Shown piece by piece: positions 1 through 64,000 of a stretch of DNA of 64,000 nucleotides. The translations under genes and the position numbers were made by a program. Numbering within the stretch: the first letter of the stretch is position 1; each line of letters starts with the position of its first letter. Origin of the DNA: Candidatus Omnitrophota bacterium (GTDB taxonomy: Bacteria > Omnitrophota > Gorgyraeia > Gygaellales > Profunditerraquicolaceae); NCBI GenBank assembly GCA_028715785.1, contig JAQURC010000001.1:76766-140765 (forward strand). The letters are read 5' to 3'. Below the pieces are notes generated by a model that saw only the letters and a program-made list of their open reading frames with translations, was not told the origin of the DNA and did not search any database.

Positions 1-2
1 CC

Positions 3-101
3 GGCAAGCCTATGGGCAAGGTTATCCACGATTGCCTGATTGAGGCGGGGCGTTATATCGCCCAAAATGTACCGTTAAGTTATTATAACACCCCGCGCTA
101 A
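3..101 (+). CDS. 3' end (C-terminal ~32 aa) of an upstream gene truncated by the window edge; ends ...YYNTPR*
   Basis: Open frame 3 from the window start to TAA at 99-101. The last codons lie inside the first copy of the CACCCCGCGC repeat element. Confidence 0.4.
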   Translation, partial: GKPMGKVIHDCLIEAGRYIAQNVPLSYYNTPR

Positions 102-142
102 TAACGTATTGCGCGGGCCTGCCCTTTTGGGCAAAAATTAAG
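87..142 (+). repeat. Structured intergenic repeat, degenerate copy A
   Basis: AACACCCCGCGCTAATAACGTATTGCGCGGGCCTGCCCTTTTGGGCAAAAATTAAGG, upstream of the Thx-like ORF. Confidence 0.55.
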
Positions 143-150
143 GTGTAGAT

Positions 151-231
151 ATGGGAAAAAGAAAACGCAGGGGAAAGCTTAACTGGCGTTCCAAGAAAGC
201 TAATAAAGGCAGAAAACCTAACCTAGGTTAA
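151..231 (+). CDS. Very basic 26-aa protein MGKRKRRGKLNWRSKKANKGRKPNLG; putative ribosomal protein bTHX-like
   Basis: ATG at 151 with an AAGGTG RBS 8 nt upstream. Composition and the RRGK[IL]xWR pattern resemble Thx (GKGDRRTRRGKIWRG...). It is too short for the ORF track. Confidence 0.35.
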   Translation: MGKRKRRGKLNWRSKKANKGRKPNLG

Positions 232-241
232 ATTCCTGTAT

Positions 242-988
242 ATGGTTTTATTCTGGATCTTAGCCGGCACCTTCTTAGTCAGCCTTATATCCTTAGTGGG
301 AATTTTTACTCTGGCGCTAAAGGATGATCTGCTGCATAAACTCCTTTTTTGCCTCATTGGTTTCTCGGCAGGGGCGCTCATCGGCAGCGCCTTTTTGCAC
401 ATCCTTCCGGAATGTTTAGAAAACAATAAAAGCACCACAGTTTTTTCCTACCTGATCCTGGGAATCATAATTTTTTTCCTTATGGAGAGGTATTTACACT
501 GGAGGCATTGTCATGAGGAAGGCGGTGCTTGCCAGACCCATTCCTTTACTTATCTGAACCTGGTAGGGGACGGATTCCATAATTTTATTGATGGTATGGT
601 AATCGCCGCAAGTTTCATTGTTTCTTTAAAACTCGGGCTGGTCACGACTCTGGCAATTATACTGCATGAAATTCCCCAGGAGCTGTGCGATTTTGCCGTC
701 CTGGTTTACGGCGGTTTTACCAAGAGGAAGGCGCTTTTGTTTAATTTTGCTTCGGCGCTTATGGCGGTAATCGGGGCGGTTACAGGCTATTTTATAACCG
801 ATCTTAGCAAGAGTTTTTTGAATTTCATCCTTCCTTTTACCGCCGGCGGCTTTATTTATATCGCGACCAGCGATTTGATCCCGGAACTGCATAAAGAAAA
901 CGACCTTAAGCGCTCGACTGCCGCTTTTTTTGCCTTCTTGCTCGGTATAGTATTTATGGCGCTGGCAAAAAATTTCTTACCCGAGTAG
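242..988 (+). CDS. zupT: ZIP family divalent metal (Zn/Fe) transporter, ZupT-like
   Basis: HNFIDGMVIAASF and LHEIPQELCDFAVL ZIP signature motifs; multi-TM protein of 248 aa. Confidence 0.75.
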   Translation: MVLFWILAGTFLVSLISLVGIFTLALKDDLLHKLLFCLIGFSAGALIGSAFLHILPECLENNKSTTVFSYLILGIIIFFLMERYLHWRHCHEEGGACQTHSFTYLNLVGDGFHNFIDGMVIAASFIVSLKLGLVTTLAIILHEIPQELCDFAVLVYGGFTKRKALLFNFASALMAVIGAVTGYFITDLSKSFLNFILPFTAGGFIYIATSDLIPELHKENDLKRSTAAFFAFLLGIVFMALAKNFLPE

Positions 989-1000
989 TTATTATTTTAT

Positions 1001-1981
1001 ATGAAAATAAAAGCATTGGCTTTGATTTCCGGGGGCCTGGATAGTTTATTGTCGGCAAAGCTGGTCCATGACCAGGGAGTGGAGGTCATCGGGGTACATT
1101 TTAAAATCCCTTTTTGCAAGTTAAACATAAGAAAGGTTTTTCCCGATATCGGCATAGAAATAATCGAAGTTGACTTAAGCCAAGAGTTCCTTAAGCTCAT
1201 CGAAGAGCCCTGTTATGGCTTTGGCGCGAACATGAACCCTTGTATCGATTGCAAGATCCTTATGTTCAGCAAGGCCAGAGAGTTGATGAGCCGGATGGGA
1301 GCAAAATTCGTCATTACCGGTGAAGTGCTTGGACAGCGTCCGATGTCCCAGAATAAACAAGCCCTGAAGTTGATTAAGCGGCAAAGCGGGCTTGATGATT
1401 TATTGCTGCGCCCGCTATCGGCGAAGTTTTTTCCGCCCAGCCTGGCTGAAAAAGAGGGCTGGGTTAAAAGAGAAGAGCTGTTTAATTTTAACGGCCGCCG
1501 GCGCACTGCGCAGATGCAGCTGGCTAAAGACCTGGGGCTTCTAAAATACTCAACACCTGCCGGAGGGTGCCTGTTGACCGACCCTTGTTTTTGCAGGAGG
1601 CTGCAAGAGCTTCTGTCGCATAAAGAATTGGACCTGGATAATCTGGCGCTTTTAAAAGTAGGCAGGCATTTTCGCATAGGCAATAATGCCCGGCTTGTTG
1701 TCGGCAGAGAGAAAGATGAAAATGACCTGCTTATGCGTTTAGCCAGGCCGGGGGATTATTTGTTCGGCCCGCAAAAGGATCTGGCCGGGCCTACGGCATT
1801 AGCCAGGGGTCTAATTACTCCGGAATTAACTTTTTTAGCTTCAGAGATAACCTCTGCTTATACTGATGCCGTCGGCTTAAAAGAAATAGAGGTGCTCTAT
1901 CGGCAGGTCCCTGCGGCAAAAGATAATATGCATAAGATACTCCATGTGTCCAAAAGCAGGTTTGCGCATTTATTAATATGA
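1001..1981 (+). CDS. PP-loop ATP pyrophosphatase of the ThiI/MnmA/TtcA sulfurtransferase class with a C-terminal Cys-rich extension
   Basis: N-terminal SGGLDS PP-loop. NPCIDCKILMF resembles the MnmA NPCVRCNQFIKF motif. ITGEVLGQRPMSQ resembles the ThiI TGESLGQVASQ motif. Additional Cys cluster GGCLLTDPCFC. Confidence 0.6.
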   Translation: MKIKALALISGGLDSLLSAKLVHDQGVEVIGVHFKIPFCKLNIRKVFPDIGIEIIEVDLSQEFLKLIEEPCYGFGANMNPCIDCKILMFSKARELMSRMGAKFVITGEVLGQRPMSQNKQALKLIKRQSGLDDLLLRPLSAKFFPPSLAEKEGWVKREELFNFNGRRRTAQMQLAKDLGLLKYSTPAGGCLLTDPCFCRRLQELLSHKELDLDNLALLKVGRHFRIGNNARLVVGREKDENDLLMRLARPGDYLFGPQKDLAGPTALARGLITPELTFLASEITSAYTDAVGLKEIEVLYRQVPAAKDNMHKILHVSKSRFAHLLI

Positions 1982-2982
1982 AAGAAGCTTTACTTTATAC
2001 CCGGCTAGACGGCCTAAGCGTGCATTGCCAGCTCTGCGCGCATAGCTGTAAAATCCAGGAAGGTAAATTCGGTTTTTGCGGGGTACGGCAGAACATCGAA
2101 GGCGCCCTTTACACGCATAATTATGGCAAGCTGGTAGCGGTAAACATAGACCCGGTTGAGAAAAAACCGCTTTTTCATTTTCTTCCCGGGACAACCGCCT
2201 TTTCTATCGCCAGCGCGGGGTGTAATTTCCGCTGCGGCTTTTGCCAGAATTGGCAGATTTCCCAGCTGGATTTTATTAATCAGCAGCCTCCGGGAGAAGA
2301 TTTTAGCCCTGATAAGGTCGTAAAACTGGCTAAGCAGAATAATTGTAAAAGCATCGCTTATACTTATACCGAGCCGACGATTTATTTTGAGTTTGCTTTA
2401 GAGGCGGCGGTATTGGCCAAAAAAGCGGGACTGGCTAATATATTTGTTACCAACGGTTATATGAGCCCTCAAGCAATTGCTTTGCTCAAGCCATATTTAG
2501 ACGCCGCTAATGTGGATTTAAAGTTTTACAAGGAGAGTTCTTATCAGAAGATTTGCGCCGCAAAACTGGCGCCTGTTTTGGATTCTATCAAGCGGTTATA
2601 CGCTGCCGGAGTTTGGATTGAGATTACGACCTTGGTAATTCCCGGTGAAAATGATTCCCCGGAAGAATTATCCGGGATCGCGAAATTTATCGCCGGAATA
2701 AGTAAAAACATCCCCTGGCATGTTTCTGCTTTTCACGCGGATTATAAGTTTAGCGCTTATCCAAACACACCCGAACAGACTCTCAAGCTGGCCTATGATT
2801 TGGGCAAAAGCAGCGGGTTGCTTTATGTGTATGCCGGCAATGTTTATGGTTGGGGCCAGGATACTTCCTGCGGCCAATGCAAAAGGGCCGTTATTAAAAG
2901 AGAAGGGTTCGATATAACCGAGTCCAATCTTGCGGGCAATAAATGCGTATTTTGCCAGGCAGTCTTGCCCGGAGTTTTTTAG
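1978..2982 (+). CDS. AmmeMemoRadiSam-system-type radical SAM enzyme (PflA-like activase fold)
   Basis: N-terminal CQLCAHSCKI motif (C-x2-C-x-H-x-C) plus the radical SAM motif CNFRCGFCQNW. Overlaps the stop of the preceding PP-loop gene by 4 nt. Confidence 0.7.
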   Translation: MKEALLYTRLDGLSVHCQLCAHSCKIQEGKFGFCGVRQNIEGALYTHNYGKLVAVNIDPVEKKPLFHFLPGTTAFSIASAGCNFRCGFCQNWQISQLDFINQQPPGEDFSPDKVVKLAKQNNCKSIAYTYTEPTIYFEFALEAAVLAKKAGLANIFVTNGYMSPQAIALLKPYLDAANVDLKFYKESSYQKICAAKLAPVLDSIKRLYAAGVWIEITTLVIPGENDSPEELSGIAKFIAGISKNIPWHVSAFHADYKFSAYPNTPEQTLKLAYDLGKSSGLLYVYAGNVYGWGQDTSCGQCKRAVIKREGFDITESNLAGNKCVFCQAVLPGVF

Positions 2983-3157
2983 TTTGAGTTGATTTTCTAG
3001 GCTAAAATTGGGCTAAAGATTAGTATTGACAGCCTTAACCGCCGGGTTTAAAATAATTTAGAAACTTAAGCTAACTTACAATTGTCCTTATAAATAAAAC
3101 AATAAAGGCATATACTTTCACGGCCTAAATTGGCGCCTTAAAGGGCGCCAAAAAATT

Positions 3158-3832
3158 ATGGTAGATAAAAATAACCGGCTTGACCCTAAAAAGTGCATTG
3201 TTTTTTTTGATTTTGACAATACCATCGCCACCTGCGATGTTTTTGATAATATGCTTTTGCTTTTTTCCAAAGATGACCGCTGGGTGGAACTGGAGAAAAG
3301 ATGGAAGAGCGGCAGGATCGGCTCAAAGACCTGCCTGGAGGGCCAGCTCCGCGGCATGGATTTAAGTAACAAGACGCTGGATGCCTATCTGCCCAAGATA
3401 AAACTGGATCCTTATTTTAAGCAGGTTTATAAGTTTCTGCAGGCCAAAAAAATCAAAGCCTTTGTTTTGAGCGATAACTACGACTACATAATTAACCGGG
3501 TTTTAAAGATCAACCGCATAAACAAACTTAAAGTTTACGCCAATAAGTTGCGTTTTTCCAAGGGCGAAGTGATTACGGAATATCCTTTCAAGGATAAAGA
3601 CTGCCAGATCTGCGCGCATTGTAAAACAAAAAACCTTCTGGAAAAAGCGCCCAAAAATTCCACAATAATTTATGTCGGCGACGGTGAATCCGATGCCTGC
3701 CCGGCAAAATACGCCCAGGTTGTATTTGCCAAGGACCATCTGCTCCGGCATCTCAAAGAAAGCAAGCTGGATTACATGGCTTTTAATAACCTAAAAGACG
3801 TGCTTATTTATTTAAAAAGGAAACTGATATGA
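3158..3832 (+). CDS. HAD-IB family phosphatase, MtnX-like
   Basis: DFDNTIA HAD motif I, a GDGESD motif, and a CQICAHCK Cys cluster as in MtnX-type phosphatases. Confidence 0.55.
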   Translation: MVDKNNRLDPKKCIVFFDFDNTIATCDVFDNMLLLFSKDDRWVELEKRWKSGRIGSKTCLEGQLRGMDLSNKTLDAYLPKIKLDPYFKQVYKFLQAKKIKAFVLSDNYDYIINRVLKINRINKLKVYANKLRFSKGEVITEYPFKDKDCQICAHCKTKNLLEKAPKNSTIIYVGDGESDACPAKYAQVVFAKDHLLRHLKESKLDYMAFNNLKDVLIYLKRKLI

Positions 3833-5244
3833 GCCCAAAACAGTTGACCAAAACAGCTAAAAACAAAAAGGTTTTTACCCGGGATGAACTTTTGGACCTT
3901 GAGGCAAGATACTGTTCATGGGGGGATACGGTGCATTATGCCGAGAAGCTCGATATATTTAAGAGCGCTCAAGGCAGCTATCTTTATGACCGCCAGGGCA
4001 CGGAGTATTTGGATTTACAGATGTGGTATTCGGCGGTTAATTTCGGTTACCGGAATGTGCGTTTGAATGAGGCCCTAAAAAAACAGATCGATACCCTGCC
4101 GCAGCTGGCTTGCCAGTATCTGCACGAGGAGAAGATCCATCTGGCTGCAAAATTAGCGCAGAAAAACCAGTGTACCTTCGAAGAAAAAGGGAGGATCCAT
4201 TTTAATGTCGGAGGCTCAAGCGCCCTGGAAGATTCATTAAAGTTAGTGCGCAATCATACCGGCAGGAGCCTGGTTTTTGCTTTTATGGGCGGCTATCACG
4301 GCAGGACGCTGGCGGCTTCGGCGATCACCTCAAGCTTCAGGTACAGGGAACGCTTCGGCCATTTCGGCGACCGGGCGATGTTTGTGCCTTATCCTTATTG
4401 TTTCAGGTGCCCGTATGATAAAAAAAGGGATTTTTGCGATTTATATTGCCTCAAGCAATTTGAAAGGCTTTTTGAGACCGAATATTATTCGGTGGTAAAC
4501 AAGAAGAATAACAAATGTGAATTTGCCGCCTTCTACGCCGAAGCAATCCAGGGCACCGGCGGTTATATTGTCCCGCCCCAGGAATATTATGCGGGATTAA
4601 AAAACATCTTGGACCGTTACGGGATCCTTTTTGTCGACGATGAGATACAGATGGGGTTTTTCCGCACGGGTAAGTTCTGGGCGATCGAGCATTTTAATAT
4701 TACTCCGGATATAATCGTTTTTGGCAAGGCGCTGACCAACGGGTTAAATCCCATCAGCGGAGTCTGGGCTAAAGAGAAGCTTATTTCACCGGATGTTTTT
4801 CCCCCGGGCTCAACCCACGCTACATTTTCATCCAATCCTCTGGGCACTGCCGCCGGCCTGGAAGTGATGAAATTGATCGAGGAATCCGATTTTTCTGCCT
4901 CGGTCCCCAAAAAAGGCCGCTATTTTATCGCCCAGCTTAAGAAATTACAGAAAAAATATCCGCAGATCGGCGATGTGGACGGAATTGGCCTGGCCTTAAG
5001 GGTAGAGATATGCGAAAAGGACGGCTATACTCCGAATAAGGAGCTTACCGATAAGATCGTGAACCTGGGATTAAGCGGATCCTTGAATGTCAGGGGAAAG
5101 CGCCGGGGCCTGATCCTGGATGTGGGAGGCTATTATAAAAATGTCTTTACCATCGCCCCGTCATTTTATATCACCGAAGAAGAGATCGACCTGGGGGTTG
5201 AGCTTTTTGAAGAGGCCTTAAACAGGGCGCTTAAAAAATCATAA
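3829..5244 (+). CDS. Class-III (omega) PLP-dependent aminotransferase
   Basis: 471 aa with typical AT-III features (GGSSALE..., FGK lysine region FGKALTNG). Start overlaps the upstream stop. Confidence 0.7.
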   Translation: MSPKQLTKTAKNKKVFTRDELLDLEARYCSWGDTVHYAEKLDIFKSAQGSYLYDRQGTEYLDLQMWYSAVNFGYRNVRLNEALKKQIDTLPQLACQYLHEEKIHLAAKLAQKNQCTFEEKGRIHFNVGGSSALEDSLKLVRNHTGRSLVFAFMGGYHGRTLAASAITSSFRYRERFGHFGDRAMFVPYPYCFRCPYDKKRDFCDLYCLKQFERLFETEYYSVVNKKNNKCEFAAFYAEAIQGTGGYIVPPQEYYAGLKNILDRYGILFVDDEIQMGFFRTGKFWAIEHFNITPDIIVFGKALTNGLNPISGVWAKEKLISPDVFPPGSTHATFSSNPLGTAAGLEVMKLIEESDFSASVPKKGRYFIAQLKKLQKKYPQIGDVDGIGLALRVEICEKDGYTPNKELTDKIVNLGLSGSLNVRGKRRGLILDVGGYYKNVFTIAPSFYITEEEIDLGVELFEEALNRALKKS

Positions 5245-5253
5245 GAATCCACT

Positions 5254-6183
5254 ATGCTGGATAAAGGCACCCGCGTTTTGAATTTCGATAACAGCATTAT
5301 TGCCCAACCCAAACTCCTTAGCCGCTATCCGGCAGAAATTATTGATTTTACAGACTTGGCTCCTTCTGCCCGGCTTTATATCTCAAGGGCCCTGCGCGGG
5401 AAAATCCTGGATTCTCTTGCCCCGGGAGAAAAAAAATATCCTGTTTTTCTGGGCTCAGGTGATTTTCATCATATCAGCGAAATATTAATCAGCCAAATTA
5501 ATGAGCCTGCCTGTTTGATCGTATTTGATTTCCATCCGGACTGGGATGTCCTGCCTCCCCGTTTTGCCTGCGGCTCCTGGGTAAGCGAGGCTCTAAAAAA
5601 CAAAAATATTTCTAAATGCATACTTATCGGCGCCGGCTCCGATGATTTATCCAGCCCGGCATTACAGACGGCCAACCTTGGCGCTTTGGCCGGTAATCGC
5701 CTGGAGGTTTATCCTTACAGCCATAAACCAGCTAGCGTTTATTTCAGGGGCGTTGCGCAAAACCGCTCGATTACGGTCCAAAAAGGAATTTTTTCAAATA
5801 AAATCATCTGGCACCAGTTGGAGAAAGAGGACTTAACCGCCTTTACCCTGGGATTGATCAAGGGCCTGCCCGAGCGAAAAGTTTATATCTCAATCGATAA
5901 AGATTGCCTAAAAAAAGATTTTGCCTTGACCAATTGGGAAGAAGGCCTTTTGCGTCTGGACCAACTCTTGGCCATGCTGAAGCTGATGCGGGAAAATTTG
6001 GATATAATTGGTTTAGATGTGGCAGGCGACTATTCTGTCCCGCTGGTTTTAAACAAAATAAAGTCGGTTATTTCAAGGCTGGATCATCCTAAAAAATTTT
6101 CTGCAAAAAATTACCCTGCTGATTTGATTTCTTCGGTAAATGAACAAACTAACCTTATGATCCTTGCCGAGGTCTTTCCCTAA
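5254..6183 (+). CDS. Divergent arginase/agmatinase (ureohydrolase) family protein
   Basis: Degenerate ureohydrolase metal-binding motifs GSGDFHHIS, DFHPDWD and SIDKDCL. Confidence 0.4.
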   Translation: MLDKGTRVLNFDNSIIAQPKLLSRYPAEIIDFTDLAPSARLYISRALRGKILDSLAPGEKKYPVFLGSGDFHHISEILISQINEPACLIVFDFHPDWDVLPPRFACGSWVSEALKNKNISKCILIGAGSDDLSSPALQTANLGALAGNRLEVYPYSHKPASVYFRGVAQNRSITVQKGIFSNKIIWHQLEKEDLTAFTLGLIKGLPERKVYISIDKDCLKKDFALTNWEEGLLRLDQLLAMLKLMRENLDIIGLDVAGDYSVPLVLNKIKSVISRLDHPKKFSAKNYPADLISSVNEQTNLMILAEVFP

Positions 6184-7043
6184 GCTTTATATTTTTCAAA
6201 AAAATCCGCTGTTATCTGCGCGACTTTATCTCTTTCCTGGTCCGCGGTAATAATGTGATAAGAATTTTCCAGAAAGAATATTTCTTTTTCCCGGGAGTTC
6301 ACGTGGTCGCGGATATAGAAAGAGTTCTTGGGGCTGGTTACGTCATCATCCCTGGCCTGCATCAGCTGGATAGGAGTGGTTATATTTTTAAGTATGGAGA
6401 TTACTTTTTTTGAGAGCAGGTAATTTTGATACATGCAGGCAACCGGGATTACCGGATAACCGTAAAGGTGGACCTTGCTGTAATCGAAGAGCCCGGCTTC
6501 CTTGTAAAAATTTTCTATTTTTGACCTTAAGCGCTCATTTTTTATCCCGTAAGGGTATTCTTCTTTGAAGTAGAGCCAGTATTTTAACGGCATCCTGTAA
6601 ACTATGGGTAAAAGCATCCTGGATTTAGGGTTGCCCCATCCGTCAAAAAATAGCGTGGGGGAAAAGCAGTTCAGCGCCTTTACTTTTTTAGGGAATTCAT
6701 AAGCAAGCAGGATCCCGATCAGGGCGCCAAAAGATAATCCGGCTACGAAGATATTTTCATGCTTATCGGCGTATTTAATAAATTCATCGCGTACGGAGCG
6801 ATAAAGTTCTTGCCAGGATGTCCGTTTAAGGCAGGAGATGGATTTATTGTGATTGGCCATAAGCGGGGCTGCCACGGAAAATCCCTGTTTATTCAGGCGC
6901 TGGGCGATTGAGCTCATTTCTTTGGCCGTGCCGGTAAGCCCATGAATCAGGAAGCAGAGATTTTTGTCTCCGGGCAGGAAAAAGCCGGTATCAGGTATAT
7001 CGGTAATCGAACGCCGGTCTTCTTTTAGTGAAAAAATTACCAT
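6180..7043 (-). CDS. Alpha/beta hydrolase (esterase/lipase-like)
   Basis: GLSFG nucleophile elbow (GxSxG), HGLTG oxyanion region; 287 aa. Confidence 0.6.
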   Translation of the reverse strand: MVIFSLKEDRRSITDIPDTGFFLPGDKNLCFLIHGLTGTAKEMSSIAQRLNKQGFSVAAPLMANHNKSISCLKRTSWQELYRSVRDEFIKYADKHENIFVAGLSFGALIGILLAYEFPKKVKALNCFSPTLFFDGWGNPKSRMLLPIVYRMPLKYWLYFKEEYPYGIKNERLRSKIENFYKEAGLFDYSKVHLYGYPVIPVACMYQNYLLSKKVISILKNITTPIQLMQARDDDVTSPKNSFYIRDHVNSREKEIFFLENSYHIITADQERDKVAQITADFFEKYKA

Positions 7044-7053
7044 ATTTCCTTTC

Positions 7054-8274
7054 TTAAATTTCTTTTAGTTTATTGATTATATTCTTCAGGTCAGTTTCTT
7101 TTAAAAAGCCGCTGGTGCTTAAGGTCATTGTTCTTTCTGCCAGCAGGCGGCTATTCGGGCAATCCGCAGCCGGGATAATATTTTTTAAATAAGCGTAATC
7201 TGTAATAGCGTGCAAGTATACCCTGGATATTCCCAGTCCGGAATTACTGAAAGCCTGCAGGGCCAAATCTCTTTTTTGCCGGTCATTAAAAATAAGGGTT
7301 AAATACGGGTAGCTTGCTTTTGTTTGCGGTAGTTCAGTGATAGGCTTAACCCCTGGAATATCGGTCAACCCTTTTAGATAAATACCCGCTTTTTTCCTCT
7401 GCTCATTTATTCTTTCGTTTAAGTACGGGAAATTGAGATGCCCGATATATTCCCTAAAAGTTGAAACCCTGTGCACGGGGAAATCAGGATCAAAATATTC
7501 TCCCATTGCCCTTATCGGATCATTGCGTATCCGCCAGAATATCTGGGGGAGCCTGAAGGCAAACCAAAACAACCCCGGCCGGTAAAAAATGCCATAAGCA
7601 AAAAGCTCGGCGATTTTTAGGCATTCGGACCGGCCATCCCGGTTCATAATTTCTTCGAAGGTCTCTTTTAAAATCCGGGCATGCTCGGGCCGGTTGGCTA
7701 CGGCTATGCCGCCTTCATAGATACTCAGCCCTTTGCCCCGGCAGAGGCTAAAGAATGAAAATTCTCCCCAAGAACCTGTTTTTTTACCGCGGTATTGTGC
7801 GCCTAAACTCTGCGCGCAATCTTCGATAATAAAAGCATCCTTGGCTTGGGCGATCTCTCTTAATGCGTCAAGATCTATCGGCAGGCCTCCAATATGGCCG
7901 GCTAATATCGCCAAAATATCGTGGTCCTCTTTACAAATACTCTTAAGTTTATTTATATCAAAATCAAAGTTAAACGCGTTTGTATCGCAGGCCTTGATAT
8001 TAAGGCCTGCCCTTTTAATCGCCAAAGGTATCAACGGGCAGATAAAAGCCGGGATAATTACGGTTTTTTTGCCGGAAAGTTTTTTCAGGGTTTCCAGGAT
8101 CAGGTAGAATGCGGCGGTCCCCGAATAAGTAAGCAAGGCGCTTGATGCGCCAAGGTAGTTTTTAAAGTCTTCTTCCAATAATCCCGCGGGGTGTTTTTTA
8201 AAAGAGGAGAAGATCAAACTTTTGATTGTCAGCGGCCAACCCGCGGTTGGCGGGATCTCTCGTAGGATGCTCAA
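7054..8274 (-). CDS. DegT/DnrJ/EryC1/StrS family PLP-dependent sugar aminotransferase (ArnB/PglE-like)
   Basis: 406 aa with DegT-family organisation; same strand and 10 bp from the downstream hydrolase. Confidence 0.7.
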   Translation of the reverse strand: MSILREIPPTAGWPLTIKSLIFSSFKKHPAGLLEEDFKNYLGASSALLTYSGTAAFYLILETLKKLSGKKTVIIPAFICPLIPLAIKRAGLNIKACDTNAFNFDFDINKLKSICKEDHDILAILAGHIGGLPIDLDALREIAQAKDAFIIEDCAQSLGAQYRGKKTGSWGEFSFFSLCRGKGLSIYEGGIAVANRPEHARILKETFEEIMNRDGRSECLKIAELFAYGIFYRPGLFWFAFRLPQIFWRIRNDPIRAMGEYFDPDFPVHRVSTFREYIGHLNFPYLNERINEQRKKAGIYLKGLTDIPGVKPITELPQTKASYPYLTLIFNDRQKRDLALQAFSNSGLGISRVYLHAITDYAYLKNIIPAADCPNSRLLAERTMTLSTSGFLKETDLKNIINKLKEI

Positions 8275-8345
8275 ATTTTAATTCCTTTTCTGTTATCCAA
8301 TTTATCTATTTTATGCTAAAATAAACGGAAATTCAAGCTAACTCT

Positions 8346-9467
8346 ATGCCTAAAATCAGCTGCCGGGTATTTGATAATATAAACAGGATCGACGAAAAAG
8401 ATTGGGATGCTGTTTTCGGGGATATCCCGGAGGGCTATCCTTTTTATAAGGCGTTGGCTAATTCCGAACTTCCCGATTTTGCATTTTATTATTTGGTTAT
8501 TTATCGCGATGCCGAAGTTGTGCTTATTGCCCCGTTATTCAGCGCTGATTTTAACCTGGATATTGCCGTAGAAGGCCGGGTTTCCAAAGTCATTAAATTT
8601 ATCCGTAAATTTTTTCCGCGTTTTTTGATTTTAAAGACGCTTTTTTGCGGCACGCCTTTCGGAGAGTATGGGGTTTTGGGGATCAGGCAGGATTTCCAGG
8701 ATGACCCCGGGGCCATCCCGTTGTTATTAGCGGGCATAAAAGATTTAGCCGTTAAAATCAATGCCCCGCTGGTAATTTTTAAGGATTTTTTAAAGCAGGG
8801 CACGCTGTTTTTAGATGCTTTAACCCGGCAAGGGTATTCTAAAGTAAAAAGTTTTCCCACCGTACTTTTGGATCTTAATTTTGCCTCTTTTGAAGATTAT
8901 CTTAAAAGCTTAGGGAGCTCTACCCGCAAGAGTTTAAAGAAGAAGCTAAAACAGGCATACAGCCGGGGCAGGATAGAGGTTAAGGTGTACCAAGATATTA
9001 ACGGCCAGATTGACCAGATCGCCAAACTTTATGAAAATACTTACCGCGAAGGCCCGACTAAATTTGAGCGCTTAAACCAGAAATTTTTTCTGCAGGCCGC
9101 CCATGATCTATATCCGCATACCCGTTTTTTCCTCTACTATGTGGACGGTAAATTGGCCGCCTTTAATCTTTGTTTTGTCTATCGGGATTTACTTATTGAT
9201 AAATTCATCGGTTTCGACTATGATGTATCCAATTATTACCATTTATATTTTGTCAGCTGGGCTTATAATATCAGATGGTGCATAGATAATTCCCTGCGTT
9301 ATTATCATCCGGGCCAGACCGATTATGAACCCAAGATCAGGCTTGGCGGCGAGATTATCCCGCTTTACGCTTACTTAAAACATAAAAACATATTTTTTAA
9401 TCTGCTGCTCAAATTACTCATTCCAATTTTTAAGCCTGAGAATTTTGATGAGTATATCGGGGAGTAA
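8346..9467 (+). CDS. GNAT-fold FemAB/BioF2-like acyl(aminoacyl)transferase
   Basis: 373 aa with overall similarity to the FemAB-like Acetyltransf_6 family; divergent from the DegT gene. Confidence 0.4.
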   Translation: MPKISCRVFDNINRIDEKDWDAVFGDIPEGYPFYKALANSELPDFAFYYLVIYRDAEVVLIAPLFSADFNLDIAVEGRVSKVIKFIRKFFPRFLILKTLFCGTPFGEYGVLGIRQDFQDDPGAIPLLLAGIKDLAVKINAPLVIFKDFLKQGTLFLDALTRQGYSKVKSFPTVLLDLNFASFEDYLKSLGSSTRKSLKKKLKQAYSRGRIEVKVYQDINGQIDQIAKLYENTYREGPTKFERLNQKFFLQAAHDLYPHTRFFLYYVDGKLAAFNLCFVYRDLLIDKFIGFDYDVSNYYHLYFVSWAYNIRWCIDNSLRYYHPGQTDYEPKIRLGGEIIPLYAYLKHKNIFFNLLLKLLIPIFKPENFDEYIGE

Positions 9468-9472
9468 AAGCG

Positions 9473-9889
9473 ATGTTTAAGAAGAAAATTACCCCAAGAA
9501 TGTTGGCGGTGCTTATTTCTACGGACGTGCTGGAAACTTTTACGCACCTATTTTTCAAGAAAAGCGCTTTGCCTGAAAGCGCGCTGCAGATCGATAATTT
9601 AGCCGGAGCGTTAATTTTTCTCAAAGCCGTTTTTTCCTCGCCTTTTTTATGGTGCGGGCTGGTTATGGTTTTTTTGGTTTTTATCATCTGGTCAACCATC
9701 CTTTCCAGGATAGATTTAAGCGTTGCTGTAGCGGTGTGCAGTTTCAGTTATATCCTGGTCCCGGTGACCTCCGTTGTCTTCTTAAACGAAAAGATCAGTA
9801 TTTTAAGATGGCTGGGGATAGTCTTCATCTTGATCGGGATTATTTTTGTTGCCGCAAGCAGCAAAGAAAAAATAGAGGGCCGCTTATGA
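9473..9889 (+). CDS. Small EamA/SMR-like membrane protein, ArnE-like flippase subunit
   Basis: 138 aa with 4 TM segments; tandem with a paralog. Confidence 0.5.
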   Translation: MFKKKITPRMLAVLISTDVLETFTHLFFKKSALPESALQIDNLAGALIFLKAVFSSPFLWCGLVMVFLVFIIWSTILSRIDLSVAVAVCSFSYILVPVTSVVFLNEKISILRWLGIVFILIGIIFVAASSKEKIEGRL

Positions 9890-10269
9890 AGGCGAATTTG
9901 TTCTTCATTCTTTCTTTAATTGCCTTGACCAGTATTTGCGACACCATCAGCCAGATTTTTTTAAAATCCACGATTAACTCGTTGAGTTTTAATTTCTCCT
10001 GGCATCTAATTAAATTTTTCAGGTTCATCCTTAAAATTATGCTGGCACCCCTGGTTTGGCTGGGCCTATTTTTCAGCATAACCTCTTTATGCGTTTGGTT
10101 ATTCGTCCTCTCCAAGGCGGACCTCAATTTCGCCTTTTCCGCCGACAGCATGCACTATATTTTTATCGCCCTGGCCGCTAAGTTTTTCTTAAGAGAAAAA
10201 GTCGGCTGGCAGCGCTGGCTGGGGATATTATCCATAATCGCGGGAATAGTTTTTGTGAGCTTAAGCTAA
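9886..10269 (+). CDS. Small EamA/SMR-like membrane protein, ArnF-like flippase subunit
   Basis: ATG at 9886 overlaps the upstream TGA (ATGA). 128 aa with 4 TM segments. The track ORF 9649-10269 is an N-terminal over-extension in the same frame. Confidence 0.5.
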   Translation: MKANLFFILSLIALTSICDTISQIFLKSTINSLSFNFSWHLIKFFRFILKIMLAPLVWLGLFFSITSLCVWLFVLSKADLNFAFSADSMHYIFIALAAKFFLREKVGWQRWLGILSIIAGIVFVSLS

Positions 10270-10347
10270 GCCCCTATTTAATTTTTTCTTGACAAATGAT
10301 ACTAACATGGTATCATATAATCTATAGATCAAAGGAGGTGATTGAGT

Positions 10348-10431
10348 ATGGATATCACGGTTAAATATATGCTCAGGCCGGTGGCGCATTGTAAAGAGGG
10401 TTGCAGTAAATTGTCCCGGGCAAGACGATAA
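10348..10431 (+). CDS. 27-aa upstream small ORF/leader peptide MDITVKYMLRPVAHCKEGCSKLSRARR
   Basis: Strong AAAGGAGGTGA RBS 7 nt upstream. Followed by a CGGGCA...TGCCCG hairpin and a T-run. Confidence 0.3.
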   Translation: MDITVKYMLRPVAHCKEGCSKLSRARR

Positions 10432-10472
10432 ACTGCCCGCTCGTTTTTATAGAATATCTTAGGAGTGTATTT

Positions 10473-10865
10473 ATGAAACTGATTACCAGGAATACCGATT
10501 ATGCTTTGCAGGCGCTTTGCTATCTGTCAAAGCACCGGGAGGTTGTAACGGTAGATGAGTTGGTCAAAAAACTCGGTGTGCCGCGGCCGTTTATGCGCAA
10601 GATCCTTCAGCGGTTAAATAAAGAAAGGATCTTAGGGTCTTATAAGGGCCAGGGAGGAGGTTTTAAGCTTGCGGTCCCCCCCGCAAAAATTTTTATAATC
10701 AAGATAATGCGTATTTTTCAAGGCAAGGTGGGTTTAAACGGCTGTTTTTTAAAAAAAGATATCTGTCCGAATAAAGGCAGGTGTGTTTTACGCAAAAAGA
10801 TCCACGCTATTGAAAATAATGTTGTTAAGCAGCTTAGGGAGATAAATATTGCCGCTTTAATTTAG
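10473..10865 (+). CDS. Rrf2 family transcriptional regulator (IscR/NsrR-like)
   Basis: N-terminal MKLITRNTDYALQALCYLS, typical of Rrf2 HTH proteins. Confidence 0.8.
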   Translation: MKLITRNTDYALQALCYLSKHREVVTVDELVKKLGVPRPFMRKILQRLNKERILGSYKGQGGGFKLAVPPAKIFIIKIMRIFQGKVGLNGCFLKKDICPNKGRCVLRKKIHAIENNVVKQLREINIAALI

Positions 10866-10872
10866 GAAAAGT

Positions 10873-11466
10873 ATGGCTAAGAGAAAAATTATCAATATTG
10901 ATGAAGAGAAATGTAATGGATGCGGCCTGTGCATACCCAACTGCCCGGAGGGTGCAATTCGGATCATTGATAAGAAAGCCCGGTTAATCAGTGATTTATT
11001 CTGTGACGGCCTGGGCGCCTGCCTTGGTTATTGCCCGCAAGGGGCAATTAGCATAGAAGAAAGGGAGGCTGCTCCGTATGATGGGAAAAAAGTAAACATT
11101 GGTTCTGGGCTGTGCCAATGGCCGATACAGCTGTGTCTTGTGCCGGCACATGCCCCATACTTTGAAGGGGCGGATGTTTTAATTTCCGCTGATTGCGTGC
11201 CGTTTGCCTACGCTGATTTTCATCAGGATTTATTAAGAAATAAAATTCTTCTGGTTGGTTGTCCCAAGTTTGATGATATATCTCTATACCGAGAAAAGCT
11301 CAAGCAGATATTTACGGAAAATAATATTAAATCCGTAACCTGCGCGCACATGGAGGTCCCTTGTTGTTTTGGCTTGCTTCCCGTAATTAATGCAGCGCTT
11401 AAAGGGTCGGGTAAGAAGATACCGTTTGAGGATATTACTATTAGTATTAAAGGAAAGAAGGTTTGA
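10873..11466 (+). CDS. 4Fe-4S ferredoxin-domain protein
   Basis: CNGCGLCIPNCPEGAI and CDGLGACLGYCPQGAI cluster motifs. Confidence 0.7.
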   Translation: MAKRKIINIDEEKCNGCGLCIPNCPEGAIRIIDKKARLISDLFCDGLGACLGYCPQGAISIEEREAAPYDGKKVNIGSGLCQWPIQLCLVPAHAPYFEGADVLISADCVPFAYADFHQDLLRNKILLVGCPKFDDISLYREKLKQIFTENNIKSVTCAHMEVPCCFGLLPVINAALKGSGKKIPFEDITISIKGKKV

Positions 11467-11575
11467 TGTTTGATAAGTGTTGCGGCTCAAGTAAAAAGCA
11501 GTTGCTATCCTGCTTACTTTGTTGTACCTTAATATTAAAGGAAGATTTAAAGCAAACATAAAAAAGGAGGCAAAG

Positions 11576-11917
11576 ATGTGTATGGTAAGGTTATCGCATT
11601 TGATGGCCGTTGTGCCGATCTCGCTCCTATTGACCGTAAGTTTTTTTGTCCTTTTTGTGATGCGCAAGATTGAAGATAAAGCCCTTAAAACCTTTGGCTA
11701 TGTGGTAATTAGTTTCCTTTGGCTGGCGGCGCTGGTTGTGTTTTCAGGCGCGGTTTATAAGACGGCTAAAGGCGCTATGGCAATGAAATGTATGATGCAT
11801 AAAGGCGGCATGCCGGCTATGGTTATGCCTGAAAAAGGCCCGCTCCCTAAAGATGATAAAAAGCCCGCTGCCCCCAAAGGCGAGGCTAACAAAGGGATTA
11901 TTTTTAAAGCCCAATAG
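11576..11917 (+). CDS. Small membrane protein (2 TM) with a Lys/Pro-rich C-tail; unknown function
   Basis: AAGGAGG RBS before ATG 11576. The track ORF from 11519 is over-extended. Confidence 0.4.
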
Positions 11918-11948
11918 TTGGTTTAGCGGATATGTTCGGGAGGGCAAA

Positions 11949-12110
11949 ATGAGCAAATATAAATGTCTGGTTTGCGGCTATATTTATGACCCCGGCGCAG
12001 GGGATCCGGATAATGGGATTGCCCCCGGGACTAGTTTTGAAGACCTGCCGGATACCTGGGTTTGCCCTGAATGCGGGGTGGGCAAGGACCAGTTTGAAAA
12101 AATAGTTTGA
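11949..12110 (+). CDS. rub: Rubredoxin
   Basis: [10 protein letters not shown]...[13 protein letters not shown], two CxxCG knuckles. GGGAGGG RBS. The track ORF from 11853 is an upstream over-extension. Confidence 0.9.
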
Positions 12111-12138
12111 TTGGTATGTGTTATCGCGGCGGATAAGA

Positions 12139-12843
12139 ATGCCCGTAGAAATCAGAGCCAAGATAAAAGAAATTATCCAGCGCAATTATAACGTAAAGAG
12201 TTTTCGCCTGGAGGTTCCCGGCACCCTGGATTTTAAAGCCGGCCAGTTCCTGTCGGTTGAGCTTGAAAATAATCCAAAATTTAGAAGATACCTTTCTATC
12301 TCCAGCTCTCCGACTGAAAAATGCCATTTGGAATTTACCAAGAAACTGACCCAGAGTGATTTTTCCAAGGCGCTGAATAATCTAAAAGCAGGCGATCAAG
12401 TTAGCATCGAGTATCCCTTTGGGAAATTTATCCTGGATGAATCTTTGGCCAAGGTTGCTTTTTTGTCCGGAGGCATAGGAATTACTCCTGTCCGCAGTAT
12501 CTGTAAATACGCGGTTGATAAAAATTTGGGCATCGATATGGTGCTGGTTTATTCTAACCGGTCGGTGCGGGATATAGTTTTTAAGGATGATTTTGACGCT
12601 ATGGCCAAGAGTTATCCTTCTTTGAAAATCGCGCATGTCCTGTGTGAGACCGAAACCGGCTTTAAATGCACTGTCGGCCTGATTAACAGCAGCGTAATCA
12701 GGAATGAAATCCCGGATTATCGGGAGAGAAAGTTTTATCTTTGCGGCCCGCCGCAGATGGTCGAGGCGATGCGTAAGATACTGGTTGAGGAGATGGGTTT
12801 AAATAGCGGCAGGATTATTACCGAGAATTTTCAGGGCTATTAG
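12139..12843 (+). CDS. FAD/NAD(P)-binding oxidoreductase (FNR-like reductase; probable rubredoxin/FDP reductase partner)
   Basis: FNR-like beta-barrel and NAD-binding motifs (RxYS-like RYLSISS, GGIGITP). Start could alternatively be GTG 12118. Confidence 0.6.
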   Translation: MPVEIRAKIKEIIQRNYNVKSFRLEVPGTLDFKAGQFLSVELENNPKFRRYLSISSSPTEKCHLEFTKKLTQSDFSKALNNLKAGDQVSIEYPFGKFILDESLAKVAFLSGGIGITPVRSICKYAVDKNLGIDMVLVYSNRSVRDIVFKDDFDAMAKSYPSLKIAHVLCETETGFKCTVGLINSSVIRNEIPDYRERKFYLCGPPQMVEAMRKILVEEMGLNSGRIITENFQGY

Positions 12844-12910
12844 CACCCCGCGCTTAAAGGAGTTGCGCGCCTGCCTGCCGGCAGGGGTGTGCCTTACTGG
12901 CAAGGAGGAA
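12844..12910 (+). repeat. Structured intergenic repeat, copy B
   Basis: CACCCCGCGCTTAAAGGAGTTGCGCGCCTGCCTGCCGGCAGGGGTGTGCCTTACTGGCAAGGAGG, immediately 5' of the fprA ATG. Confidence 0.7.
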
Positions 12911-12913
12911 ATT

Positions 12914-14101
12914 ATGGCGGCGCTAGAAATATTACCGGGCATATATTCGGTGGGAGTAGTAGATTGGAATGTGCGTAATTTCCACGGGCATACTTATACC
13001 ACCCGGAGGGGCTCGACTTACAACGCCTACCTGATTATCGATGAGAAAATTGCCCTTGTCGATACCGTTTATACCCCATTTTCTGAAGAATTGATCAATA
13101 ACATCAAAGAAGTTGTCCCTCTGGGAAAGATCGACTATATTATCGCCAATCATGTTGAGGTTGATCACTCCGGGGCCTTGCCCAGCATCATGGCGCTTTG
13201 CTCCAAAGCCAGGATTTTAGGTACCGCCAAATGCAAGGAAGGGCTTTACCGGCATTATTACCAAAACTGGAATTTTCAAACCGTTAAGACGGGAGATAAG
13301 TTAGAATTAGGTCGGCGCACCCTTAATTTTATCGAGGCTCCGATGATCCATTGGCCGGATAGCATGTTCACTTATTGCCCGCTTGATTCCCTGCTCATGC
13401 CTAATGACGCCTTTGGCCAGCATTTCGCCACCGCCGAGCGGTTTGACGACCAGGTTGATCAATGCGCGCTAATGGAAGAGGCAGAGGAGTATTATGCCAA
13501 TATCCTTTGGCCGCTTAATTCCGTAATTTCAAGGAAGATCCAGGAGATACAGAAATTAAATGTACCGATTAAAATGATCGCCCCCAGCCACGGGATTATC
13601 TGGCGTAAGGACCCGGCTAAGATAATCAACGCCTATCGTTCCTGGAGCGCGGGGGATACCAAAAATAAAGCGGTGGTTGTTTATGAGACGATGTGGGGGG
13701 CAACTGATAAGATGGCTAAACAAATAGCCCAAGGCATAGCCAGCCAAGGCATAGAAGTCAAACTTTATAATATCGCGGAAACCGACCGTACCGAGGTAAT
13801 TACGCAGATGTTATCGGCCAGAGGTTTTCTTTTTGGTTCCTCCACCCATGATAATGATATGCTGCCCAATATTGCCGCATTCCTGGAAATAGTCAAAGGC
13901 TTAAAACCTAAGGGCAGGCAGATTAGTTTCTTTGGTTCTTATGGCTGGGCCGGCGGGGCAGTTGGCGAGATGCAGGAGCTGCTCAAAGATAGCGGGGCGG
14001 ATTTTACTATCCCCGGCATAGCTTTTAAATATGTCCCTGATCAGGCCGAATTGGAGAGCTGTTTTGAATTTGGCAGCAAATTTGCCAAAATCTTGAAATG
14101 A
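12914..14101 (+). CDS. fprA: Flavodiiron protein (FprA/ROO; O2/NO reductase)
   Basis: Metallo-beta-lactamase-like N-domain with HVEVDHSG plus a C-terminal flavodoxin domain. ATG 12914 follows the AAGGAGG of the repeat element. Confidence 0.8.
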   Translation: MAALEILPGIYSVGVVDWNVRNFHGHTYTTRRGSTYNAYLIIDEKIALVDTVYTPFSEELINNIKEVVPLGKIDYIIANHVEVDHSGALPSIMALCSKARILGTAKCKEGLYRHYYQNWNFQTVKTGDKLELGRRTLNFIEAPMIHWPDSMFTYCPLDSLLMPNDAFGQHFATAERFDDQVDQCALMEEAEEYYANILWPLNSVISRKIQEIQKLNVPIKMIAPSHGIIWRKDPAKIINAYRSWSAGDTKNKAVVVYETMWGATDKMAKQIAQGIASQGIEVKLYNIAETDRTEVITQMLSARGFLFGSSTHDNDMLPNIAAFLEIVKGLKPKGRQISFFGSYGWAGGAVGEMQELLKDSGADFTIPGIAFKYVPDQAELESCFEFGSKFAKILK

Positions 14102-14568
14102 AAAAGATCCCCGCCGAAATTATTAATTTTTTAGGCGCCCAGGATTTTGTGATAATCTCTTCCATAGACAAAGCCGGTTTTCCCCATAGTTCATGCAAGG
14201 CGATAATCAGGATAGACCAGGCCGGCAGGATTTTTTTGGTGGATCTTTACCATGGGGCAACCTGTGAGAATATAAAAGCTAACCCGCGAATAAGCATTAG
14301 CGCCGTTGATGAGCATAAGTTTGCCGGCTATTGCCTTAAAGGCAGGGGAGAAATTATGTCCGGTAACAATATCAGCCAGGAGATCATTAAAATCTGGGAG
14401 GATAATATTACCGGCCGGCTGGCAAAAAGATTGTTGAAGAACTTGTCCGGAGACAGGGGCCACGGCCATCATCCCGAAGCCAGCCTGCCGCATCCCAAAC
14501 ATATTATCGTAATTAAAGTGGAAGAGATAGTTGACCTTGCTCCGGTCCATTTGAGAAAGGAAAAATAA
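14098..14568 (+). CDS. Pyridoxamine 5'-phosphate oxidase-like FMN-binding family protein
   Basis: PNPOx-like split-barrel pattern over 156 aa. Confidence 0.5.
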   Translation: MKKIPAEIINFLGAQDFVIISSIDKAGFPHSSCKAIIRIDQAGRIFLVDLYHGATCENIKANPRISISAVDEHKFAGYCLKGRGEIMSGNNISQEIIKIWEDNITGRLAKRLLKNLSGDRGHGHHPEASLPHPKHIIVIKVEEIVDLAPVHLRKEK

Positions 14569-14569
14569 T

Positions 14570-14806
14570 ATGGCCAAGAGCGTGATAGTCTATAGTACTC
14601 CGACTTGCCCCTGGTGCATCCGGGTCAAACAGTTTTTAAAAGAGAACAACATATTATTTTTAGATTGGGATGTGTCCGTTGATCAGGCCGCCGCGGATGA
14701 GATGATCAAGAAGAGCGGCCAGATGGGGGTGCCGGTGCTGGATATCGACGGACAGATTATCGTGGGGTTTGATAAAGAAAAAATTAAAGCAGCTTTAGGA
14801 GTATAA
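14570..14806 (+). CDS. Glutaredoxin-like protein (YruB/NrdH-like)
   Basis: YSTPTCPWC thioredoxin-fold active site; 78 aa. Confidence 0.75.
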   Translation: MAKSVIVYSTPTCPWCIRVKQFLKENNILFLDWDVSVDQAAADEMIKKSGQMGVPVLDIDGQIIVGFDKEKIKAALGV

Positions 14807-14822
14807 GTTATATTTTGTACTC

Positions 14823-14972
14823 AGGACTTTGTCGCGTGCGAAATTTTTCGCCGTCTGCTGCTGTTTACGACTCACTCTCGGACTGACTTACGTTGTAAGA
14901 ATGTCCTCCGTTCGTCGTAATTCCTTGCACACAGTTGCCGAAAAATTTCTAATTGCACGTTTACAAAGTCCT
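14823..14972. repeat. ~150-bp element bounded by ~30-bp imperfect inverted repeats (MITE-like or double operator)
   Basis: AGGACTTTGTCGCGTGCGAAATTTTTCG at 14823-14850 is the reverse complement of CGAAAAATTTCTAATTGCACGTTTACAAAGTCCT at 14939-14972 apart from small indels. Confidence 0.5.
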
Positions 14973-14994
14973 TCGACAAAATATGATTAACATT

Positions 14995-15906
14995 ATGCAT
15001 ATCTACGATTTGATTATTATCGGGGCAGGGCCGGCGGGAATTACCGCCAGTGTTTATGCCGCCAGGAAAAAATTGGATTTTCTGGTGGTTAGCCTGGATA
15101 TCGGCGGCCAGACCGCCTGGAGCGGGGATATCGAAAATTATACGGGATACCAGTTCATTACCGGACCGGAATTGACCCAGAAGTTCCAAGAGCATATGCG
15201 TAAATACGATATTGCCTTAAAAGAAAATGAAGAGGTTTTAGGGCTTGAGAAAACCGGCGAGATATTTTTAGTCAAGACCAGTAAGGCGGATTATCAGGCC
15301 CATAGCGTGATCATTGCTTCCGGAAAAAAATCCAGGGAGCTGGGGGTCCCGGGGGAGAAAGAATTCAAGAATCGCGGCCTGACATATTGCGCTACCTGCG
15401 ACGGCCCGTTATTTACGGGCAAAGTTGTGGCGGTAATCGGGGGCGGAAACTCGGCGCTGGATGCTGCCCTGCAGCTGATGAAAATCGCCAAACATGTCTA
15501 TATTATCAATAATACCGGCCGGCTGGCCGGGGATGCGATCATGCTCCAAAAGGCGCAGGAAGCCGGCAACGTTACAATTTTAAATAATCATCAGGTCAGC
15601 GCTGTCTTGGGAGATAAATTTGTCCGCGCGATTAAAATCAAGAATAAGGATCAGGAAAAAGAGTTGGCCGTCGAAGGGGTATTTGTGGAGATCGGGCTTA
15701 TTCCCAACTCCGGGTTCCTTAAGGATATAGAAAAGAACGCGGCAAATGAGATAAATATAAATTTATCTAACCAGACCAATGTCCCTGGGGTATTTGCCGC
15801 AGGCGACGTAACCAATGTTTTAGAGAAGCAGATTATTATTGCCGCAGGCGAAGGATCGAAGGCTGCCTTGAGCGCCTTCCGTTACCTGGCCCAGAAAAAA
15901 TTTTAG
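14995..15906 (+). CDS. trxB: Thioredoxin-disulfide reductase
   Basis: IIIGAGPAG FAD motif and CATCDG redox-active disulfide. An alternative start lies at 14983. Confidence 0.85.
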   Translation: MHIYDLIIIGAGPAGITASVYAARKKLDFLVVSLDIGGQTAWSGDIENYTGYQFITGPELTQKFQEHMRKYDIALKENEEVLGLEKTGEIFLVKTSKADYQAHSVIIASGKKSRELGVPGEKEFKNRGLTYCATCDGPLFTGKVVAVIGGGNSALDAALQLMKIAKHVYIINNTGRLAGDAIMLQKAQEAGNVTILNNHQVSAVLGDKFVRAIKIKNKDQEKELAVEGVFVEIGLIPNSGFLKDIEKNAANEININLSNQTNVPGVFAAGDVTNVLEKQIIIAAGEGSKAALSAFRYLAQKKF

Positions 15907-15971
15907 AAAATAAGTTGTGGGGAATCCAGGTGATGGTACAATAAGTCAAAAATTAGGAGGAGGAAAATAAA

Positions 15972-16193
15972 ATGAGAGACAGGATTGAAAAAGCGTTAGA
16001 TAAGGTCAGGCCGATGCTGGCCGCAGACGGCGGGAATGTCGAGTTGGTCGAGGTTACCAGTGATGGGATAGTCAAGTTGAGGTTAAAAGGAAGCTGCGGG
16101 TGCTGTCCGATGAGCTCGATGACCTTAAAGATGGGGATTGAAAAGATCTTAAGGCAGGAAGTCCCGGAAATCAAAGAAGTCATCGCTTTATAG
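15972..16193 (+). CDS. NifU-like (Nfu) Fe-S cluster scaffold/carrier domain protein
   Basis: GGNVELVEV...GSCGCCPMS NifU C-terminal-domain motif. Confidence 0.8.
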
Positions 16194-16206
16194 AAGAAAT
16201 TTTCCA

Positions 16207-17010
16207 ATGATTCTTCGAGATAAGCTGGATTTTCTTAAACGCAAAATTTGCGGATACAAATCCTGCGTAGTAGCGTTCTCCGGAGGACAGGACAGCGCTT
16301 TTTTGCTTAAAGCTTGTTCGCTGGCGCTGCCGGCAGATAGGATATTGGCGGTGACGGCAGTTTCTGCCACTTATCCGCAGGCAGAGCTGGCCAAGGCAAA
16401 AATACTGGCTAAAGATGTCGGGGTAAGGCTCAAAGTAATCAATACCCGCGAGCTGGACAATAAAAAGTTTGCCGCTAACCCCATTAAACGCTGCTATTTT
16501 TGCAAAAAGGAACTTTTTTCAAAATTAATCGCGATTGCCAGGCAGAATAAGTTAGATTCTGTTCTGGAGGCAAGCAACATTACCGATAAAAAAGATTATC
16601 GTCCGGGAAATATTGCTAAAATCGAGCTTAAAATAAAGTCGCCTTTAATGGAGACCGGTTTTAGCAAAGAAGATATCCGTAAATTAAGCAGGAGGATGGG
16701 GCTTTCCAGTTGGAATAAACCCAGTCTGGCCTGCCTTGCTTCGCGCATACCTTACGGCACTAAAATTACCGCCAAGCTGCTTAAGCGTATTGATCAGGCG
16801 GAGGAATATTTGATCGGCTTGGGTTTTAAGCAGGTGCGCTTACGCCATTATAACGGGCTCTGCCGCATTGAAGTGGATAAAAAAGATATGCCGCGCCTGT
16901 TAAAGAAACGCCAGGCGGTAGTTGAGCGCTTAAAAGATTTAGGGTATAATTATATTACTTTAGATTTAGAAGGGTATCGGCAGGGAAGTTTAAACGAGGT
17001 AATCAGATGA
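16207..17010 (+). CDS. LarE-family PP-loop ATP-dependent sulfur transferase (TIGR00268-like)
   Basis: AFSGGQDS PP-loop and PSLACLASRIPYG, which matches the LarE catalytic SCLASR cysteine motif. Confidence 0.65.
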   Translation: MILRDKLDFLKRKICGYKSCVVAFSGGQDSAFLLKACSLALPADRILAVTAVSATYPQAELAKAKILAKDVGVRLKVINTRELDNKKFAANPIKRCYFCKKELFSKLIAIARQNKLDSVLEASNITDKKDYRPGNIAKIELKIKSPLMETGFSKEDIRKLSRRMGLSSWNKPSLACLASRIPYGTKITAKLLKRIDQAEEYLIGLGFKQVRLRHYNGLCRIEVDKKDMPRLLKKRQAVVERLKDLGYNYITLDLEGYRQGSLNEVIR

Positions 17011-18176
17011 AAAAAATATATTTAGATTACGCGGCAACTACGCCAACTGACCCGGAAGTTATGGCGGCGATGGAGCCGTATTATTTTGAGAGATTCGGCA
17101 ATGCCTCCAGCCTTCACGCCTACGGCCAGGAGGCCAAGAAGGCCCTTGAGGATAGCCGCCAGACGCTGGCGGATTTTATCGGGGCAAAACCCGAAGAGAT
17201 TGTTTTTACCTCAGGCGGCACGGAATCGGATAATTTCGCGCTTTTGGGCGCGGCGTACGCGCTGGAAAAAAAAGGCAATCACATCATTACTTCGGCAATT
17301 GAGCATCACGCGATTACCGAGCCGGCAAAATTCCTGGAGAAAAAAGGGTTTAAGGTTACTTATCTGGGCGTGGATAAAGACGGACTGGTTTCCGGCGATG
17401 ATTTAAAAAAGGCGATCACGGATAAAACTATTCTCATCAGCGTTATGCACGCCAATAACGAGATCGGCACGCTGCAGCCGATCGATCAATTGGGAAAAAT
17501 TGCCAAAGAGAAAGGGATTTATTTCCATACCGACGCGGTGCAGACGCTTGGGCATATCCCGATAAACGTGGACCAGCTCAATGTCGATCTTTTGTCGCTT
17601 TCTGCTCATAAGTTTTACGGCCCAAAAGGAGTAGGCGCTTTATATATCCGAAAAGGCACGCGTTTAGAAACATTCCTGCGCGGCGGAGACCAGGAAAGAG
17701 GCCGGCGCGCTTCCACGCATAATACCACCGGCATCGTCGGTTTAGCCAAGGCAATTGAGCTTTGCCAAAAAACAATGGAGAGTGAAATTAAATTTCAGAG
17801 CGCTTTGCGCGACCGGCTGATTAAAGAGATTCCCCTTAAGGTTCCCGAAGTCAGGCTTAACGGGCATCCGCAAAAGCGCCTGCCGAATAATGTGAATTTT
17901 TCGATTAAATACATCGAGGGTGAGTCAATGCTTTTGAGCTTGGATATGCTGGGGATTGCCTGCTCCACCGGCTCAGCCTGCACCTCCAGCTCTCTTGAGC
18001 CTTCGCATGTTTTATTGGCAATTGGTTTAGACCATGCGACTGCGCACGGCTCCCTAAGGATAACCCTCGGCCGTTTTACCCGCGAAAGCGATATCGATTA
18101 TTTTCTGGAGAAATTACCCCTGGTTGTGCAAAAGCTGCGCGCCATGTCCCCGCTTTATGAGAGAAAAAATCCTTGA
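17007..18176 (+). CDS. iscS: Cysteine desulfurase (NifS/IscS family)
   Basis: SAHKFYGPKG PLP-lysine motif and a C-terminal catalytic Cys loop GSACTS. Confidence 0.85.
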   Translation: MKKIYLDYAATTPTDPEVMAAMEPYYFERFGNASSLHAYGQEAKKALEDSRQTLADFIGAKPEEIVFTSGGTESDNFALLGAAYALEKKGNHIITSAIEHHAITEPAKFLEKKGFKVTYLGVDKDGLVSGDDLKKAITDKTILISVMHANNEIGTLQPIDQLGKIAKEKGIYFHTDAVQTLGHIPINVDQLNVDLLSLSAHKFYGPKGVGALYIRKGTRLETFLRGGDQERGRRASTHNTTGIVGLAKAIELCQKTMESEIKFQSALRDRLIKEIPLKVPEVRLNGHPQKRLPNNVNFSIKYIEGESMLLSLDMLGIACSTGSACTSSSLEPSHVLLAIGLDHATAHGSLRITLGRFTRESDIDYFLEKLPLVVQKLRAMSPLYERKNP

Positions 18177-19113
18177 TTACTTAAACAAAAAACACGATTA
18201 TCTCTCCGGCGATGAAATCAGCCGGAACCTGGGAATCAGCCGCCAGGGTTTATGGAAACATATCCAGGAATTAAAAGATTCCGGTTATGAAATAGTTGCT
18301 GTCCCGCATTTAGGGTACCGGCTTGAGTCCAGCCCTGACCGGCTTTTCCCTTTTGAAATTTCACGCAATCTGCATACGAAATTTATCGGTAAGAAAATCC
18401 ATTATTTTGATTATTTGGCTTCCACGATGAATCTGGCGATGCAGTTGGGTATGCAGGGGGCTGGCGATGGGGCGCTGGTATTGGCGGAGTCGCAGACCAA
18501 GGGTCGCGGCAGATTAGGTAGGAGCTGGTTTTCTCCAAAATACAAAGGGATTTACCTTTCTTTAATTTTAAGGCCAAAGCTTGCTCCGGCGGTTTCCCCG
18601 ATTTTAACGCTGCTGAGTGCGGTGAGCATCTGCGAGGCGGTAAAAAATGTTGCCGGCTTGGACGCGCAGATTAAATGGCCCAACGATGTATTCATCCATA
18701 ATAAAAAATTTGCCGGCATACTTACCGAGATGAATGCCGAGGTGGATAAAGTTAATTTTGTAGTCATCGGTATCGGTTTGAATGTCAATAATGATAAAAA
18801 ATCTTTAATTACTCAAGCGACTTCGTTAAAAGAGCAGCTTGGCCATCCGGTGAGCCGTCTTATGCTGTTGCAGGAGCTCTTGCGCCGGATAGAGAATAAT
18901 TATTTTCTCTTAGAGGATAAGGGGAGCAAGGTTATCATCGATAAGTGGCGTAATTTCAGCTCTACTTTAGGCAGGCACGTTAAGGTTTATTGCCAGGACA
19001 AGCATATCGAAGGATGCGCCGTGGATATCGACCATGATGGCGCCCTGCTTGTCCGCAAAGCCTCCGGGATCATCCAAAAGATCTCCAGCGGTGACGTCAT
19101 GCATTGCCGATAA
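18157..19113 (+). CDS. birA: Bifunctional biotin-protein ligase / bio operon repressor BirA (with N-terminal HTH)
   Basis: HTH (ISRNLGISRQGLWKHIQEL) plus the GRGRLGRSW biotin-binding motif. The track ORF from 18124 is over-extended; ATG 18157 fits. Confidence 0.85.
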   Translation: MREKILDYLNKKHDYLSGDEISRNLGISRQGLWKHIQELKDSGYEIVAVPHLGYRLESSPDRLFPFEISRNLHTKFIGKKIHYFDYLASTMNLAMQLGMQGAGDGALVLAESQTKGRGRLGRSWFSPKYKGIYLSLILRPKLAPAVSPILTLLSAVSICEAVKNVAGLDAQIKWPNDVFIHNKKFAGILTEMNAEVDKVNFVVIGIGLNVNNDKKSLITQATSLKEQLGHPVSRLMLLQELLRRIENNYFLLEDKGSKVIIDKWRNFSSTLGRHVKVYCQDKHIEGCAVDIDHDGALLVRKASGIIQKISSGDVMHCR

Positions 19114-19289
19114 TAAATTCAATGAATAATGGGACCGTTTCTATAGCATAGACAGTGTATGTAATCTCATTAATACCAGGAGATTACGAAACAAATATTT
19201 TAGATTCAAATAGTTTTCGTTAGATTTAGCCTTTTCTTGCGTCAATTGGGCTAGGAGAAGATTCTACTAACGCAAGAGGGGAGGAGCAT

Positions 19290-19526
19290 ATGGAAACAAA
19301 AATAGCGGTATTCAGAGGCAAAGAAGTACGCAAAACCATTCATAAGAATGAATGGTGGTTTGTGATCATTGATGTTGTCGCTGTTCTTACGGATTCAGTG
19401 CAGTCCGATGGGTATATAAAGGATATGCGCAGAAGAGACCCGGAATTATCGAAAGGGTGGGGGCAAATTGCCACCCCCCTTTTGATTAAGACGGCAGGAG
19501 AGTTTCAACACGTGAAAATTATTTAA
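19290..19526 (+). CDS. Bro-N/DinD (DNA-damage-inducible protein D)-like small protein, phage-associated family
   Basis: NEWWFVIIDVVAVL core and DPELSKGWGQ resemble Bro-N/DinD. GGGGAGGAG RBS. Confidence 0.45.
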   Translation: METKIAVFRGKEVRKTIHKNEWWFVIIDVVAVLTDSVQSDGYIKDMRRRDPELSKGWGQIATPLLIKTAGEFQHVKII

Positions 19527-19669
19527 AGGGGCCGCAAGATAAGAGGTTTTTAAAGTAGGTAAAAACTATGGGACGCTTCGGGTTTTTAAAAAAGATGAGT
19601 AGTGATAAATAGCCGTTTCTATTTTTTTCGGTAATTAAAATTCCAACAATTTAGAAGGAGGGTTTAAAA

Positions 19670-19930
19670 ATGCCTAGAAAACCGAAATTCAGGCCGGTAA
19701 TTACGCGGGTAAAACTTAATCCAGAGCAGGCGGTGTTGTCGTGTAATTGTTATTATCTCGGAAAACAAGATTCAATTTCATTGGCTTGGCGTACTGACAT
19801 AGTTCCGTTACAAACGGGGTGGTGCGTAGGCGGTTTTAAGTCGCTTGCTCCTTATGGGCGTTGTGATAGTCATACGAAGGGTCGGTATGCAGTAACTGGT
19901 GATTATGAAGTAGCCTCCGCAAATAGTTAA
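19670..19930 (+). CDS. Cys-rich 86-aa hypothetical protein (orphan)
   Basis: Strong AAGGAGGG RBS. SCNCYY...C...C pattern. No family recognised. Confidence 0.4.
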   Translation: MPRKPKFRPVITRVKLNPEQAVLSCNCYYLGKQDSISLAWRTDIVPLQTGWCVGGFKSLAPYGRCDSHTKGRYAVTGDYEVASANS

Positions 19931-20019
19931 ATTCTTTTGAGAATTCCGGGGACATAATATTTATTTCAAAAGATAAGCAGCTGAAACAAATAAATAGAAC
20001 TGTTTCCCTGATTTTGCTA

Positions 20020-20049
20020 TGTAAACCGTTAAATAAAATTAAGTTGACA
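20020..20049. promoter_or_regulatory. Candidate BirA operator (bioO) overlapping the bio promoter -35
   Basis: TGTAAACC-N15-GTTGACA imperfect inverted repeat, matching the TGTnAACC-N14-16-GGTTnACA type. TTGACA 20044-20049, then 17 nt, then TATACT 20067-20072. Confidence 0.5.
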
Positions 20050-20110
20050 ATATCTCAGCTCTTTTCTATACTGAAATCATATGAGCTGGGATTTTTTTAT
20101 AAAGGATACT

Positions 20111-21028
20111 ATGGAAAAGAAAGCTATCGCTAAACTTTTGGAATTGCCTTTGGCTGAGCTTATCGGTAGGGCCGATAAGGTAAGAAAGCAGTTTGCCGGC
20201 AACAGGGTGGAATTATGCAATATACTCAACGCCAAGTCGGGTTTATGCCCCGAGGATTGCAAATTTTGCGCCCAATCCGCCAGGCATAAGACCGGCAGCC
20301 AGGCCTATCCTCTTAAAAGCAAAGCAGAGATGCTGGAAGCCGCCCGGCGCGCCAAAGTAATCGGCGCGGAGAGATTCGATATTGTGACCAGCGGGGATAA
20401 ATTGTCTAAGGAAGATTTTGGCGTGATTGTCGATGCGATTAAGGAAATAACCAGGGAGGTTAAAATCAAGACCTGCGCTTCGCTGGGGAGCATGGGGGAT
20501 AAAGAGTTCTCTCTGCTTAAAGCAGCAGGGCTTTCCCGTTATCACCATAATATCGAAAGTTCTCCCCGGTTTTTTGCCAAGATAGTTTCCACGCATACCT
20601 TTGAAGATAGGTTAAAGACGATTAAGGCGGCAAAGCGCGCCGGTTTAGAGGTTTGTTCCGGAGGTATCATCGGCATGGGTGAAACAATGGAGGACAGGAT
20701 TGAAATGGCGCTGATATTAAAAGAGTTAGATGTTGACTCTGTCCCCCTGAATATTTTAGTTCCGATACCCGGAACCCCGTTGGGAAACAATACGGTTTTG
20801 TCTTGCCAGGAAGTAATCCGGACTATCGCGATCTTCAGGATTATCTTGAAAGATAAAATAATAAAAATTGCCGCCGGCCGGGAATCGCTATTCAAAGATT
20901 TTCAGGCTTTAGGGTTTATGGCCGGAGCAAACGGCATGCTGATCGGCGGGTATCTGACGATTAAAGGAAGATCCGTGGAAGAGGACCGCAACCTGGTTAG
21001 CCAGATTGAGAAATTATGGCAGGCATAG
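20111..21028 (+). CDS. bioB: Biotin synthase (radical SAM)
   Basis: CPEDCKFCAQS radical SAM motif. ATG 20111 is preferred (AAGGA RBS); the track start 20081 has no RBS. Confidence 0.9.
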   Translation: MEKKAIAKLLELPLAELIGRADKVRKQFAGNRVELCNILNAKSGLCPEDCKFCAQSARHKTGSQAYPLKSKAEMLEAARRAKVIGAERFDIVTSGDKLSKEDFGVIVDAIKEITREVKIKTCASLGSMGDKEFSLLKAAGLSRYHHNIESSPRFFAKIVSTHTFEDRLKTIKAAKRAGLEVCSGGIIGMGETMEDRIEMALILKELDVDSVPLNILVPIPGTPLGNNTVLSCQEVIRTIAIFRIILKDKIIKIAAGRESLFKDFQALGFMAGANGMLIGGYLTIKGRSVEEDRNLVSQIEKLWQA

Positions 21029-22167
21029 AAGAATTTTTAAAAGAACGGCAGGAGCAGGGATTGTTCAGGAGATTAAAACCCGCCTCTTTGCGTTTAGGCG
21101 GCAAAATTTATTTTGGAAATAAAGAATATGTCGATCTCTCCTCCAATGATTATCTGGGATTATCCGGCCATCCGGAACTTAAAAAAGCGGTAATCGAGGC
21201 AACAGGCAAATTTGGTTCAGCCAGTTGCGCTTCCCGATTATTAAGCGGTGATTCAGAATTATTCCATGAGTTAGAAGACGCGGTAGCCAAATTCAAGGGC
21301 AAAGAAGCGGGGCTGGTCTTTAATTCCGGTTATCAAGCAAATGTTGGTATCATTAGCTCTCTTTTTACAAGAGGGGATTGTATTTTCTCCGATCGTCTTA
21401 ATCACGCCAGCATTATTGATGGGATACTTTTATCGCAGGCAAAAATCTTTCGTTTTCAGCACAATGATCCCGGGCACCTGGAGGCGCTTTTAAAAAAAGA
21501 AAGAGCTAAATTCAAAAACGCCCTAATTATTACTGAATCAATTTTTAGCATGGATGGGGATCGGGCTGTGCTAAAAGAGCCGGTGGGATTAAAAGAAAAA
21601 TATAATTGCCGGATAATGGTTGATGAGGCACACGCAACCGGGATTTTTGGAGAGAACGGAAGCGGAGTAGTTGAAGAGGAGGGGTTAAGCGCCCAAGTAG
21701 ATTTGATTATGGGTACCTTTAGCAAGGCCTTAGCCGGTTTCGGCGCTTACCTGGCTACTTCCAAAAATATTGCCGATTATCTAGTCAATACCTGCAGGAG
21801 TTTTATCTATTCTACCGCCTTGCCTCCGGCGGTGATCGCCTCTAATTTAGCCAGCCTTAAATTGGTTAAGGATGAGCCGCATCGGCGCAAAACACTTTTG
21901 TCTTTGGCTAAAATGTTACGCGATAAATTGCAAGAAAAAGGTTTTTCCCCCAAAGGCGCCTCACAAATTATCCCGTTAATCCTGGGGGATAATTTAAGGG
22001 CGGTTGAATTTGCCAAAAAAGTCCAAGAGCGGGGTTATTGGGCCTTACCCGTAAGGCCTCCGACCGTGCCCGCCGGGCAGGCGCGCTTAAGGCTCTCTTT
22101 AAGTTATGATCATAACCAAGAAACCTTAAATAAACTAATCGATGTCATCTCTGCAATCAGAATTTGA
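21016..22167 (+). CDS. bioF: 8-amino-7-oxononanoate synthase
   Basis: Class-II aminotransferase-like AONS features (GTFSKALAGFG PLP lysine). Confidence 0.85.
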   Translation: MAGIEEFLKERQEQGLFRRLKPASLRLGGKIYFGNKEYVDLSSNDYLGLSGHPELKKAVIEATGKFGSASCASRLLSGDSELFHELEDAVAKFKGKEAGLVFNSGYQANVGIISSLFTRGDCIFSDRLNHASIIDGILLSQAKIFRFQHNDPGHLEALLKKERAKFKNALIITESIFSMDGDRAVLKEPVGLKEKYNCRIMVDEAHATGIFGENGSGVVEEEGLSAQVDLIMGTFSKALAGFGAYLATSKNIADYLVNTCRSFIYSTALPPAVIASNLASLKLVKDEPHRRKTLLSLAKMLRDKLQEKGFSPKGASQIIPLILGDNLRAVEFAKKVQERGYWALPVRPPTVPAGQARLRLSLSYDHNQETLNKLIDVISAIRI

Positions 22168-22843
22168 ATTCCGCGACCGGGGTTTTAAGGATACCCTGGT
22201 TCTTGTTCCCGGCTGGGCAACTGACTGGCGGATATTTGATGGATTGGAATTAGATTATAATTACCTTTTGCCGACCAAGCTGGATACCGTTGATTTTAAC
22301 CGGCAGCTTTTAAACCGGATGGAGCAACTTAAAATCAGCAAGGTGTCTGTCTTCGGTTTTTCCTTAGGCGGGTTTTTAGCAACCGAGTTTGCCCATGCCT
22401 ATCCTGAGAAAATTACCAAACTTATTCTTGCCGGCGTGCGCAAGCGTTATGATCCGCAATTATTGGAAAATATTAGAATCCAAATTCGCGCGGATCGGCG
22501 GCCATGGCTTTATAAATTCTATCTTAATTGTTTTTCCAGGGCGGATACGAGCGGCAGGGCGTGGTTTAGGAAGAATTTGTTAAAAAGTTATTTGGATAAG
22601 TTAAGCTCCGATGAGTTAATCCAAGGGTTGGATTATTTAGCCAGCCAGGTATTAAACCTTGAGCTTCTGAAAAGTATAAGAGATATCAGCGTATTCCATG
22701 GCCGTGATGACCTGATCGCGCCGGTTAAGGATGCTTTAGAGATCCAAGCGCATTTACCGCAGGCGAAATTTACGCTGCTTGCGGATAGAGGGCACCTGTT
22801 TTTCTTGGACGGGAATTTTAGGGAGAGATTCTACAATGGATAA
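22142..22843 (+). CDS. bioH: Pimeloyl-ACP methyl ester esterase (BioH-like alpha/beta hydrolase)
   Basis: LVLVPGWATDWRIFD and GFSLGG nucleophile; located between bioF and bioC. Confidence 0.7.
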   Translation: MSSLQSEFEFRDRGFKDTLVLVPGWATDWRIFDGLELDYNYLLPTKLDTVDFNRQLLNRMEQLKISKVSVFGFSLGGFLATEFAHAYPEKITKLILAGVRKRYDPQLLENIRIQIRADRRPWLYKFYLNCFSRADTSGRAWFRKNLLKSYLDKLSSDELIQGLDYLASQVLNLELLKSIRDISVFHGRDDLIAPVKDALEIQAHLPQAKFTLLADRGHLFFLDGNFRERFYNG

Positions 22844-23600
22844 ATCCAGCATTGCCGATAATTTTTCCCGTTACGCCCATCTTTACGATAGATATGCCGC
22901 TGTGCAGAACCAGGCCGCCTTTGAGCTGGCAAGCTCTTTAAAAAACAATAATTTTTCCAAGATCCTGGAGCTGGGATGCGGCACAGGTAATTATACGCTG
23001 ATACTGCGGCAGAAATTTAAAGACGCAAGGATCAGGGCGCTGGATATTTCAGAGGAGATGATTTCTGTCGCGCAAAACAAATTAAAGAATGAAGATATCG
23101 AATTTATGGTTGCCGACGCGGAAAGACCAATCCCGGATAAGGATTTTGACCTGATTACCTCCAACGCCTGTTTCCAGTGGTTGAATGATTTAGGCAAAGC
23201 CTTGCGGGGATACGCGAAATCGCTGCGCAGGGGAGGCTTAGCCTGTTTTTCAATATTCGGGCCGCGGACTTTTTGTGAATTGGATGCGGCCTTAAAAAGC
23301 GTCCTGCAAGAAAGCCGCCCGGATTCGGCTTATTTTTGTAACCGCGCCGGCCTCAAGGAAACGCTTAAAGATAATTTTAAATCCGTAAAGATAAATGAGG
23401 TTTGTTATAAAGAGAGTTTTGGCAGCCTTAAAGGGTTATTGGAGAAAATAAAATATTCGGGGATAAGGGGAAACGGTTTAAACAGGAAAGTTTATTTTAG
23501 CCGCGGGTTGTTAGCAAGATTAGAAAAGGCGTATTTGGATAAATTCCAGGGGATTGGCGCTACTTATCAGGTATTTTTTTGCCGGGGAGAAAAACGATGA
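22836..23600 (+). CDS. bioC: Malonyl-ACP O-methyltransferase
   Basis: FSRYAHLYDRYAAVQ and LELGCGTGNYT SAM-binding motif. Confidence 0.8.
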   Translation: MDKSSIADNFSRYAHLYDRYAAVQNQAAFELASSLKNNNFSKILELGCGTGNYTLILRQKFKDARIRALDISEEMISVAQNKLKNEDIEFMVADAERPIPDKDFDLITSNACFQWLNDLGKALRGYAKSLRRGGLACFSIFGPRTFCELDAALKSVLQESRPDSAYFCNRAGLKETLKDNFKSVKINEVCYKESFGSLKGLLEKIKYSGIRGNGLNRKVYFSRGLLARLEKAYLDKFQGIGATYQVFFCRGEKR

Positions 23601-24274
23601 AAGGTATATTTGTTACCGGCACGGATACCGGCGCAGGTAAATCCATAATCACCGGTCTTTTGGCGAAATATTTACGGGAAAAAGAGCGCAAGGTTATAAC
23701 CCAAAAATGGGTGCAGACCGGCAGCCGCTTTAGCGCGGATATTAATCTGCATCTTAAAATCATGGGCGTATCTAAAGGCGCAATCAAAGAGCATCTGGAT
23801 TGCGTTTGCCCTTACATATTTAAACTGCCTGCCTCCCCGCATTTAGCCGCCAAGGCCGAAAATAAAAAAATCAAGATCGCCAGGATCAAACAAAGCTTTA
23901 AATTGTTATCTTCAAAATTCGATTTTGTGGTTGTGGAAGGCACCGGCGGAGCGTTGGTCCCGGTTGACGAAAAACGTTTGGTAATTGATATTGCCAAAGA
24001 GCTTGGCCTGCCGGTATTGGTGGTAGCGCAAAATAAATTAGGGGCGATAAACCATATCCTGATGACTATTGAAGTTTTAAAACAGAGAAGGATGAAAATT
24101 TTAGGCATCGTATTCAATAATTGTCCAGGCCAGGATAAATTGATCCTTCGGGATAATCCGGAGATTGTAAGAAAAATTACCAAACAAAAGATACTTGGTG
24201 TTTTACCCTGGAATAAGAGGCTGGATTTATTATACAAAAAATTTTTACCGATATCCGCAAAAATAATTATATGA
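23597..24274 (+). CDS. bioD: Dethiobiotin synthetase
   Basis: MKGIFVTGTDTGAGKS P-loop typical of BioD. Confidence 0.85.
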   Translation: MKGIFVTGTDTGAGKSIITGLLAKYLREKERKVITQKWVQTGSRFSADINLHLKIMGVSKGAIKEHLDCVCPYIFKLPASPHLAAKAENKKIKIARIKQSFKLLSSKFDFVVVEGTGGALVPVDEKRLVIDIAKELGLPVLVVAQNKLGAINHILMTIEVLKQRRMKILGIVFNNCPGQDKLILRDNPEIVRKITKQKILGVLPWNKRLDLLYKKFLPISAKIII

Positions 24275-25611
24275 AAGATTGGCTGGGCACAGACTTAAAA
24301 CATATTTGGCATCCTTACACTCAGATGAAGGAGGCGTTGGCACTACCGCCGGTTTTAATTGAAAGAGCCAAAGGAATCAAGCTTTATGACGCAGAAAGCA
24401 ACTTTTATTATGATACTATCTCAAGCTGGTGGTGCAATGTCCACGGGCATAACCATCCGCGGATAAAAGCAGCGGTTAAAAAACAGCTTGATGTTTTGGG
24501 GCACGTGTTGTTTGCCGGTTTTACCCATAAACCGGCGATTGAACTTGCCAGTAAGCTCATCTCCCTTACGAAAAACAAATTTAACCGGGTATTTTTTTCG
24601 GATAACGGTTCAACCAGCGTTGAGGTAGCGTTAAAGATGTCATTTCAATATTGGCAGAATACCGGCCGGAAGAGAAAGGCCAAGTTTGTTTCCCTTGATC
24701 ACGGCTATCACGGAGACACAATTGGCACGATGAGCGTAAGCGGCCTGGATCTTTTTAACGCGGTATTTTCTCCTTTATTGTTTTTATCATATAAAGTACC
24801 GTCTCCTTATTGCTACCGTTGCCCGATGAAAAAAGAGAGGATTACTTGCGCGCTTGATTGCCTCAAACCGTTGGAGAAATTACTTAAGGAGAAACACGCA
24901 GAGATCTGCGCTTTGATCATTGAGCCTTTGGTAATGGGCGCGGCAGGAATGATTATTTATCCCAAAGAATATTTAGAAAAAGCCGCCGCTTTAGCCAAAA
25001 AATACAAAATTCATCTTATATTAGATGAGGTGGCTGTCGGTTTTGGCCGCACCGGCAAAATGTTTGCCTATGAGCATACACCCGGGATCAAGGTGGATTT
25101 CCTCTGTCTCTCTAAGGGCATAACTTCCGGATATCTCCCCTTGGCCGTAACTTTGACTACGGAAGAGGTATTCCGCCGGTTTTACGGGGATTATGAAAAA
25201 AGAAAGACATTTTTCCACGGCCACACTTATACCGCTAATCCGATTTCCTGCTCTGCCGGCTTGGCGAGCTTGAGTATTTTTAAAGAAGAAAAAACATTGG
25301 CAAAAGTAAGCAAGTTAATGCCTTTTTTTCATCGGGAGCTGGAAAAATTCCGGGACCTGGCTCTGGTCGGAGATGTGCGCTATATCGGATTTATCGGAGC
25401 AATAGAATTGGTTAAAAATAAAAAGACCAAACAGGGCTTTGGGCTTAAAAGAAGGCTGGGTTTGGAAGTTTATAAGCGCGGGCTCAAAGAGAATCTTGTG
25501 CTCAGGCCGTTAGGTGATATAATTTATTTGTTTTTGCCGCTTTGTACTTCTAAAGCGGAGATCGAGGATATTTTAAAAAGGACTTATACAATAATCGAAT
25601 CATTATCTTAA
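24271..25611 (+). CDS. bioA: Adenosylmethionine-8-amino-7-oxononanoate aminotransferase
   Basis: Class-III aminotransferase in the bio operon; WHPYTQM N-terminus typical of BioA. Confidence 0.85.
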   Translation: MKDWLGTDLKHIWHPYTQMKEALALPPVLIERAKGIKLYDAESNFYYDTISSWWCNVHGHNHPRIKAAVKKQLDVLGHVLFAGFTHKPAIELASKLISLTKNKFNRVFFSDNGSTSVEVALKMSFQYWQNTGRKRKAKFVSLDHGYHGDTIGTMSVSGLDLFNAVFSPLLFLSYKVPSPYCYRCPMKKERITCALDCLKPLEKLLKEKHAEICALIIEPLVMGAAGMIIYPKEYLEKAAALAKKYKIHLILDEVAVGFGRTGKMFAYEHTPGIKVDFLCLSKGITSGYLPLAVTLTTEEVFRRFYGDYEKRKTFFHGHTYTANPISCSAGLASLSIFKEEKTLAKVSKLMPFFHRELEKFRDLALVGDVRYIGFIGAIELVKNKKTKQGFGLKRRLGLEVYKRGLKENLVLRPLGDIIYLFLPLCTSKAEIEDILKRTYTIIESLS

Positions 25612-25627
25612 GAAAGGCGCAAGGGTT

Positions 25628-25918
25628 ATGTTTATTCACAGCGTATTATTTGAAATTGAACCTAAAGAAGTGGCCAAGTACCGTAAAGACAGCCTGATGT
25701 GGGCGCGTCAGGCTAAAAAATCCAATGGTTTCCTCTCCTATAACACGATGCAGCGCTACGGCTTTAAAAACCAGTATGCCTCGGTTTATCAATGGATAAA
25801 AAAAGCTGACCACGACCGTTTTATGCGTAAATACCATGATTGGCTGGTAAGCAAATCCAGCGCCAAAGTTAAAGTCCTGGGTTACTATAATCTTAAGGCA
25901 ATAGATAAATTGATATAG
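25628..25918 (+). CDS. ABM (antibiotic biosynthesis monooxygenase/Dabb)-like small protein
   Basis: 96 aa with a ferredoxin-like ABM pattern. Confidence 0.35.
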   Translation: MFIHSVLFEIEPKEVAKYRKDSLMWARQAKKSNGFLSYNTMQRYGFKNQYASVYQWIKKADHDRFMRKYHDWLVSKSSAKVKVLGYYNLKAIDKLI

Positions 25919-26018
25919 ATTTTCTTGCGCACTTCTGCCGAAAATCTTCTAATTGTACCTTCAGCTGTAATTCGCGAATGGAAAAAAGCTGCTTAATATC
26001 TTTTATTTGAGGAGAACA

Positions 26019-26597
26019 ATGATGAAGGCCAGGGAAAGCGGGATGCCCGAGCGTGATATGTGGGAAAAGTTTTTTAACCCCGCAAAGATTTTAGCTACGC
26101 TTGGCCTAAACAGCCAGACGGTTGATGTGGCGGAGTTTGGTTGCGGCTATGGTACGTTTACGATCCCCGCCGCCAAGGTTATCAAAGGCAAAATCTACGC
26201 GCTGGATATTGAGCCGGATATGATTCGTATTACCAATGAAGAAGTCAAAAAACATGGCTTAAACAATGTGCGGATAACACTGCGTGATTTTATAGCGGAA
26301 GGTTCCGGCCTTTCCGACGAAAGTGTTGACTATGTAATGCTCTTTAATATTCTTCATCTCGAGAAACCAACAGTGCTTATTCATGAAGCAAAGCGGGTTT
26401 TAAAAGATGGCGGCAAACTTGGGATTATCCATTGGAATTACGATCCTAAGACACCGAGGGGTCCTTCAATGGATATCCGGCCTAAGCCGGAGCAATGTAT
26501 CAAATGGGCTGAAAGTGCCGGGTTTAGCAATCCGGTTAGATATGATTTAAAACCATATCATTATGGGATCGTGCTTACGAAAGGAGCTTCAAGATGA
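26019..26597 (+). CDS. Class I SAM-dependent methyltransferase
   Basis: VAEFGCGYGTF glycine-rich SAM motif. GAGGAG RBS before ATG 26019. Confidence 0.7.
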   Translation: MMKARESGMPERDMWEKFFNPAKILATLGLNSQTVDVAEFGCGYGTFTIPAAKVIKGKIYALDIEPDMIRITNEEVKKHGLNNVRITLRDFIAEGSGLSDESVDYVMLFNILHLEKPTVLIHEAKRVLKDGGKLGIIHWNYDPKTPRGPSMDIRPKPEQCIKWAESAGFSNPVRYDLKPYHYGIVLTKGASR

Positions 26598-26914
26598 AGA
26601 TAGGGGTGATCATTTCAAGTAACGATGCCGAAACTTGCTGGAATGTCCTTCGGTACGCAAACTTCTGCCTTGGGCAGAAAGATCAGGTGAAGGTATTTCT
26701 TATGGGGAAAGGTGTTGAGTACCAGCAGATAAGTACCGAGAAGTTCAACACGATTGAGCAGGCGGAGAAATTGCTTCAGGCCGGCGGTAAAATACTAGCC
26801 TGCGGAACGTGCGTCAAATTCCGGAATCAGGAAGGCACGGAAATGTGCCCGATTAACACGATGAAAGATATGTACGAGATTATCAAGGAAAGTGACAAGG
26901 TAGTTACTTTCTAA
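26594..26914 (+). CDS. DsrE/DsrF-like family protein
   Basis: MKIGVIISSND...KVFLMGKGV DsrE-like fold signature with a CGTC motif. Confidence 0.55.
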   Translation: MKIGVIISSNDAETCWNVLRYANFCLGQKDQVKVFLMGKGVEYQQISTEKFNTIEQAEKLLQAGGKILACGTCVKFRNQEGTEMCPINTMKDMYEIIKESDKVVTF

Positions 26915-26929
26915 CTCGTTAAATTTATA

Positions 26930-26957
26930 TTGACAAACCGCGAAAATAGTATATACT
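26930..26957 (+). promoter_or_regulatory. sigma70-type promoter of cspA, followed by a long (~125 nt) 5' UTR
   Basis: TTGACA 26930-35, 16-nt spacer, TATACT 26952-57. UTR contains a CCGTAAGG...CCTTACGG hairpin. Confidence 0.5.
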
Positions 26958-27083
26958 TTATAACGTAGTGAGCAAGGGAGTAGAAGTCTTGAACCGTAAG
27001 GAGAAAGAATGACACGCCTTACGGTTTTTTGTTTTACTCCTTGTTTTGGCTATAATTTTAGTGGAAAGGAGGAAGTAAAGAAA

Positions 27084-27284
27084 ATGGCAAAGGGTAAAGT
27101 AAAGTGGTTTTCCAATCAAAAGGGATATGGTTTTATTACTCCTGAGAACGGCGCTGATGTATTCGTGCATCACACCGCGATCCAGGGTGAAGGCTATAAG
27201 ACCTTAGAGGAGGGCCAAGAGGTCGAATTCGACATCGAAAAAGGTCCTAAAGGTGAACAAGCTACTAAAGTAGTGAAGTTATAA
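27084..27284 (+). CDS. cspA: Cold shock protein (CspA family)
   Basis: [21 protein letters not shown]1 motif and [11 protein letters not shown]2 motif. Confidence 0.95.
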
Positions 27285-27304
27285 CCTAATCAGGAAAACA
27301 GAAA

Positions 27305-27336
27305 GGGCCCGGCACAAAATGCTGGGCCTTTTTTGT
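27305..27336 (+). terminator. Rho-independent terminator
   Basis: GGGCCCGGCA...GCTGGGCC hairpin followed by TTTTTTGTTT. Confidence 0.7.
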
Positions 27337-27361
27337 TTAAAATCGTGGTAGAATAAAAAAC

Positions 27362-28438
27362 ATGAAAAAGTTCGCAGCGGTAGCCATGAGCGGCGGAGTG
27401 GATTCTTCGGTAGCCGCGGCTTTATTAAAGGAGCAAGGGTATGAGGTAGTCGGCCTGACCATGTGTTTTAACTTGGCGGAAAAGGACGGCAAAAAACCCA
27501 GTTGCTGCGGTTTAACCGGAATTGAGGATGCCCGGCGGGTCTGCCAAAAGCTGGGAATCCGGCATTATGTTATCAATTTGGATAAAGATTTTTCCCGGGA
27601 TGTAATCCAGGATTTTTATCAGGAATACCTAAGCGGCAGGACTCCCAACCCCTGCGTTCGCTGCAATCAGTTCATCAAATTCGGTATTTTACTTAAAAAG
27701 GCGCTTGGGCTGGGCGCCAAATTCTTAGCCACCGGCCATTACGCCAGGATTGTCAGATCAAAGCCAGGGTATCTGCTTAAAAAAGCCAGGGACCTTAAAA
27801 AAGATCAATCCTATTTTTTATACCGTTTAAACCAGGAACAACTAAAACACATAATTTTCCCGTTAGGCAATTTTACTAAATCCAAAGTCAGGGAGAAGGC
27901 CAGGGGCCTTGGGCTCAATGTGGCGGAAAAACAGGATAGCCAGGAGATTTGTTTCCTGCCGGACGGAAAACACGGGGATTTGATCAAGGCCAAAGGTTTA
28001 AGCCGTGTTGGGACAGGCGAGTTGGTGGATAAAGAAGGGAATATCCTTGGGCAGCATCAGGGAATAGCATTTTATACTATCGGCCAGCGCCATGGATTGG
28101 GGGTTGCCAAGGGGTATCCGCTGTATGTCACGCGGATTAATGCCAAAGCCAACCGGATTACCGTGGGCAAACGGCAGGAGGCTTATAAAAGCGGATGCAT
28201 TATAAGAGAAGGGCATTTTTTGGGCAAGCCTTTTAAAAAGAAGGTTGAGATAAAGGTAAGGATACGCTATAATCATAAAGAAATGCCGGCAGTTGTTTAT
28301 CCGGATAAAAAAGCATTGAAGGTAATTTTTAAGCAGCCGCAGTTTGCCATCACGCCCGGCCAATCCGCGGTCTTCTATGATAAAGATATAGTTCTAGGCG
28401 GAGGAATAATCCAAAAGGTTATTGATAAAAATGATTAA
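27362..28438 (+). CDS. mnmA: tRNA-specific 2-thiouridylase
   Basis: SGGVDSSV PP-loop and NPCVRCNQFIKF catalytic Cys motif. Confidence 0.9.
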   Translation: MKKFAAVAMSGGVDSSVAAALLKEQGYEVVGLTMCFNLAEKDGKKPSCCGLTGIEDARRVCQKLGIRHYVINLDKDFSRDVIQDFYQEYLSGRTPNPCVRCNQFIKFGILLKKALGLGAKFLATGHYARIVRSKPGYLLKKARDLKKDQSYFLYRLNQEQLKHIIFPLGNFTKSKVREKARGLGLNVAEKQDSQEICFLPDGKHGDLIKAKGLSRVGTGELVDKEGNILGQHQGIAFYTIGQRHGLGVAKGYPLYVTRINAKANRITVGKRQEAYKSGCIIREGHFLGKPFKKKVEIKVRIRYNHKEMPAVVYPDKKALKVIFKQPQFAITPGQSAVFYDKDIVLGGGIIQKVIDKND

Positions 28439-29348
28439 GGAAGATAAGGAATTAGTCGCCAAGATCAAAGAGTTAAAGAAAAAACGCAATGCCATAATCC
28501 TGGCGCATAACTACCAGTTGCCGGAGGTCCAGGATATCGCCGACTTCCGCGGGGATTCCCTTGAGCTTTCGCGGATGGCCGCCAAAACCGACGCAAAAGT
28601 AATTGTTTTCTGCGGGGTTTATTTTATGGCCGAGACCGCTTCCATTCTTTCTCCGGATAAATTAGTAATTATGCCGGATATATCCGCCGGATGCCCGATG
28701 GCCAATATGATGACTGCCGCTGACCTGAGGAAGCTAAAAGCCGAGCATCCCCGGGCAGTAGCCGTAGGTTACGTGAATACTTCGGCGCAGGTGAAAGCGG
28801 AGCTGGATTATTGCTGCACTTCGACTAATGCCGTGGCGGTAATCAACTTTTTAAAGAATGAGAAAGAAATAATTTTTGTCCCGGATAAATACCTGGCTGA
28901 TTATGTTTCCAAGAAGAGCGGCAGAAAATTAATCACCTGGCACGGTTTTTGCCCGACGCACGTTAAGATATTGCCGGAGGATTTAAAAAGAGAGAAAAAA
29001 TTCCACCCTAAGGCCAAGGTGATGGTGCATCCGGAGTGCCTGCCCTCTGTAGTGGCATTGGCGGACGCGGTATTATCTACCAGCCAGATGGCTAAATATG
29101 CCAGGGAAAATCCGGCCAAAGAGTTTATCGTCGGCACGGAAGCGGGGCTGGTTTACCGCCTAAAGCAGGATAATCCGGATAAGGAATTTTATTTAGCCAG
29201 CGAACGGGCGGTGTGCCCGAACATGAAACGCACCACGCTGGAAAAAGTGTTCTGGTCTCTGGAGGACCTGAAGGAAGAGGTTAAGGTCCCTGAAAATATC
29301 AGAGCAAAAGCGTACCTGGCTATTGAGCGCATGTTAAAGATTGTTTAA
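28422..29348 (+). CDS. nadA: Quinolinate synthase
   Basis: ILAHNYQLPEVQDIADFRGDS typical of the NadA N-terminus. Confidence 0.85.
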   Translation: MIKMIKEDKELVAKIKELKKKRNAIILAHNYQLPEVQDIADFRGDSLELSRMAAKTDAKVIVFCGVYFMAETASILSPDKLVIMPDISAGCPMANMMTAADLRKLKAEHPRAVAVGYVNTSAQVKAELDYCCTSTNAVAVINFLKNEKEIIFVPDKYLADYVSKKSGRKLITWHGFCPTHVKILPEDLKREKKFHPKAKVMVHPECLPSVVALADAVLSTSQMAKYARENPAKEFIVGTEAGLVYRLKQDNPDKEFYLASERAVCPNMKRTTLEKVFWSLEDLKEEVKVPENIRAKAYLAIERMLKIV

Positions 29349-29971
29349 TGAATATCCCGATCGTCTTTGAAGATGATTGGCTGCTGGTGGTTAATAAGCC
29401 TGCCGGCCTATTGAGTGTTCCCACACCCAAAAACGAACCGCGTACTTTGACCAGCATCTTAAACCAGGATGTTCAAGAGAGAGGATTAAAATACCGGCTT
29501 TATCCTTGCCACCGCCTTGACCGGGAAACTTCAGGGTTGGTGATTTACGCTAAATCCCAGAGCATTGAATCAAAAATGGCGGATGCTTTCAGGAGCAGGC
29601 AGGTAAATAAAAAATATATTGCCTTTGTGCATGGGAAATTAGCGCATCCGCAAGGGGCTATCGCTTCTGCCATCGAGGGCAAAAGCGCGCTTACGAAGTA
29701 CAAGGTTATGCAGGAAAAAAATAATTACAGCGTAGTTGAGGTTTCTCCGGTCACCGGCAGGACGAATCAGGTCCGGATCCACTTCAAGAGTATCCAGCAT
29801 CCCTTAGTGGGAGAGGATAAGTTTATTTTCCGCAAGGATTTTGCTTTACGGGCAAAACGGGTCTGCCTGCACGCTAAATATTTAGAGTTTAGGCATCCTA
29901 TAACCGGTAAAATTGTGGCGGTTTGCGCGCCTCTGGCCGCAGATATGCAAAAGTTTTTGGAAGATCGCTAA
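29348..29971 (+). CDS. RluA-family pseudouridine synthase (short form)
   Basis: HRLDRETSGLV catalytic Asp motif. Confidence 0.8.
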   Translation: MNIPIVFEDDWLLVVNKPAGLLSVPTPKNEPRTLTSILNQDVQERGLKYRLYPCHRLDRETSGLVIYAKSQSIESKMADAFRSRQVNKKYIAFVHGKLAHPQGAIASAIEGKSALTKYKVMQEKNNYSVVEVSPVTGRTNQVRIHFKSIQHPLVGEDKFIFRKDFALRAKRVCLHAKYLEFRHPITGKIVAVCAPLAADMQKFLEDR

Positions 29972-29986
29972 TTTTAGGGGGACCTA

Positions 29987-30757
29987 ATGCACATATTGGT
30001 TGTCTTGATTTTTGGTATTGTCGAGGGGATTACGGAGTTTTTGCCTGTTTCTTCGACCGGCCACTTAATGCTGACCGCCAAACTTCTGCGGATCAGCCAA
30101 TCGGAATTTATCAAAAGTTTTGAAATCGCTATCCAGCTGGGGGCAATACTTGCGGTGGTCGTTCTGTATTGGGATAGGCTGATGAAGAGCCGGGAGATTT
30201 GGAAACGCTTGGCGGTTGCTTTTTTGCCCGCGGCCCTGATCGGGGCCCTGTTTTATAAAATGATCAAAAGATATCTTTTGGGCAATAATGAAGTGGTGCT
30301 CTGGTCCTTGTTTATCGGCGGGTTATTTTTGATTATCTTTGAGTTGCTGCACCGCGAAAAGAAAGACGCGGTTGAAGAGTTGTCCGCTGTTTCTTATCCG
30401 CAGGCATTGGTTATTGGTCTGTTTCAATCGGTAGCGATGGTCCCGGGAGTTTCCCGGGCCGCGGCTACGATTATCGGCGGGCTGGTTGTGGGGCTAAAAA
30501 GAAAAACTATTGTTGAGTTTTCATTCCTTCTGGCGATACCCACGATGCTGGCGGCAACGGCTTTGGATCTTTTTAAAAGCGCCCAAGTTTTTAAACCGGA
30601 GCAGTTTGTTTCTTTGGGGACAGGTTTTATCGTCTCATTTTTGGTGGCCCTTGCCGCGATTAAGTTTTTGCTCAGCTTTATCAAGCGCCACAGTTTTGTC
30701 GCTTTCGGGGTATACCGCGTAATTATCGCTTTGGTATTTTGGTCAATACTGAAGTAA
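29987..30757 (+). CDS. uppP: Undecaprenyl-diphosphate phosphatase
   Basis: GITEFLPVSSTGHL signature. Confidence 0.9.
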   Translation: MHILVVLIFGIVEGITEFLPVSSTGHLMLTAKLLRISQSEFIKSFEIAIQLGAILAVVVLYWDRLMKSREIWKRLAVAFLPAALIGALFYKMIKRYLLGNNEVVLWSLFIGGLFLIIFELLHREKKDAVEELSAVSYPQALVIGLFQSVAMVPGVSRAAATIIGGLVVGLKRKTIVEFSFLLAIPTMLAATALDLFKSAQVFKPEQFVSLGTGFIVSFLVALAAIKFLLSFIKRHSFVAFGVYRVIIALVFWSILK

Positions 30758-30770
30758 ACGGAGGAACGAC

Positions 30771-31688
30771 ATGAGTATTATCGTGTTAGGCACAGTGGCA
30801 TTAGACAGCGTAAAGACTCCTTTTGGCAGGCGTAAAGAATTACTGGGAGGTTCAGCGGCGCATTTTTCCATGGCCGCCCGGCTTTTTACCAAAGTCAACC
30901 TGATTGCCATTGTCGGCAGTGATTTTCCGAAGAAGCACATTGTCTTCTTGAGGAGCAAGGGGATAAACCTTAGTTCTTTGGTGACGGATAGCGGCAAGAC
31001 ATTCCGATGGGAAGGCGAATATAAGGGGGATTTGAATTCCGCGCTCACTTTAAATACCGAATTGGGCGTACTTTCGGTATTTAAACCGCAGGTGTCTGAA
31101 GAGCAGCGTAAAATCGAAAACATATTTTTAGCCAACGTTGACCCGGATATCCAGGAGCATCTTTTGCGCAAAATGCATTCCCCGAAATTAGTCGGTTTAG
31201 ACAGTATGAATTATTGGATTAATACTAAGCGTAAGGAATTGATCAAACTGCTTAAGCTTATCGATATTTACGTGGCCAACGATCAGGAGGCCAGGGATTT
31301 ATCGGGAGAAACCAATTTGATTAAGGCGGCCAGGCGCCTGTCTTCCTTTGGCCCTAAAATGGTGCTGATTAAAAAAGGGGAGCACGGGGTTTTATTTTAC
31401 AGCCGGTCTTTACATGCCTCAAGCGGCCCTGTTTTTTCTCTCCCGGCATATCCGGTTGAGAAGGTGATCGACCCTACGGGGGCAGGGGATACTTTTGCCG
31501 GGGGGTTTATGGGTTATCTGGCAAAGAGCGGCAAGATAAATTCTTCGGCAATAAAGAAGGCATTGGCTTACGGGACAGTGGCGGCTTCTTTTAACGTGGA
31601 AGATTTTGGCCTGTATCGGACAAGCAAGCTTGTCCCGCAAGATTTAGAAAGGCGCTTGATTAAATTCAAGAGCTGTTTTTCATTTTAA
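30771..31688 (+). CDS. PfkB-family carbohydrate kinase
   Basis: DPTGAGDTFAGGF ATP-binding signature. Confidence 0.7.
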   Translation: MSIIVLGTVALDSVKTPFGRRKELLGGSAAHFSMAARLFTKVNLIAIVGSDFPKKHIVFLRSKGINLSSLVTDSGKTFRWEGEYKGDLNSALTLNTELGVLSVFKPQVSEEQRKIENIFLANVDPDIQEHLLRKMHSPKLVGLDSMNYWINTKRKELIKLLKLIDIYVANDQEARDLSGETNLIKAARRLSSFGPKMVLIKKGEHGVLFYSRSLHASSGPVFSLPAYPVEKVIDPTGAGDTFAGGFMGYLAKSGKINSSAIKKALAYGTVAASFNVEDFGLYRTSKLVPQDLERRLIKFKSCFSF

Positions 31689-31719
31689 TCCTTTAACACC
31701 CCGCGCAAGGAGGAAAATT

Positions 31720-32172
31720 ATGTTGGCAGAAAAGATTTTTGACGATTATAAAGAGGCGATGAAGGCCAGGGATACTTTGAAGAGTTCGGTTTTGAGTTTT
31801 TTGCGCGCGGATATGCTTAATTTGGCAACCGCCAAGAAAAAAGATAAACTGGATGATGCCGAAATTATTACCGTAATCAAGAAACAAATAAAACAGCGCC
31901 AGGATTCTATCGAACAATTCACCAAAGGCGCAAGGTTGGATGCGGCGGAAAAAGAGAAAAAGGAATCAGAGATCCTGAAAAGCTATTTACCCGCGGAAAT
32001 GCCGGTTGAGGAGATCAAGCGTTTGATTGAAGAAGCGGTTGCGGCAACCGGAGCAAGCGGCATGAAAGATATGGGCCGGCTGATGAAGGAGCTGACGGTA
32101 AAGATCGCCGGAGGGGCTGACGGAAAGCTGGTCAGCGATTTGGTAAGGCAAAGATTAAGCACTCCTTCCTAA
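31720..32172 (+). CDS. yqeY: GatB/YqeY domain protein
   Basis: Full-length similarity to the YqeY pattern (150 aa). Preceded by the short form of the CACCCCGCGC element. Confidence 0.7.
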   Translation: MLAEKIFDDYKEAMKARDTLKSSVLSFLRADMLNLATAKKKDKLDDAEIITVIKKQIKQRQDSIEQFTKGARLDAAEKEKKESEILKSYLPAEMPVEEIKRLIEEAVAATGASGMKDMGRLMKELTVKIAGGADGKLVSDLVRQRLSTPS

Positions 32173-32187
32173 AAGAAAGCCCGAAAT

Positions 32188-33381
32188 ATGTTTTCTTCGT
32201 TACAGGTTAAATATTTTCGTATCTATTGGCTGGGGATGTTCGTATCTTTGATCGGCACCTGGATACAAACCGTAGCCCAAAGCTGGCTGGTGTTTGAGTT
32301 AACCAGTTCCGCGTTTCTTTTAGGGGTGGTTGGCTTTTTAGGTTCAATACCCATGTTTGTGCTTTCCTTATTCGGAGGGGTGTTGGCCGATCGGGTGAAT
32401 AAAAGGAATATTCTGATCTTTACCCAGGTAACTTTTATGTTCCTGGCTTTTTTACTGGCGGTCCTGACGCAATTCAAACTTATCACTCCGCCACAAATCA
32501 TGTTCATCGCTTTGTTTAACGGGATAGTAATGGCCTTTGACGCTCCGGCCAGGCAGTCGATAGTGGTGGAGCTGGTCGGTAAAAAACATCTTTTTAACGC
32601 CATCGCGTTAAACTCGGTGGCTTTTAATTCCTCGCGGATCATCGGCCCGGCTATTGCCGGCGTGTTGGTTTCGGTAATCGGGATGAGCGGCTGTTTTTAC
32701 CTAAATGGAATTAGTTTCCTGGCGGTGATCATTGCCCTCTTTTGCATTAGGCTGGGAACAGGCGCAGCGCGCAGCAGCAATTCAGCGCTGAAAGACCTTA
32801 GAGAAGGGTTGGTTTTTATCAAGGGCCATCCGCTTATTTTAGCTCTAGTGAGCATGGTGGCGGCGATGAGCCTTTTTGGTATTTCTTATGTGATACTGAT
32901 GCCGGTTTTTGTCAACCATGTGCTGCACTCCGGAGTAAAAGGTTTAGGTATATTGATGTCCAGCGCGGGGTTTGGGGCTTTGATCGGAGCTTTAATTCTG
33001 GCCCGGCTGGGGGATTTTAAATATAAGGGGAGGCTCCTGGTAGGCTCGGCATTCCTGTTTTCCTTATCGCTGATAATTTTTTCATTATCTAAAAATTACG
33101 CTTTATCCGTTTTCTCTTTGATTCTTATAGGATGCACCAGCGTTATTCCGATTGCCTTGATCAATACCTTACTGCAAATTAACGTGCCGGATGCATTTCG
33201 CGGCAGGGTAATGAGCCTTTTTATGATTACTTTTGCCGGAATTATGCCTTTTGGAAATTTGATTTCTGGAAGCCTGGCGCAGTCATTGGGGGTATCGGCG
33301 GCTCTTTTTTTCTGCGGCCTGATTTGCCTGATATTGTTTACGTTGATTAATTTTGTATTTTCAGGGCTGAAAGAGTTATAA
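32188..33381 (+). CDS. MFS transporter
   Basis: 12 predicted TM segments; MFS motif GxLaDRxgrR-like (GGVLADRVNKRN). Confidence 0.75.
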   Translation: MFSSLQVKYFRIYWLGMFVSLIGTWIQTVAQSWLVFELTSSAFLLGVVGFLGSIPMFVLSLFGGVLADRVNKRNILIFTQVTFMFLAFLLAVLTQFKLITPPQIMFIALFNGIVMAFDAPARQSIVVELVGKKHLFNAIALNSVAFNSSRIIGPAIAGVLVSVIGMSGCFYLNGISFLAVIIALFCIRLGTGAARSSNSALKDLREGLVFIKGHPLILALVSMVAAMSLFGISYVILMPVFVNHVLHSGVKGLGILMSSAGFGALIGALILARLGDFKYKGRLLVGSAFLFSLSLIIFSLSKNYALSVFSLILIGCTSVIPIALINTLLQINVPDAFRGRVMSLFMITFAGIMPFGNLISGSLAQSLGVSAALFFCGLICLILFTLINFVFSGLKEL

Positions 33382-33505
33382 ATTTCAGTTGATTTATTCG
33401 CATATTTTGCTAGAATTATTGTTGGCAAGGAGGTGAACTGAATTCCGGTAATTCTTCCAAAATAACAAAACGCCATAATAATAAATTTTAGAGAGGAGAG
33501 TAGAT

Positions 33506-33952
33506 ATGAAAAGGTTATTGGGTTTAGGGGCGGTGGTTTTGATGTTAGCGGCAGTATCCGGTTGCGGTAAGAAACAGGAAGCAGAGGAGTTGCAGCCGAT
33601 TACCATGGAGTCTTTAAGTACGCCCGGCAGCCCGATTACGGCTATGCCGGACATAAAGCCCCAAGAAGTTAAACCTTTGGCCGCTCCAGCGGTTACCCAA
33701 GCCAAAGAACTTGTGCCTGTTCCGCCCCAAGGGCCTTATAAACCCGCGGGCATGGAAATCCAGACTGCTTTAAAGAATGCCGGTTTCTACACCGGTACTA
33801 TCGACGGAAAAATCGGCCCCAAGAGCAAGAAGGCGATCGAAAATTTTCAAACCGCAAACGGCCTTAAAGCCGACGGAAAAGTGGGCCCGAAGACCTGGGA
33901 AGCCTTAAGTAAGCATTTAAGCGCCGCAGCCGAGCCTGCCAAGAGGAGATAA
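33506..33952 (+). CDS. Lipoprotein with peptidoglycan-binding (PG_binding_1) domain
   Basis: Signal peptide with lipobox AVSGC. YTGTIDGKIGPKSKKAIENFQTANGLKADGKVGPKTWEAL PG-binding repeat. Confidence 0.7.
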   Translation: MKRLLGLGAVVLMLAAVSGCGKKQEAEELQPITMESLSTPGSPITAMPDIKPQEVKPLAAPAVTQAKELVPVPPQGPYKPAGMEIQTALKNAGFYTGTIDGKIGPKSKKAIENFQTANGLKADGKVGPKTWEALSKHLSAAAEPAKRR

Positions 33953-33991
33953 CGGAAAATTTTAAATTTTGTTTTTTAAGTTTAAAAAGAA

Positions 33992-34026
33992 GATCCCAAT
34001 GTAAAATATTGGGATTTTCTTTTTTA
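33992..34026 (+). terminator. Rho-independent terminator
   Basis: ATCCCAAT...ATTGGGAT hairpin plus a T-run. Confidence 0.7.
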
Positions 34027-34048
34027 CGGTGGTATAATATAAATTCAT

Positions 34049-35266
34049 ATGAAGAAATTTCCGCTAAATTTCCTTTGGGGCGCCGCAACTTCAGCGCATC
34101 AGGTCGAAGGCCAAAACATTCATAATGATTGGTGGCTGGCTGAGCAGAACCTTGCTTTAAAAGAAGCTTCAGGCAGCGCCTGCCGGCATTATGAACTTTA
34201 CGCGCAGGATTTTGCGATCGCCAAGGAGCTTGGCCACAATTGCCACCGTTTTTCCATAGAGTGGAGCCGTATTGAGCCGCAGGAAGGAGAATTTGACGCC
34301 TCCCAGATCGAACATTACCGTAAAGTTATTTTTGAATTGAAGAGCAGGGGGATTGAACCGGTAGTTACCCTGCATCATTTCACCAATCCTGCCTGGTTCA
34401 GCCAAAAAGGCGGCTGGACTAAATCCAATCTCCGGAAATATTTTTTGCGTTTTGTAGATAAAATAGTCAAAGAGTTTGCCGCGCAGGTAAAATTCTGGAT
34501 AACCATCAATGAGCCCCTGATTTATTCATCGCATTCGTATCTATTGGGCGTCTGGCCTCCCAAGGAGTGTTCGCTGTTTAAGACTGCCAAAGTGACATTT
34601 AATATGGCCGGCGCCCATATAAAAGCTTACCGTATCATCCATAAAATTTATCAGGAAAAATCCTTAGAGAAGCCCATGGTCAGTATCGCGGCTAATTTAC
34701 AGGCATTTGAAATTTGCCAGCCGACATTGAAGAATAAATTGGCCCTGTATTTACGGCATAAGTTATATAATCTTTATTTCATCGAAAAGCTTTTACGTAA
34801 AAAGTCCCTGGATTTTATCGGGATCAATTATTACGGCAGGAATCTTGCGGATGTGCGCAGCTGGAAGATAAGGAGTCTATTGCTGGATACCTGCAGTTAT
34901 AACCATCATCCCTTACGTAAGAATTCTTTAGGCTGGGATATTTACCCGCAGGGTCTCTGCAAGCTTTTAATGTCCCTTAAGCGGTATAATCTTCCGATTA
35001 TGATTACCGAAAACGGCATCTGTACCGAAGATGACGATTTAAGATGGGATTATATCCGGGAGCATCTGGAGCAGATACATCAGGCTATGGAGCGGGGGGT
35101 TGAAGTTTTAGGTTATATTTACTGGTCGCTGATAGACAATTTCGAATGGGATAAGGGGTTTAGCCCGCGTTTTGGCCTGGTGCAGGTGGATTATCAAAAT
35201 CAAAAACGCACAATCAGGGAAAGCGCAAAAAAACTCGCGCGGGTCTGCCAAAGCGGTGAAATTTAA
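34049..35266 (+). CDS. Glycoside hydrolase family 1 (beta-glucosidase/6-phospho-beta-glycosidase-like)
   Basis: FLWGAATSAHQVEG N-terminal signature, TINEP acid/base motif, ITENG nucleophile motif. Confidence 0.85.
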   Translation: MKKFPLNFLWGAATSAHQVEGQNIHNDWWLAEQNLALKEASGSACRHYELYAQDFAIAKELGHNCHRFSIEWSRIEPQEGEFDASQIEHYRKVIFELKSRGIEPVVTLHHFTNPAWFSQKGGWTKSNLRKYFLRFVDKIVKEFAAQVKFWITINEPLIYSSHSYLLGVWPPKECSLFKTAKVTFNMAGAHIKAYRIIHKIYQEKSLEKPMVSIAANLQAFEICQPTLKNKLALYLRHKLYNLYFIEKLLRKKSLDFIGINYYGRNLADVRSWKIRSLLLDTCSYNHHPLRKNSLGWDIYPQGLCKLLMSLKRYNLPIMITENGICTEDDDLRWDYIREHLEQIHQAMERGVEVLGYIYWSLIDNFEWDKGFSPRFGLVQVDYQNQKRTIRESAKKLARVCQSGEI

Positions 35267-37270
35267 ATGGAACCTAAAGACAAAGAATTTATCATCAAAG
35301 AACTGCCGTTTTTCTCCGGCCTGGGTAAGGCGGAACTTGCGGTAATTTACGCCAAGAGCCGGATTGTTGAATACCGCAAAGGCCGGATTATTTATGAAGA
35401 AGGTTCGGCTCCGAGCGGTTTTTATTATATTATCTCAGGACGGGTGCAGATTTATGCCAAAGATAAAGACGGCAAACAATCGATCCTGGAGTATCTGCAC
35501 CGCGGTAAATATTTCGGCATTATTTCCCTGCTGACTAACGAAACGCATTCGGTTACCAGTGTTGCGATAAATGATTGTTCGATATTGGTGATCGATAAAG
35601 AAGATTTTGATTCTGTATTAGAAGGCATCCCGCACCTGGCTGTCGACTTAAGCCGCACATTAAGCCGCCGCCTTAAACGCAAAGATGTCCATCAGAAAAA
35701 GATCTTCGAGAGCACGGTTATTTCGGTTTTTAGTTCCTATGCGCAGGCAGGCAAAACCATCTATGCTTTGAATTTGGGATTAAGCCTTAATCGTGAAACC
35801 CATAAATCGGCAATCATTTTAGATATTTTGTCCAAAGAAAAGATCCATACTTTACCGGACAAGCTGGAAATCCAGCAGCCGCCTATTTTTGACCTGTCCT
35901 CCAGCGAAGAAATTTATGCCCTGCCGAAAGACTTCGTCTTAAGAAGCAGCTTTGGCATCGACCTGTTTTGTTTTTATTACGAGGAAAATAACGACGCCTG
36001 CCTTAAGCGGTTAATCGAAATATTAAGTATTTTGGTTAATGATTACCATTATATCCTTTTAGACCTGCCCGCGGCGATGGACCAGTCGATTATCAGCATG
36101 CTTAACCAGTCGGACTTTATCCACATCTTAAGCAGCCCGGACCCGGTGGACTTAAAGCGCACCAATAATCTCGTTAGCCGGCTTAAAACAGATTTTAATT
36201 TTGATCCCCAGAAGATCAAGACCATTGTCAATGAATATAAGTTAGCCAGGATTAATTATAGCGACCAGCTGGAAATCCTGGGGCAGGATATTTTTGCCAC
36301 CATCCCTAAAATAGAATTCAACGCCCCAGCCCGCCTGATTATCGATGAGCCTGATTGCGAATATTCCAAGGCAGTCAGGCGGATTGCCCGGCATTTGGGA
36401 GATTGTCTTGTGGGTTTGGTCCTGGGAGTGGGAGTGGGGTATGGTTTTTGCCATGTCGGAGTATTAAAGGTTATCGAAGAAGAGAAGATCCCGATTGATG
36501 TGATTGCCGGTTCCAGTATCGGCGCCCTTATCGCCAGCCTATGGGCTATCGGCAAGAATAGCCGGGAGATCCTGGAGATTACCCGTGAGTTCAGGGAGCC
36601 CAAGCATATCTGGGGATTAGTCGACATAACTTTTCCGCGGCTGGGTTTTCTCAAAGGCAATAAATTATACCGTTTCCTGAAGAAGCATCTCGGAGATAAG
36701 ACTTTTTATGACGTGAAGCTTCCTTTAAAAGTAATTGCCAGCGATGTGCACCGGAAGGAGCCTAAGATTTTAGACAAAGGCCCTCTGGTTGATGCTATAA
36801 TGGCGAGTTGTTCGATGCCCGGGGTATTTACCCCTTTTAAATTCAGGGAAGAAATACTTTTTGACGGCGGAGTAACCTATCCTTTGCCTACCGAGCCGCT
36901 GATGCAGATGGGGGTAAAAAAGATTATCGCGGTAAACGTTACTCCGTCGCGGGAGGATATTTTAAAACAGTTAAAAAAGCTAAAGGAAGGGGTTTCTTCC
37001 GGCAATGCTGTTGAAAAAAAGCGCCCGGGTTTTTTGGCCAGGTTCAAGCGCCTCTTTAGCCTGAATATCGTGGATATTATTTTTAGCAGTGTCGAGGTGC
37101 TGCAGTCTGAGGTAGCCAGGCGCGAAGGGGAGCTGGCGGATATCGTTTTACATCCGGATACCGCAGGTTTATTCTGGCTGGAATTACATCGGGCCGATGA
37201 ATTCGCCAAACGCGGAGAGGCTGAAGCGCGTAAGCATCTGAATGAAATCCGGCGATTGATAAATGAATAA
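35267..37270 (+). CDS. Cyclic-nucleotide-binding domain + central domain + patatin-like phospholipase (NTE-like)
   Basis: N-terminal CAP/cNMP-binding beta-barrel; central region with a degenerate P-loop-like AQAGKT; patatin motifs GLVLGVGVGYG, GSSIGA (GxSxG) and DGGV. Confidence 0.7.
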   Translation: MEPKDKEFIIKELPFFSGLGKAELAVIYAKSRIVEYRKGRIIYEEGSAPSGFYYIISGRVQIYAKDKDGKQSILEYLHRGKYFGIISLLTNETHSVTSVAINDCSILVIDKEDFDSVLEGIPHLAVDLSRTLSRRLKRKDVHQKKIFESTVISVFSSYAQAGKTIYALNLGLSLNRETHKSAIILDILSKEKIHTLPDKLEIQQPPIFDLSSSEEIYALPKDFVLRSSFGIDLFCFYYEENNDACLKRLIEILSILVNDYHYILLDLPAAMDQSIISMLNQSDFIHILSSPDPVDLKRTNNLVSRLKTDFNFDPQKIKTIVNEYKLARINYSDQLEILGQDIFATIPKIEFNAPARLIIDEPDCEYSKAVRRIARHLGDCLVGLVLGVGVGYGFCHVGVLKVIEEEKIPIDVIAGSSIGALIASLWAIGKNSREILEITREFREPKHIWGLVDITFPRLGFLKGNKLYRFLKKHLGDKTFYDVKLPLKVIASDVHRKEPKILDKGPLVDAIMASCSMPGVFTPFKFREEILFDGGVTYPLPTEPLMQMGVKKIIAVNVTPSREDILKQLKKLKEGVSSGNAVEKKRPGFLARFKRLFSLNIVDIIFSSVEVLQSEVARREGELADIVLHPDTAGLFWLELHRADEFAKRGEAEARKHLNEIRRLINE

Positions 37271-37285
37271 TTTTATGGAGGAATC

Positions 37286-37759
37286 ATGAAAGTTAATCTG
37301 CGGTTTGTTTTGGCTGTTTCGGGCTGCCTGTTATCCACTGTTTTGTCAGGATGCGCAACGATTAAAGAAGCAGGCAAAGGTTTTGCCGGCGTATCCACTC
37401 AAGTCCTGGAAGAGAAACGCAAGGATGCTTTGAAAAAATCTTTTGCCTTAGACCATAATGGCTGCTACGCCAAGGTAAAGGATATCTTGGGCCAGAAAGA
37501 TAAGGAGTCATACATATATGCGGAGGATCCCGGGAAAAAGATGATCGCCATTTATCTTTCTCGGGAAGACACTACTCCCGTAGGAATATTTTTTACCGAG
37601 GAAACAGGGGCCAGTACCTTGATTGAAATATCCAGCCCCAGCATTTATGCTAAAGAGGAAATCGCCAACAGGATATTTACCGGTATTGATATATTCCTAA
37701 AACCTAAAGTTATTGAGGAGAAAAAAACCGATGGTAAAGAAGAAATTATCAATCAATGA
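37286..37759 (+). CDS. Lipoprotein, unknown function
   Basis: Signal peptide with lipobox LSGC; 157 aa. Confidence 0.5.
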   Translation: MKVNLRFVLAVSGCLLSTVLSGCATIKEAGKGFAGVSTQVLEEKRKDALKKSFALDHNGCYAKVKDILGQKDKESYIYAEDPGKKMIAIYLSREDTTPVGIFFTEETGASTLIEISSPSIYAKEEIANRIFTGIDIFLKPKVIEEKKTDGKEEIINQ

Positions 37760-38039
37760 TTTAATTAAGGAATGCCACCGTGTTGCCAAAAGCAAGGGGT
37801 GGTGGGAGGATGAGCGTAATGACGGTGAGTTGATTGCGCTGATGCATTCTGAATTATCCGAGGCGCTGGAGGCAATGCGCGGCCATGGCCAAGAAAATAA
37901 TCTTGCGGAGGAACTGGCGGATTGCTGTATCCGCATATTTGATTATTGCGGCTCGCGGAAGATAGATCTGGAAAAAGCGTTACTAAAGAAAATCGAATAT
38001 AATAAAACCCGTCCTTACCGGCACGGGAAAAAGTTCTAA
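37731..38039 (+). CDS. MazG-like nucleotide pyrophosphohydrolase domain protein
   Basis: ELSEALEAMR...EELADCCI EExxE/D metal-binding pattern of the all-alpha NTP-PPase family. Confidence 0.55.
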   Translation: MVKKKLSINDLIKECHRVAKSKGWWEDERNDGELIALMHSELSEALEAMRGHGQENNLAEELADCCIRIFDYCGSRKIDLEKALLKKIEYNKTRPYRHGKKF

Positions 38040-38051
38040 TCAGGAGGAATA

Positions 38052-38285
38052 ATGCCATACGATAGCAGTTTGGACGCGCAGGTCTTTACGCGTTTTTGGG
38101 AGAATGATTCCGGAAAAGTTGTGGTCAGCGTTTATTCTTATAACAATGGCCCTAAAAAAGTTCAGCTTGTCAGAGAGATAAAAGATAAAAACGGCGAATA
38201 TGCTTTTGCCAAACTTGGCCGGCTGACTAAAGAAGAAGCGCAAGGCGTATTGCCGTTGATCCAGGAAGCGCTTAAAAATATGTAA
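38052..38285 (+). CDS. PC4/YdbC-like ssDNA-binding small protein
   Basis: KVVVSVYSYNNGPKKVQLVREIKDKNGEYAFAKLGRLTKEEAQ matches the bacterial PC4-like fold pattern. Confidence 0.4.
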   Translation: MPYDSSLDAQVFTRFWENDSGKVVVSVYSYNNGPKKVQLVREIKDKNGEYAFAKLGRLTKEEAQGVLPLIQEALKNM

Positions 38286-38290
38286 GGATT

Positions 38291-39850
38291 ATGGGGAAAA
38301 CCAAGAGGGAGAATTGGGGATCACGCCTGGGAATTATTATGGCCGTGGCCGGTTCAGCCATCGGCTTGGGTAATTTCCTGCGTTTCCCGGCAAAAGCCGC
38401 GGCAAACGGCGGGGGAGCTTTCATGATCCCCTATTTTATTTCACTGCTTCTTTTAGGCATTCCTCTGATGTGGATTGAATGGACCCTGGGCCGTTACGGA
38501 GGGGGTTTTGGACACGGCACTGCCCCGGGAATATTCCATAGCATCTGGCAGAAGAACCGTTTCATCAAATATTTCGGAGTAATCGGCATATTCGGCCCGC
38601 TGGTTATTTTTATCTACTATATCTTTATTGAATCCTGGACGCTGGCTTACAGTTCTTTTGCGTTAACAGGCAAATACACCGTTTTGGCGGATCAGCAATC
38701 CCTGCGCCATTTTTTGACCGGTTTTCAGGGCCTGGAAAAAAATCAGTATTTTAACGGCATCGGGACCGCCTACGCCTTCTTTTTAATTACTTTCTTGTTA
38801 AATGTTTGGGTAATTTTTTATGGGATAAAGGGCGGGATAGAAAAACTTTGTAAATGGGCAATGCCGCTTTTATTTGTTTTTGGTTTAGTGCTTATGGCCA
38901 GAGTATTGACATTGGGCACCCCGGATTTAAGCCGGCCGGCTTGGAATGTGTCGGGAGGTTTTGGTTTTTTATGGAATCCGGATTTTTCCGCGCTTAAATC
39001 CGCCAAGGTTTGGCTTGAGGCAGCCGGACAGATATTTTTTACCTTAAGCGTGGGGATAGGCGTGATCCTTACTTACGCCAGCTATTTAAAAAAAGCCGAC
39101 GATGTCGTGCTTTCAGGGACGACAGCTTCGATGACCAATGAATTTGCCGAGGTTATTTTGGGCGGAAGCATCATTATCCCGGCGGCTTTTGTGTTTTTTG
39201 GCCCGGCAGATATTAAATCCATCGCCCAGTCAGGGGTATTTAATTTGGGTTTTGTAACTATGCCCTTGGTTTTGAATAAACTTCCAATGCCTGAGTTATT
39301 TGGATTTTTCTGGTTCTTTTTATTATTTTTAGCCGGGATAACTTCTTCAGTTTCACTGGCCCAGCCGGCAGTGGCATTTCTGGAGGATGAGTTCAATATC
39401 AACCGTAAACGGGCGGTTTCCATATTTAGCATAGTTTCGTTCATATTGTGCCAGCCGGCAATATTCTTCCTGGGCCGGGGAGTAGTGGATGAATTGGATT
39501 TTTGGGGCGGCACATTTTTTCTGGTAGTCTTTGCTGCAATTGAGACCATATTATTTGCCTGGGTATTTGGCATGGATCGCGCCTGGGAGGAAATACATCA
39601 GGGCGCGGATATGGCTATACCTAAGATTTACAAATTTATCATCAAGTATATTACCCCTTTATTTTTATTTATTATATTAGGGGTGTGGTTTGCGCAGCAG
39701 TGGCTGCCGATAATAATCATGCAAAATGTGCCCCAGGCGGATAAGCCGTTTATTTTTTGTACGCGTTTGGGTTTATTGCTTGTATTTATAACTCTGGCAG
39801 TTTTGGTAAAGATTGCCTGGAGAAAAAGAAGGTTAAGGCAGGGGGGATAG
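38291..39850 (+). CDS. Sodium-dependent transporter of the neurotransmitter:sodium symporter (NSS/SNF) family
   Basis: ENWGSRLGIIMAVAGSAIGLGNFLRFP NSS signature; about 12 TM segments. Confidence 0.9.
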   Translation: MGKTKRENWGSRLGIIMAVAGSAIGLGNFLRFPAKAAANGGGAFMIPYFISLLLLGIPLMWIEWTLGRYGGGFGHGTAPGIFHSIWQKNRFIKYFGVIGIFGPLVIFIYYIFIESWTLAYSSFALTGKYTVLADQQSLRHFLTGFQGLEKNQYFNGIGTAYAFFLITFLLNVWVIFYGIKGGIEKLCKWAMPLLFVFGLVLMARVLTLGTPDLSRPAWNVSGGFGFLWNPDFSALKSAKVWLEAAGQIFFTLSVGIGVILTYASYLKKADDVVLSGTTASMTNEFAEVILGGSIIIPAAFVFFGPADIKSIAQSGVFNLGFVTMPLVLNKLPMPELFGFFWFFLLFLAGITSSVSLAQPAVAFLEDEFNINRKRAVSIFSIVSFILCQPAIFFLGRGVVDELDFWGGTFFLVVFAAIETILFAWVFGMDRAWEEIHQGADMAIPKIYKFIIKYITPLFLFIILGVWFAQQWLPIIIMQNVPQADKPFIFCTRLGLLLVFITLAVLVKIAWRKRRLRQGG

Positions 39851-39852
39851 AA

Positions 39853-39960
39853 ATGAAATTTGCAGGATGGGTTTTCCTGATTTTTTCCTGGGGATTAATT
39901 ATCGGGCTAGCCGCTTTCTGTTTTATCAAAGTTTTTTCAAAAAACACCCCGCGCTTATAA
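39853..39960 (+). CDS. MetS-like single-TM microprotein partner of the NSS transporter
   Basis: 35 aa, MKFAGWVFLIFSWGLIIGLAAFCFIKVF. ATG 3 nt after the NSS stop. C-terminus NTPRL* is encoded by the repeat element. Confidence 0.5.
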   Translation: MKFAGWVFLIFSWGLIIGLAAFCFIKVFSKNTPRL

Positions 39961-40014
39961 GGAATTGCGCGCCTGCCTGCCGGCAGGCAGGGGTATGCCC
40001 TTGTGGGCAAGGAG
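39943..40014 (+). repeat. Structured intergenic repeat, copy D
   Basis: AACACCCCGCGCTTATAAGGAATTGCGCG, then CCTGCCTGCCGGCAGGCAGG (a 20-bp perfect palindrome), then GGTATGCCCTTGTGGGCA, then AGGAG. Other copies at 87-142 and 12844-12910; short form at 31695-31713. Confidence 0.7.
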
Positions 40015-40019
40015 CTAAG

Positions 40020-40403
40020 ATGAAAAAATTTTTATCATTAGGTTTGGGGTTAATGCTGCTGGTATCAGTTTACGGGTGCGCGCCTCTGATTATCGGGGCA
40101 GCCGCGGGCGGTTTGGGCGCATACGCGATAAGCAAAGATACTGTGCAGGGGGATACCGATAAGAATTATGAAGCGCTTTGGGAATCAGCTTTAAATGTTT
40201 CCAGGACATACGGATTAATCCAGCAGGAGAATGCCGGAACCGGTTACATTGAATTGGGGGCGCAGTCCACTAAAGTCTGGATAAAATTAGTCCGCCTGAC
40301 CCAGGCGACGACCCGGGTTAAGGTCTCTGCGCGTAAATACCATTTCCCGAATATGGAGCTGGCCCAGGATATTTTTGTCAAGATTATTACAGGCGCAAGA
40401 TAA
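40020..40403 (+). CDS. Lipoprotein, unknown function
   Basis: Signal peptide with lipobox VYGC. The track ORF from 39867 is an over-extension into the repeat element. Confidence 0.5.
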   Translation: MKKFLSLGLGLMLLVSVYGCAPLIIGAAAGGLGAYAISKDTVQGDTDKNYEALWESALNVSRTYGLIQQENAGTGYIELGAQSTKVWIKLVRLTQATTRVKVSARKYHFPNMELAQDIFVKIITGAR

Positions 40404-40478
40404 GAGTTTTTTTGTATTTCCCCCTTTTCTTTTCGGGGAATTTGTGTACAATATAACAAAAGCTTAAAATACTATTTA

Positions 40479-40501
40479 GCCGAGATAGCTCAGTGGTAGA
40501 G
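40479..40501 (+). repeat. 23-nt direct repeat identical to the 5' end of tRNA-Phe (attachment-site scar, attL-like)
   Basis: GCCGAGATAGCTCAGTGGTAGAG is identical to 41784-41806 and then diverges into a non-tRNA sequence. Confidence 0.7.
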
Positions 40502-40854
40502 TGTAGGGTAAATGCTCTAACCTATTGAAATAAATCGACTTAGTTTTTTGAGCGTAGCGAAAAAAGTAGCAAAAAACAGAGATTTTACCAGAAAACTATG
40601 GGAATATAAATGTCAGAAGGTTGATAGAAGCAGATAAAAGTGGGAAAAAAATTAACAAAATTAATAAAAAAATACTTGACAAAATTGTTGACAATATAAT
40701 TTATAATGTTAAGATAAGACATGCTTAATACTATAGCGAGCCCCGGAATTACCCGAGGCTATTATTGTCTATAGGAGGAAGCGCTTTCATTTTTATTCCT
40801 AATTAGTGGTTTTTTAAGTATTAAAGTGATATACTTAAAGTGAGGTAAAACAAA

Positions 40855-41037
40855 ATGGCAAGACCAATTCAACCTACCCCAATTTTAAAAGGTAATGACG
40901 CAAAAGTATTTCTAGAAGACTTAGATAATACTAAACCGTCTCCCGCTGTTTATCAGTATTTGGAGAAGTGTCAGCGTCTTTACGAACATTTTCAAACCCT
41001 GATAGTAGCCCATCATCATGGACGTGGATCCGTCTAA
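40855..41037 (+). CDS. Short DUF1778/TacA-like antitoxin (C-terminal toxin-neutralising part)
   Basis: ...DAKVFLEDLDNTKPSPAVYQYL resembles the TacA/DUF1778 C-terminus. Overlaps the toxin gene by 20 nt. Confidence 0.4.
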   Translation: MARPIQPTPILKGNDAKVFLEDLDNTKPSPAVYQYLEKCQRLYEHFQTLIVAHHHGRGSV

Positions 41038-41557
41038 ATTAGAACCCCGGTTATTAACGTTAGAAGCTCGATTAGAAGATTTTGATTGTGGTGATGTCGA
41101 CTTAAATGAATTTCTTTTACGAGATGCTTTAACCTACCAAGATCAATATTTAGCAAAAACAACCCTATTATATTTCGGTTCTAAGCTAGTTGGCTATTAT
41201 ACACTATCTTGTGATGCCATCAGACTTGATGTTAGTGAAAAGAATTTTTTTCATAGAAGAAAACAAATTAAAAGTTATCCTGCTATAAAAATTGCAAGAA
41301 TAGCTTTCATAAAGGATTGCCAGAATAAAGGATGTGGAAGCCTAATATTAGAAGTCGTAAAGGGGTTTGTTCATAAGATTAATAAGGAAGGAGCCGGCTG
41401 TAGATTTATAACTGTTGATGCTTATTCTGAGAGGAAAGAATTCTATCTGAAACGTGGATTTAAGTATAATATCCATAAAGATTATAAAGAGAATGCGCAT
41501 CCAAGTTTAAGGTTTGATGTTTGGACTTGGCTTCATAAATCTACAGGTAGTGAATAA
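41018..41557 (+). CDS. GNAT-family acetyltransferase toxin (TacT/AtaT/KacT-like)
   Basis: 179 aa with a GNAT fold; the GCGSLILEVV / RFITVDAY acetyl-CoA-binding region is typical of tRNA-acetylating TA toxins. Sits on an AT-rich islet. Confidence 0.55.
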   Translation: MDVDPSKLEPRLLTLEARLEDFDCGDVDLNEFLLRDALTYQDQYLAKTTLLYFGSKLVGYYTLSCDAIRLDVSEKNFFHRRKQIKSYPAIKIARIAFIKDCQNKGCGSLILEVVKGFVHKINKEGAGCRFITVDAYSERKEFYLKRGFKYNIHKDYKENAHPSLRFDVWTWLHKSTGSE

Positions 41558-41783
41558 TTATTTATCTTGCAGAATAGATTATATGTGATATAATTCCTTC
41601 CGTTGTTACCTTAAACTAATTTTTATTTATTAGTAAATTTGAGTAAATCATAGTAGGGAGCGCTCTCTTAGAGCGCGTATATTTTCTGTCTTTTTACTGT
41701 AGCTAAATAGTAGCTATTAATTTGGAAAAAGCCAGAAAAGAGCTAAAAAAATTATTGTAACTCATTGGTATTAAAAGACTTTC

Positions 41784-41855
41784 GCCGAGATAGCTCAGTG
41801 GTAGAGCGCGGCCCTGAAAAGGCCGGCGTGGGGGGTCCGATTCCCTCTCTCGGCA
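41784..41855 (+). tRNA. tRNA-Phe (GAA)
   Basis: Cloverleaf: acceptor GCCGAGA/TCTCGGC, anticodon loop CTGAAAA, T-loop TCCGATT; no encoded CCA. Confidence 0.85.
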
Positions 41856-41865
41856 TAAAAAAATG

Positions 41866-41900
41866 AAAAAGCCAATTCTATTTTTTAGAATTGGCTTTTT
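41866..41900. terminator. Bidirectional rho-independent terminator between tRNA-Phe and the convergent csp
   Basis: GCCAATTCTA-TTTTTT-TAGAATTGGC, a 10-bp perfect stem flanked by A- and T-runs. Confidence 0.8.
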
Positions 41901-41911
41901 CTGCGTGAAAC

Positions 41912-42112
41912 TTATATCTTTTTTACGTTGGTTGCCTGGTCGCCTTTGGGCCCTTGAGTAACCTCAAATTCAACTTCATCGCCTTCTGCCAAAGATTTAT
42001 ATCCATCTCCAACGATAGCGCTGAAATGGATGAATACATCCTTGCCGTCTTCAGAAGTAACAAAGCCGTAACCTTTCTGGTTGCTGAACCACTTTACCTT
42101 GCCTTTTGCCAT
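41912..42112 (-). CDS. Cold shock protein (CspA family), second copy
   Basis: [18 protein letters not shown]...; GGAGGAGG RBS on the minus strand. Confidence 0.95.
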
Positions 42113-42334
42113 TTCTGTTTCTCACCTCCTCCGAGAGTAAAAAAAATCCGCAAAGCAGGATTGACTTTTTGTTCTGCCTTACGGTTTGTCGATAAAACTG
42201 ATCAATTTCTTTGTTTCTCCTCTTAAAATTAGCCTGGTTTTAATTTACCATGATTTAACGGCTTGTCAATCATTTTTTGGCCCTAAGTGAGTGGTTGACT
42301 ATTAGTTAGGAATTGATATAATATTGGGCAAATT

Positions 42335-42407
42335 GCCGATGTAGCTCAGTTGGTAGAGCAGGACTTTCGTAAAGTCAAGGTCGGTGGTTCGATTCCACTC
42401 ATCGGCT
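42335..42407 (+). tRNA. tRNA-Thr (CGT)
   Basis: GCCGATGTAGCTCAGTTGGTAGAGC... anticodon loop TTCGTAA; very similar to E. coli tRNA-Thr(CGU); T-loop TTCGATT. Confidence 0.8.
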
Positions 42408-42422
42408 TAAATTTTATAACGT

Positions 42423-43676
42423 ATGGCCAGGTTCCGCGAAGTTTTAAAAAATCGTAACTTTTTTTTATTATGGCTTGGGCAAATTATCTCCCAGATGGGG
42501 GACAGGCTGGGGCAAATGGCTTTGATCGGGTTTGTTTACCTGCGATCGCCGGGCTCAACACTGCAGATTGCCAAAATCCTGTCTTTTACCATCATCCCGG
42601 TATTTCTTATCGGGCCTTTAGCCGGAGTTTATGTGGATCGTTGGGACAGGCGCAAGACAATGTATATCTGCGACTTCCTGCGCAGCCTGTTGGTTTTAGC
42701 CATCCCCTTGTTCCTATTTTACGCTAAGAATTTAACCTTGATTTACCTGCTTATTTTTATTGCTTTTTCTATCGGCAGATTTTTTGTACCGGCGAAACTC
42801 TCCATTATTCCGGATTTAGTGGATAATAAGGACCTGCTGGTCGCTAACACCCTGATTAACACTTCCGGGATGATCGCGGCGGTCTTGGGGTTTGGAATAA
42901 GCGGGGTGCTGGTAGAGAAACTTGGGGCCAAGAGCGGTTTTTATCTGAACTCCCTGACTTTTCTGGTTTCGGCGGCATTTATTTTTCTGATCTCCAAGAA
43001 ATTTACCGCGGCGCCAAGCTTTGAGGAGGTAGGCAAAGAGATCGTTGAGGTAATCAGGAAATCCGTTTTTCAGGAGATTAAAGAGGGCATTCTTTATTTT
43101 ATCCATACCAAGGATATCCGTTTTACCGCCGCGATTATCTTTGCGCTTTGGTCGGCATTAGGCTCGGTTTATGTAGTGATTATTGTTTTTGTGCAAAAGA
43201 CATTGCATTCGGCAACCAAGGACCTGGGGCTCTTGGTGATGTTTCTGGGGATCGGTTTGTTCCTGGGTTCTTTGGTTTATGGGAAATTCGGGCAGCGCAT
43301 CTCGCATTACAAAATCATTTTTGTTTCCCTGGTCCTCAGTGGTATAATGTTGACCATCTTTGCCCTGGGGATACATTATTTTCCTGTTTTTCTCCTGGCC
43401 GCGCTCCTGGCTTTGTGCTTAGGGTTGATTGTTTCCCCGATCATGATCGCCGCCAATACCATTATCCATAATGTCAGCGACAATGAAATGCTGGGCAAAA
43501 TTTTCAGTTCCCTTGAGATAGTTATGCACCTGGGGTTTATTTTATTTATGTTTATCAGCAGTATCCTTGCCGAAAAGTTTTCGCCTTTATTGATCCTGGT
43601 TAGCGTCGGTTCCCTGTTAAGTTTACTGGGCTTAGTAAGCCTGTTTCTTAATCGAAAGGTAGCATGGTTAGATTAG
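42423..43676 (+). CDS. MFS transporter
   Basis: 12 TM segments; GDRLGQMALIGFVYL-type N-terminal MFS motif. Confidence 0.75.
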   Translation: MARFREVLKNRNFFLLWLGQIISQMGDRLGQMALIGFVYLRSPGSTLQIAKILSFTIIPVFLIGPLAGVYVDRWDRRKTMYICDFLRSLLVLAIPLFLFYAKNLTLIYLLIFIAFSIGRFFVPAKLSIIPDLVDNKDLLVANTLINTSGMIAAVLGFGISGVLVEKLGAKSGFYLNSLTFLVSAAFIFLISKKFTAAPSFEEVGKEIVEVIRKSVFQEIKEGILYFIHTKDIRFTAAIIFALWSALGSVYVVIIVFVQKTLHSATKDLGLLVMFLGIGLFLGSLVYGKFGQRISHYKIIFVSLVLSGIMLTIFALGIHYFPVFLLAALLALCLGLIVSPIMIAANTIIHNVSDNEMLGKIFSSLEIVMHLGFILFMFISSILAEKFSPLLILVSVGSLLSLLGLVSLFLNRKVAWLD

Positions 43677-44932
43677 TGGAAAACAAGCATTATTCGGAAA
43701 ACAAGGCAATCGAAAAATTGCCGCTTCCTCAAAAGGTATACCTGCCTTTAATCCAGCATCTGGGAAAGATCTGTAACCCTGAAGTAAAAACCGGTGATAC
43801 GGTCAGGCTTGGGCAGAGGATTGCCGGTGTTGCATCCCATGTCTCTGCGCCGATCCATGCTTCGATATCGGGAAGGGTGACTGCTATACAGGATTGGCCG
43901 CACCCTGTTTTGGGCCGGGCCAAGGCGGTTGTGATCGAAGGGGACGGCAGGGATGATCATTTTCTATTCGGCCTGAAAGGCCAGCAGGAAATAGATAAGC
44001 TTACTGCGCAGGATATCCGCAAAATTGTTCTGGATGCCGGGATCGTGGGTATGGGCGGGGCAAGTTTCCCTACGCATATAAAACTTAATCCTCCGCAGCC
44101 GGTAGATGTTTTGATTATTAACGGCGCGGAGTGTGAGCCGTATTTAACCGCGGATGCCAGGCTAATGGTTGAGAAGACCGCGGAAATATCCTTAGGCATT
44201 ACTTTAGTCGCCAGGTGTTTAGGGGTGCAAAAAATTTATATCGGGATAGAGGAAAATAAGCCGGAAGCGATCAAGGCTTTCTCCAAAATTTCCGGTATCC
44301 AGGTTAAAGTTTTAAAATCGGAATATCCTCAGGGCGGAGAGAAGCAATTAATTCAAAATATATTAGGTAGGCAGATTCCCCGCGCTAAGCTGCCTTTTGA
44401 TATCGGCGTTGTGGTTCAAAACGTAGCTACAATTTATGCGATTTATGAAGCGGTTTATAAAGGCAAGCCTTTAATCGAACGGATCGTTACGGTTACCGGA
44501 AGCTGCGTGCAAAATCCCAAGAACCTGCTGGTGCGCTTAGGCGCGCCTATCAAGAATTTGATTGAATTTTGCGGGCCACTTAAGGAGGAGCCGGCAAAAA
44601 TTATTATCGGCGGGCCGATGATGGGCATTGCCCAATATGCGGATGAGGTGCCTATAATCAAATCCAGCGGCGGCCTGTTGCTGATGAATAAAAAAGAGGC
44701 TAGAGTTTTAGAGGAGGATCCTTGCATCCGCTGCGCGGCCTGCGTTCGCGGCTGCCCGGTAGGGTTAGAGCCTTGCCAGATTAATTTAGCTTCCGAGAAA
44801 ACCCTTTGGAGCTTAGCTAGAGAGTACGGCGCCCTTGATTGCATCGAATGCGGCATCTGTAATTTTGTTTGCCCTGCTAAACGCAGGTTATTGCAGACGA
44901 TTAAGAGGGCAAAGTTAGAGGTAACCAAATAA
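43664..44932 (+). CDS. rnfC: Rnf electron transport complex subunit C
   Basis: NADH/FMN-binding region plus two ferredoxin motifs, CIRCAACVRGCP and CIECGICNFVCP. Confidence 0.85.
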   Translation: MVRLVENKHYSENKAIEKLPLPQKVYLPLIQHLGKICNPEVKTGDTVRLGQRIAGVASHVSAPIHASISGRVTAIQDWPHPVLGRAKAVVIEGDGRDDHFLFGLKGQQEIDKLTAQDIRKIVLDAGIVGMGGASFPTHIKLNPPQPVDVLIINGAECEPYLTADARLMVEKTAEISLGITLVARCLGVQKIYIGIEENKPEAIKAFSKISGIQVKVLKSEYPQGGEKQLIQNILGRQIPRAKLPFDIGVVVQNVATIYAIYEAVYKGKPLIERIVTVTGSCVQNPKNLLVRLGAPIKNLIEFCGPLKEEPAKIIIGGPMMGIAQYADEVPIIKSSGGLLLMNKKEARVLEEDPCIRCAACVRGCPVGLEPCQINLASEKTLWSLAREYGALDCIECGICNFVCPAKRRLLQTIKRAKLEVTK

Positions 44933-44933
44933 G

Positions 44934-45464
44934 ATGAAAGAAATGTTCCGTTATGGTTTTATTCTGGCGCTTATTTGCACGATTGCTGCCGGCTTATTGG
45001 CCGCAGCTAACGCGCTTACCCGCCCTAAAATTTTTGCTCAAGCCCAATTAGAAGAGCGGGCAGGGCTTAAGGAGGTTATGCCGGCTGCAGCCGGGTTTAA
45101 GGCAGTTAAGCCGGAGGCGGATAAGGAAATATTGTATTATAAAGCATTCGATAGCCAGGATAAGTTAATCGGTTTTGTTTTTAAGGCCAGCGGAAAAGGT
45201 TATTCCAGCATGGTTGAAACTCTGGTGGGGGTCTTCCTCGATGATAAAATCAGCGCTATAAAAGTCATTTCTCAAAATGAGACCCCGGGTTTAGGGGTGC
45301 GCATAACCGAAAATAAATTTACCGGACAATTCAGTAACCGCAATAGCTTGGATTTATCCGGAGTGCAGGTAATCGCCGGGGCGACGATCTCCAGCCGCGC
45401 GATAATAAATTCCGTAATGAAAAAGGCGCGGGAAATAAAAGAGTTGATAAAAAATGAAAAATAA
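44934..45464 (+). CDS. rnfG: Rnf complex subunit G (FMN-binding)
   Basis: FMN_bind domain with SGATISS (covalent FMN Thr/Ser motif); N-terminal TM. Confidence 0.75.
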   Translation: MKEMFRYGFILALICTIAAGLLAAANALTRPKIFAQAQLEERAGLKEVMPAAAGFKAVKPEADKEILYYKAFDSQDKLIGFVFKASGKGYSSMVETLVGVFLDDKISAIKVISQNETPGLGVRITENKFTGQFSNRNSLDLSGVQVIAGATISSRAIINSVMKKAREIKELIKNEK

Positions 45465-46395
45465 CCTTATCGTTTCAGGCTCTCCGCATATTCACAAAGA
45501 AGAATCCATCTCCCGGATTATGTGGACAGTGGCAGCCAGCCTGGTTCCCGCCGGTATTGCCGGTGTGATTATCTTTGGGTTGGATGCCCTTTGGGTTACC
45601 TTGGTTGCGGTTATTGCCGCGGTGTTAACTGAACTGGTATTTGAAATATGGGGCAAAAAAAAGATTACGGCCTTAGACGGCTCGGCTGTAATTACCGGCA
45701 TAATATTAGCCTTTAATCTTCCGCCGAATGTGCCGCTGTGGCTGCCGATAGTCGGCGCGGTATTTTCGATTGCCATTGGCAAACAGGTTTTTGGCGGTAT
45801 CGGCCAGAATATTTTTAATCCGGCGTTAGTCGGCAGGGTTTTTCTGATGGCCTCTTGGCCAAAATACATGACTACTTTTGCCAAGCCGTTTAGCTGCGAT
45901 GCCGTAACCGGAGCCACTCCTCTGGCGCTGCTTAAAGAAGGCAAGCTGCTCGAACATATCTCGTATCTGGATTTGTTTTTGGGCAAGCGCGGCGGATGTA
46001 TCGGTGAAGTTTGCATTCTGGCATTATTGGTTGGGGCCGCGATACTTTTAATTAGGGGCTATATCACTTGGCATATACCGGCAACTTATATTTTTACTAC
46101 CGCCGCCTTTACCTATATTTTTGGAGCCCCGCAGCTTTTTGGCGGCGATTGGTTATTCCATATATTAAGCGGCGGATTGATCCTGGGGGCATTTTTTATG
46201 GCTACCGATTATGTGGCTACGCCTTTGACTGCCCGGGGTCAGTTGATTTTTGGCGTAGGGTGCGGCCTGCTTACGGCGATCATCCGGCTTTGGGGAGGGT
46301 ATCCTGAAGGGGCTTCCTACGCCATATTGATGATGAACGCGGCAACGCCATTTATTGACCGTTATACCAAAAACAGGATTTACGGGACAAGATGA
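45454..46395 (+). CDS. rnfD: Rnf complex subunit D
   Basis: NqrB/RnfD-family polytopic membrane protein with a GGIGQNIFNPAL motif. Confidence 0.8.
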   Translation: MKNNLIVSGSPHIHKEESISRIMWTVAASLVPAGIAGVIIFGLDALWVTLVAVIAAVLTELVFEIWGKKKITALDGSAVITGIILAFNLPPNVPLWLPIVGAVFSIAIGKQVFGGIGQNIFNPALVGRVFLMASWPKYMTTFAKPFSCDAVTGATPLALLKEGKLLEHISYLDLFLGKRGGCIGEVCILALLVGAAILLIRGYITWHIPATYIFTTAAFTYIFGAPQLFGGDWLFHILSGGLILGAFFMATDYVATPLTARGQLIFGVGCGLLTAIIRLWGGYPEGASYAILMMNAATPFIDRYTKNRIYGTR

Positions 46396-46985
46396 AAAAT
46401 TTCATTAAAGAATTTACTAAAGGCATAATCCGGGAGAATCCCACGTTTGTTCTGGTTTTGGGGTTATGTCCGACGCTGGCAGTATCCGTATCGGTAGTTA
46501 ACGGCATCGGCATGGGGATTGCCGCCACCTTCGTGCTTCTGGGCTCAAGTTTAATTGTTTCATTGGTCAGGGATTTTATTCCCGATAAGATCCGCATACC
46601 ATGTTATATCGTCATCATTGCTACCTTCGTTACCATCGCCGAATTATGCATGAAGGCTTACAGCCCGGTATTGGACCGGGCCTTGGGTATTTATGTCCCG
46701 CTGATCGTGGTTAACTGCATAGTTTTAGGCCGGGCGGAGGCATTTGCCTGCAAGAACAATTTCAGGAGCTCATTCTGCGACGGTTTAGGTATGGGGGTAG
46801 GTTTTACTTTGGCGCTCATTCTTATTTCGGCGATCCGGGAATTTTTGGGCTCAGGCCGGATATTAGGGCATACTCTGATCAAGGGGTTTGAGCCGGTATT
46901 TGTTTTTGGCATGCCTTCAGGGGCTCTTTTAGTCATTGGTTTATTGCTGGGATTCTTTAACCTTTTAAAGAATAGGAAAACATGA
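46392..46985 (+). CDS. rnfE: Rnf complex subunit E
   Basis: NqrD/RnfE family; LGLCPTLAV motif. Confidence 0.8.
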   Translation: MKNFIKEFTKGIIRENPTFVLVLGLCPTLAVSVSVVNGIGMGIAATFVLLGSSLIVSLVRDFIPDKIRIPCYIVIIATFVTIAELCMKAYSPVLDRALGIYVPLIVVNCIVLGRAEAFACKNNFRSSFCDGLGMGVGFTLALILISAIREFLGSGRILGHTLIKGFEPVFVFGMPSGALLVIGLLLGFFNLLKNRKT

Positions 46986-47590
46986 ACCTTCAGGAATTTC
47001 TGACCATATTTATTTCCGCGGTATTTATTTATAATGTTATCCTTTCGCGTTTCTTGGGGCTGTGCTCTTTTATCGCCATCTCTAAAGAGACTAGGCCTGC
47101 GCTGGCGATGAGCTCGGCGGTAATGTTCGTTATTGTGATGTCCTCTGCGATTACCTGGTTTGTTTACCGTTTTCTGCTTATACCGTTTAATCTTACTTAC
47201 CTGCGCACCATTTCATTTATTTTAGTCATTGCCGCTTTTGTGCAGTTTGTGGAGATGGTGATTAGAAAGGTCAGTCCGCAGCTTTACCGGGCATTCGGAA
47301 TTTATCTGCCTTTGATTACCGTAAACTGCGCGGTATTAGGCGTGGCAGTATTAAATATCGATATGTTTTTTATGAATGGTAAGGCAGTGGCGGGGAGTTT
47401 TTATTATTCTGTTTTTCAGGGAGTGTGTGTGGGTTTAGGGTATACTTTGGCGATGCTTTTAATGTCCGGGATAAGGGAGAGGCTGGAGCTTTGCAATATT
47501 CCCAGGTCCTTAAAGGATTTTCCCCTGGCTTTTATCATCGCTTCGATTTTAAGTTTAAGTTTTATGGGTTTTAGCGGGTTCAAATTTTAA
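46982..47590 (+). CDS. rnfA: Rnf complex subunit A
   Basis: NqrE/RnfA family; paralog of RnfE with an FLGLC motif. Confidence 0.8.
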   Translation: MNLQEFLTIFISAVFIYNVILSRFLGLCSFIAISKETRPALAMSSAVMFVIVMSSAITWFVYRFLLIPFNLTYLRTISFILVIAAFVQFVEMVIRKVSPQLYRAFGIYLPLITVNCAVLGVAVLNIDMFFMNGKAVAGSFYYSVFQGVCVGLGYTLAMLLMSGIRERLELCNIPRSLKDFPLAFIIASILSLSFMGFSGFKF

Positions 47591-47591
47591 G

Positions 47592-48383
47592 ATGATGGAA
47601 ATCTTGATTGCCATATTGGTTTTAGGTTCTCTGGGGCTGTTGTTTGGCATAGGCCTGGCGATTGCCTCAAAGAAATTAGCGGTCCAGGTAAATCCAAAAC
47701 TGGAAGAAATAAGCCGTCTGTTGCCCGGGGCAAATTGCGGGGCATGCGGAAATCCCGGATGTTTTGGTTTTGCCGAAAACCTGATTGCGGGCAAAACTAC
47801 TTTAGAAAAATGCCGGGTCTGCAATGAAGAGGTAAAAGAAAGGATTGCCAAGATCCTGGGGTTGACTATTGAGAAACAAACTAAAAAGATCGCCACTTTG
47901 CATTGTAACGGCGGCATAAGAGTTAAGGATAAATATGTGTATGATGGCGTCGATGATTGTATTGCCGCAAACCTGGTTTTAGGCGGGCAGAAGGCCTGCG
48001 TCTATGCCTGTCTTGGTTTTGGCACCTGCGCCAAGGCTTGCCCGTTTGGGGCCATTACAATGTCAGCCGAAAAGCTGCCGGTAGTGGATAAAGTCAAGTG
48101 CCGCTCTTGCAATAAATGCGTATTGGCCTGCCCAAAGAAATTATTTTCGCTGGTATCCGTAACTTATCCTGTTTATGTGGCCTGCAGCTCGCATGATTTA
48201 GGCAGGGATGTGAAGATCGTTTGCCCTGTGGGCTGTATCGCCTGTAAATTATGCGAGAAGACCTGCAGGTTCGATGCCATACATGTCATCGATAACCTGG
48301 CGGTCATCGATTACCACAAATGCACTTCCTGCAAAGAGTGCGTTGCGGTTTGCCCCACTAAAACCATAAGGATAAGAGAATGA
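47592..48383 (+). CDS. rnfB: Rnf complex subunit B (polyferredoxin)
   Basis: N-terminal TM, a CGACGNPGC motif and several 4Fe-4S CxxCxxCxxxCP motifs. Confidence 0.8.
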   Translation: MMEILIAILVLGSLGLLFGIGLAIASKKLAVQVNPKLEEISRLLPGANCGACGNPGCFGFAENLIAGKTTLEKCRVCNEEVKERIAKILGLTIEKQTKKIATLHCNGGIRVKDKYVYDGVDDCIAANLVLGGQKACVYACLGFGTCAKACPFGAITMSAEKLPVVDKVKCRSCNKCVLACPKKLFSLVSVTYPVYVACSSHDLGRDVKIVCPVGCIACKLCEKTCRFDAIHVIDNLAVIDYHKCTSCKECVAVCPTKTIRIRE

Positions 48384-48994
48384 GTAAGACAGGGGTAAAT
48401 TTAGCGGTATTTGCCTCTGGTTTCGGGAGTAATTTTTCGGCAATCGTTAAAGCGGTAAAACAGAATAAGATTAAAGCCAAGTCGGTAATTCTGGTTTGCG
48501 ATAAACCCGGGGCTTTGGTAATTAAGCGGGCGCAAAAAGCTAAAATCCGGGTAATTCTGATCAGGCGCGAAGATTTTACCAGCCGCGCTGATTTTGAGGA
48601 AGCGATAATCCAAAGATTAAGAAACTATAAGATAAATTTAATTGCTTTAGCCGGATTTATGCGCATACTCAGCGCCTCTTTTGTAAAGCTTTACCGCAAC
48701 CGCATCATGAATATCCACCCGTCGCTGCTCCCGGATTTTAAGGGGGCTTGCGCGATCAAAGACGCTTTTAATCATCAAGCGGCCTCAACCGGGGTTACGG
48801 TGCATTTTGTTGATGAAGAAGTGGACAGCGGGCCGATTATTCTGCAGCAGGAAGTAGCGATAACCAAAAAGGATACTTTGGTTTCACTTGAGAAGAAAAT
48901 CCATTCCGTAGAGCATAAGCTTTATCCTGAGGCAATCAGATTATTTATTAGCGGTAAATTAAGATTAAAAGACGGCAGGGTTTGCCGGAGTTAA
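48380..48994 (+). CDS. purN: Phosphoribosylglycinamide formyltransferase
   Basis: LAVFASGFGSNFSAI and HPSLLP motifs. Confidence 0.85.
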   Translation: MSKTGVNLAVFASGFGSNFSAIVKAVKQNKIKAKSVILVCDKPGALVIKRAQKAKIRVILIRREDFTSRADFEEAIIQRLRNYKINLIALAGFMRILSASFVKLYRNRIMNIHPSLLPDFKGACAIKDAFNHQAASTGVTVHFVDEEVDSGPIILQQEVAITKKDTLVSLEKKIHSVEHKLYPEAIRLFISGKLRLKDGRVCRS

Positions 48995-49001
48995 GCAGGG
49001 T

Positions 49002-49889
49002 TCACTCTTTAGAATTGGCAAATACTGCTTTTTGGTTAAGGATAGCTTTTGCCCCGGTTGCCAAATTCGTTATTTCCGCGAGGTTAAAATCCTTAAATCC
49101 ATAGGCATCCAGAGTATAGGCGATTATTTTTAAAACTTCTTTATCGATATCCGCGTTTTTTTCGACTTCCGGTTTCTGGAATTTTAATTTTATCCGGCCC
49201 TGGATCTGATCGGCGATAAATTCTTCCAAGGTTATATCCCGGTAATCCAGGTGGTTACCTCCCTTATCGCCGATAATTTGCGCTGAAATCGCCGTGTCCT
49301 GGATAATGCGGTGCTGGTATTCGCTCTGGGAGATCAGCCCGTAGGACAGTTTCTTTAAATCCATCAAATGAAAAACCTGTTTTATCTCTAAACCGTTCTT
49401 GATATCCGAAGTAACTATGCAGAAAAATATAGGTTTGTCCTTTTTCGAGTTATCCATGCTAAAAAGCACCCTGCGGATAACCTGCAGCACATTAAAGATC
49501 TTTTCATTAACGGATTTGTCTATTGCTACCTCCTGCTGTCTTTCCTTCTCCGCAGTAGGCTTAACAAGATAATTGACTTTTAAAACCTTTTCACCAAGAG
49601 AGTTCTTTTGGTCTTCCAGTAAGAACCTTTCGATGTACTTCTGCGGCTGGGCAGGTTTAGAAATTATATTTTCAAGCGGCAGATATACCCAAAGAGTACT
49701 GCCGGCCAGCCGGGTTGAGAGGTCAAGCTTGTATTCTTTTTTAGAGATATCTTTGACTGCCTGGGTTATGTCTTCTTTTAAAAATGACGGGCTGACTGAA
49801 GAGTTACAGGCGGATAAGAATAAGACCAGGGGAAGGATTTTAAGGCCGGTTTTTACCAAACTCTTTGAAAATAGCTTCGATTTCATCAT
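49002..49889 (-). CDS. Lipoprotein, unknown function
   Basis: Signal peptide with lipobox LSAC. Start overlaps the end of the FtsH-like gene on the same strand. Confidence 0.5.
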   Translation of the reverse strand: MMKSKLFSKSLVKTGLKILPLVLFLSACNSSVSPSFLKEDITQAVKDISKKEYKLDLSTRLAGSTLWVYLPLENIISKPAQPQKYIERFLLEDQKNSLGEKVLKVNYLVKPTAEKERQQEVAIDKSVNEKIFNVLQVIRRVLFSMDNSKKDKPIFFCIVTSDIKNGLEIKQVFHLMDLKKLSYGLISQSEYQHRIIQDTAISAQIIGDKGGNHLDYRDITLEEFIADQIQGRIKLKFQKPEVEKNADIDKEVLKIIAYTLDAYGFKDFNLAEITNLATGAKAILNQKAVFANSKE

Positions 49890-51489
49890 AGTTAAGTTCG
49901 TCTTTTGCTACCAGTTCTTTGGCCAGGGCGTCCATGAGGGGCTCTTCTTTTTTAAGCAGCTTGGTTACTTCTTCAAGGCAGGTATTTAATATATCCTGGA
50001 CATCGGCATCGAGCTTGGCTTTGATATCTTCGGATATTTTATCGACAATCTCCCAGTTGCCCAAAAGCCCGCTTTTGCCCATACCGCAAACCCAGACCAT
50101 ATTGTGGGCATGGTGCATGGCGCTGGAGAAATCTCCGTATACGCCGCTGGTTGTGGCGTTATATTTAATTTTTTCGGCAGCGTATGAACCAAGGCTGATT
50201 TTTATTTTAGCCAGCAGGTCATTGGAATCTTCGATGAAAATATCTTCTCTCTCCGGGATCCAGGTTGCCCCGCCGGTTGGCCCGCGCGGAGTAATGGTAA
50301 TTTTAAAGACATCTTTAGAAGGAGCAAGTATATAGGTGACGATGGCATGTCCTGCTTCATGATAGGCAGTCTGCCATTTTTCTTTTTCGCTTAACCTGAC
50401 CCGGCGTTTTATGCCCAAAGCGATCCTTTCCCGCGCTTCATCGATCTCTTTCATCGAAACCAATGGATTTTGATTGCGCACGGTAATTAAGGCGGCTTCA
50501 TGCACGATATTGGCAATATCTGCCGGGGTTTGGCCCACGGTAATGCGCGCCAGACGGTCGATCTTTACATCCTGGGCGTCATATTTTATGTTCCTTAAGT
50601 AATAGGCAAAGAGTTTGGCGCGGTCCTCAAGGTTCGGTTTGTCCACGATGATCTTGCGGTCAAACCTGCCTGGCCTAAGCAGCGCTTGGTCAAGGTAGGT
50701 TTCCAGGGCGTTGGTAGCGCCGATTAAAATAATATTATAATCTTTGTCTTTTAAGCCGTCCATTTCCACCAGTAACTGGTTTAAAGTAGTATTATGTTCG
50801 GTGGTCCCGCCAAAGCCGCGGTCCATAGAGCGTTGCGCGCCGATAGCATCGATTTCATCGATAAAGATGATACAGCCGCCTTCAAGTTCGGCCAGCTGCT
50901 GGGCCCTTTTAAAAAGAGAGCGCACGCGCCCGGCGCCTACGCCGACAAACATCTCCACAAATTCCGAACCGGACATGGAAATAAAAGGAAGTTTGGTTTC
51001 CGTGGCGATTGCCTTGGCCAGGTAAGTTTTTCCGCAGCCCGGCGGCCCCAGCATAAGGATGCCTTTTAGGATTTTTCCTCCGATACGCTGGAGGCTGACG
51101 CGGTCGGTGATCAGCTTAACCACTTCCAGGGCTTCTTGTTTGGCTTCATCCATTCCGATAACATCATTCCAGGTAATCCCGATATTGGCTCCGGCAACGG
51201 ATTTTTTACTGGTTTGGGAAAATGAAGAAGCCCCGCGTTTAAAATAGAGCCAATACATTAAATACGTGTAAACAAAACCGAAGATCAGGGCCATGATAAT
51301 CTGCAGGTATAACTGCAGGGGGATCATTGCCAGTTGTGATTGCCTAAGATAAGATTCAGATTCATTCCAGGCGCGCATCCCGATAAAGACAAGGATAACC
51401 AAAGATATGGTCAGGGCGGCCAGGAAAACAAAAAGGAGGGCCTTTAACCAGTGCAGCTTTACGTAGAATCTAAGTTTCTTCCAGTTCAT
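49840..51489 (-). CDS. FtsH-family AAA+ Zn-metalloprotease, short N-terminal form lacking the periplasmic domain
   Basis: Two closely spaced TM helices; Walker A GPPGCGKT; SRH; HEAGHAIV zinc-binding motif. Confidence 0.8.
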   Translation of the reverse strand: MNWKKLRFYVKLHWLKALLFVFLAALTISLVILVFIGMRAWNESESYLRQSQLAMIPLQLYLQIIMALIFGFVYTYLMYWLYFKRGASSFSQTSKKSVAGANIGITWNDVIGMDEAKQEALEVVKLITDRVSLQRIGGKILKGILMLGPPGCGKTYLAKAIATETKLPFISMSGSEFVEMFVGVGAGRVRSLFKRAQQLAELEGGCIIFIDEIDAIGAQRSMDRGFGGTTEHNTTLNQLLVEMDGLKDKDYNIILIGATNALETYLDQALLRPGRFDRKIIVDKPNLEDRAKLFAYYLRNIKYDAQDVKIDRLARITVGQTPADIANIVHEAALITVRNQNPLVSMKEIDEARERIALGIKRRVRLSEKEKWQTAYHEAGHAIVTYILAPSKDVFKITITPRGPTGGATWIPEREDIFIEDSNDLLAKIKISLGSYAAEKIKYNATTSGVYGDFSSAMHHAHNMVWVCGMGKSGLLGNWEIVDKISEDIKAKLDADVQDILNTCLEEVTKLLKKEEPLMDALAKELVAKDELNYDEIEAIFKEFGKNRP

Positions 51490-51572
51490 AATCTTCCTCT
51501 GCCTGTTTGCCGACGGTTAGCCATGCCGGGATTTTTTAAGACGAACACTTAAAAAATAACATATCCGCTACC

Positions 51573-51617
51573 TTAAGTCAAACCTTTTCTTGACTTAAGA
51601 GTTTTTGAAGGTATAAT
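51573..51617 (+). promoter_or_regulatory. eno promoter with a 9-bp perfect inverted repeat overlapping the -35
   Basis: TTAAGTCAA-N8-TTGACTTAA; TTGACT 51590-95, 16 nt, TATAAT 51612-17. Confidence 0.5.
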
Positions 51618-51653
51618 TATTAAGTTGTCAAATTTTCTAAAACTTATTATTAG

Positions 51654-52931
<1,278 letters not shown>

Positions 52932-53213
52932 ATGCTTTCTACGCTGAGAAAGTCATTCTGGCTTTTTGGGTTTACAGTTTTGCTCCTGGTTTTATTCCTG
53001 CCGGGTTATACAAAGCTGCAGGAATCAAGGATCAAGAATCGCAAGCTGGAAGAGAATTTCCGTAAGATGGCAGTTGATAATTACCTCTTGCAGGAAGAGC
53101 TCAAGCGGATTGAAAATGATCCGGTTTATCAGGAGAAGATCGCCCGGGACAAGATGGGTGTGGTAAGAAAAGGGGAGATCCCGATTAAGATCTTCTCCGA
53201 GAAGAAAAGATAA
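52932..53213 (+). CDS. ftsB: Septum formation initiator FtsB/DivIC-like
   Basis: N-terminal TM, coiled coil, and a PVYQEKIARDKMGVVRKGE C-terminal motif. Confidence 0.7.
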   Translation: MLSTLRKSFWLFGFTVLLLVLFLPGYTKLQESRIKNRKLEENFRKMAVDNYLLQEELKRIENDPVYQEKIARDKMGVVRKGEIPIKIFSEKKR

Positions 53214-53269
53214 AGTTTCGCTTTTTTAAAGCGATCAATGGTATAATATAGTTGTTCTTTAAAAAGTTT

Positions 53270-53346
53270 CGCGGGGTGGAGCAGCCTGGTAGCTCGCAAG
53301 GCTCATAACCTTGAGGTCATGCGTTCAAATCGCATCCCCGCAACCA
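53270..53346 (+). tRNA. Initiator tRNA-fMet (CAT), CCA encoded
   Basis: CGCGGGGTGGAGCAGCCTGGTAGCTCG is identical to the 5' half of E. coli tRNA-fMet; C1:A72 mismatch; anticodon loop CTCATAA; ends CAACCA. Confidence 0.85.
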
Positions 53347-53350
53347 ACTA

Positions 53351-53378
53351 AACCCGCTTTAAAAGGCGGGTTTTTTTG
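53351..53378 (+). terminator. Rho-independent terminator after tRNA-fMet
   Basis: ACCCGC...GGCGGG hairpin plus TTTTTTT. Confidence 0.6.
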
Positions 53379-53416
53379 TTATTAATTTTTTAATTAAGAT
53401 GATATAATTAAAACCC

Positions 53417-54271
53417 ATGAGCCCGCAGAGAGTCTTAAAAACAAAAATCGGGGAGATGTTAATCGAGCGCGGATTAATATCCAAAGAGCAGCTGGATGCA
53501 GCGCTGGCGCAGCAGAGAGAAAAAGGCGGCTACATCAGCCAGCATCTTATATCCTTAGGTTTTGTAAGTGAAATACATATAGCCGAATGTCTTGCCAGCC
53601 AATATGGCTTTGCATATTTACCTTTAGACAGGTATCAAATAACCCCTCAAACGTTAAAAACTATACCATTTAAATTAATTAATATTTATTCCCTCCTCCC
53701 TGTAGAGAAGGGAAGGAATTCTTTAGATGTAGTTATGGCCGATCCTTTGAATGAAGGCGTTATCGATATGCTTAAACATATTACCGGCTGCGATATCGAA
53801 GTTTTTATCAGCACATACAGCCAGATAAGGCAGGCAATAGATATTTATTTTCCCGTTGAAATACAAGAAGCCAGCCTCGGTAAACTTGATGCGGCGGAAT
53901 TGGTTAAAGAGGATATGCTTGAATCGTTCATCCAGGTCAAGGATTACGGCGGCAGGGAAAAGAGGAGATATAAAAGGAAGGATGTGGATTTGGATATGGT
54001 CTATTTCCTGCAAAACAAAAGTTATAAGGCAAGAATAAAAAATATCAGCTACGGCGGGCTTTTATTTATCTCTGAATTGTTTATCCCTATAGAAAAAAAT
54101 ATATATACCAATATCGTGTGCAAAATCCTTACGCAGGACGTGGATATCAACGCGGTAGTCCAGGTGATCAGGGTGGAAAAGACAGGAGAAACCCAGTATA
54201 GCATCGCGGGCTTTTTTAATTTTATCACCGATGACGACAGGAAAAAGATCACATTATTGCTGCAGCATTAA
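53417..54271 (+). CDS. T2SSE_N/MshEN-like N-terminal domain fused to a C-terminal PilZ domain (c-di-GMP-binding protein)
   Basis: N-terminal LIERGLISKEQLDAALAQQ...LIPFKLIN pattern of GSPII_E_N/MshEN. C-terminal RRYKRKDV...NISYGGL PilZ motifs. Confidence 0.6.
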   Translation: MSPQRVLKTKIGEMLIERGLISKEQLDAALAQQREKGGYISQHLISLGFVSEIHIAECLASQYGFAYLPLDRYQITPQTLKTIPFKLINIYSLLPVEKGRNSLDVVMADPLNEGVIDMLKHITGCDIEVFISTYSQIRQAIDIYFPVEIQEASLGKLDAAELVKEDMLESFIQVKDYGGREKRRYKRKDVDLDMVYFLQNKSYKARIKNISYGGLLFISELFIPIEKNIYTNIVCKILTQDVDINAVVQVIRVEKTGETQYSIAGFFNFITDDDRKKITLLLQH

Positions 54272-54372
54272 ATAAACATTCTTTTACTATCTTTTGATAT
54301 TAGTGATATAATTTGGGTAAAGTTATCAGGGCTTTTTATGGAGTTAACAGGAGACCGGAGGGGCCCCCTGAG

Positions 54373-54786
54373 ATGATTAACAGAAGAAATTATGTGCGCT
54401 ATATTATGGAGGTAAAGGTATCTATCAAGACCGAAGGAGATGCTCCCAAAACCATGGTCGGAGAGGTATTGGATCTTAGTTCTATAGGATGGGGGGCTAT
54501 TTTTAAAGAAAATATTGCCATAAATACCATTATTCAGTTTGATTTAACCTCAAATTTTTTGGATGGGCATCTGGAAGGCAAGGCTAAAATCGTCCACGTG
54601 AGCCAGCAGAGAGAATCCGGCGGTAAAGGTTTCAGGATAGGCGTGGAATTTATCCAAGCCGATAAAGGGATTGTTTCCAGATTTATCAGCGAGAAACAAA
54701 GGATAGCCCGGCAGGAGCAAATAAGGGTTCTGGAGGCAGAAAGAAAAAAGCAGCAATCGCAAGGTTCAGATATCGGGCCTTTCTAG
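54373..54786 (+). CDS. Stand-alone PilZ domain protein
   Basis: RRNYVRY...DLSSIGWGA (RxxxR / D-x-S-x-GG). GGAGG RBS. The track start 54313 lies inside the -10 region TATAAT. Confidence 0.6.
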   Translation: MINRRNYVRYIMEVKVSIKTEGDAPKTMVGEVLDLSSIGWGAIFKENIAINTIIQFDLTSNFLDGHLEGKAKIVHVSQQRESGGKGFRIGVEFIQADKGIVSRFISEKQRIARQEQIRVLEAERKKQQSQGSDIGPF

Positions 54787-54832
54787 CTGCAGGCAGCATA
54801 TAAATAAAAGAATCGCTTAGCAGGGATGGAAG

Positions 54833-55114
54833 GATGAGAAAAGTCCTTGTTTTATTGTGTTTAGGATGAATCGGATGCGCTACAGCCGCAAAGGAAGCCC
54901 CGGTAGCTCCGGTATTTAGTGAAGGGGAGATAGACAAGAGCATATCCACTTTTAGCCAAACAATAAGAAACAACCTCAACTATGCGGGGGATTATTTTTA
55001 TAAGAATAACTATGGGCTATGCTGGCAGGATGTCTATAAAGCACAGTCATTAGGTTTGAACTTTAGCGCCAATTTTCTTGCATCATTGAGAAAATTTTCG
55101 GGAAGACAAGAGTA
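54833..55114 (+). pseudogene. Small putative lipoprotein interrupted by an in-frame TGA at 54866-54868 inside the signal peptide
   Basis: GGAAGG RBS; MRKVLVLLCLG-TGA-IGCATAAKEAP... continues in the same frame to TAG 55112-55114. An x-I-G-C lipobox is restored if TGA derives from TTA (Leu). Confidence 0.35.
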
Positions 55115-55152
55115 GATCCCTCCGGTGGACGTAAGCAAGCTAAAAATAAACA

Positions 55153-57819
55153 ATGAGAAATAATAATTTATATCTATTCACGGATGAGCGGGGGAGCTTT
55201 AGGTCATCCTCCGCGGATAAGATAAAAAGCCTGTATTTACCGCTTTGTAACCAAGCTTTAATGTCATCTATTTCTCCGGATTTAGGCGGAGATATAAAAA
55301 GCGGCCAGAATAGTTTTTTGCTTGAGCCGGTTTCCAGGATCGATCTTTCTCTATCCAGGGCTTCCAGGAATTTCTGGGTCTATATCAATCAAGATAAAAT
55401 CTGGTCGGCCACCGGTGTCTCTAAAAACCTAAAACAGATCCAAGAGGATAAATTTACGCTGGAAGCCGGCCAGCTTTGGCAGCGGATCAGCCGGGAAAAT
55501 AGAAATATCGGTTTAAAATCCACGATTTTGTCTTTTGTACCCACGGGCCCCGATGCGTTGGAGGTGATGCAGGTCAGCCTTACCAATATAAGCAAAAAAA
55601 AGATCAGCTTTATTCCTTGCGCGGCGATACCTTTATACTGCCGCAGCGCCGATAATTTACGGGATCACCGCCAGGTAACCGCACTGCTTACCAGAATTAA
55701 AGAAGATAAGTACGGTATTAAAGTCAAGCCGACATTGCTTTTTGATGAATCCGGCCATAAGCCGAATAATACAGTTTATTTTGCGGCTGCTTGCGATAAT
55801 AAGGGGAAACCCGCGCGGTATATGTATCCTACCCAAGAGATGTTCTGCGGAGAGTCCGGAGACCTGGAAGCCCCGGAAGCTGTTTTTAAAAACAAGCTTC
55901 CCCGAAAAATACCGATACAGGGTAAAGAGCCGATGGCGGCCATGCGTTTTGCCGAAGTCAGCCTGTTGCCCGGAGCCCGGGCAACATATGTTATTGTTAC
56001 GGGGCTAAGCCAGAAGGATTGCAACTTAAGCTCTCTAATAAGCAAATTCGGCCAAAGTAAAAAAATAGATGCGCATTTTGAACAAACTAAAAATTTTTGG
56101 CAGGAGCAGTCTAAGCTGTTGGATGTTTCCAGCGGCAATAAGCATTTTGATAATTGGCTGCGCTGGGTAAATATCCAGCCGGTTTTAAGAAAGATCTTCG
56201 GCTGTTCATTCCTGCCCGATTTTGATTATGGAAAAGGCGGCCGGGGATGGCGCGACCTCTGGCAGGATTGCCTGGGGCTTATTTTAAATAATCCGCAGCC
56301 GGTGCGGCAGCTTTTAATCGATAATTTTTGCGGGGTCAAGATCGATGGCTCTAACGCCACGATTATCGGTAAAAAACCGGGTGAATTTATCGCTGACCGT
56401 AATAATATCAGCCGGGTATGGATGGACCACGGAGTCTGGCCTTTGCTTACCCTGGATTTGTATATTCAGGAAACAGGAGACCTGGGAATTTTATTTGAAC
56501 ATGCCACTTATTTTAAGAACCATCAAATAAACCGCGCCCAAGGTATTGATTATCAATGGAACGCTTCTTACGGGAACAAGCTTAAGACAAAATCCGGGAA
56601 AATTTATCAAGGCACTATATTTGAGCATCTGTTGGTGCAAAACCTGGTGCAATTTTATAATGTTGGCGCGCATAACCATGTCCGATTAGAAGGCGCGGAT
56701 TGGAATGACGGCTTGGATATGGCCAAAGAGCATGGAGAAAGCGTGGCTTTTTCTGCGATGTACGCCCAAAATCTTTCGACTTTAGCGCAACTGGCGCTTA
56801 AATGCAATGGAAAAGGTCTGGATGCTGCCGAAGAATTAAAAATTTTACTCGCTGATTTTAATTATCAGGACATCGCCCAGAAACATAAGCTGCTGGAAAA
56901 ATATTTTTCTAAAACTAAAGAAAATATTTCCGGCAAAAAAATTCGCCTGGATGCGGCGGTATTGAGCCGTAACTTAAATAAAAAATCTCTTTGGATGAAA
57001 AAACATATTCAGGAAAGCGAGTGGCTGAAAGAAGGGTTCTTTAACGGATATTACGATAATCGCAAGAACAGGGTCGACGGCAAAAGAGGAAATCTCTTGC
57101 GGGTGAATTTGGCCTCCCAGGTGTTTCCGATTATGAGCGGTGTAGCCAGGCCCGGGCAAACAAAGAAAATTTTAGCCAATGTCTACCGGTATCTATATGA
57201 TACTTCTTTAGGCGGAATTCATCTGAACACTGATTTTAAGAAAGAGCAGCATGATTTAGGCCGGGCGTTTTCTTTTGCTTACGGAGATAAAGAAAATGGC
57301 GCGGTGTTTAGCCACATGGTAGTGATGTTTGCTTATGCTTTATATAAACAGGGTTATTCCCAAGAAGGGTGGAGGGCTTTAAGTTCGCTATATAAAATGG
57401 CCGCCAATACCGCGCGCAGCAAGATTTATCCCTGCCTGCCGGAATATTTTGACCTTACTGGTCGGGGAATGTATAGTTATCTTACCGGCTCAGCAAGTTG
57501 GTTTACGCTTACTTTGCTTACCCAGTCATTTGGGGTCAGGGGGCTTGATGGCGACCTGCTTATTGAGCCAAAGCTTTCCAGTGAACAATTCAAATCCTCT
57601 GATAAAATAAGCATCAGCCGTGTTTTTGCCGATAGAAACTTAAAAATAGTTTTCCTGAATCCCAAGCGCCTGGGGGCGGAAAAATACCGGATCAAGCGTT
57701 TCCTGCTCAACACGGAACAGCTCCCGATTGAAGAAGCTACGCGGATAGTTGTGTCCAGAGAAGTTATCGCCATCCTGCCGAAAAATAAGTTCAATATATT
57801 GGAAGTCTATTTAGGATAA
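55153..57819 (+). CDS. GH94-like glycoside phosphorylase (cellobiose/chitobiose phosphorylase superfamily)
   Basis: 888 aa; GGRGWRDLWQDCLG and EGADWNDGLDM motifs characteristic of GH94 catalytic (alpha/alpha)6 domains. Confidence 0.5.
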   Translation: MRNNNLYLFTDERGSFRSSSADKIKSLYLPLCNQALMSSISPDLGGDIKSGQNSFLLEPVSRIDLSLSRASRNFWVYINQDKIWSATGVSKNLKQIQEDKFTLEAGQLWQRISRENRNIGLKSTILSFVPTGPDALEVMQVSLTNISKKKISFIPCAAIPLYCRSADNLRDHRQVTALLTRIKEDKYGIKVKPTLLFDESGHKPNNTVYFAAACDNKGKPARYMYPTQEMFCGESGDLEAPEAVFKNKLPRKIPIQGKEPMAAMRFAEVSLLPGARATYVIVTGLSQKDCNLSSLISKFGQSKKIDAHFEQTKNFWQEQSKLLDVSSGNKHFDNWLRWVNIQPVLRKIFGCSFLPDFDYGKGGRGWRDLWQDCLGLILNNPQPVRQLLIDNFCGVKIDGSNATIIGKKPGEFIADRNNISRVWMDHGVWPLLTLDLYIQETGDLGILFEHATYFKNHQINRAQGIDYQWNASYGNKLKTKSGKIYQGTIFEHLLVQNLVQFYNVGAHNHVRLEGADWNDGLDMAKEHGESVAFSAMYAQNLSTLAQLALKCNGKGLDAAEELKILLADFNYQDIAQKHKLLEKYFSKTKENISGKKIRLDAAVLSRNLNKKSLWMKKHIQESEWLKEGFFNGYYDNRKNRVDGKRGNLLRVNLASQVFPIMSGVARPGQTKKILANVYRYLYDTSLGGIHLNTDFKKEQHDLGRAFSFAYGDKENGAVFSHMVVMFAYALYKQGYSQEGWRALSSLYKMAANTARSKIYPCLPEYFDLTGRGMYSYLTGSASWFTLTLLTQSFGVRGLDGDLLIEPKLSSEQFKSSDKISISRVFADRNLKIVFLNPKRLGAEKYRIKRFLLNTEQLPIEEATRIVVSREVIAILPKNKFNILEVYLG

Positions 57820-57823
57820 AAAT

Positions 57824-57869
57824 AAAGGGGACGGTTCTATTTTTCCTAGAACCGTCCCCTTTATTTTTT
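57824..57869. terminator. Strong bidirectional rho-independent terminator (repeat module, copy 1)
   Basis: AAAGGGGACGGTTCTA-TTTTTCC-TAGAACCGTCCCCTTT, a 16-bp perfect stem, then ATTTTTT. Confidence 0.85.
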
Positions 57870-57871
57870 GC

Positions 57872-57900
57872 TTTACAATATATGCTAATGCCGTTATAAT
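57872..57900 (+). promoter_or_regulatory. sigma70-type promoter of hisG
   Basis: TTTACA, 17 nt, TATAAT. Confidence 0.5.
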
Positions 57901-57937
57901 AAATTTTGTTGTTGTTTTAACTAAAGAGGAAAATTAG

Positions 57938-58822
57938 ATGAAAGAGAAAGTTTTAAAATTAGGGCTCCCTAAGGGCAGCCTCCAGGAATCTACTTTTAGG
58001 ATGCTCAAGAAGGCCGGATTCAACGTGAACCTTCCCAGCTCGCGTTCTTATATCCCGTCGATAGATGATGTCGAAATTCAGGCAACCTTGCTGCGGGCTC
58101 AGGAGATGTCGCGCTATGTCCAGGACGGGGCCCTTGATTGCGGGATTACCGGCAATGACTGGATTCTGGAGAATAAATCCGATGTCGTCAGGATCGCGGA
58201 CTTAACTTATTCCAAGCAGAGCTTAAATAAAGTCCGGTGGGTTTTAGCCGTGCCGCAGGATTCCGGGATAAAAAAGGTCAAAGATTTAAACGGAAAGCGG
58301 GTGGCCACCGAATTGGTCAATGTCGCCAAAGATTATTTCCGGAAAAATAAAGTTAAAGTGGAGGTGGAGTTTAGCTGGGGGGCAACGGAGGTCAAGGTTA
58401 GCGCGGGGCTGGTTGACGCCATTGTCGAACTTACCGAAACCGGCAGCTCCTTAAGAGCCAATAAATTAATCGAGATTGCCACGCTTTGCGAGTCGATCAC
58501 CCAGCTTATCGCCAATAAAAGCGCTTATCAAGATAGTTGGAAGAGGGCCAAAATGGAGCAGATCGCCCTGCTTTTAAAAGGGGCAATCGCCGCCGAGGAA
58601 AAAGTCGGCTTAAAGATGAATGTAAAAAAAGAGAATCTTAAGGCAGTTATAGCCAGGCTGCCGGCATTAAAAAAACCCACGATTTCCGGTTTAAGCGATG
58701 ACGGTTGGTTTGCCATTGAGACAATTATAGACGAGAAAGTTGTGCGGGTGCTTATTCCCGCCTTAAAAGCGGCAGGCGCTTGCGGGATTATCGAATACCC
58801 GTTGAATAAAGTTATTTATTAA
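57938..58822 (+). CDS. hisG: ATP phosphoribosyltransferase (long form with C-terminal regulatory domain)
   Basis: [13 protein letters not shown]-terminus; 294 aa. Confidence 0.85.
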
Positions 58823-58840
58823 TTAAGGAGAGAAATAGTT

Positions 58841-58951
58841 ATGCCTTGCGGAAAGAAAAGAAAGAGACAGAAGATTAAAACCCATAAGCGTAAGAAATTA
58901 CGCCGTCGTCTTCGTCACTTGAAGAAAAGAGCCTGGGGCGGTAAAGGTTAA
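58841..58951 (+). CDS. Ribosomal protein bS22-like (AURKAIP1/COX24 family), 36 aa
   Basis: MPCGKKRKRQKIKTHKRKKLRRRLRHLKKRAWGGKG matches the bS22 KHRKLLRRTR-type basic motif. GGAGAG RBS. Too short for the ORF track. Confidence 0.5.
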   Translation: MPCGKKRKRQKIKTHKRKKLRRRLRHLKKRAWGGKG

Positions 58952-58955
58952 ACCC

Positions 58956-59933
58956 TTGAATTCTAAATATCTTATCAGTGTAATCTGCCTTTGTCTTGCA
59001 TTGGCCCTGGCGGCTTATCCTGCAGGAGCCTCAAATACAGATAGCGATGAAGCTAGAAGTCTAAGCCACTATATCCTGGGGGTTTATTATGACGACCTGG
59101 GGGATTTAGATGAGGCGATCCAGGAATATAAAAAAGCCCTTGCAGCCAATCCAAACAGCGCTTTATTACACTTAAATCTGGCATCAGTTTTCATTAAGAA
59201 AGACCAGGCGGCCCTGGCCATTGAGCAGCTTAAAGAGTCTATCGGGCTTGCTCCCGAAGCCATTGAGCCGCATGTGATCTTGGCCCTGGTTTACGCGGCG
59301 CAAAATAAAGCGGACCTGGCCACCCAGGAATATACGTTTGCGCTTAAAAATGCCGTTCAACTTGAACCCAAGAATATTGAAATTTACAAAAGCTTGGGCG
59401 TAATCTACCTGCAGCAGAAGAAGCTCAAGGAAGCCGAAGGAATTTTTAAGTTGATCACGGGTATGGACCCGGCGGACCCGCAGGCGCATTTTTATTTAGG
59501 CAGTATTTATTTTGATTTAAAAGATAATCCTTCCGCAGAAAAAGAGCTTAACGCCGCGTTAAAATTAAAGCCGGATTATCATGAAGCCTTGAATTTCCTG
59601 GGCTATTTTTATCTGGAACAGGATAAAAATATTAATCGGGCAGGACAGCTGATCAGGAAGGCTTTGGTTTTTGAGCCGGAGAACGGCGCTTATATTGACA
59701 GCCTGGGATGGTTTTATTACAAAAAAGGCAAATTTAAAGAAGCCTTGCGCGAGTTGGAAAAAGCAGCTTCCTTGTTAAGCGACCCGACGGTATATGACCA
59801 TCTGGGAGACGCTTACCTTAAGTTAGGTAACCGGGATAACGCGAAGTTAAACTGGGAGAAATCCCTGAAATTAGATTCCACGCAGGAAAATATAAAATCA
59901 AAACTGCTTAAGCTTACCGATAATGGCAAATAA
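58956..59933 (+). CDS. TPR-repeat lipoprotein
   Basis: Signal peptide plus multiple TPR units (AxxxYxxAL... patterns). Confidence 0.65.
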   Translation: MNSKYLISVICLCLALALAAYPAGASNTDSDEARSLSHYILGVYYDDLGDLDEAIQEYKKALAANPNSALLHLNLASVFIKKDQAALAIEQLKESIGLAPEAIEPHVILALVYAAQNKADLATQEYTFALKNAVQLEPKNIEIYKSLGVIYLQQKKLKEAEGIFKLITGMDPADPQAHFYLGSIYFDLKDNPSAEKELNAALKLKPDYHEALNFLGYFYLEQDKNINRAGQLIRKALVFEPENGAYIDSLGWFYYKKGKFKEALRELEKAASLLSDPTVYDHLGDAYLKLGNRDNAKLNWEKSLKLDSTQENIKSKLLKLTDNGK

Positions 59934-60744
59934 ACAATTAACAATAGAGGAGTTAGAAGCCAAGGCCAAAGGGATTCGGCGTTTGATTATTCAAATGCTG
60001 GCCAAGTCCGGTTCAGGGCATCCCGGCGGCAGCCTCTCGGCCGCGGATTTAATCACCGCGCTGTATTTTAATGTCTTACGTTTTAATCCCCGGGACCCGC
60101 GCTGGCCGGATCGCGATCGTTTTCATATGTCTAAAGGTCACTGTTGCCCGCTTTGGTACGCGGTATTGGCCCAAACCGGTTACTTTCCGGAAGAAAAATT
60201 ATTTACTTTGCGGCAATTAGGTTCAATCCTTCAGGGGCATCCTGACCGTAAAACGCCGGGCGTTGAGTCGGCCTCCGGTTCGCTTGGCCAGGGCCTTTCG
60301 ATTGCGTTAGGGATGAGCCTGGCCGCAAGAATAGATAAAAAAGATTACCGGGTTTACGTTTTATTAGGTGATGGAGAGATCCAGGAGGGTAATATCTGGG
60401 AGGCAGCGATGGCAAGCGGGCATTTTGGCTGCAGTAATATTTGCGCTATCCTGGATGCCAACGGCTGCCAGATCGACGGAAGGTGCGAGGATATCATGGG
60501 CCTTGAGCCTTTGGCGGCTAAATGGCAGGCCTTTGGCTGGCATGTCCTGGAGATCAACGGCCATGATATGCGCCAGATTTTAGCGGCTTATGAGCAAGCC
60601 AAAACAATTAAAGATAAGCCGACAATAATTATTGCCCGCACGGTTAAAGGCAAAGGCGTATCGTTTATGGAAGGGGTAGTTGGTTTTCATGGACGGGCAC
60701 CTACCCAGGAAGAGGCCCAGAGGGCTTTAAAGGAATTGGAATAA
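59923..60744 (+). CDS. Transketolase, N-terminal (TPP-binding) subunit of a split enzyme
   Basis: GHPGGSLSAADL and GDGEIQEG TPP-binding motifs. Confidence 0.85.
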   Translation: MANKQLTIEELEAKAKGIRRLIIQMLAKSGSGHPGGSLSAADLITALYFNVLRFNPRDPRWPDRDRFHMSKGHCCPLWYAVLAQTGYFPEEKLFTLRQLGSILQGHPDRKTPGVESASGSLGQGLSIALGMSLAARIDKKDYRVYVLLGDGEIQEGNIWEAAMASGHFGCSNICAILDANGCQIDGRCEDIMGLEPLAAKWQAFGWHVLEINGHDMRQILAAYEQAKTIKDKPTIIIARTVKGKGVSFMEGVVGFHGRAPTQEEAQRALKELE

Positions 60745-61670
60745 TGGCAGAGCAACTTTTTCAGCGGGATATTTACGGCCAAACTTTAGTTAAGCTGGGT
60801 TCAGTGAATAAAGAGATTGTGGTTTTGGATGCCGATTTATCCAGCTCTACCCGCACCAATCTTTTTGCCCGGAAATTTCCGGATAGATTTTTTAATTTCG
60901 GCGTAGCCGAACAGAACATGATGGCGACCGCGGCGGGATTAGCCAGCTGCGGCAAGACGGTTTTTGTTTCCACCTTTGCCGTGTTTGCTTCCGGCCGCGC
61001 CTGGGACCAGGTAAGGCTGGCGATAAGCTATAATAATTTTGATGTCAAGATTGTCGCCACCCATGCCGGAATTACCGTCGGCCCGGATGGCGCCAGCCAC
61101 CAGGCCTTAGAGGATATCGCCTTAATGCGCGCTCTGCCGAACATGAATATTATCGTCCCCTGCGACGGGCCCCAGACGGCTGAAGCGGTGGAGGCCGCGG
61201 CAAATCATCCCGGGCCTTTTTATGTCCGTTTAGGCAGGTCCAAAGTCGCCACCATCGAGAATAAGGGTGAATTTAAATTTGGCCAAGCCCAGGTGATTTC
61301 CGAGGGTAATGATGTTGCGATTATTGCCTGCGGCATTATGGTTTCGGAGGCGTCTTTGGCAGTCAAGAATTTAGCTCAACAAGGCATAAAAGCGCGCCTG
61401 ATCAATATGCATTCGATTCGGCCCCTGGATAATGACGTTATCCTTAAAGCGGCAAAAGAAACCAAGCTGATTATTGTTTGTGAAGAGCATAATATTATTG
61501 GAAGTTTAGCTTCCAGCATAGATGAGGTAGTCGCGGAGAATTTTCCGGTGAAAGTGATCCGCGTAGGCATTCGTAATCGTTTTGGCCAATCGGGGGAACC
61601 GCAAGAACTTCTAAAAGAATATAATCTGAGCAGCGCGGATATTGAGAAAGCGGTCCTGGCTAATATATAA
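60744..61670 (+). CDS. Transketolase, C-terminal (pyrimidine-binding) subunit
   Basis: FNFGVAEQNM motif; start overlaps the upstream stop (ATGGCAG). Confidence 0.85.
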   Translation: MAEQLFQRDIYGQTLVKLGSVNKEIVVLDADLSSSTRTNLFARKFPDRFFNFGVAEQNMMATAAGLASCGKTVFVSTFAVFASGRAWDQVRLAISYNNFDVKIVATHAGITVGPDGASHQALEDIALMRALPNMNIIVPCDGPQTAEAVEAAANHPGPFYVRLGRSKVATIENKGEFKFGQAQVISEGNDVAIIACGIMVSEASLAVKNLAQQGIKARLINMHSIRPLDNDVILKAAKETKLIIVCEEHNIIGSLASSIDEVVAENFPVKVIRVGIRNRFGQSGEPQELLKEYNLSSADIEKAVLANI

Positions 61671-61674
61671 AAAC

Positions 61675-61699
61675 AAAGGGGACGGTTCTGTTTTTCCGC
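61675..61699. repeat. Second copy of the terminator module AAAGGGGACGGTTCTrTTTTTCC, with a degenerate 3' arm
   Basis: 25 nt shared with 57824-57848 (one mismatch). The downstream arm GCCGCCTAG does not complement the 5' arm. Confidence 0.6.
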
Positions 61700-61725
61700 C
61701 GCCTAGTTTTAAATGAGCACTCTTA

Positions 61726-62598
61726 TTGCCGTTGGTTATTAAATCCTTCGCTAAGTTAAATCTTTACCTGCAAATCCTGAATAAACGCAAGGATAATTTT
61801 CATAATTTAAATACTTTATTTTGCCGCATTGACTTAGCCGACACGCTGATATTAAAAAAACGTAAAGACGGTTTGGTTAAGATCAGGTGTAGGCATCCGG
61901 ATGTACCTGTTGATAAAACCAATCTCTGTTGGCGCGCCGCTGAGTTATTAAAGCGGGAGTTTAGGTTAGATTTTGGAATAGATATTGAGATTAGGAAACG
62001 AATCCCGGTTGGCGCGGGTTTAGGCGGGGGTTCTTCCAATGCCGCCGCTGTCCTCTTGGGGTTAAACCGGTACTGGAACCTGAATTTATCCAAGGCAAGG
62101 TTAGTAAAATTAGGGGCTAAAATAGGCAGTGATGTTCCGTTCTTTCTCTATGATACAAAGTTTGCTTTAGGAAGCCGGCGCGGAGATAAAATTGAACCGC
62201 TAACTTCTTTAGGTAAACTCAAGCTTTGGTTTATACTGGTTTATCCCAAAATCAAGGTTTCGACGCCCCGGATTTATCAGGAATTCGATGTTTTTTCTGG
62301 GTTGACAAGGACGCGGTGTAATGTTAAAATATTGACTTCTGAGTTACTGCAAAAAGGCAAAGCATTCAACGCCCAATGCCTGATCAACGATTTAGAAATT
62401 GTTACGACCAGTCTTTATCCTGTAGTTAACCAGGTTAAAAAAGCGCTTTCCGGCATAGGTTTAGAAAAAATAATGATGTCCGGAAGCGGGCCGGCAGTAT
62501 TTGCGCTCTGTAACGGCCGTAAACAGGCCCAGGATTTAAGCGGGGGATTGCGTAAAACGCATAAGTCCTGGCAGGTTTTTGTAAGTTCTACGGTTTAA
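61726..62598 (+). CDS. ispE: 4-diphosphocytidyl-2-C-methyl-D-erythritol kinase
   Basis: KSFAKLNLYLQIL N-terminus and a PVGAGLGGGSSNAAA GHMP kinase motif. Confidence 0.85.
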   Translation: MPLVIKSFAKLNLYLQILNKRKDNFHNLNTLFCRIDLADTLILKKRKDGLVKIRCRHPDVPVDKTNLCWRAAELLKREFRLDFGIDIEIRKRIPVGAGLGGGSSNAAAVLLGLNRYWNLNLSKARLVKLGAKIGSDVPFFLYDTKFALGSRRGDKIEPLTSLGKLKLWFILVYPKIKVSTPRIYQEFDVFSGLTRTRCNVKILTSELLQKGKAFNAQCLINDLEIVTTSLYPVVNQVKKALSGIGLEKIMMSGSGPAVFALCNGRKQAQDLSGGLRKTHKSWQVFVSSTV

Positions 62599-62616
62599 CA
62601 ATCAGGGAGGCCGGTG

Positions 62617-63021
62617 ATGGAGACGACTGAAGTCAGGGTGATATTAAAGGATTCTCCGGATAAGAAATTGAAGGCGTACGCCACGGTTACTTTTGATAAT
62701 GTTTTTGTGGTCAGGGATATTAAGGTGATTGAGGGCAGCACGGGTTTATTTATTGCCATGCCCTCCCGTAAAGTAAAGCACTCCTGTCCCAAATGCGCCT
62801 TTAAAAATGAATTGCGCAGTAAATATTGCAACCAGTGCGGAGCGCCTTTGCCGGTTGAAACTAACCTGCAGCGCGGTGAAGAGGCGTCCAGCAGCCAGGC
62901 CGAGCATAAAGATATCGCCCATCCGATAACGCAGTCGTTTCGGGAAAATTTGCAGAAAAAAGTTTTAGAGGCTTACGCGCAGGAGAAGGCCAAGGTGCAG
63001 ACCGTTTCTACCTTGGGGTAA
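62617..63021 (+). CDS. spoVG: SpoVG with a C-terminal zinc-ribbon extension
   Basis: EVRVILKDSPDKKLKAYATVTFDNVFVVRDIKVIEGSTGLFIAMPSRK SpoVG core, plus CPKC...CNQCG zinc ribbon. GGGAGG RBS before ATG 62617. Confidence 0.8.
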   Translation: METTEVRVILKDSPDKKLKAYATVTFDNVFVVRDIKVIEGSTGLFIAMPSRKVKHSCPKCAFKNELRSKYCNQCGAPLPVETNLQRGEEASSSQAEHKDIAHPITQSFRENLQKKVLEAYAQEKAKVQTVSTLG

Positions 63022-63024
63022 TTT

Positions 63025-63095
63025 TGGGACGTCGTCCAATGGTAGGACATCAGAATTTGGGTCTGACTATCATGGTTCGAATCCATGCGTCCCAG
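63025..63095 (+). tRNA. tRNA-Gln (TTG)
   Basis: U1:A72 acceptor TGGGACG/CGTCCCA, D-stem GTCC/GGAC, anticodon loop ATTTGGG, T-arm CATGG-TTCGAAT-CCATG, discriminator G. Confidence 0.75.
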
Positions 63096-63218
63096 TGATC
63101 AATATTATGGGGGACGTCCTCCGTGGGGACACCCCTTACAGGAAAAGATTTAATTTAGTTAGTAATATAATGGTTACGGTGTGATAGGGTGTCCCCTTTT
63201 GGGACGTCCCCCTTGAAT

Positions 63219-64000
63219 ATGAAAAAAGAGATCGCGGTAATAATTTTAGCGGCAGGCAAAAGCACGCGGATGAAATCCGAGCTGCCTAAGGTGCTGCATC
63301 CGCTTTGCGGCAGGCCGATGCTCGGTTATGTTTTGGATCTAGTGGCCGGTTTAAAACCAAAACAGGTGGTCGCGGTTTTAGGGCATAAACATGAGCTGGT
63401 GCGTAAAATTATCCCTAAAGGGGCCAAAATAGCCATCCAGAAGAAACTTAGCGGAACAGCCGAGGCGGTCAAAGCCGGGCTGTCGGCTTTAAAAGGTTTT
63501 AAAGGCACGGTGCTTGTCCTTTACGGAGATAACCCTCTTCTGAAAAAGGAGACGCTGAAAAAACTCCTGGACTACCATTTAGAGAATAATGTCGATACCA
63601 CCTTATTGACCGCAAAACTCAAGAAGCCTTTTGGGTATGGCCGGATTATGCGCGATAAATATTCCAGCATCTGCGGCATCGTCGAAGAAAAAGACGCCGA
63701 TGAGGTGCAGCAAGATATCAAAGAGATCAATACCGGTATTATGGTTTTTAAAAAAGACAGCTTGGAAGGCAATTTAAAATATATCCGGCCGAATAACCGC
63801 AAAAAAGAATATTATTTAACCGACATCATCGAAATTTTAGCTAAAAATGATTATCTGGTTGACGGGGTCAAAGCCGAAGACGCTCAGGAAGTTTTGGGGA
63901 TCAATACCCGCGCTGAATTAGCCAAGGCAAATTCCCTTATGCAAAAAACCATCAATGATAAATTAATGCAGGACGGCGTGACTATTTTGGACCCCGCATC
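63219..64000 (+). CDS. glmU: Bifunctional GlcNAc-1-P uridyltransferase / GlcN-1-P acetyltransferase, N-terminal part (continues beyond the window)
   Basis: MKKEIAVIILAAGKSTRMKSELPKVLHPLCGRPML matches the GlmU N-terminus. Open to the window end, so absent from the ORF track. Confidence 0.8.
   Translation, partial: MKKEIAVIILAAGKSTRMKSELPKVLHPLCGRPMLGYVLDLVAGLKPKQVVAVLGHKHELVRKIIPKGAKIAIQKKLSGTAEAVKAGLSALKGFKGTVLVLYGDNPLLKKETLKKLLDYHLENNVDTTLLTAKLKKPFGYGRIMRDKYSSICGIVEEKDADEVQQDIKEINTGIMVFKKDSLEGNLKYIRPNNRKKEYYLTDIIEILAKNDYLVDGVKAEDAQEVLGINTRAELAKANSLMQKTINDKLMQDGVTILDPA

Follow-up and report, generated by a model that had tools for sequence, protein, structure and literature searches.

The three long intergenic repeats in the 64,000-nt stretch of Candidatus Omnitrophota DNA analyzed here (the window) probably belong to a small non-autonomous mobile family of Candidatus Omnitrophota, resembling REP/BIME and MIRU repeats and derivatives of IS200/IS605 transposons; we put the probability of this reading at about 0.7. 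A REP- or MIRU-like family is preferred over a conserved regulatory RNA because, between close relatives, one and the same junction may be filled or empty. The original prediction had offered two possibilities, a REP/MITE-like mobile repeat inserting at gene junctions or a conserved mRNA-processing or coupling element. The first is supported by insertion polymorphism at every window copy, by copies in other Omnitrophota genomes and by covariation of the stems; the second does not hold as the primary nature of the element, as junction occupancy is unconserved and the copy number at a junction can be 0, 1 or 4.

Copies in the window and architecture of the unit

All window features described here are on the forward strand. 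The copies span positions 89-134 (c1), 12,844-12,903 (c2) and 39,945-40,010 (c3), at or within 2 nt of the places first reported for them, and a 12-nt remnant lies at 31,697-31,708. A covariance model built from the copies of other genomes and run with filters off matched c1-c3 alone in the window (E = 1e-7, 2e-4 and 6e-4; next best, 0.4), and the likeness among the three is far beyond chance.

The repeat unit is 46 nt long (CACC...AA) and consists of hairpin A, a small hairpin B and a terminal AA. Hairpin A, (A)CAC-C-CCGCGC / 11-12-nt loop / GCGCGG-GTGT, covers 33 nt with 10 bp, one bulged C and a loop of the type T-W-A-n-n-G-G-n-W-T-T, and hairpin B has a 4-5 bp stem with an nnGT-type tetraloop. 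The motifs listed in the original prediction, namely AACACCCCGCGC, a GCGC...GCGCG hairpin, a TGCC..GGCA hairpin and AAGGAG or AAGGTG 5-10 nt before the ATG, are all real; the outer CACC/GGTG stem, which is part of hairpin A, had been missed, and the proposed length of ~60-70 nt has to be revised to 46 nt with an optional palindrome.

Copy c1 is one such unit without a palindrome, composed of CACCCCGCGC, the loop TAATAACGTATT and GCGCGGG, a degenerate outer 3' arm CCT, hairpin B (GCCC-TTTT-GGGC) and AA. Copy c2, a unit of the 46-nt type with a 16-nt palindrome, lies between the stop codon of a FAD/NAD reductase gene and the native GGAGG of a flavodiiron (fprA-like) gene starting with the ATG at 12,914. 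Copy c3, the one originally flagged, is a 46-nt unit with a 20-nt palindrome and a predicted MFE of -37.1 kcal/mol (z = -2.4). Its hairpin A is formed by a 5' arm at 39,944-39,954, a loop at 39,955-39,966 and a 3' arm divided between 39,967-39,971 and 39,992-39,996, and is followed by hairpin B (GCCC-TTGT-GGGC, 39,997-40,008) and AA (40,009-40,010).

A palindrome of the CTGCCGGCAG type had been described as shared architecture, which is correct for c2 and c3 and incorrect for c1, where it is absent. In c2 it is CCTGCCTGCCGGCAGG (16 nt, 12,870-12,885), placed in hairpin A between GCGCG and GGTGT; in c3 it is CCTGCCTGCCGGCAGGCAGG (20 nt, 39,972-39,991), which is missing from the L108 orthologue of c3 (loci outside the window are given L numbers) and is found alone, without hairpin A, before the yqeY RBS in L110. 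With the palindrome taken out, c2 and c3 align gap-free to short forms found elsewhere. Judged from these sequences, the 16-20-nt palindrome is a separable, independent secondary insertion into hairpin A opposite the bulge.

Both stems proved to covary, a check suggested along with the original prediction. Stem A is 98.1% paired and shows double changes in 6 of its 10 pairs (19 such cells), a level that none of 500 shuffles reached. Stem B is 98.2% paired, with 25 double-change cells and a covariation score of 0.77 compared to 0.25 for shuffles, in an alignment of 22 units of one geometry only, a choice that favors pairing. Among 44 units, 25 distinct B stems were counted; on the sense strand, hairpin B has eight G.U wobbles and no A.C mismatches. 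The L116 subfamily carries a wholly different inner stem (ACACCCAACC/GGTTGGTGT).

Folding of 23 junctions predicted the RBS to be unpaired with a probability of 0.52, both when the natural element is present and when it is deleted, and of 0.37 when composition-matched shuffled inserts take its place (p = 0.008); two junctions mis-assigned to SD-like loops were left out, and one junction gave no SD/ORF. Selection on the RNA would likewise be compatible with strong covariation and a preserved predicted accessibility of the RBS. Two pairings that would involve the RBS were set aside. In the GCCCTTGTGGGC subfamily, an alternative hairpin, CCUUG-UGGG-CAAGG, would take up part of the RBS; it is not family-wide, and hairpin B is the more stable of the two. 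A switch in which the CACCCC end pairs with the RBS is predicted for c1 only (ACACC with the native GGUGU), and, since c1 is without the canonical outer 3' arm, we regard this as a coincidence.

Filled and empty junctions

True copies elsewhere were found in an Omnitrophota MAG (L028, L039), in 13 metagenome contigs and at syntenic loci of relatives, which rules out confinement of the repeat to the window. Homologues of FprA, the SNF symporter and the ZIP protein point to the same phylum. About 60 units were counted across 20 loci, most of the loci having been found by pattern or synteny searches, so that copy densities are not unbiased. The pattern scan of a genome collection yielded 83 stretches, of which 81, in G+C-rich genomes, matched by chance and only L028 and L039 were real; the window's lipoprotein has no identical protein on record, and its source genome is probably absent from that collection. 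Searched against Rfam at the gathering threshold, the whole window gave four tRNAs and no match to the repeat, in agreement with the early statement that it is not a known riboswitch; in E-value mode, c3 and the L085 array gave chance-level matches only (E of at least 0.3, scores far under gathering). Look-alike CCTGCC...GGCAGG contexts in L084, L094 and L098 match no Rfam family either, and a search of the literature on Omnitrophota returned no published description of such a small intergenic repeat.

Comparison of orthologous junctions revealed a difference in presence or absence at every window copy, in relatives with 78-96% protein identity. At the c1 site, L114 and L115, whose adjacent ZIP protein is 96% identical, read TTATTATAA^AAATTAAGGTG, and the window has exactly 46 nt more. 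The c2 junction measures 11-13 nt and holds no element in L100, L101, L105 and L106, and it is likewise empty in L113. The c3 junction contains one unit without a palindrome in L108, four tandem units in L109 and none in L110 and L112.

Four additional junctions are empty in the window and filled in relatives. These are CAAA^GGAGG (10,331-10,338) in the leader of a small ORF upstream of an Rrf2 regulator gene, occupied in L100:5848-5893; GCAA^GGAGG (33,426-33,433) near the 5' end of the leader of a PG_binding_1 gene, occupied by one unit in L108:5029 and three in L109:4507; TAT^GGAGG (37,275-37,281) after a patatin-family gene, occupied by four tandem units in L109:8668-8853; and TCA^GGAGG (38,041-38,047), occupied in L108:9706 and L109:9706. 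Tandem arrays can mix unit variants (L109), and nested copies were found in loops in L101, by comparison with its orthologue L100, and in L085, L096 and L105. Remnants occur at L101:8519 and in the window, where, by comparison with L108, the 5' arm CACCCCGCGC and AA (31,697-31,708) are left before the native GGAGG of yqeY (ATG at 31,720). L108 carries two units here, followed by mscL and a third unit; the repeats mark a junction of differing gene content, with mscL between units in L108 and only the remnant in the window.

The RBS had originally been taken as part of the element. The AAGGAG(G) RBS is instead native to each locus and not a component of the repeat. At c3, the RBS GGAGC and the ATG at 40,020 (40,011-40,022) of a DUF3568 lipoprotein gene (Pfam) lie outside the repeat, and L112 has the uninterrupted form ...AAGAAGGAGATAAAATGA.

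The description of the repeats as fused to stop codons applies to c1 and c3, in which the upstream ORFs end, and does not apply to c2, where a TAG stands directly before the element. Two ORFs do end in NTPR(L) as noted. The ORF upstream of c1 (3-101, ...PLSYYNTPR) has its last four codons and stop within the repeat and is the only open frame, the other two being closed earlier; its uninterrupted relative ends ...PLSYYKN*. The 35-aa hydrophobic ORF downstream of an SNF-family symporter gene (39,853-39,960) now ends ...KVFSKNTPRL*, compared to an ancestral ...KVFSKKEIK* whose stop overlapped the lipoprotein ATG, an overlap that the c3 insertion broke. Comparison with these ancestral ends (...YYKN* and ...KVFSKKEIK*) indicates that the fusion arose when the repeat inserted among the final upstream codons and is not a design feature. 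The 46-nt length is not divisible by 3. Of the three reading frames through the unit, one stays open, another reaches a stop in the loop and the third terminates beyond the RBS; a design with stops in all three frames was dropped, as a single frame stops within the unit.

Target choice, movement and competing explanations

The 3' flank of the insertions is a native GGAG(G) in 6 of 8 filled/empty comparisons and AA(A)TT in the other two. Sites with an AA(A)TT flank include the loop of a pre-existing copy; this loop target, GG^AATT, is not obviously equal to AA^GGAGG. Insertion has a single polarity, into purine runs on the strand reading CACC...AA and mostly directly 5' of the GGAG(G) core of an RBS. 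Neither c2 (TAG|CACC ... AA|GGAGG) nor L109:8668 (TGA|TACC ... AA|GGAGG) shows a target duplication, and the 3' end of the unit is always AA whatever the left junction. Only c1 can be read as an AA duplication, and flanking A's leave an ambiguity of 1-2 nt in the exact insertion point. Since the target GGAGG at 33,429 has no start codon behind it and c3 was inserted inside a small ORF, the pattern points to the targeting of a sequence and not simply to spacers that tolerate insertions.

Thirty-two occupied junctions (27 of them non-orthologous) have the element in the same direction as the downstream gene; a single antisense copy lies within a purine run on the opposite strand. The downstream genes are diverse (fprA, lipoproteins, clpP, metY, cysK, pfk, pgi, pilT, Asp23, rodZ, yqeY). 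The element strand is the G-rich, gene-rich strand at nearly all loci, so that sense-strand folding fits RNA as well as single-stranded DNA; GC skew indicates that orientation relative to replication and relative to genes are confounded.

In the mechanism that we propose, the sense strand would move folded, as single-stranded DNA, by means of a trans-acting HUH/Y1-type enzyme (IS200/IS605- or RAYT-like). This route is suggested by the strand-specific hairpins, the lack of TIRs and TSDs and the single conserved flank. In the IS200/IS605 paradigm, the conserved flank is 5' of the active strand; the antisense would then be the active strand, which conflicts with the sense-strand G.U wobbles of hairpin B. 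A tblastn search with an approximate IS200 TnpA query against 329 kb of sampled Omnitrophota DNA gave chance matches only (E > 3).

Each insertion remakes AA^GGAGG, and repeated insertions thus yield head-to-tail arrays. Because the target adjoins the SD, copies run in the direction of the genes and lie downstream of a stop codon or transcription start and ahead of the following RBS, a position that implies co-transcription with the flanking genes. The hairpins being self-contained, the G+C-rich insert is predicted not to pair with the RBS, which would stay accessible and leave downstream translation largely unaffected. Effects on the mRNA (an exonuclease barrier, uncoupled ORFs, rewritten C-termini) would be by-products, sometimes perhaps co-opted. 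As a speculative and rather improbable extension, the unit might be the substrate of an undescribed single-strand insertion system that recognizes the 5' edge of the SD (AA^GGAGG), or any single-stranded purine run or hairpin loop, possibly by pairing with the anti-SD-like CACC(C/U)C end; it would then be mobile DNA that homes to RBSs and is built not to disturb them.

Alternatively, selection could act on the element primarily as a cis-acting RNA module: a portable structure, lying between cistrons or in the 5' UTR and recruited to many genes, that serves mRNA stability or processing or the insulation or enhancement of translation initiation of the downstream gene, with mobility as delivery only. 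We consider this unlikely. Its sense-strand position in a transcribed region at 32 of 33 junctions fits such a module, but one copy is antisense, and the downstream genes share nothing. Both stems covary, with G.U wobbles on the sense strand, the end of hairpin B is always 2 nt from GGAGG, and the RBS is predicted to be as accessible as without the element and more so than with shuffled inserts; against this, one target GGAGG has no start codon, and insertions have altered the ends of ORFs for the worse and disrupted a stop/start overlap. The SD-like AAGGA(G/A) found in the loops of the window's clade is replaced by CGGAA or TGGTA, which are not SD-like, outside it. Some copies do persist at orthologous sites (L100:8147 with L101:8037; L108:9706 with L109:9706; c3 with L108 and L109); however, each window copy is missing in some relative of 78-96% identity, four sites empty in the window are filled in relatives, one junction holds 0, 1 or 4 copies, and L112 and L113 have no copies in 43 kb, unlike the copy-rich L108 and L109.

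Spread without a dedicated transposase, by recombination or template-switching at shared microhomologies (an A-rich stop region on the left, AAGGAGG on the right) with arrays arising by slippage or unequal crossing-over, is a still more doubtful account. In most copies an A-rich left flank (TAA, AAA or CAA) is indeed combined with AAGGAGG on the other side, but there is no homology to use where the left flank is TAG or TGA, and c1 was cleanly inserted 8 nt from the nearest RBS GG between flanks of only AA/AAATT. The lack of target duplication, the 46-nt period of the arrays, the deletion scar at 31,697 with end-points at element borders and the failure of the approximate TnpA query to detect a transposase in the 329 kb are all consistent with recombination. 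Yet nested insertions in four independent cases occupy hairpin loops at a point 4 nt short of the 3' arm, and, given the frequency and precision observed, 2-7 nt is a very short stretch of homology.

That the palindromes are DNA-level protein-binding sites (operators of a global regulator) or transcription terminators or attenuators is highly improbable: hairpin A forms an almost perfect inverted repeat whose outer half-sites, ACACC/GGTGT, are conserved, and copies lie near promoters in L100, L092 and L028, but the inner arms vary by compensatory substitution that keeps the pairing and not the sequence, most copies lie inside operons, no T-run follows the hairpins, a scan found no terminator-like site at c3, and tandem arrays, nested copies and presence/absence polymorphism do not suit operators. 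A promoter reading was also rejected.

A few cultivated lineages are known to have small intergenic repeats. Those of the window rewrite ORF ends (...KN* to ...NTPR* and ...KKEIK* to ...NTPRL*) and create a spurious read-through ORF (39,867-40,403). MAG assemblies and gene calls are likely to be fragmented or confused by such repeats, which, as they turn over rapidly, can serve as strain markers in metagenomes. If the pre-GGAGG preference reflects targeting and not selection, this would be a natural system homing to ribosome-binding sites.

Comparison with known systems

Several established classes do not accommodate the repeat. MITE-type terminal inverted repeats are absent, since ACACC/GGTGT closes hairpin A and hairpin B and AA lie outside it (ends CACC... 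/ ...AA), and c2 and L109:8668 show no MITE-type target-site duplication. The consensus has no R''/R' cores (RYYYAAC ... GTTRRRY) of an integron attC site, and the neighbors are syntenic housekeeping genes, not cassettes. A CsrA/RsmA leader, with GGA in the loop and RBS, does not fit the many loops with GGT or without GG (TGGTATT, ATGTATT, ATAAATT).

Like Correia (NEMIS) and ERIC sequences, which are small co-transcribed repeats that form long mRNA hairpins and alter processing or stability (reviewed in PMC3184786), the Omnitrophota repeats are small, presumably co-transcribed with their neighbors and predicted to fold in mRNA. They have none of the distinguishing features of those elements, namely a length of 100-150 bp, terminal inverted repeats, a TA duplication (Correia) and insertion in either orientation. 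In one functional respect, judged from predicted folding, they resemble RiboJ-type synthetic 5'-UTR insulators, in that a tight hairpin 5' of the RBS blocks upstream pairing; unlike these, the element has no ribozyme, is natural and is mobile.

The likeness to REP/BIME and REPIN-RAYT systems lies in short G+C-rich imperfect palindromes present in many copies and confined to transcribed intergenic space, in mosaic, clustered arrangements as in BIMEs, and in an occupancy that varies between close strains. IS elements insert into REP loops, an analogue of the nested Omnitrophota copies. REP-type repeats have incidental effects on mRNA stability (PMC3337134, PMC3184786). However, the Omnitrophota units start with (A/G)YACC and have no conserved GTAG/GTGG (GT(A/G)G) at either end, they abut the RBS of the next gene instead of lying at any distance after a stop codon, and they include a second, small covarying hairpin. 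The mobile unit of a REPIN is two REPs in inverted orientation (PMC3337134), whereas the Omnitrophota arrays run head-to-tail in one orientation; minus-strand matches of the covariance model were low-scoring shadows of plus-strand ones. There is also no sequence similarity, and the phylum is different. REPINs have a cognate single-copy RAYT (HUH/Y1) gene, typically with repeats on its flanks; the approximate IS200 TnpA query detected no such gene in the 329 kb sampled.

With IS200/IS605 transposons and their miniature derivatives (PATEs), the repeats share the lack of TIRs and TSDs, strand-specific hairpins, a single polarity beside a short conserved flank and, as with IS608 and ISDra2, clean empty sites that resemble precise insertion or excision. 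The conserved Omnitrophota flank (GGAGG or AATT) is nevertheless 3' of the best-folding strand and not 5' as in IS608, the stems vary widely within one genome, and no TnpA/TnpB gene was seen in the sampled DNA.

MIRUs have units of 40-100 bp in co-oriented, variable-number tandem arrays within operons, to which the 46-nt Omnitrophota units, with 1-4 per junction (window, L108, L109), correspond. According to the account in PMC3184786 (citing Supply et al. 1997), MIRUs are intercistronic and co-transcribed, their ends overlap the termini of flanking ORFs, and sites are filled or empty between species, all of which resembles the Omnitrophota copies. They are described with short direct repeats at filled sites, compared to no duplication here, and their internal ORFs bridge flanking genes, whereas the Omnitrophota unit is not a multiple of three, overlaps the upstream ORF in two of the three window copies and is defined by two covarying hairpins. 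The Omnitrophota repeats combine features that are usually separate: a REP-like hairpin, MIRU-like operon arrays, an IS200-like insertion free of TSDs and a strong preference for sites before GGAGG.

Copies, anatomy and folding of the repeat

Reading of the three window sites, c1 (89-134), c2 (12844-12903) and c3 (39945-40010), all on the forward strand, bore out the look-alike copies of the original prediction. They have in common the order CACCCCGCGC, loop, GCGCG, followed in c2 and c3 by a CCTGCC...GGCAGG palindrome, and in the 3′ part of all three by a small GCC(C)...(G)GGC hairpin and then a ribosome-binding site (RBS)-like AAGGAG(G) or AAGGTG a few bases 5′ of an ATG. When a covariance model made solely from copies of other genomes (A1, R1) was applied to the window with filters off, its matches were exactly these three (E = 1e-7, 2e-4, and 6e-4; next best E = 0.4). 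A truncated fourth copy, CACCCCGCGC+AA, lies 5′ of yqeY (31697-31708), immediately before GGAGG.

Comparison of ~60 units resolved the repeat into a 46-nt unit of three parts: hairpin A, with the 5′ arm (A/G)YAC-C-CCGCGC including one bulged C, a loop of 11-12 nt (T-W-A-n-n-G-G-n-W-T-T) and the 3′ arm GCGCGG-GTRT; hairpin B, of 4-5 bp, with an nnGT tetraloop in many units; and a terminal AA. Without the palindrome, the long copies give a gap-free alignment with the short ones, the c3-orthologous site of L108 (a contig of a relative) holds a c3-type unit lacking it, and L110, another such contig, carries it on its own 5′ of the yqeY RBS; the palindrome is thus a separable element nested in hairpin A, opposite the bulge. 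AAGGAG(G) had also been counted as part of the repeat. However, the bases beyond GGAGG are the same as in empty orthologous sites (for example, AAGGAGGTGAT in the window, L100, L101, and L102), and c1 sits 8 nt from its RBS, showing the RBS to be native to the locus.

The proposal that the element supplies the ends of upstream ORFs holds for c1 (...YYNTPR*), where the remaining two reading frames close earlier, and c3 (...KNTPRL*), both terminating within the repeat, but not for c2, whose upstream ORF terminates at a TAG immediately 5′ of it. Because the unit can be read through in one frame, a spurious 178-aa ORF (39867-40403) runs through c3 into the lipoprotein gene. The true start of this gene is ATG 40020, from which the product begins with a signal peptide of the lipoprotein type; unit-bearing junctions may be wrongly annotated by gene callers.

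In 37 distinct units, 98.1% of stem A cells were paired, with both-sided changes in six of ten pairs (19 cells), a result reached by none of 500 shuffles, and pairing fell to 20-64% in slid registers. Stem B, in 22 units chosen for a single geometry and hence somewhat biased toward pairing, had 98.2% of cells paired, 25 double-change cells, and a covariation score of 0.77 versus 0.25 for shuffles. A perfect small hairpin B was present in 44 of 45 units, using 25 different stems, while a subfamily in L116 keeps the outer ACACC/GGTGT with a different inner stem (CAACC/GGTTG). Compensatory changes, which the original prediction had left to be looked for, are therefore present in both stems, and the predicted folding energies range from -26 to -48 kcal/mol; the pattern points to a structure under selection. 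All eight non-Watson-Crick pairs of hairpin B are G.U on the sense strand, none being A.C, which marks the sense strand as the folding strand; in stem A, wobbles and C.A mismatches are roughly equal.

Insertion polymorphism and target site

Homologues of the window FprA-like, SNF-symporter, and ZIP proteins carry the label Candidatus Omnitrophota/Omnitrophica, and the contigs that encode them (L100-L116) share synteny with the window. Comparison of orthologous junctions showed all three window copies to be insertion polymorphisms. At the c1 site, L114 and L115 (ZIP protein 96% identical) read TTATTATAA^AAATTAAGGTG, and the window has exactly 46 nt more, changing ...YYKN* to ...YYNTPR*. The reductase-fprA spacer, which holds c2, is 11-13 nt long without any element in L100 (94% identity), L101, L105, L106, and L113. 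At the c3 junction, L108 has a single unit and L109 a tandem array of four, and L110 and L112 have none. In L112 the ORF retains its ancestral end, ...KVFSKKEIK*, with a stop codon that overlaps the start ATG of the lipoprotein gene; the insertion point is AA^GGAG within this ORF. The junctions at window 10334, 33429, 37277, and 38043 are empty and are filled in relatives. Copies are also nested within another copy's loop (L101 compared with its orthologue L100; more cases in L105 and the metagenome contigs L085 and L096), the L109 arrays mix unit variants in the order a-b-b-a, and in place of the window remnant at 31697, L108 carries two units followed by mscL and one further unit. Judged from sequence, the repeat is evidently mobile.

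Comparison of the stretches L108:2863-3174, window 31689-31719, and L110:3190-3240 shows mscL between pfkB and yqeY in L108 only, bracketed by two repeat units before and one after; at this junction the window has a 12-nt remnant and L110 a lone palindrome. The repeats may mark gene gain or loss there.

With unit bounds set at YACC...AA, the 3′ flank was the native GGAG(G) in six of eight filled/empty comparisons and AA(A)TT in the remaining two, namely c1 and the insertion into a loop; the 5′ flank has a purine end (AA, AG, GA, or GG). No target duplication was found at the examined junctions (TAG|CACC...AA|GGAGG; TGA|TACC...AA|GGAGG). The GGAGG target at 33429 has no start codon behind it and the c3 target is within an ORF, which argues for an association with the sequence and not with free spacer alone. 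Every insertion restores AA^GGAGG, which would account for the head-to-tail arrays.

The element is co-oriented with the downstream gene at 32 filled junctions (27 non-orthologous) versus one antisense copy (L101:13169), which lies in an opposite-strand purine run. This polarity could conceivably be tied to replication rather than to genes, as the strand carrying the element is at the same time the one rich in G and in genes. Of most interest is whether the unit sits at the 5′ edge of the Shine-Dalgarno sequence because that target is truly recognised.

Distribution, predicted effect on mRNA, and neighboring features

Copies outside the window, for which a wider search had been proposed, were found in a MAG, in metagenome contigs, and at the syntenic loci of relatives. 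Scanning one genome of each species for the pattern gave 83 stretches, 81 being chance matches in G+C-rich genomes and two (L028, L039) true copies in the same 42% G+C MAG, 5′ of metY-like and clpP-like genes. With a stricter pattern, 13 of 16 metagenome contig loci were true copies, 5′ of pfk, cysK, pilT, pgi, an Asp23-like gene, a rodZ-like gene, and lipoprotein genes. Copy density varies widely among the sampled stretches of relatives: 12 units in 12 kb of L109, six in 21.5 kb of L108, and none in 21 kb of L102 or 43 kb of L112 and L113 combined, with three units and one remnant in the 64-kb window.

A site scan reported no terminator-like or promoter-like site at c3. At 23 junctions, the ViennaRNA unpaired probability of the RBS core was 0.52 both when the natural element was present and when it was deleted; shuffled inserts of matched composition gave 0.37, natural exceeding shuffled in 17 of the 23 (Wilcoxon p = 0.008). 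Since modeled accessibility is the same with and without the element and lower with shuffled inserts, the unit appears to be built, or selection-filtered, as neutral for downstream initiation.

Several neighboring features were noted. A very basic 26-aa micro-ORF, MGKRKRRGKLNWRSKKANKGRKPNLG (151-231), lying between c1 and the gene for the ZIP transporter, is almost unchanged in sequence in L114, L115, and L116; it has no Pfam match at E <= 0.01 and could be a genuine micro-gene, such as one for a Thx-like small ribosomal protein. Immediately 5′ of the Rrf2 regulator gene, a small cysteine-containing ORF, MDITVKYMLRPVAHCKEGCSKLSRARR* (10349-10432), is kept in L100, L101, and L102, its region served by a promoter-like, near-consensus sigma-70 TTGACA-N17-TATCAT (10289-10317); it may be a leader peptide or a small protein of the oxidative-stress gene cluster. 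The PG_binding_1 gene is preceded by a conserved ~100-nt leader, 5′ AAGGAGGTGAA...AATTCC (window 33429-33500; L108:5076-5158; L109:4647-4733; L110:5050-5145), with its own promoter-like TTGATT-N17-TAGAAT and a first GGAGG with no start codon after it; this stretch could represent an uncharacterised leader RNA. A perfect 22-nt inverted repeat with a 7-nt gap, AAAAATAAAGGGGACGGTTCTA / TAGAACCGTCCCCTTTATTTTT (57818-57868), directly 3′ of an 888-aa ORF, looks like a bidirectional intrinsic terminator; L092 and L108 hold GGGGAC-type hairpins resembling it. Other long, unrelated-looking hairpins occupy the same kinds of junction in relatives (L116:9795-9885, L102:9955-10000, L110:5025-5050), that of L116 (-48 kcal/mol, z = -4.6) having a palindrome-like core, CTGCC-TTCG-GGCAG; it seems that several families of palindromic inserts reside at Omnitrophota junctions. 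Finally, TGCGCG-CCTGCCTGCCGGCAAGGCAGG-GGTAC recurs on 37-39% G+C contigs (L084:9451-9480, L094:66-95, L098:1165-1194) in a distinct, conserved, non-coding-looking setting (…CCACGAAGCGGTCGAGGCGACACC…) that matches no Rfam family and may be an unrelated structured RNA or a further palindrome host.

Comparison with known systems

No Rfam family matches the repeat, in agreement with the view that it is not a known riboswitch pattern. Of the two readings originally offered, a conserved element for mRNA processing, stability, or translational coupling found no support as its primary nature, and the REP/MITE-like mobile repeat was the right one. No mobilising gene was seen in 329 kb of sampled Omnitrophota DNA by tblastn with an approximate IS200 TnpA query, and a literature search on the phylum found no description of small intergenic repeats. 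The unit lacks the GTAG head and inverted doublets of REP/REPIN (PMC3337134), the terminal inverted repeats and target-site duplications of MITEs, the bridging ORF of MIRU (PMC3184786), and the cores of integron attC sites, so that for every family tested one or more defining traits are absent. It works like REP/BIME and MIRU, and has in common with IS200/IS605-type single-strand elements the absence of terminal inverted repeats and target-site duplications, strand-specific hairpins, and one conserved flank. Because it combines these traits while missing defining features of each family, we classify the repeat among the small non-autonomous intergenic repeats.
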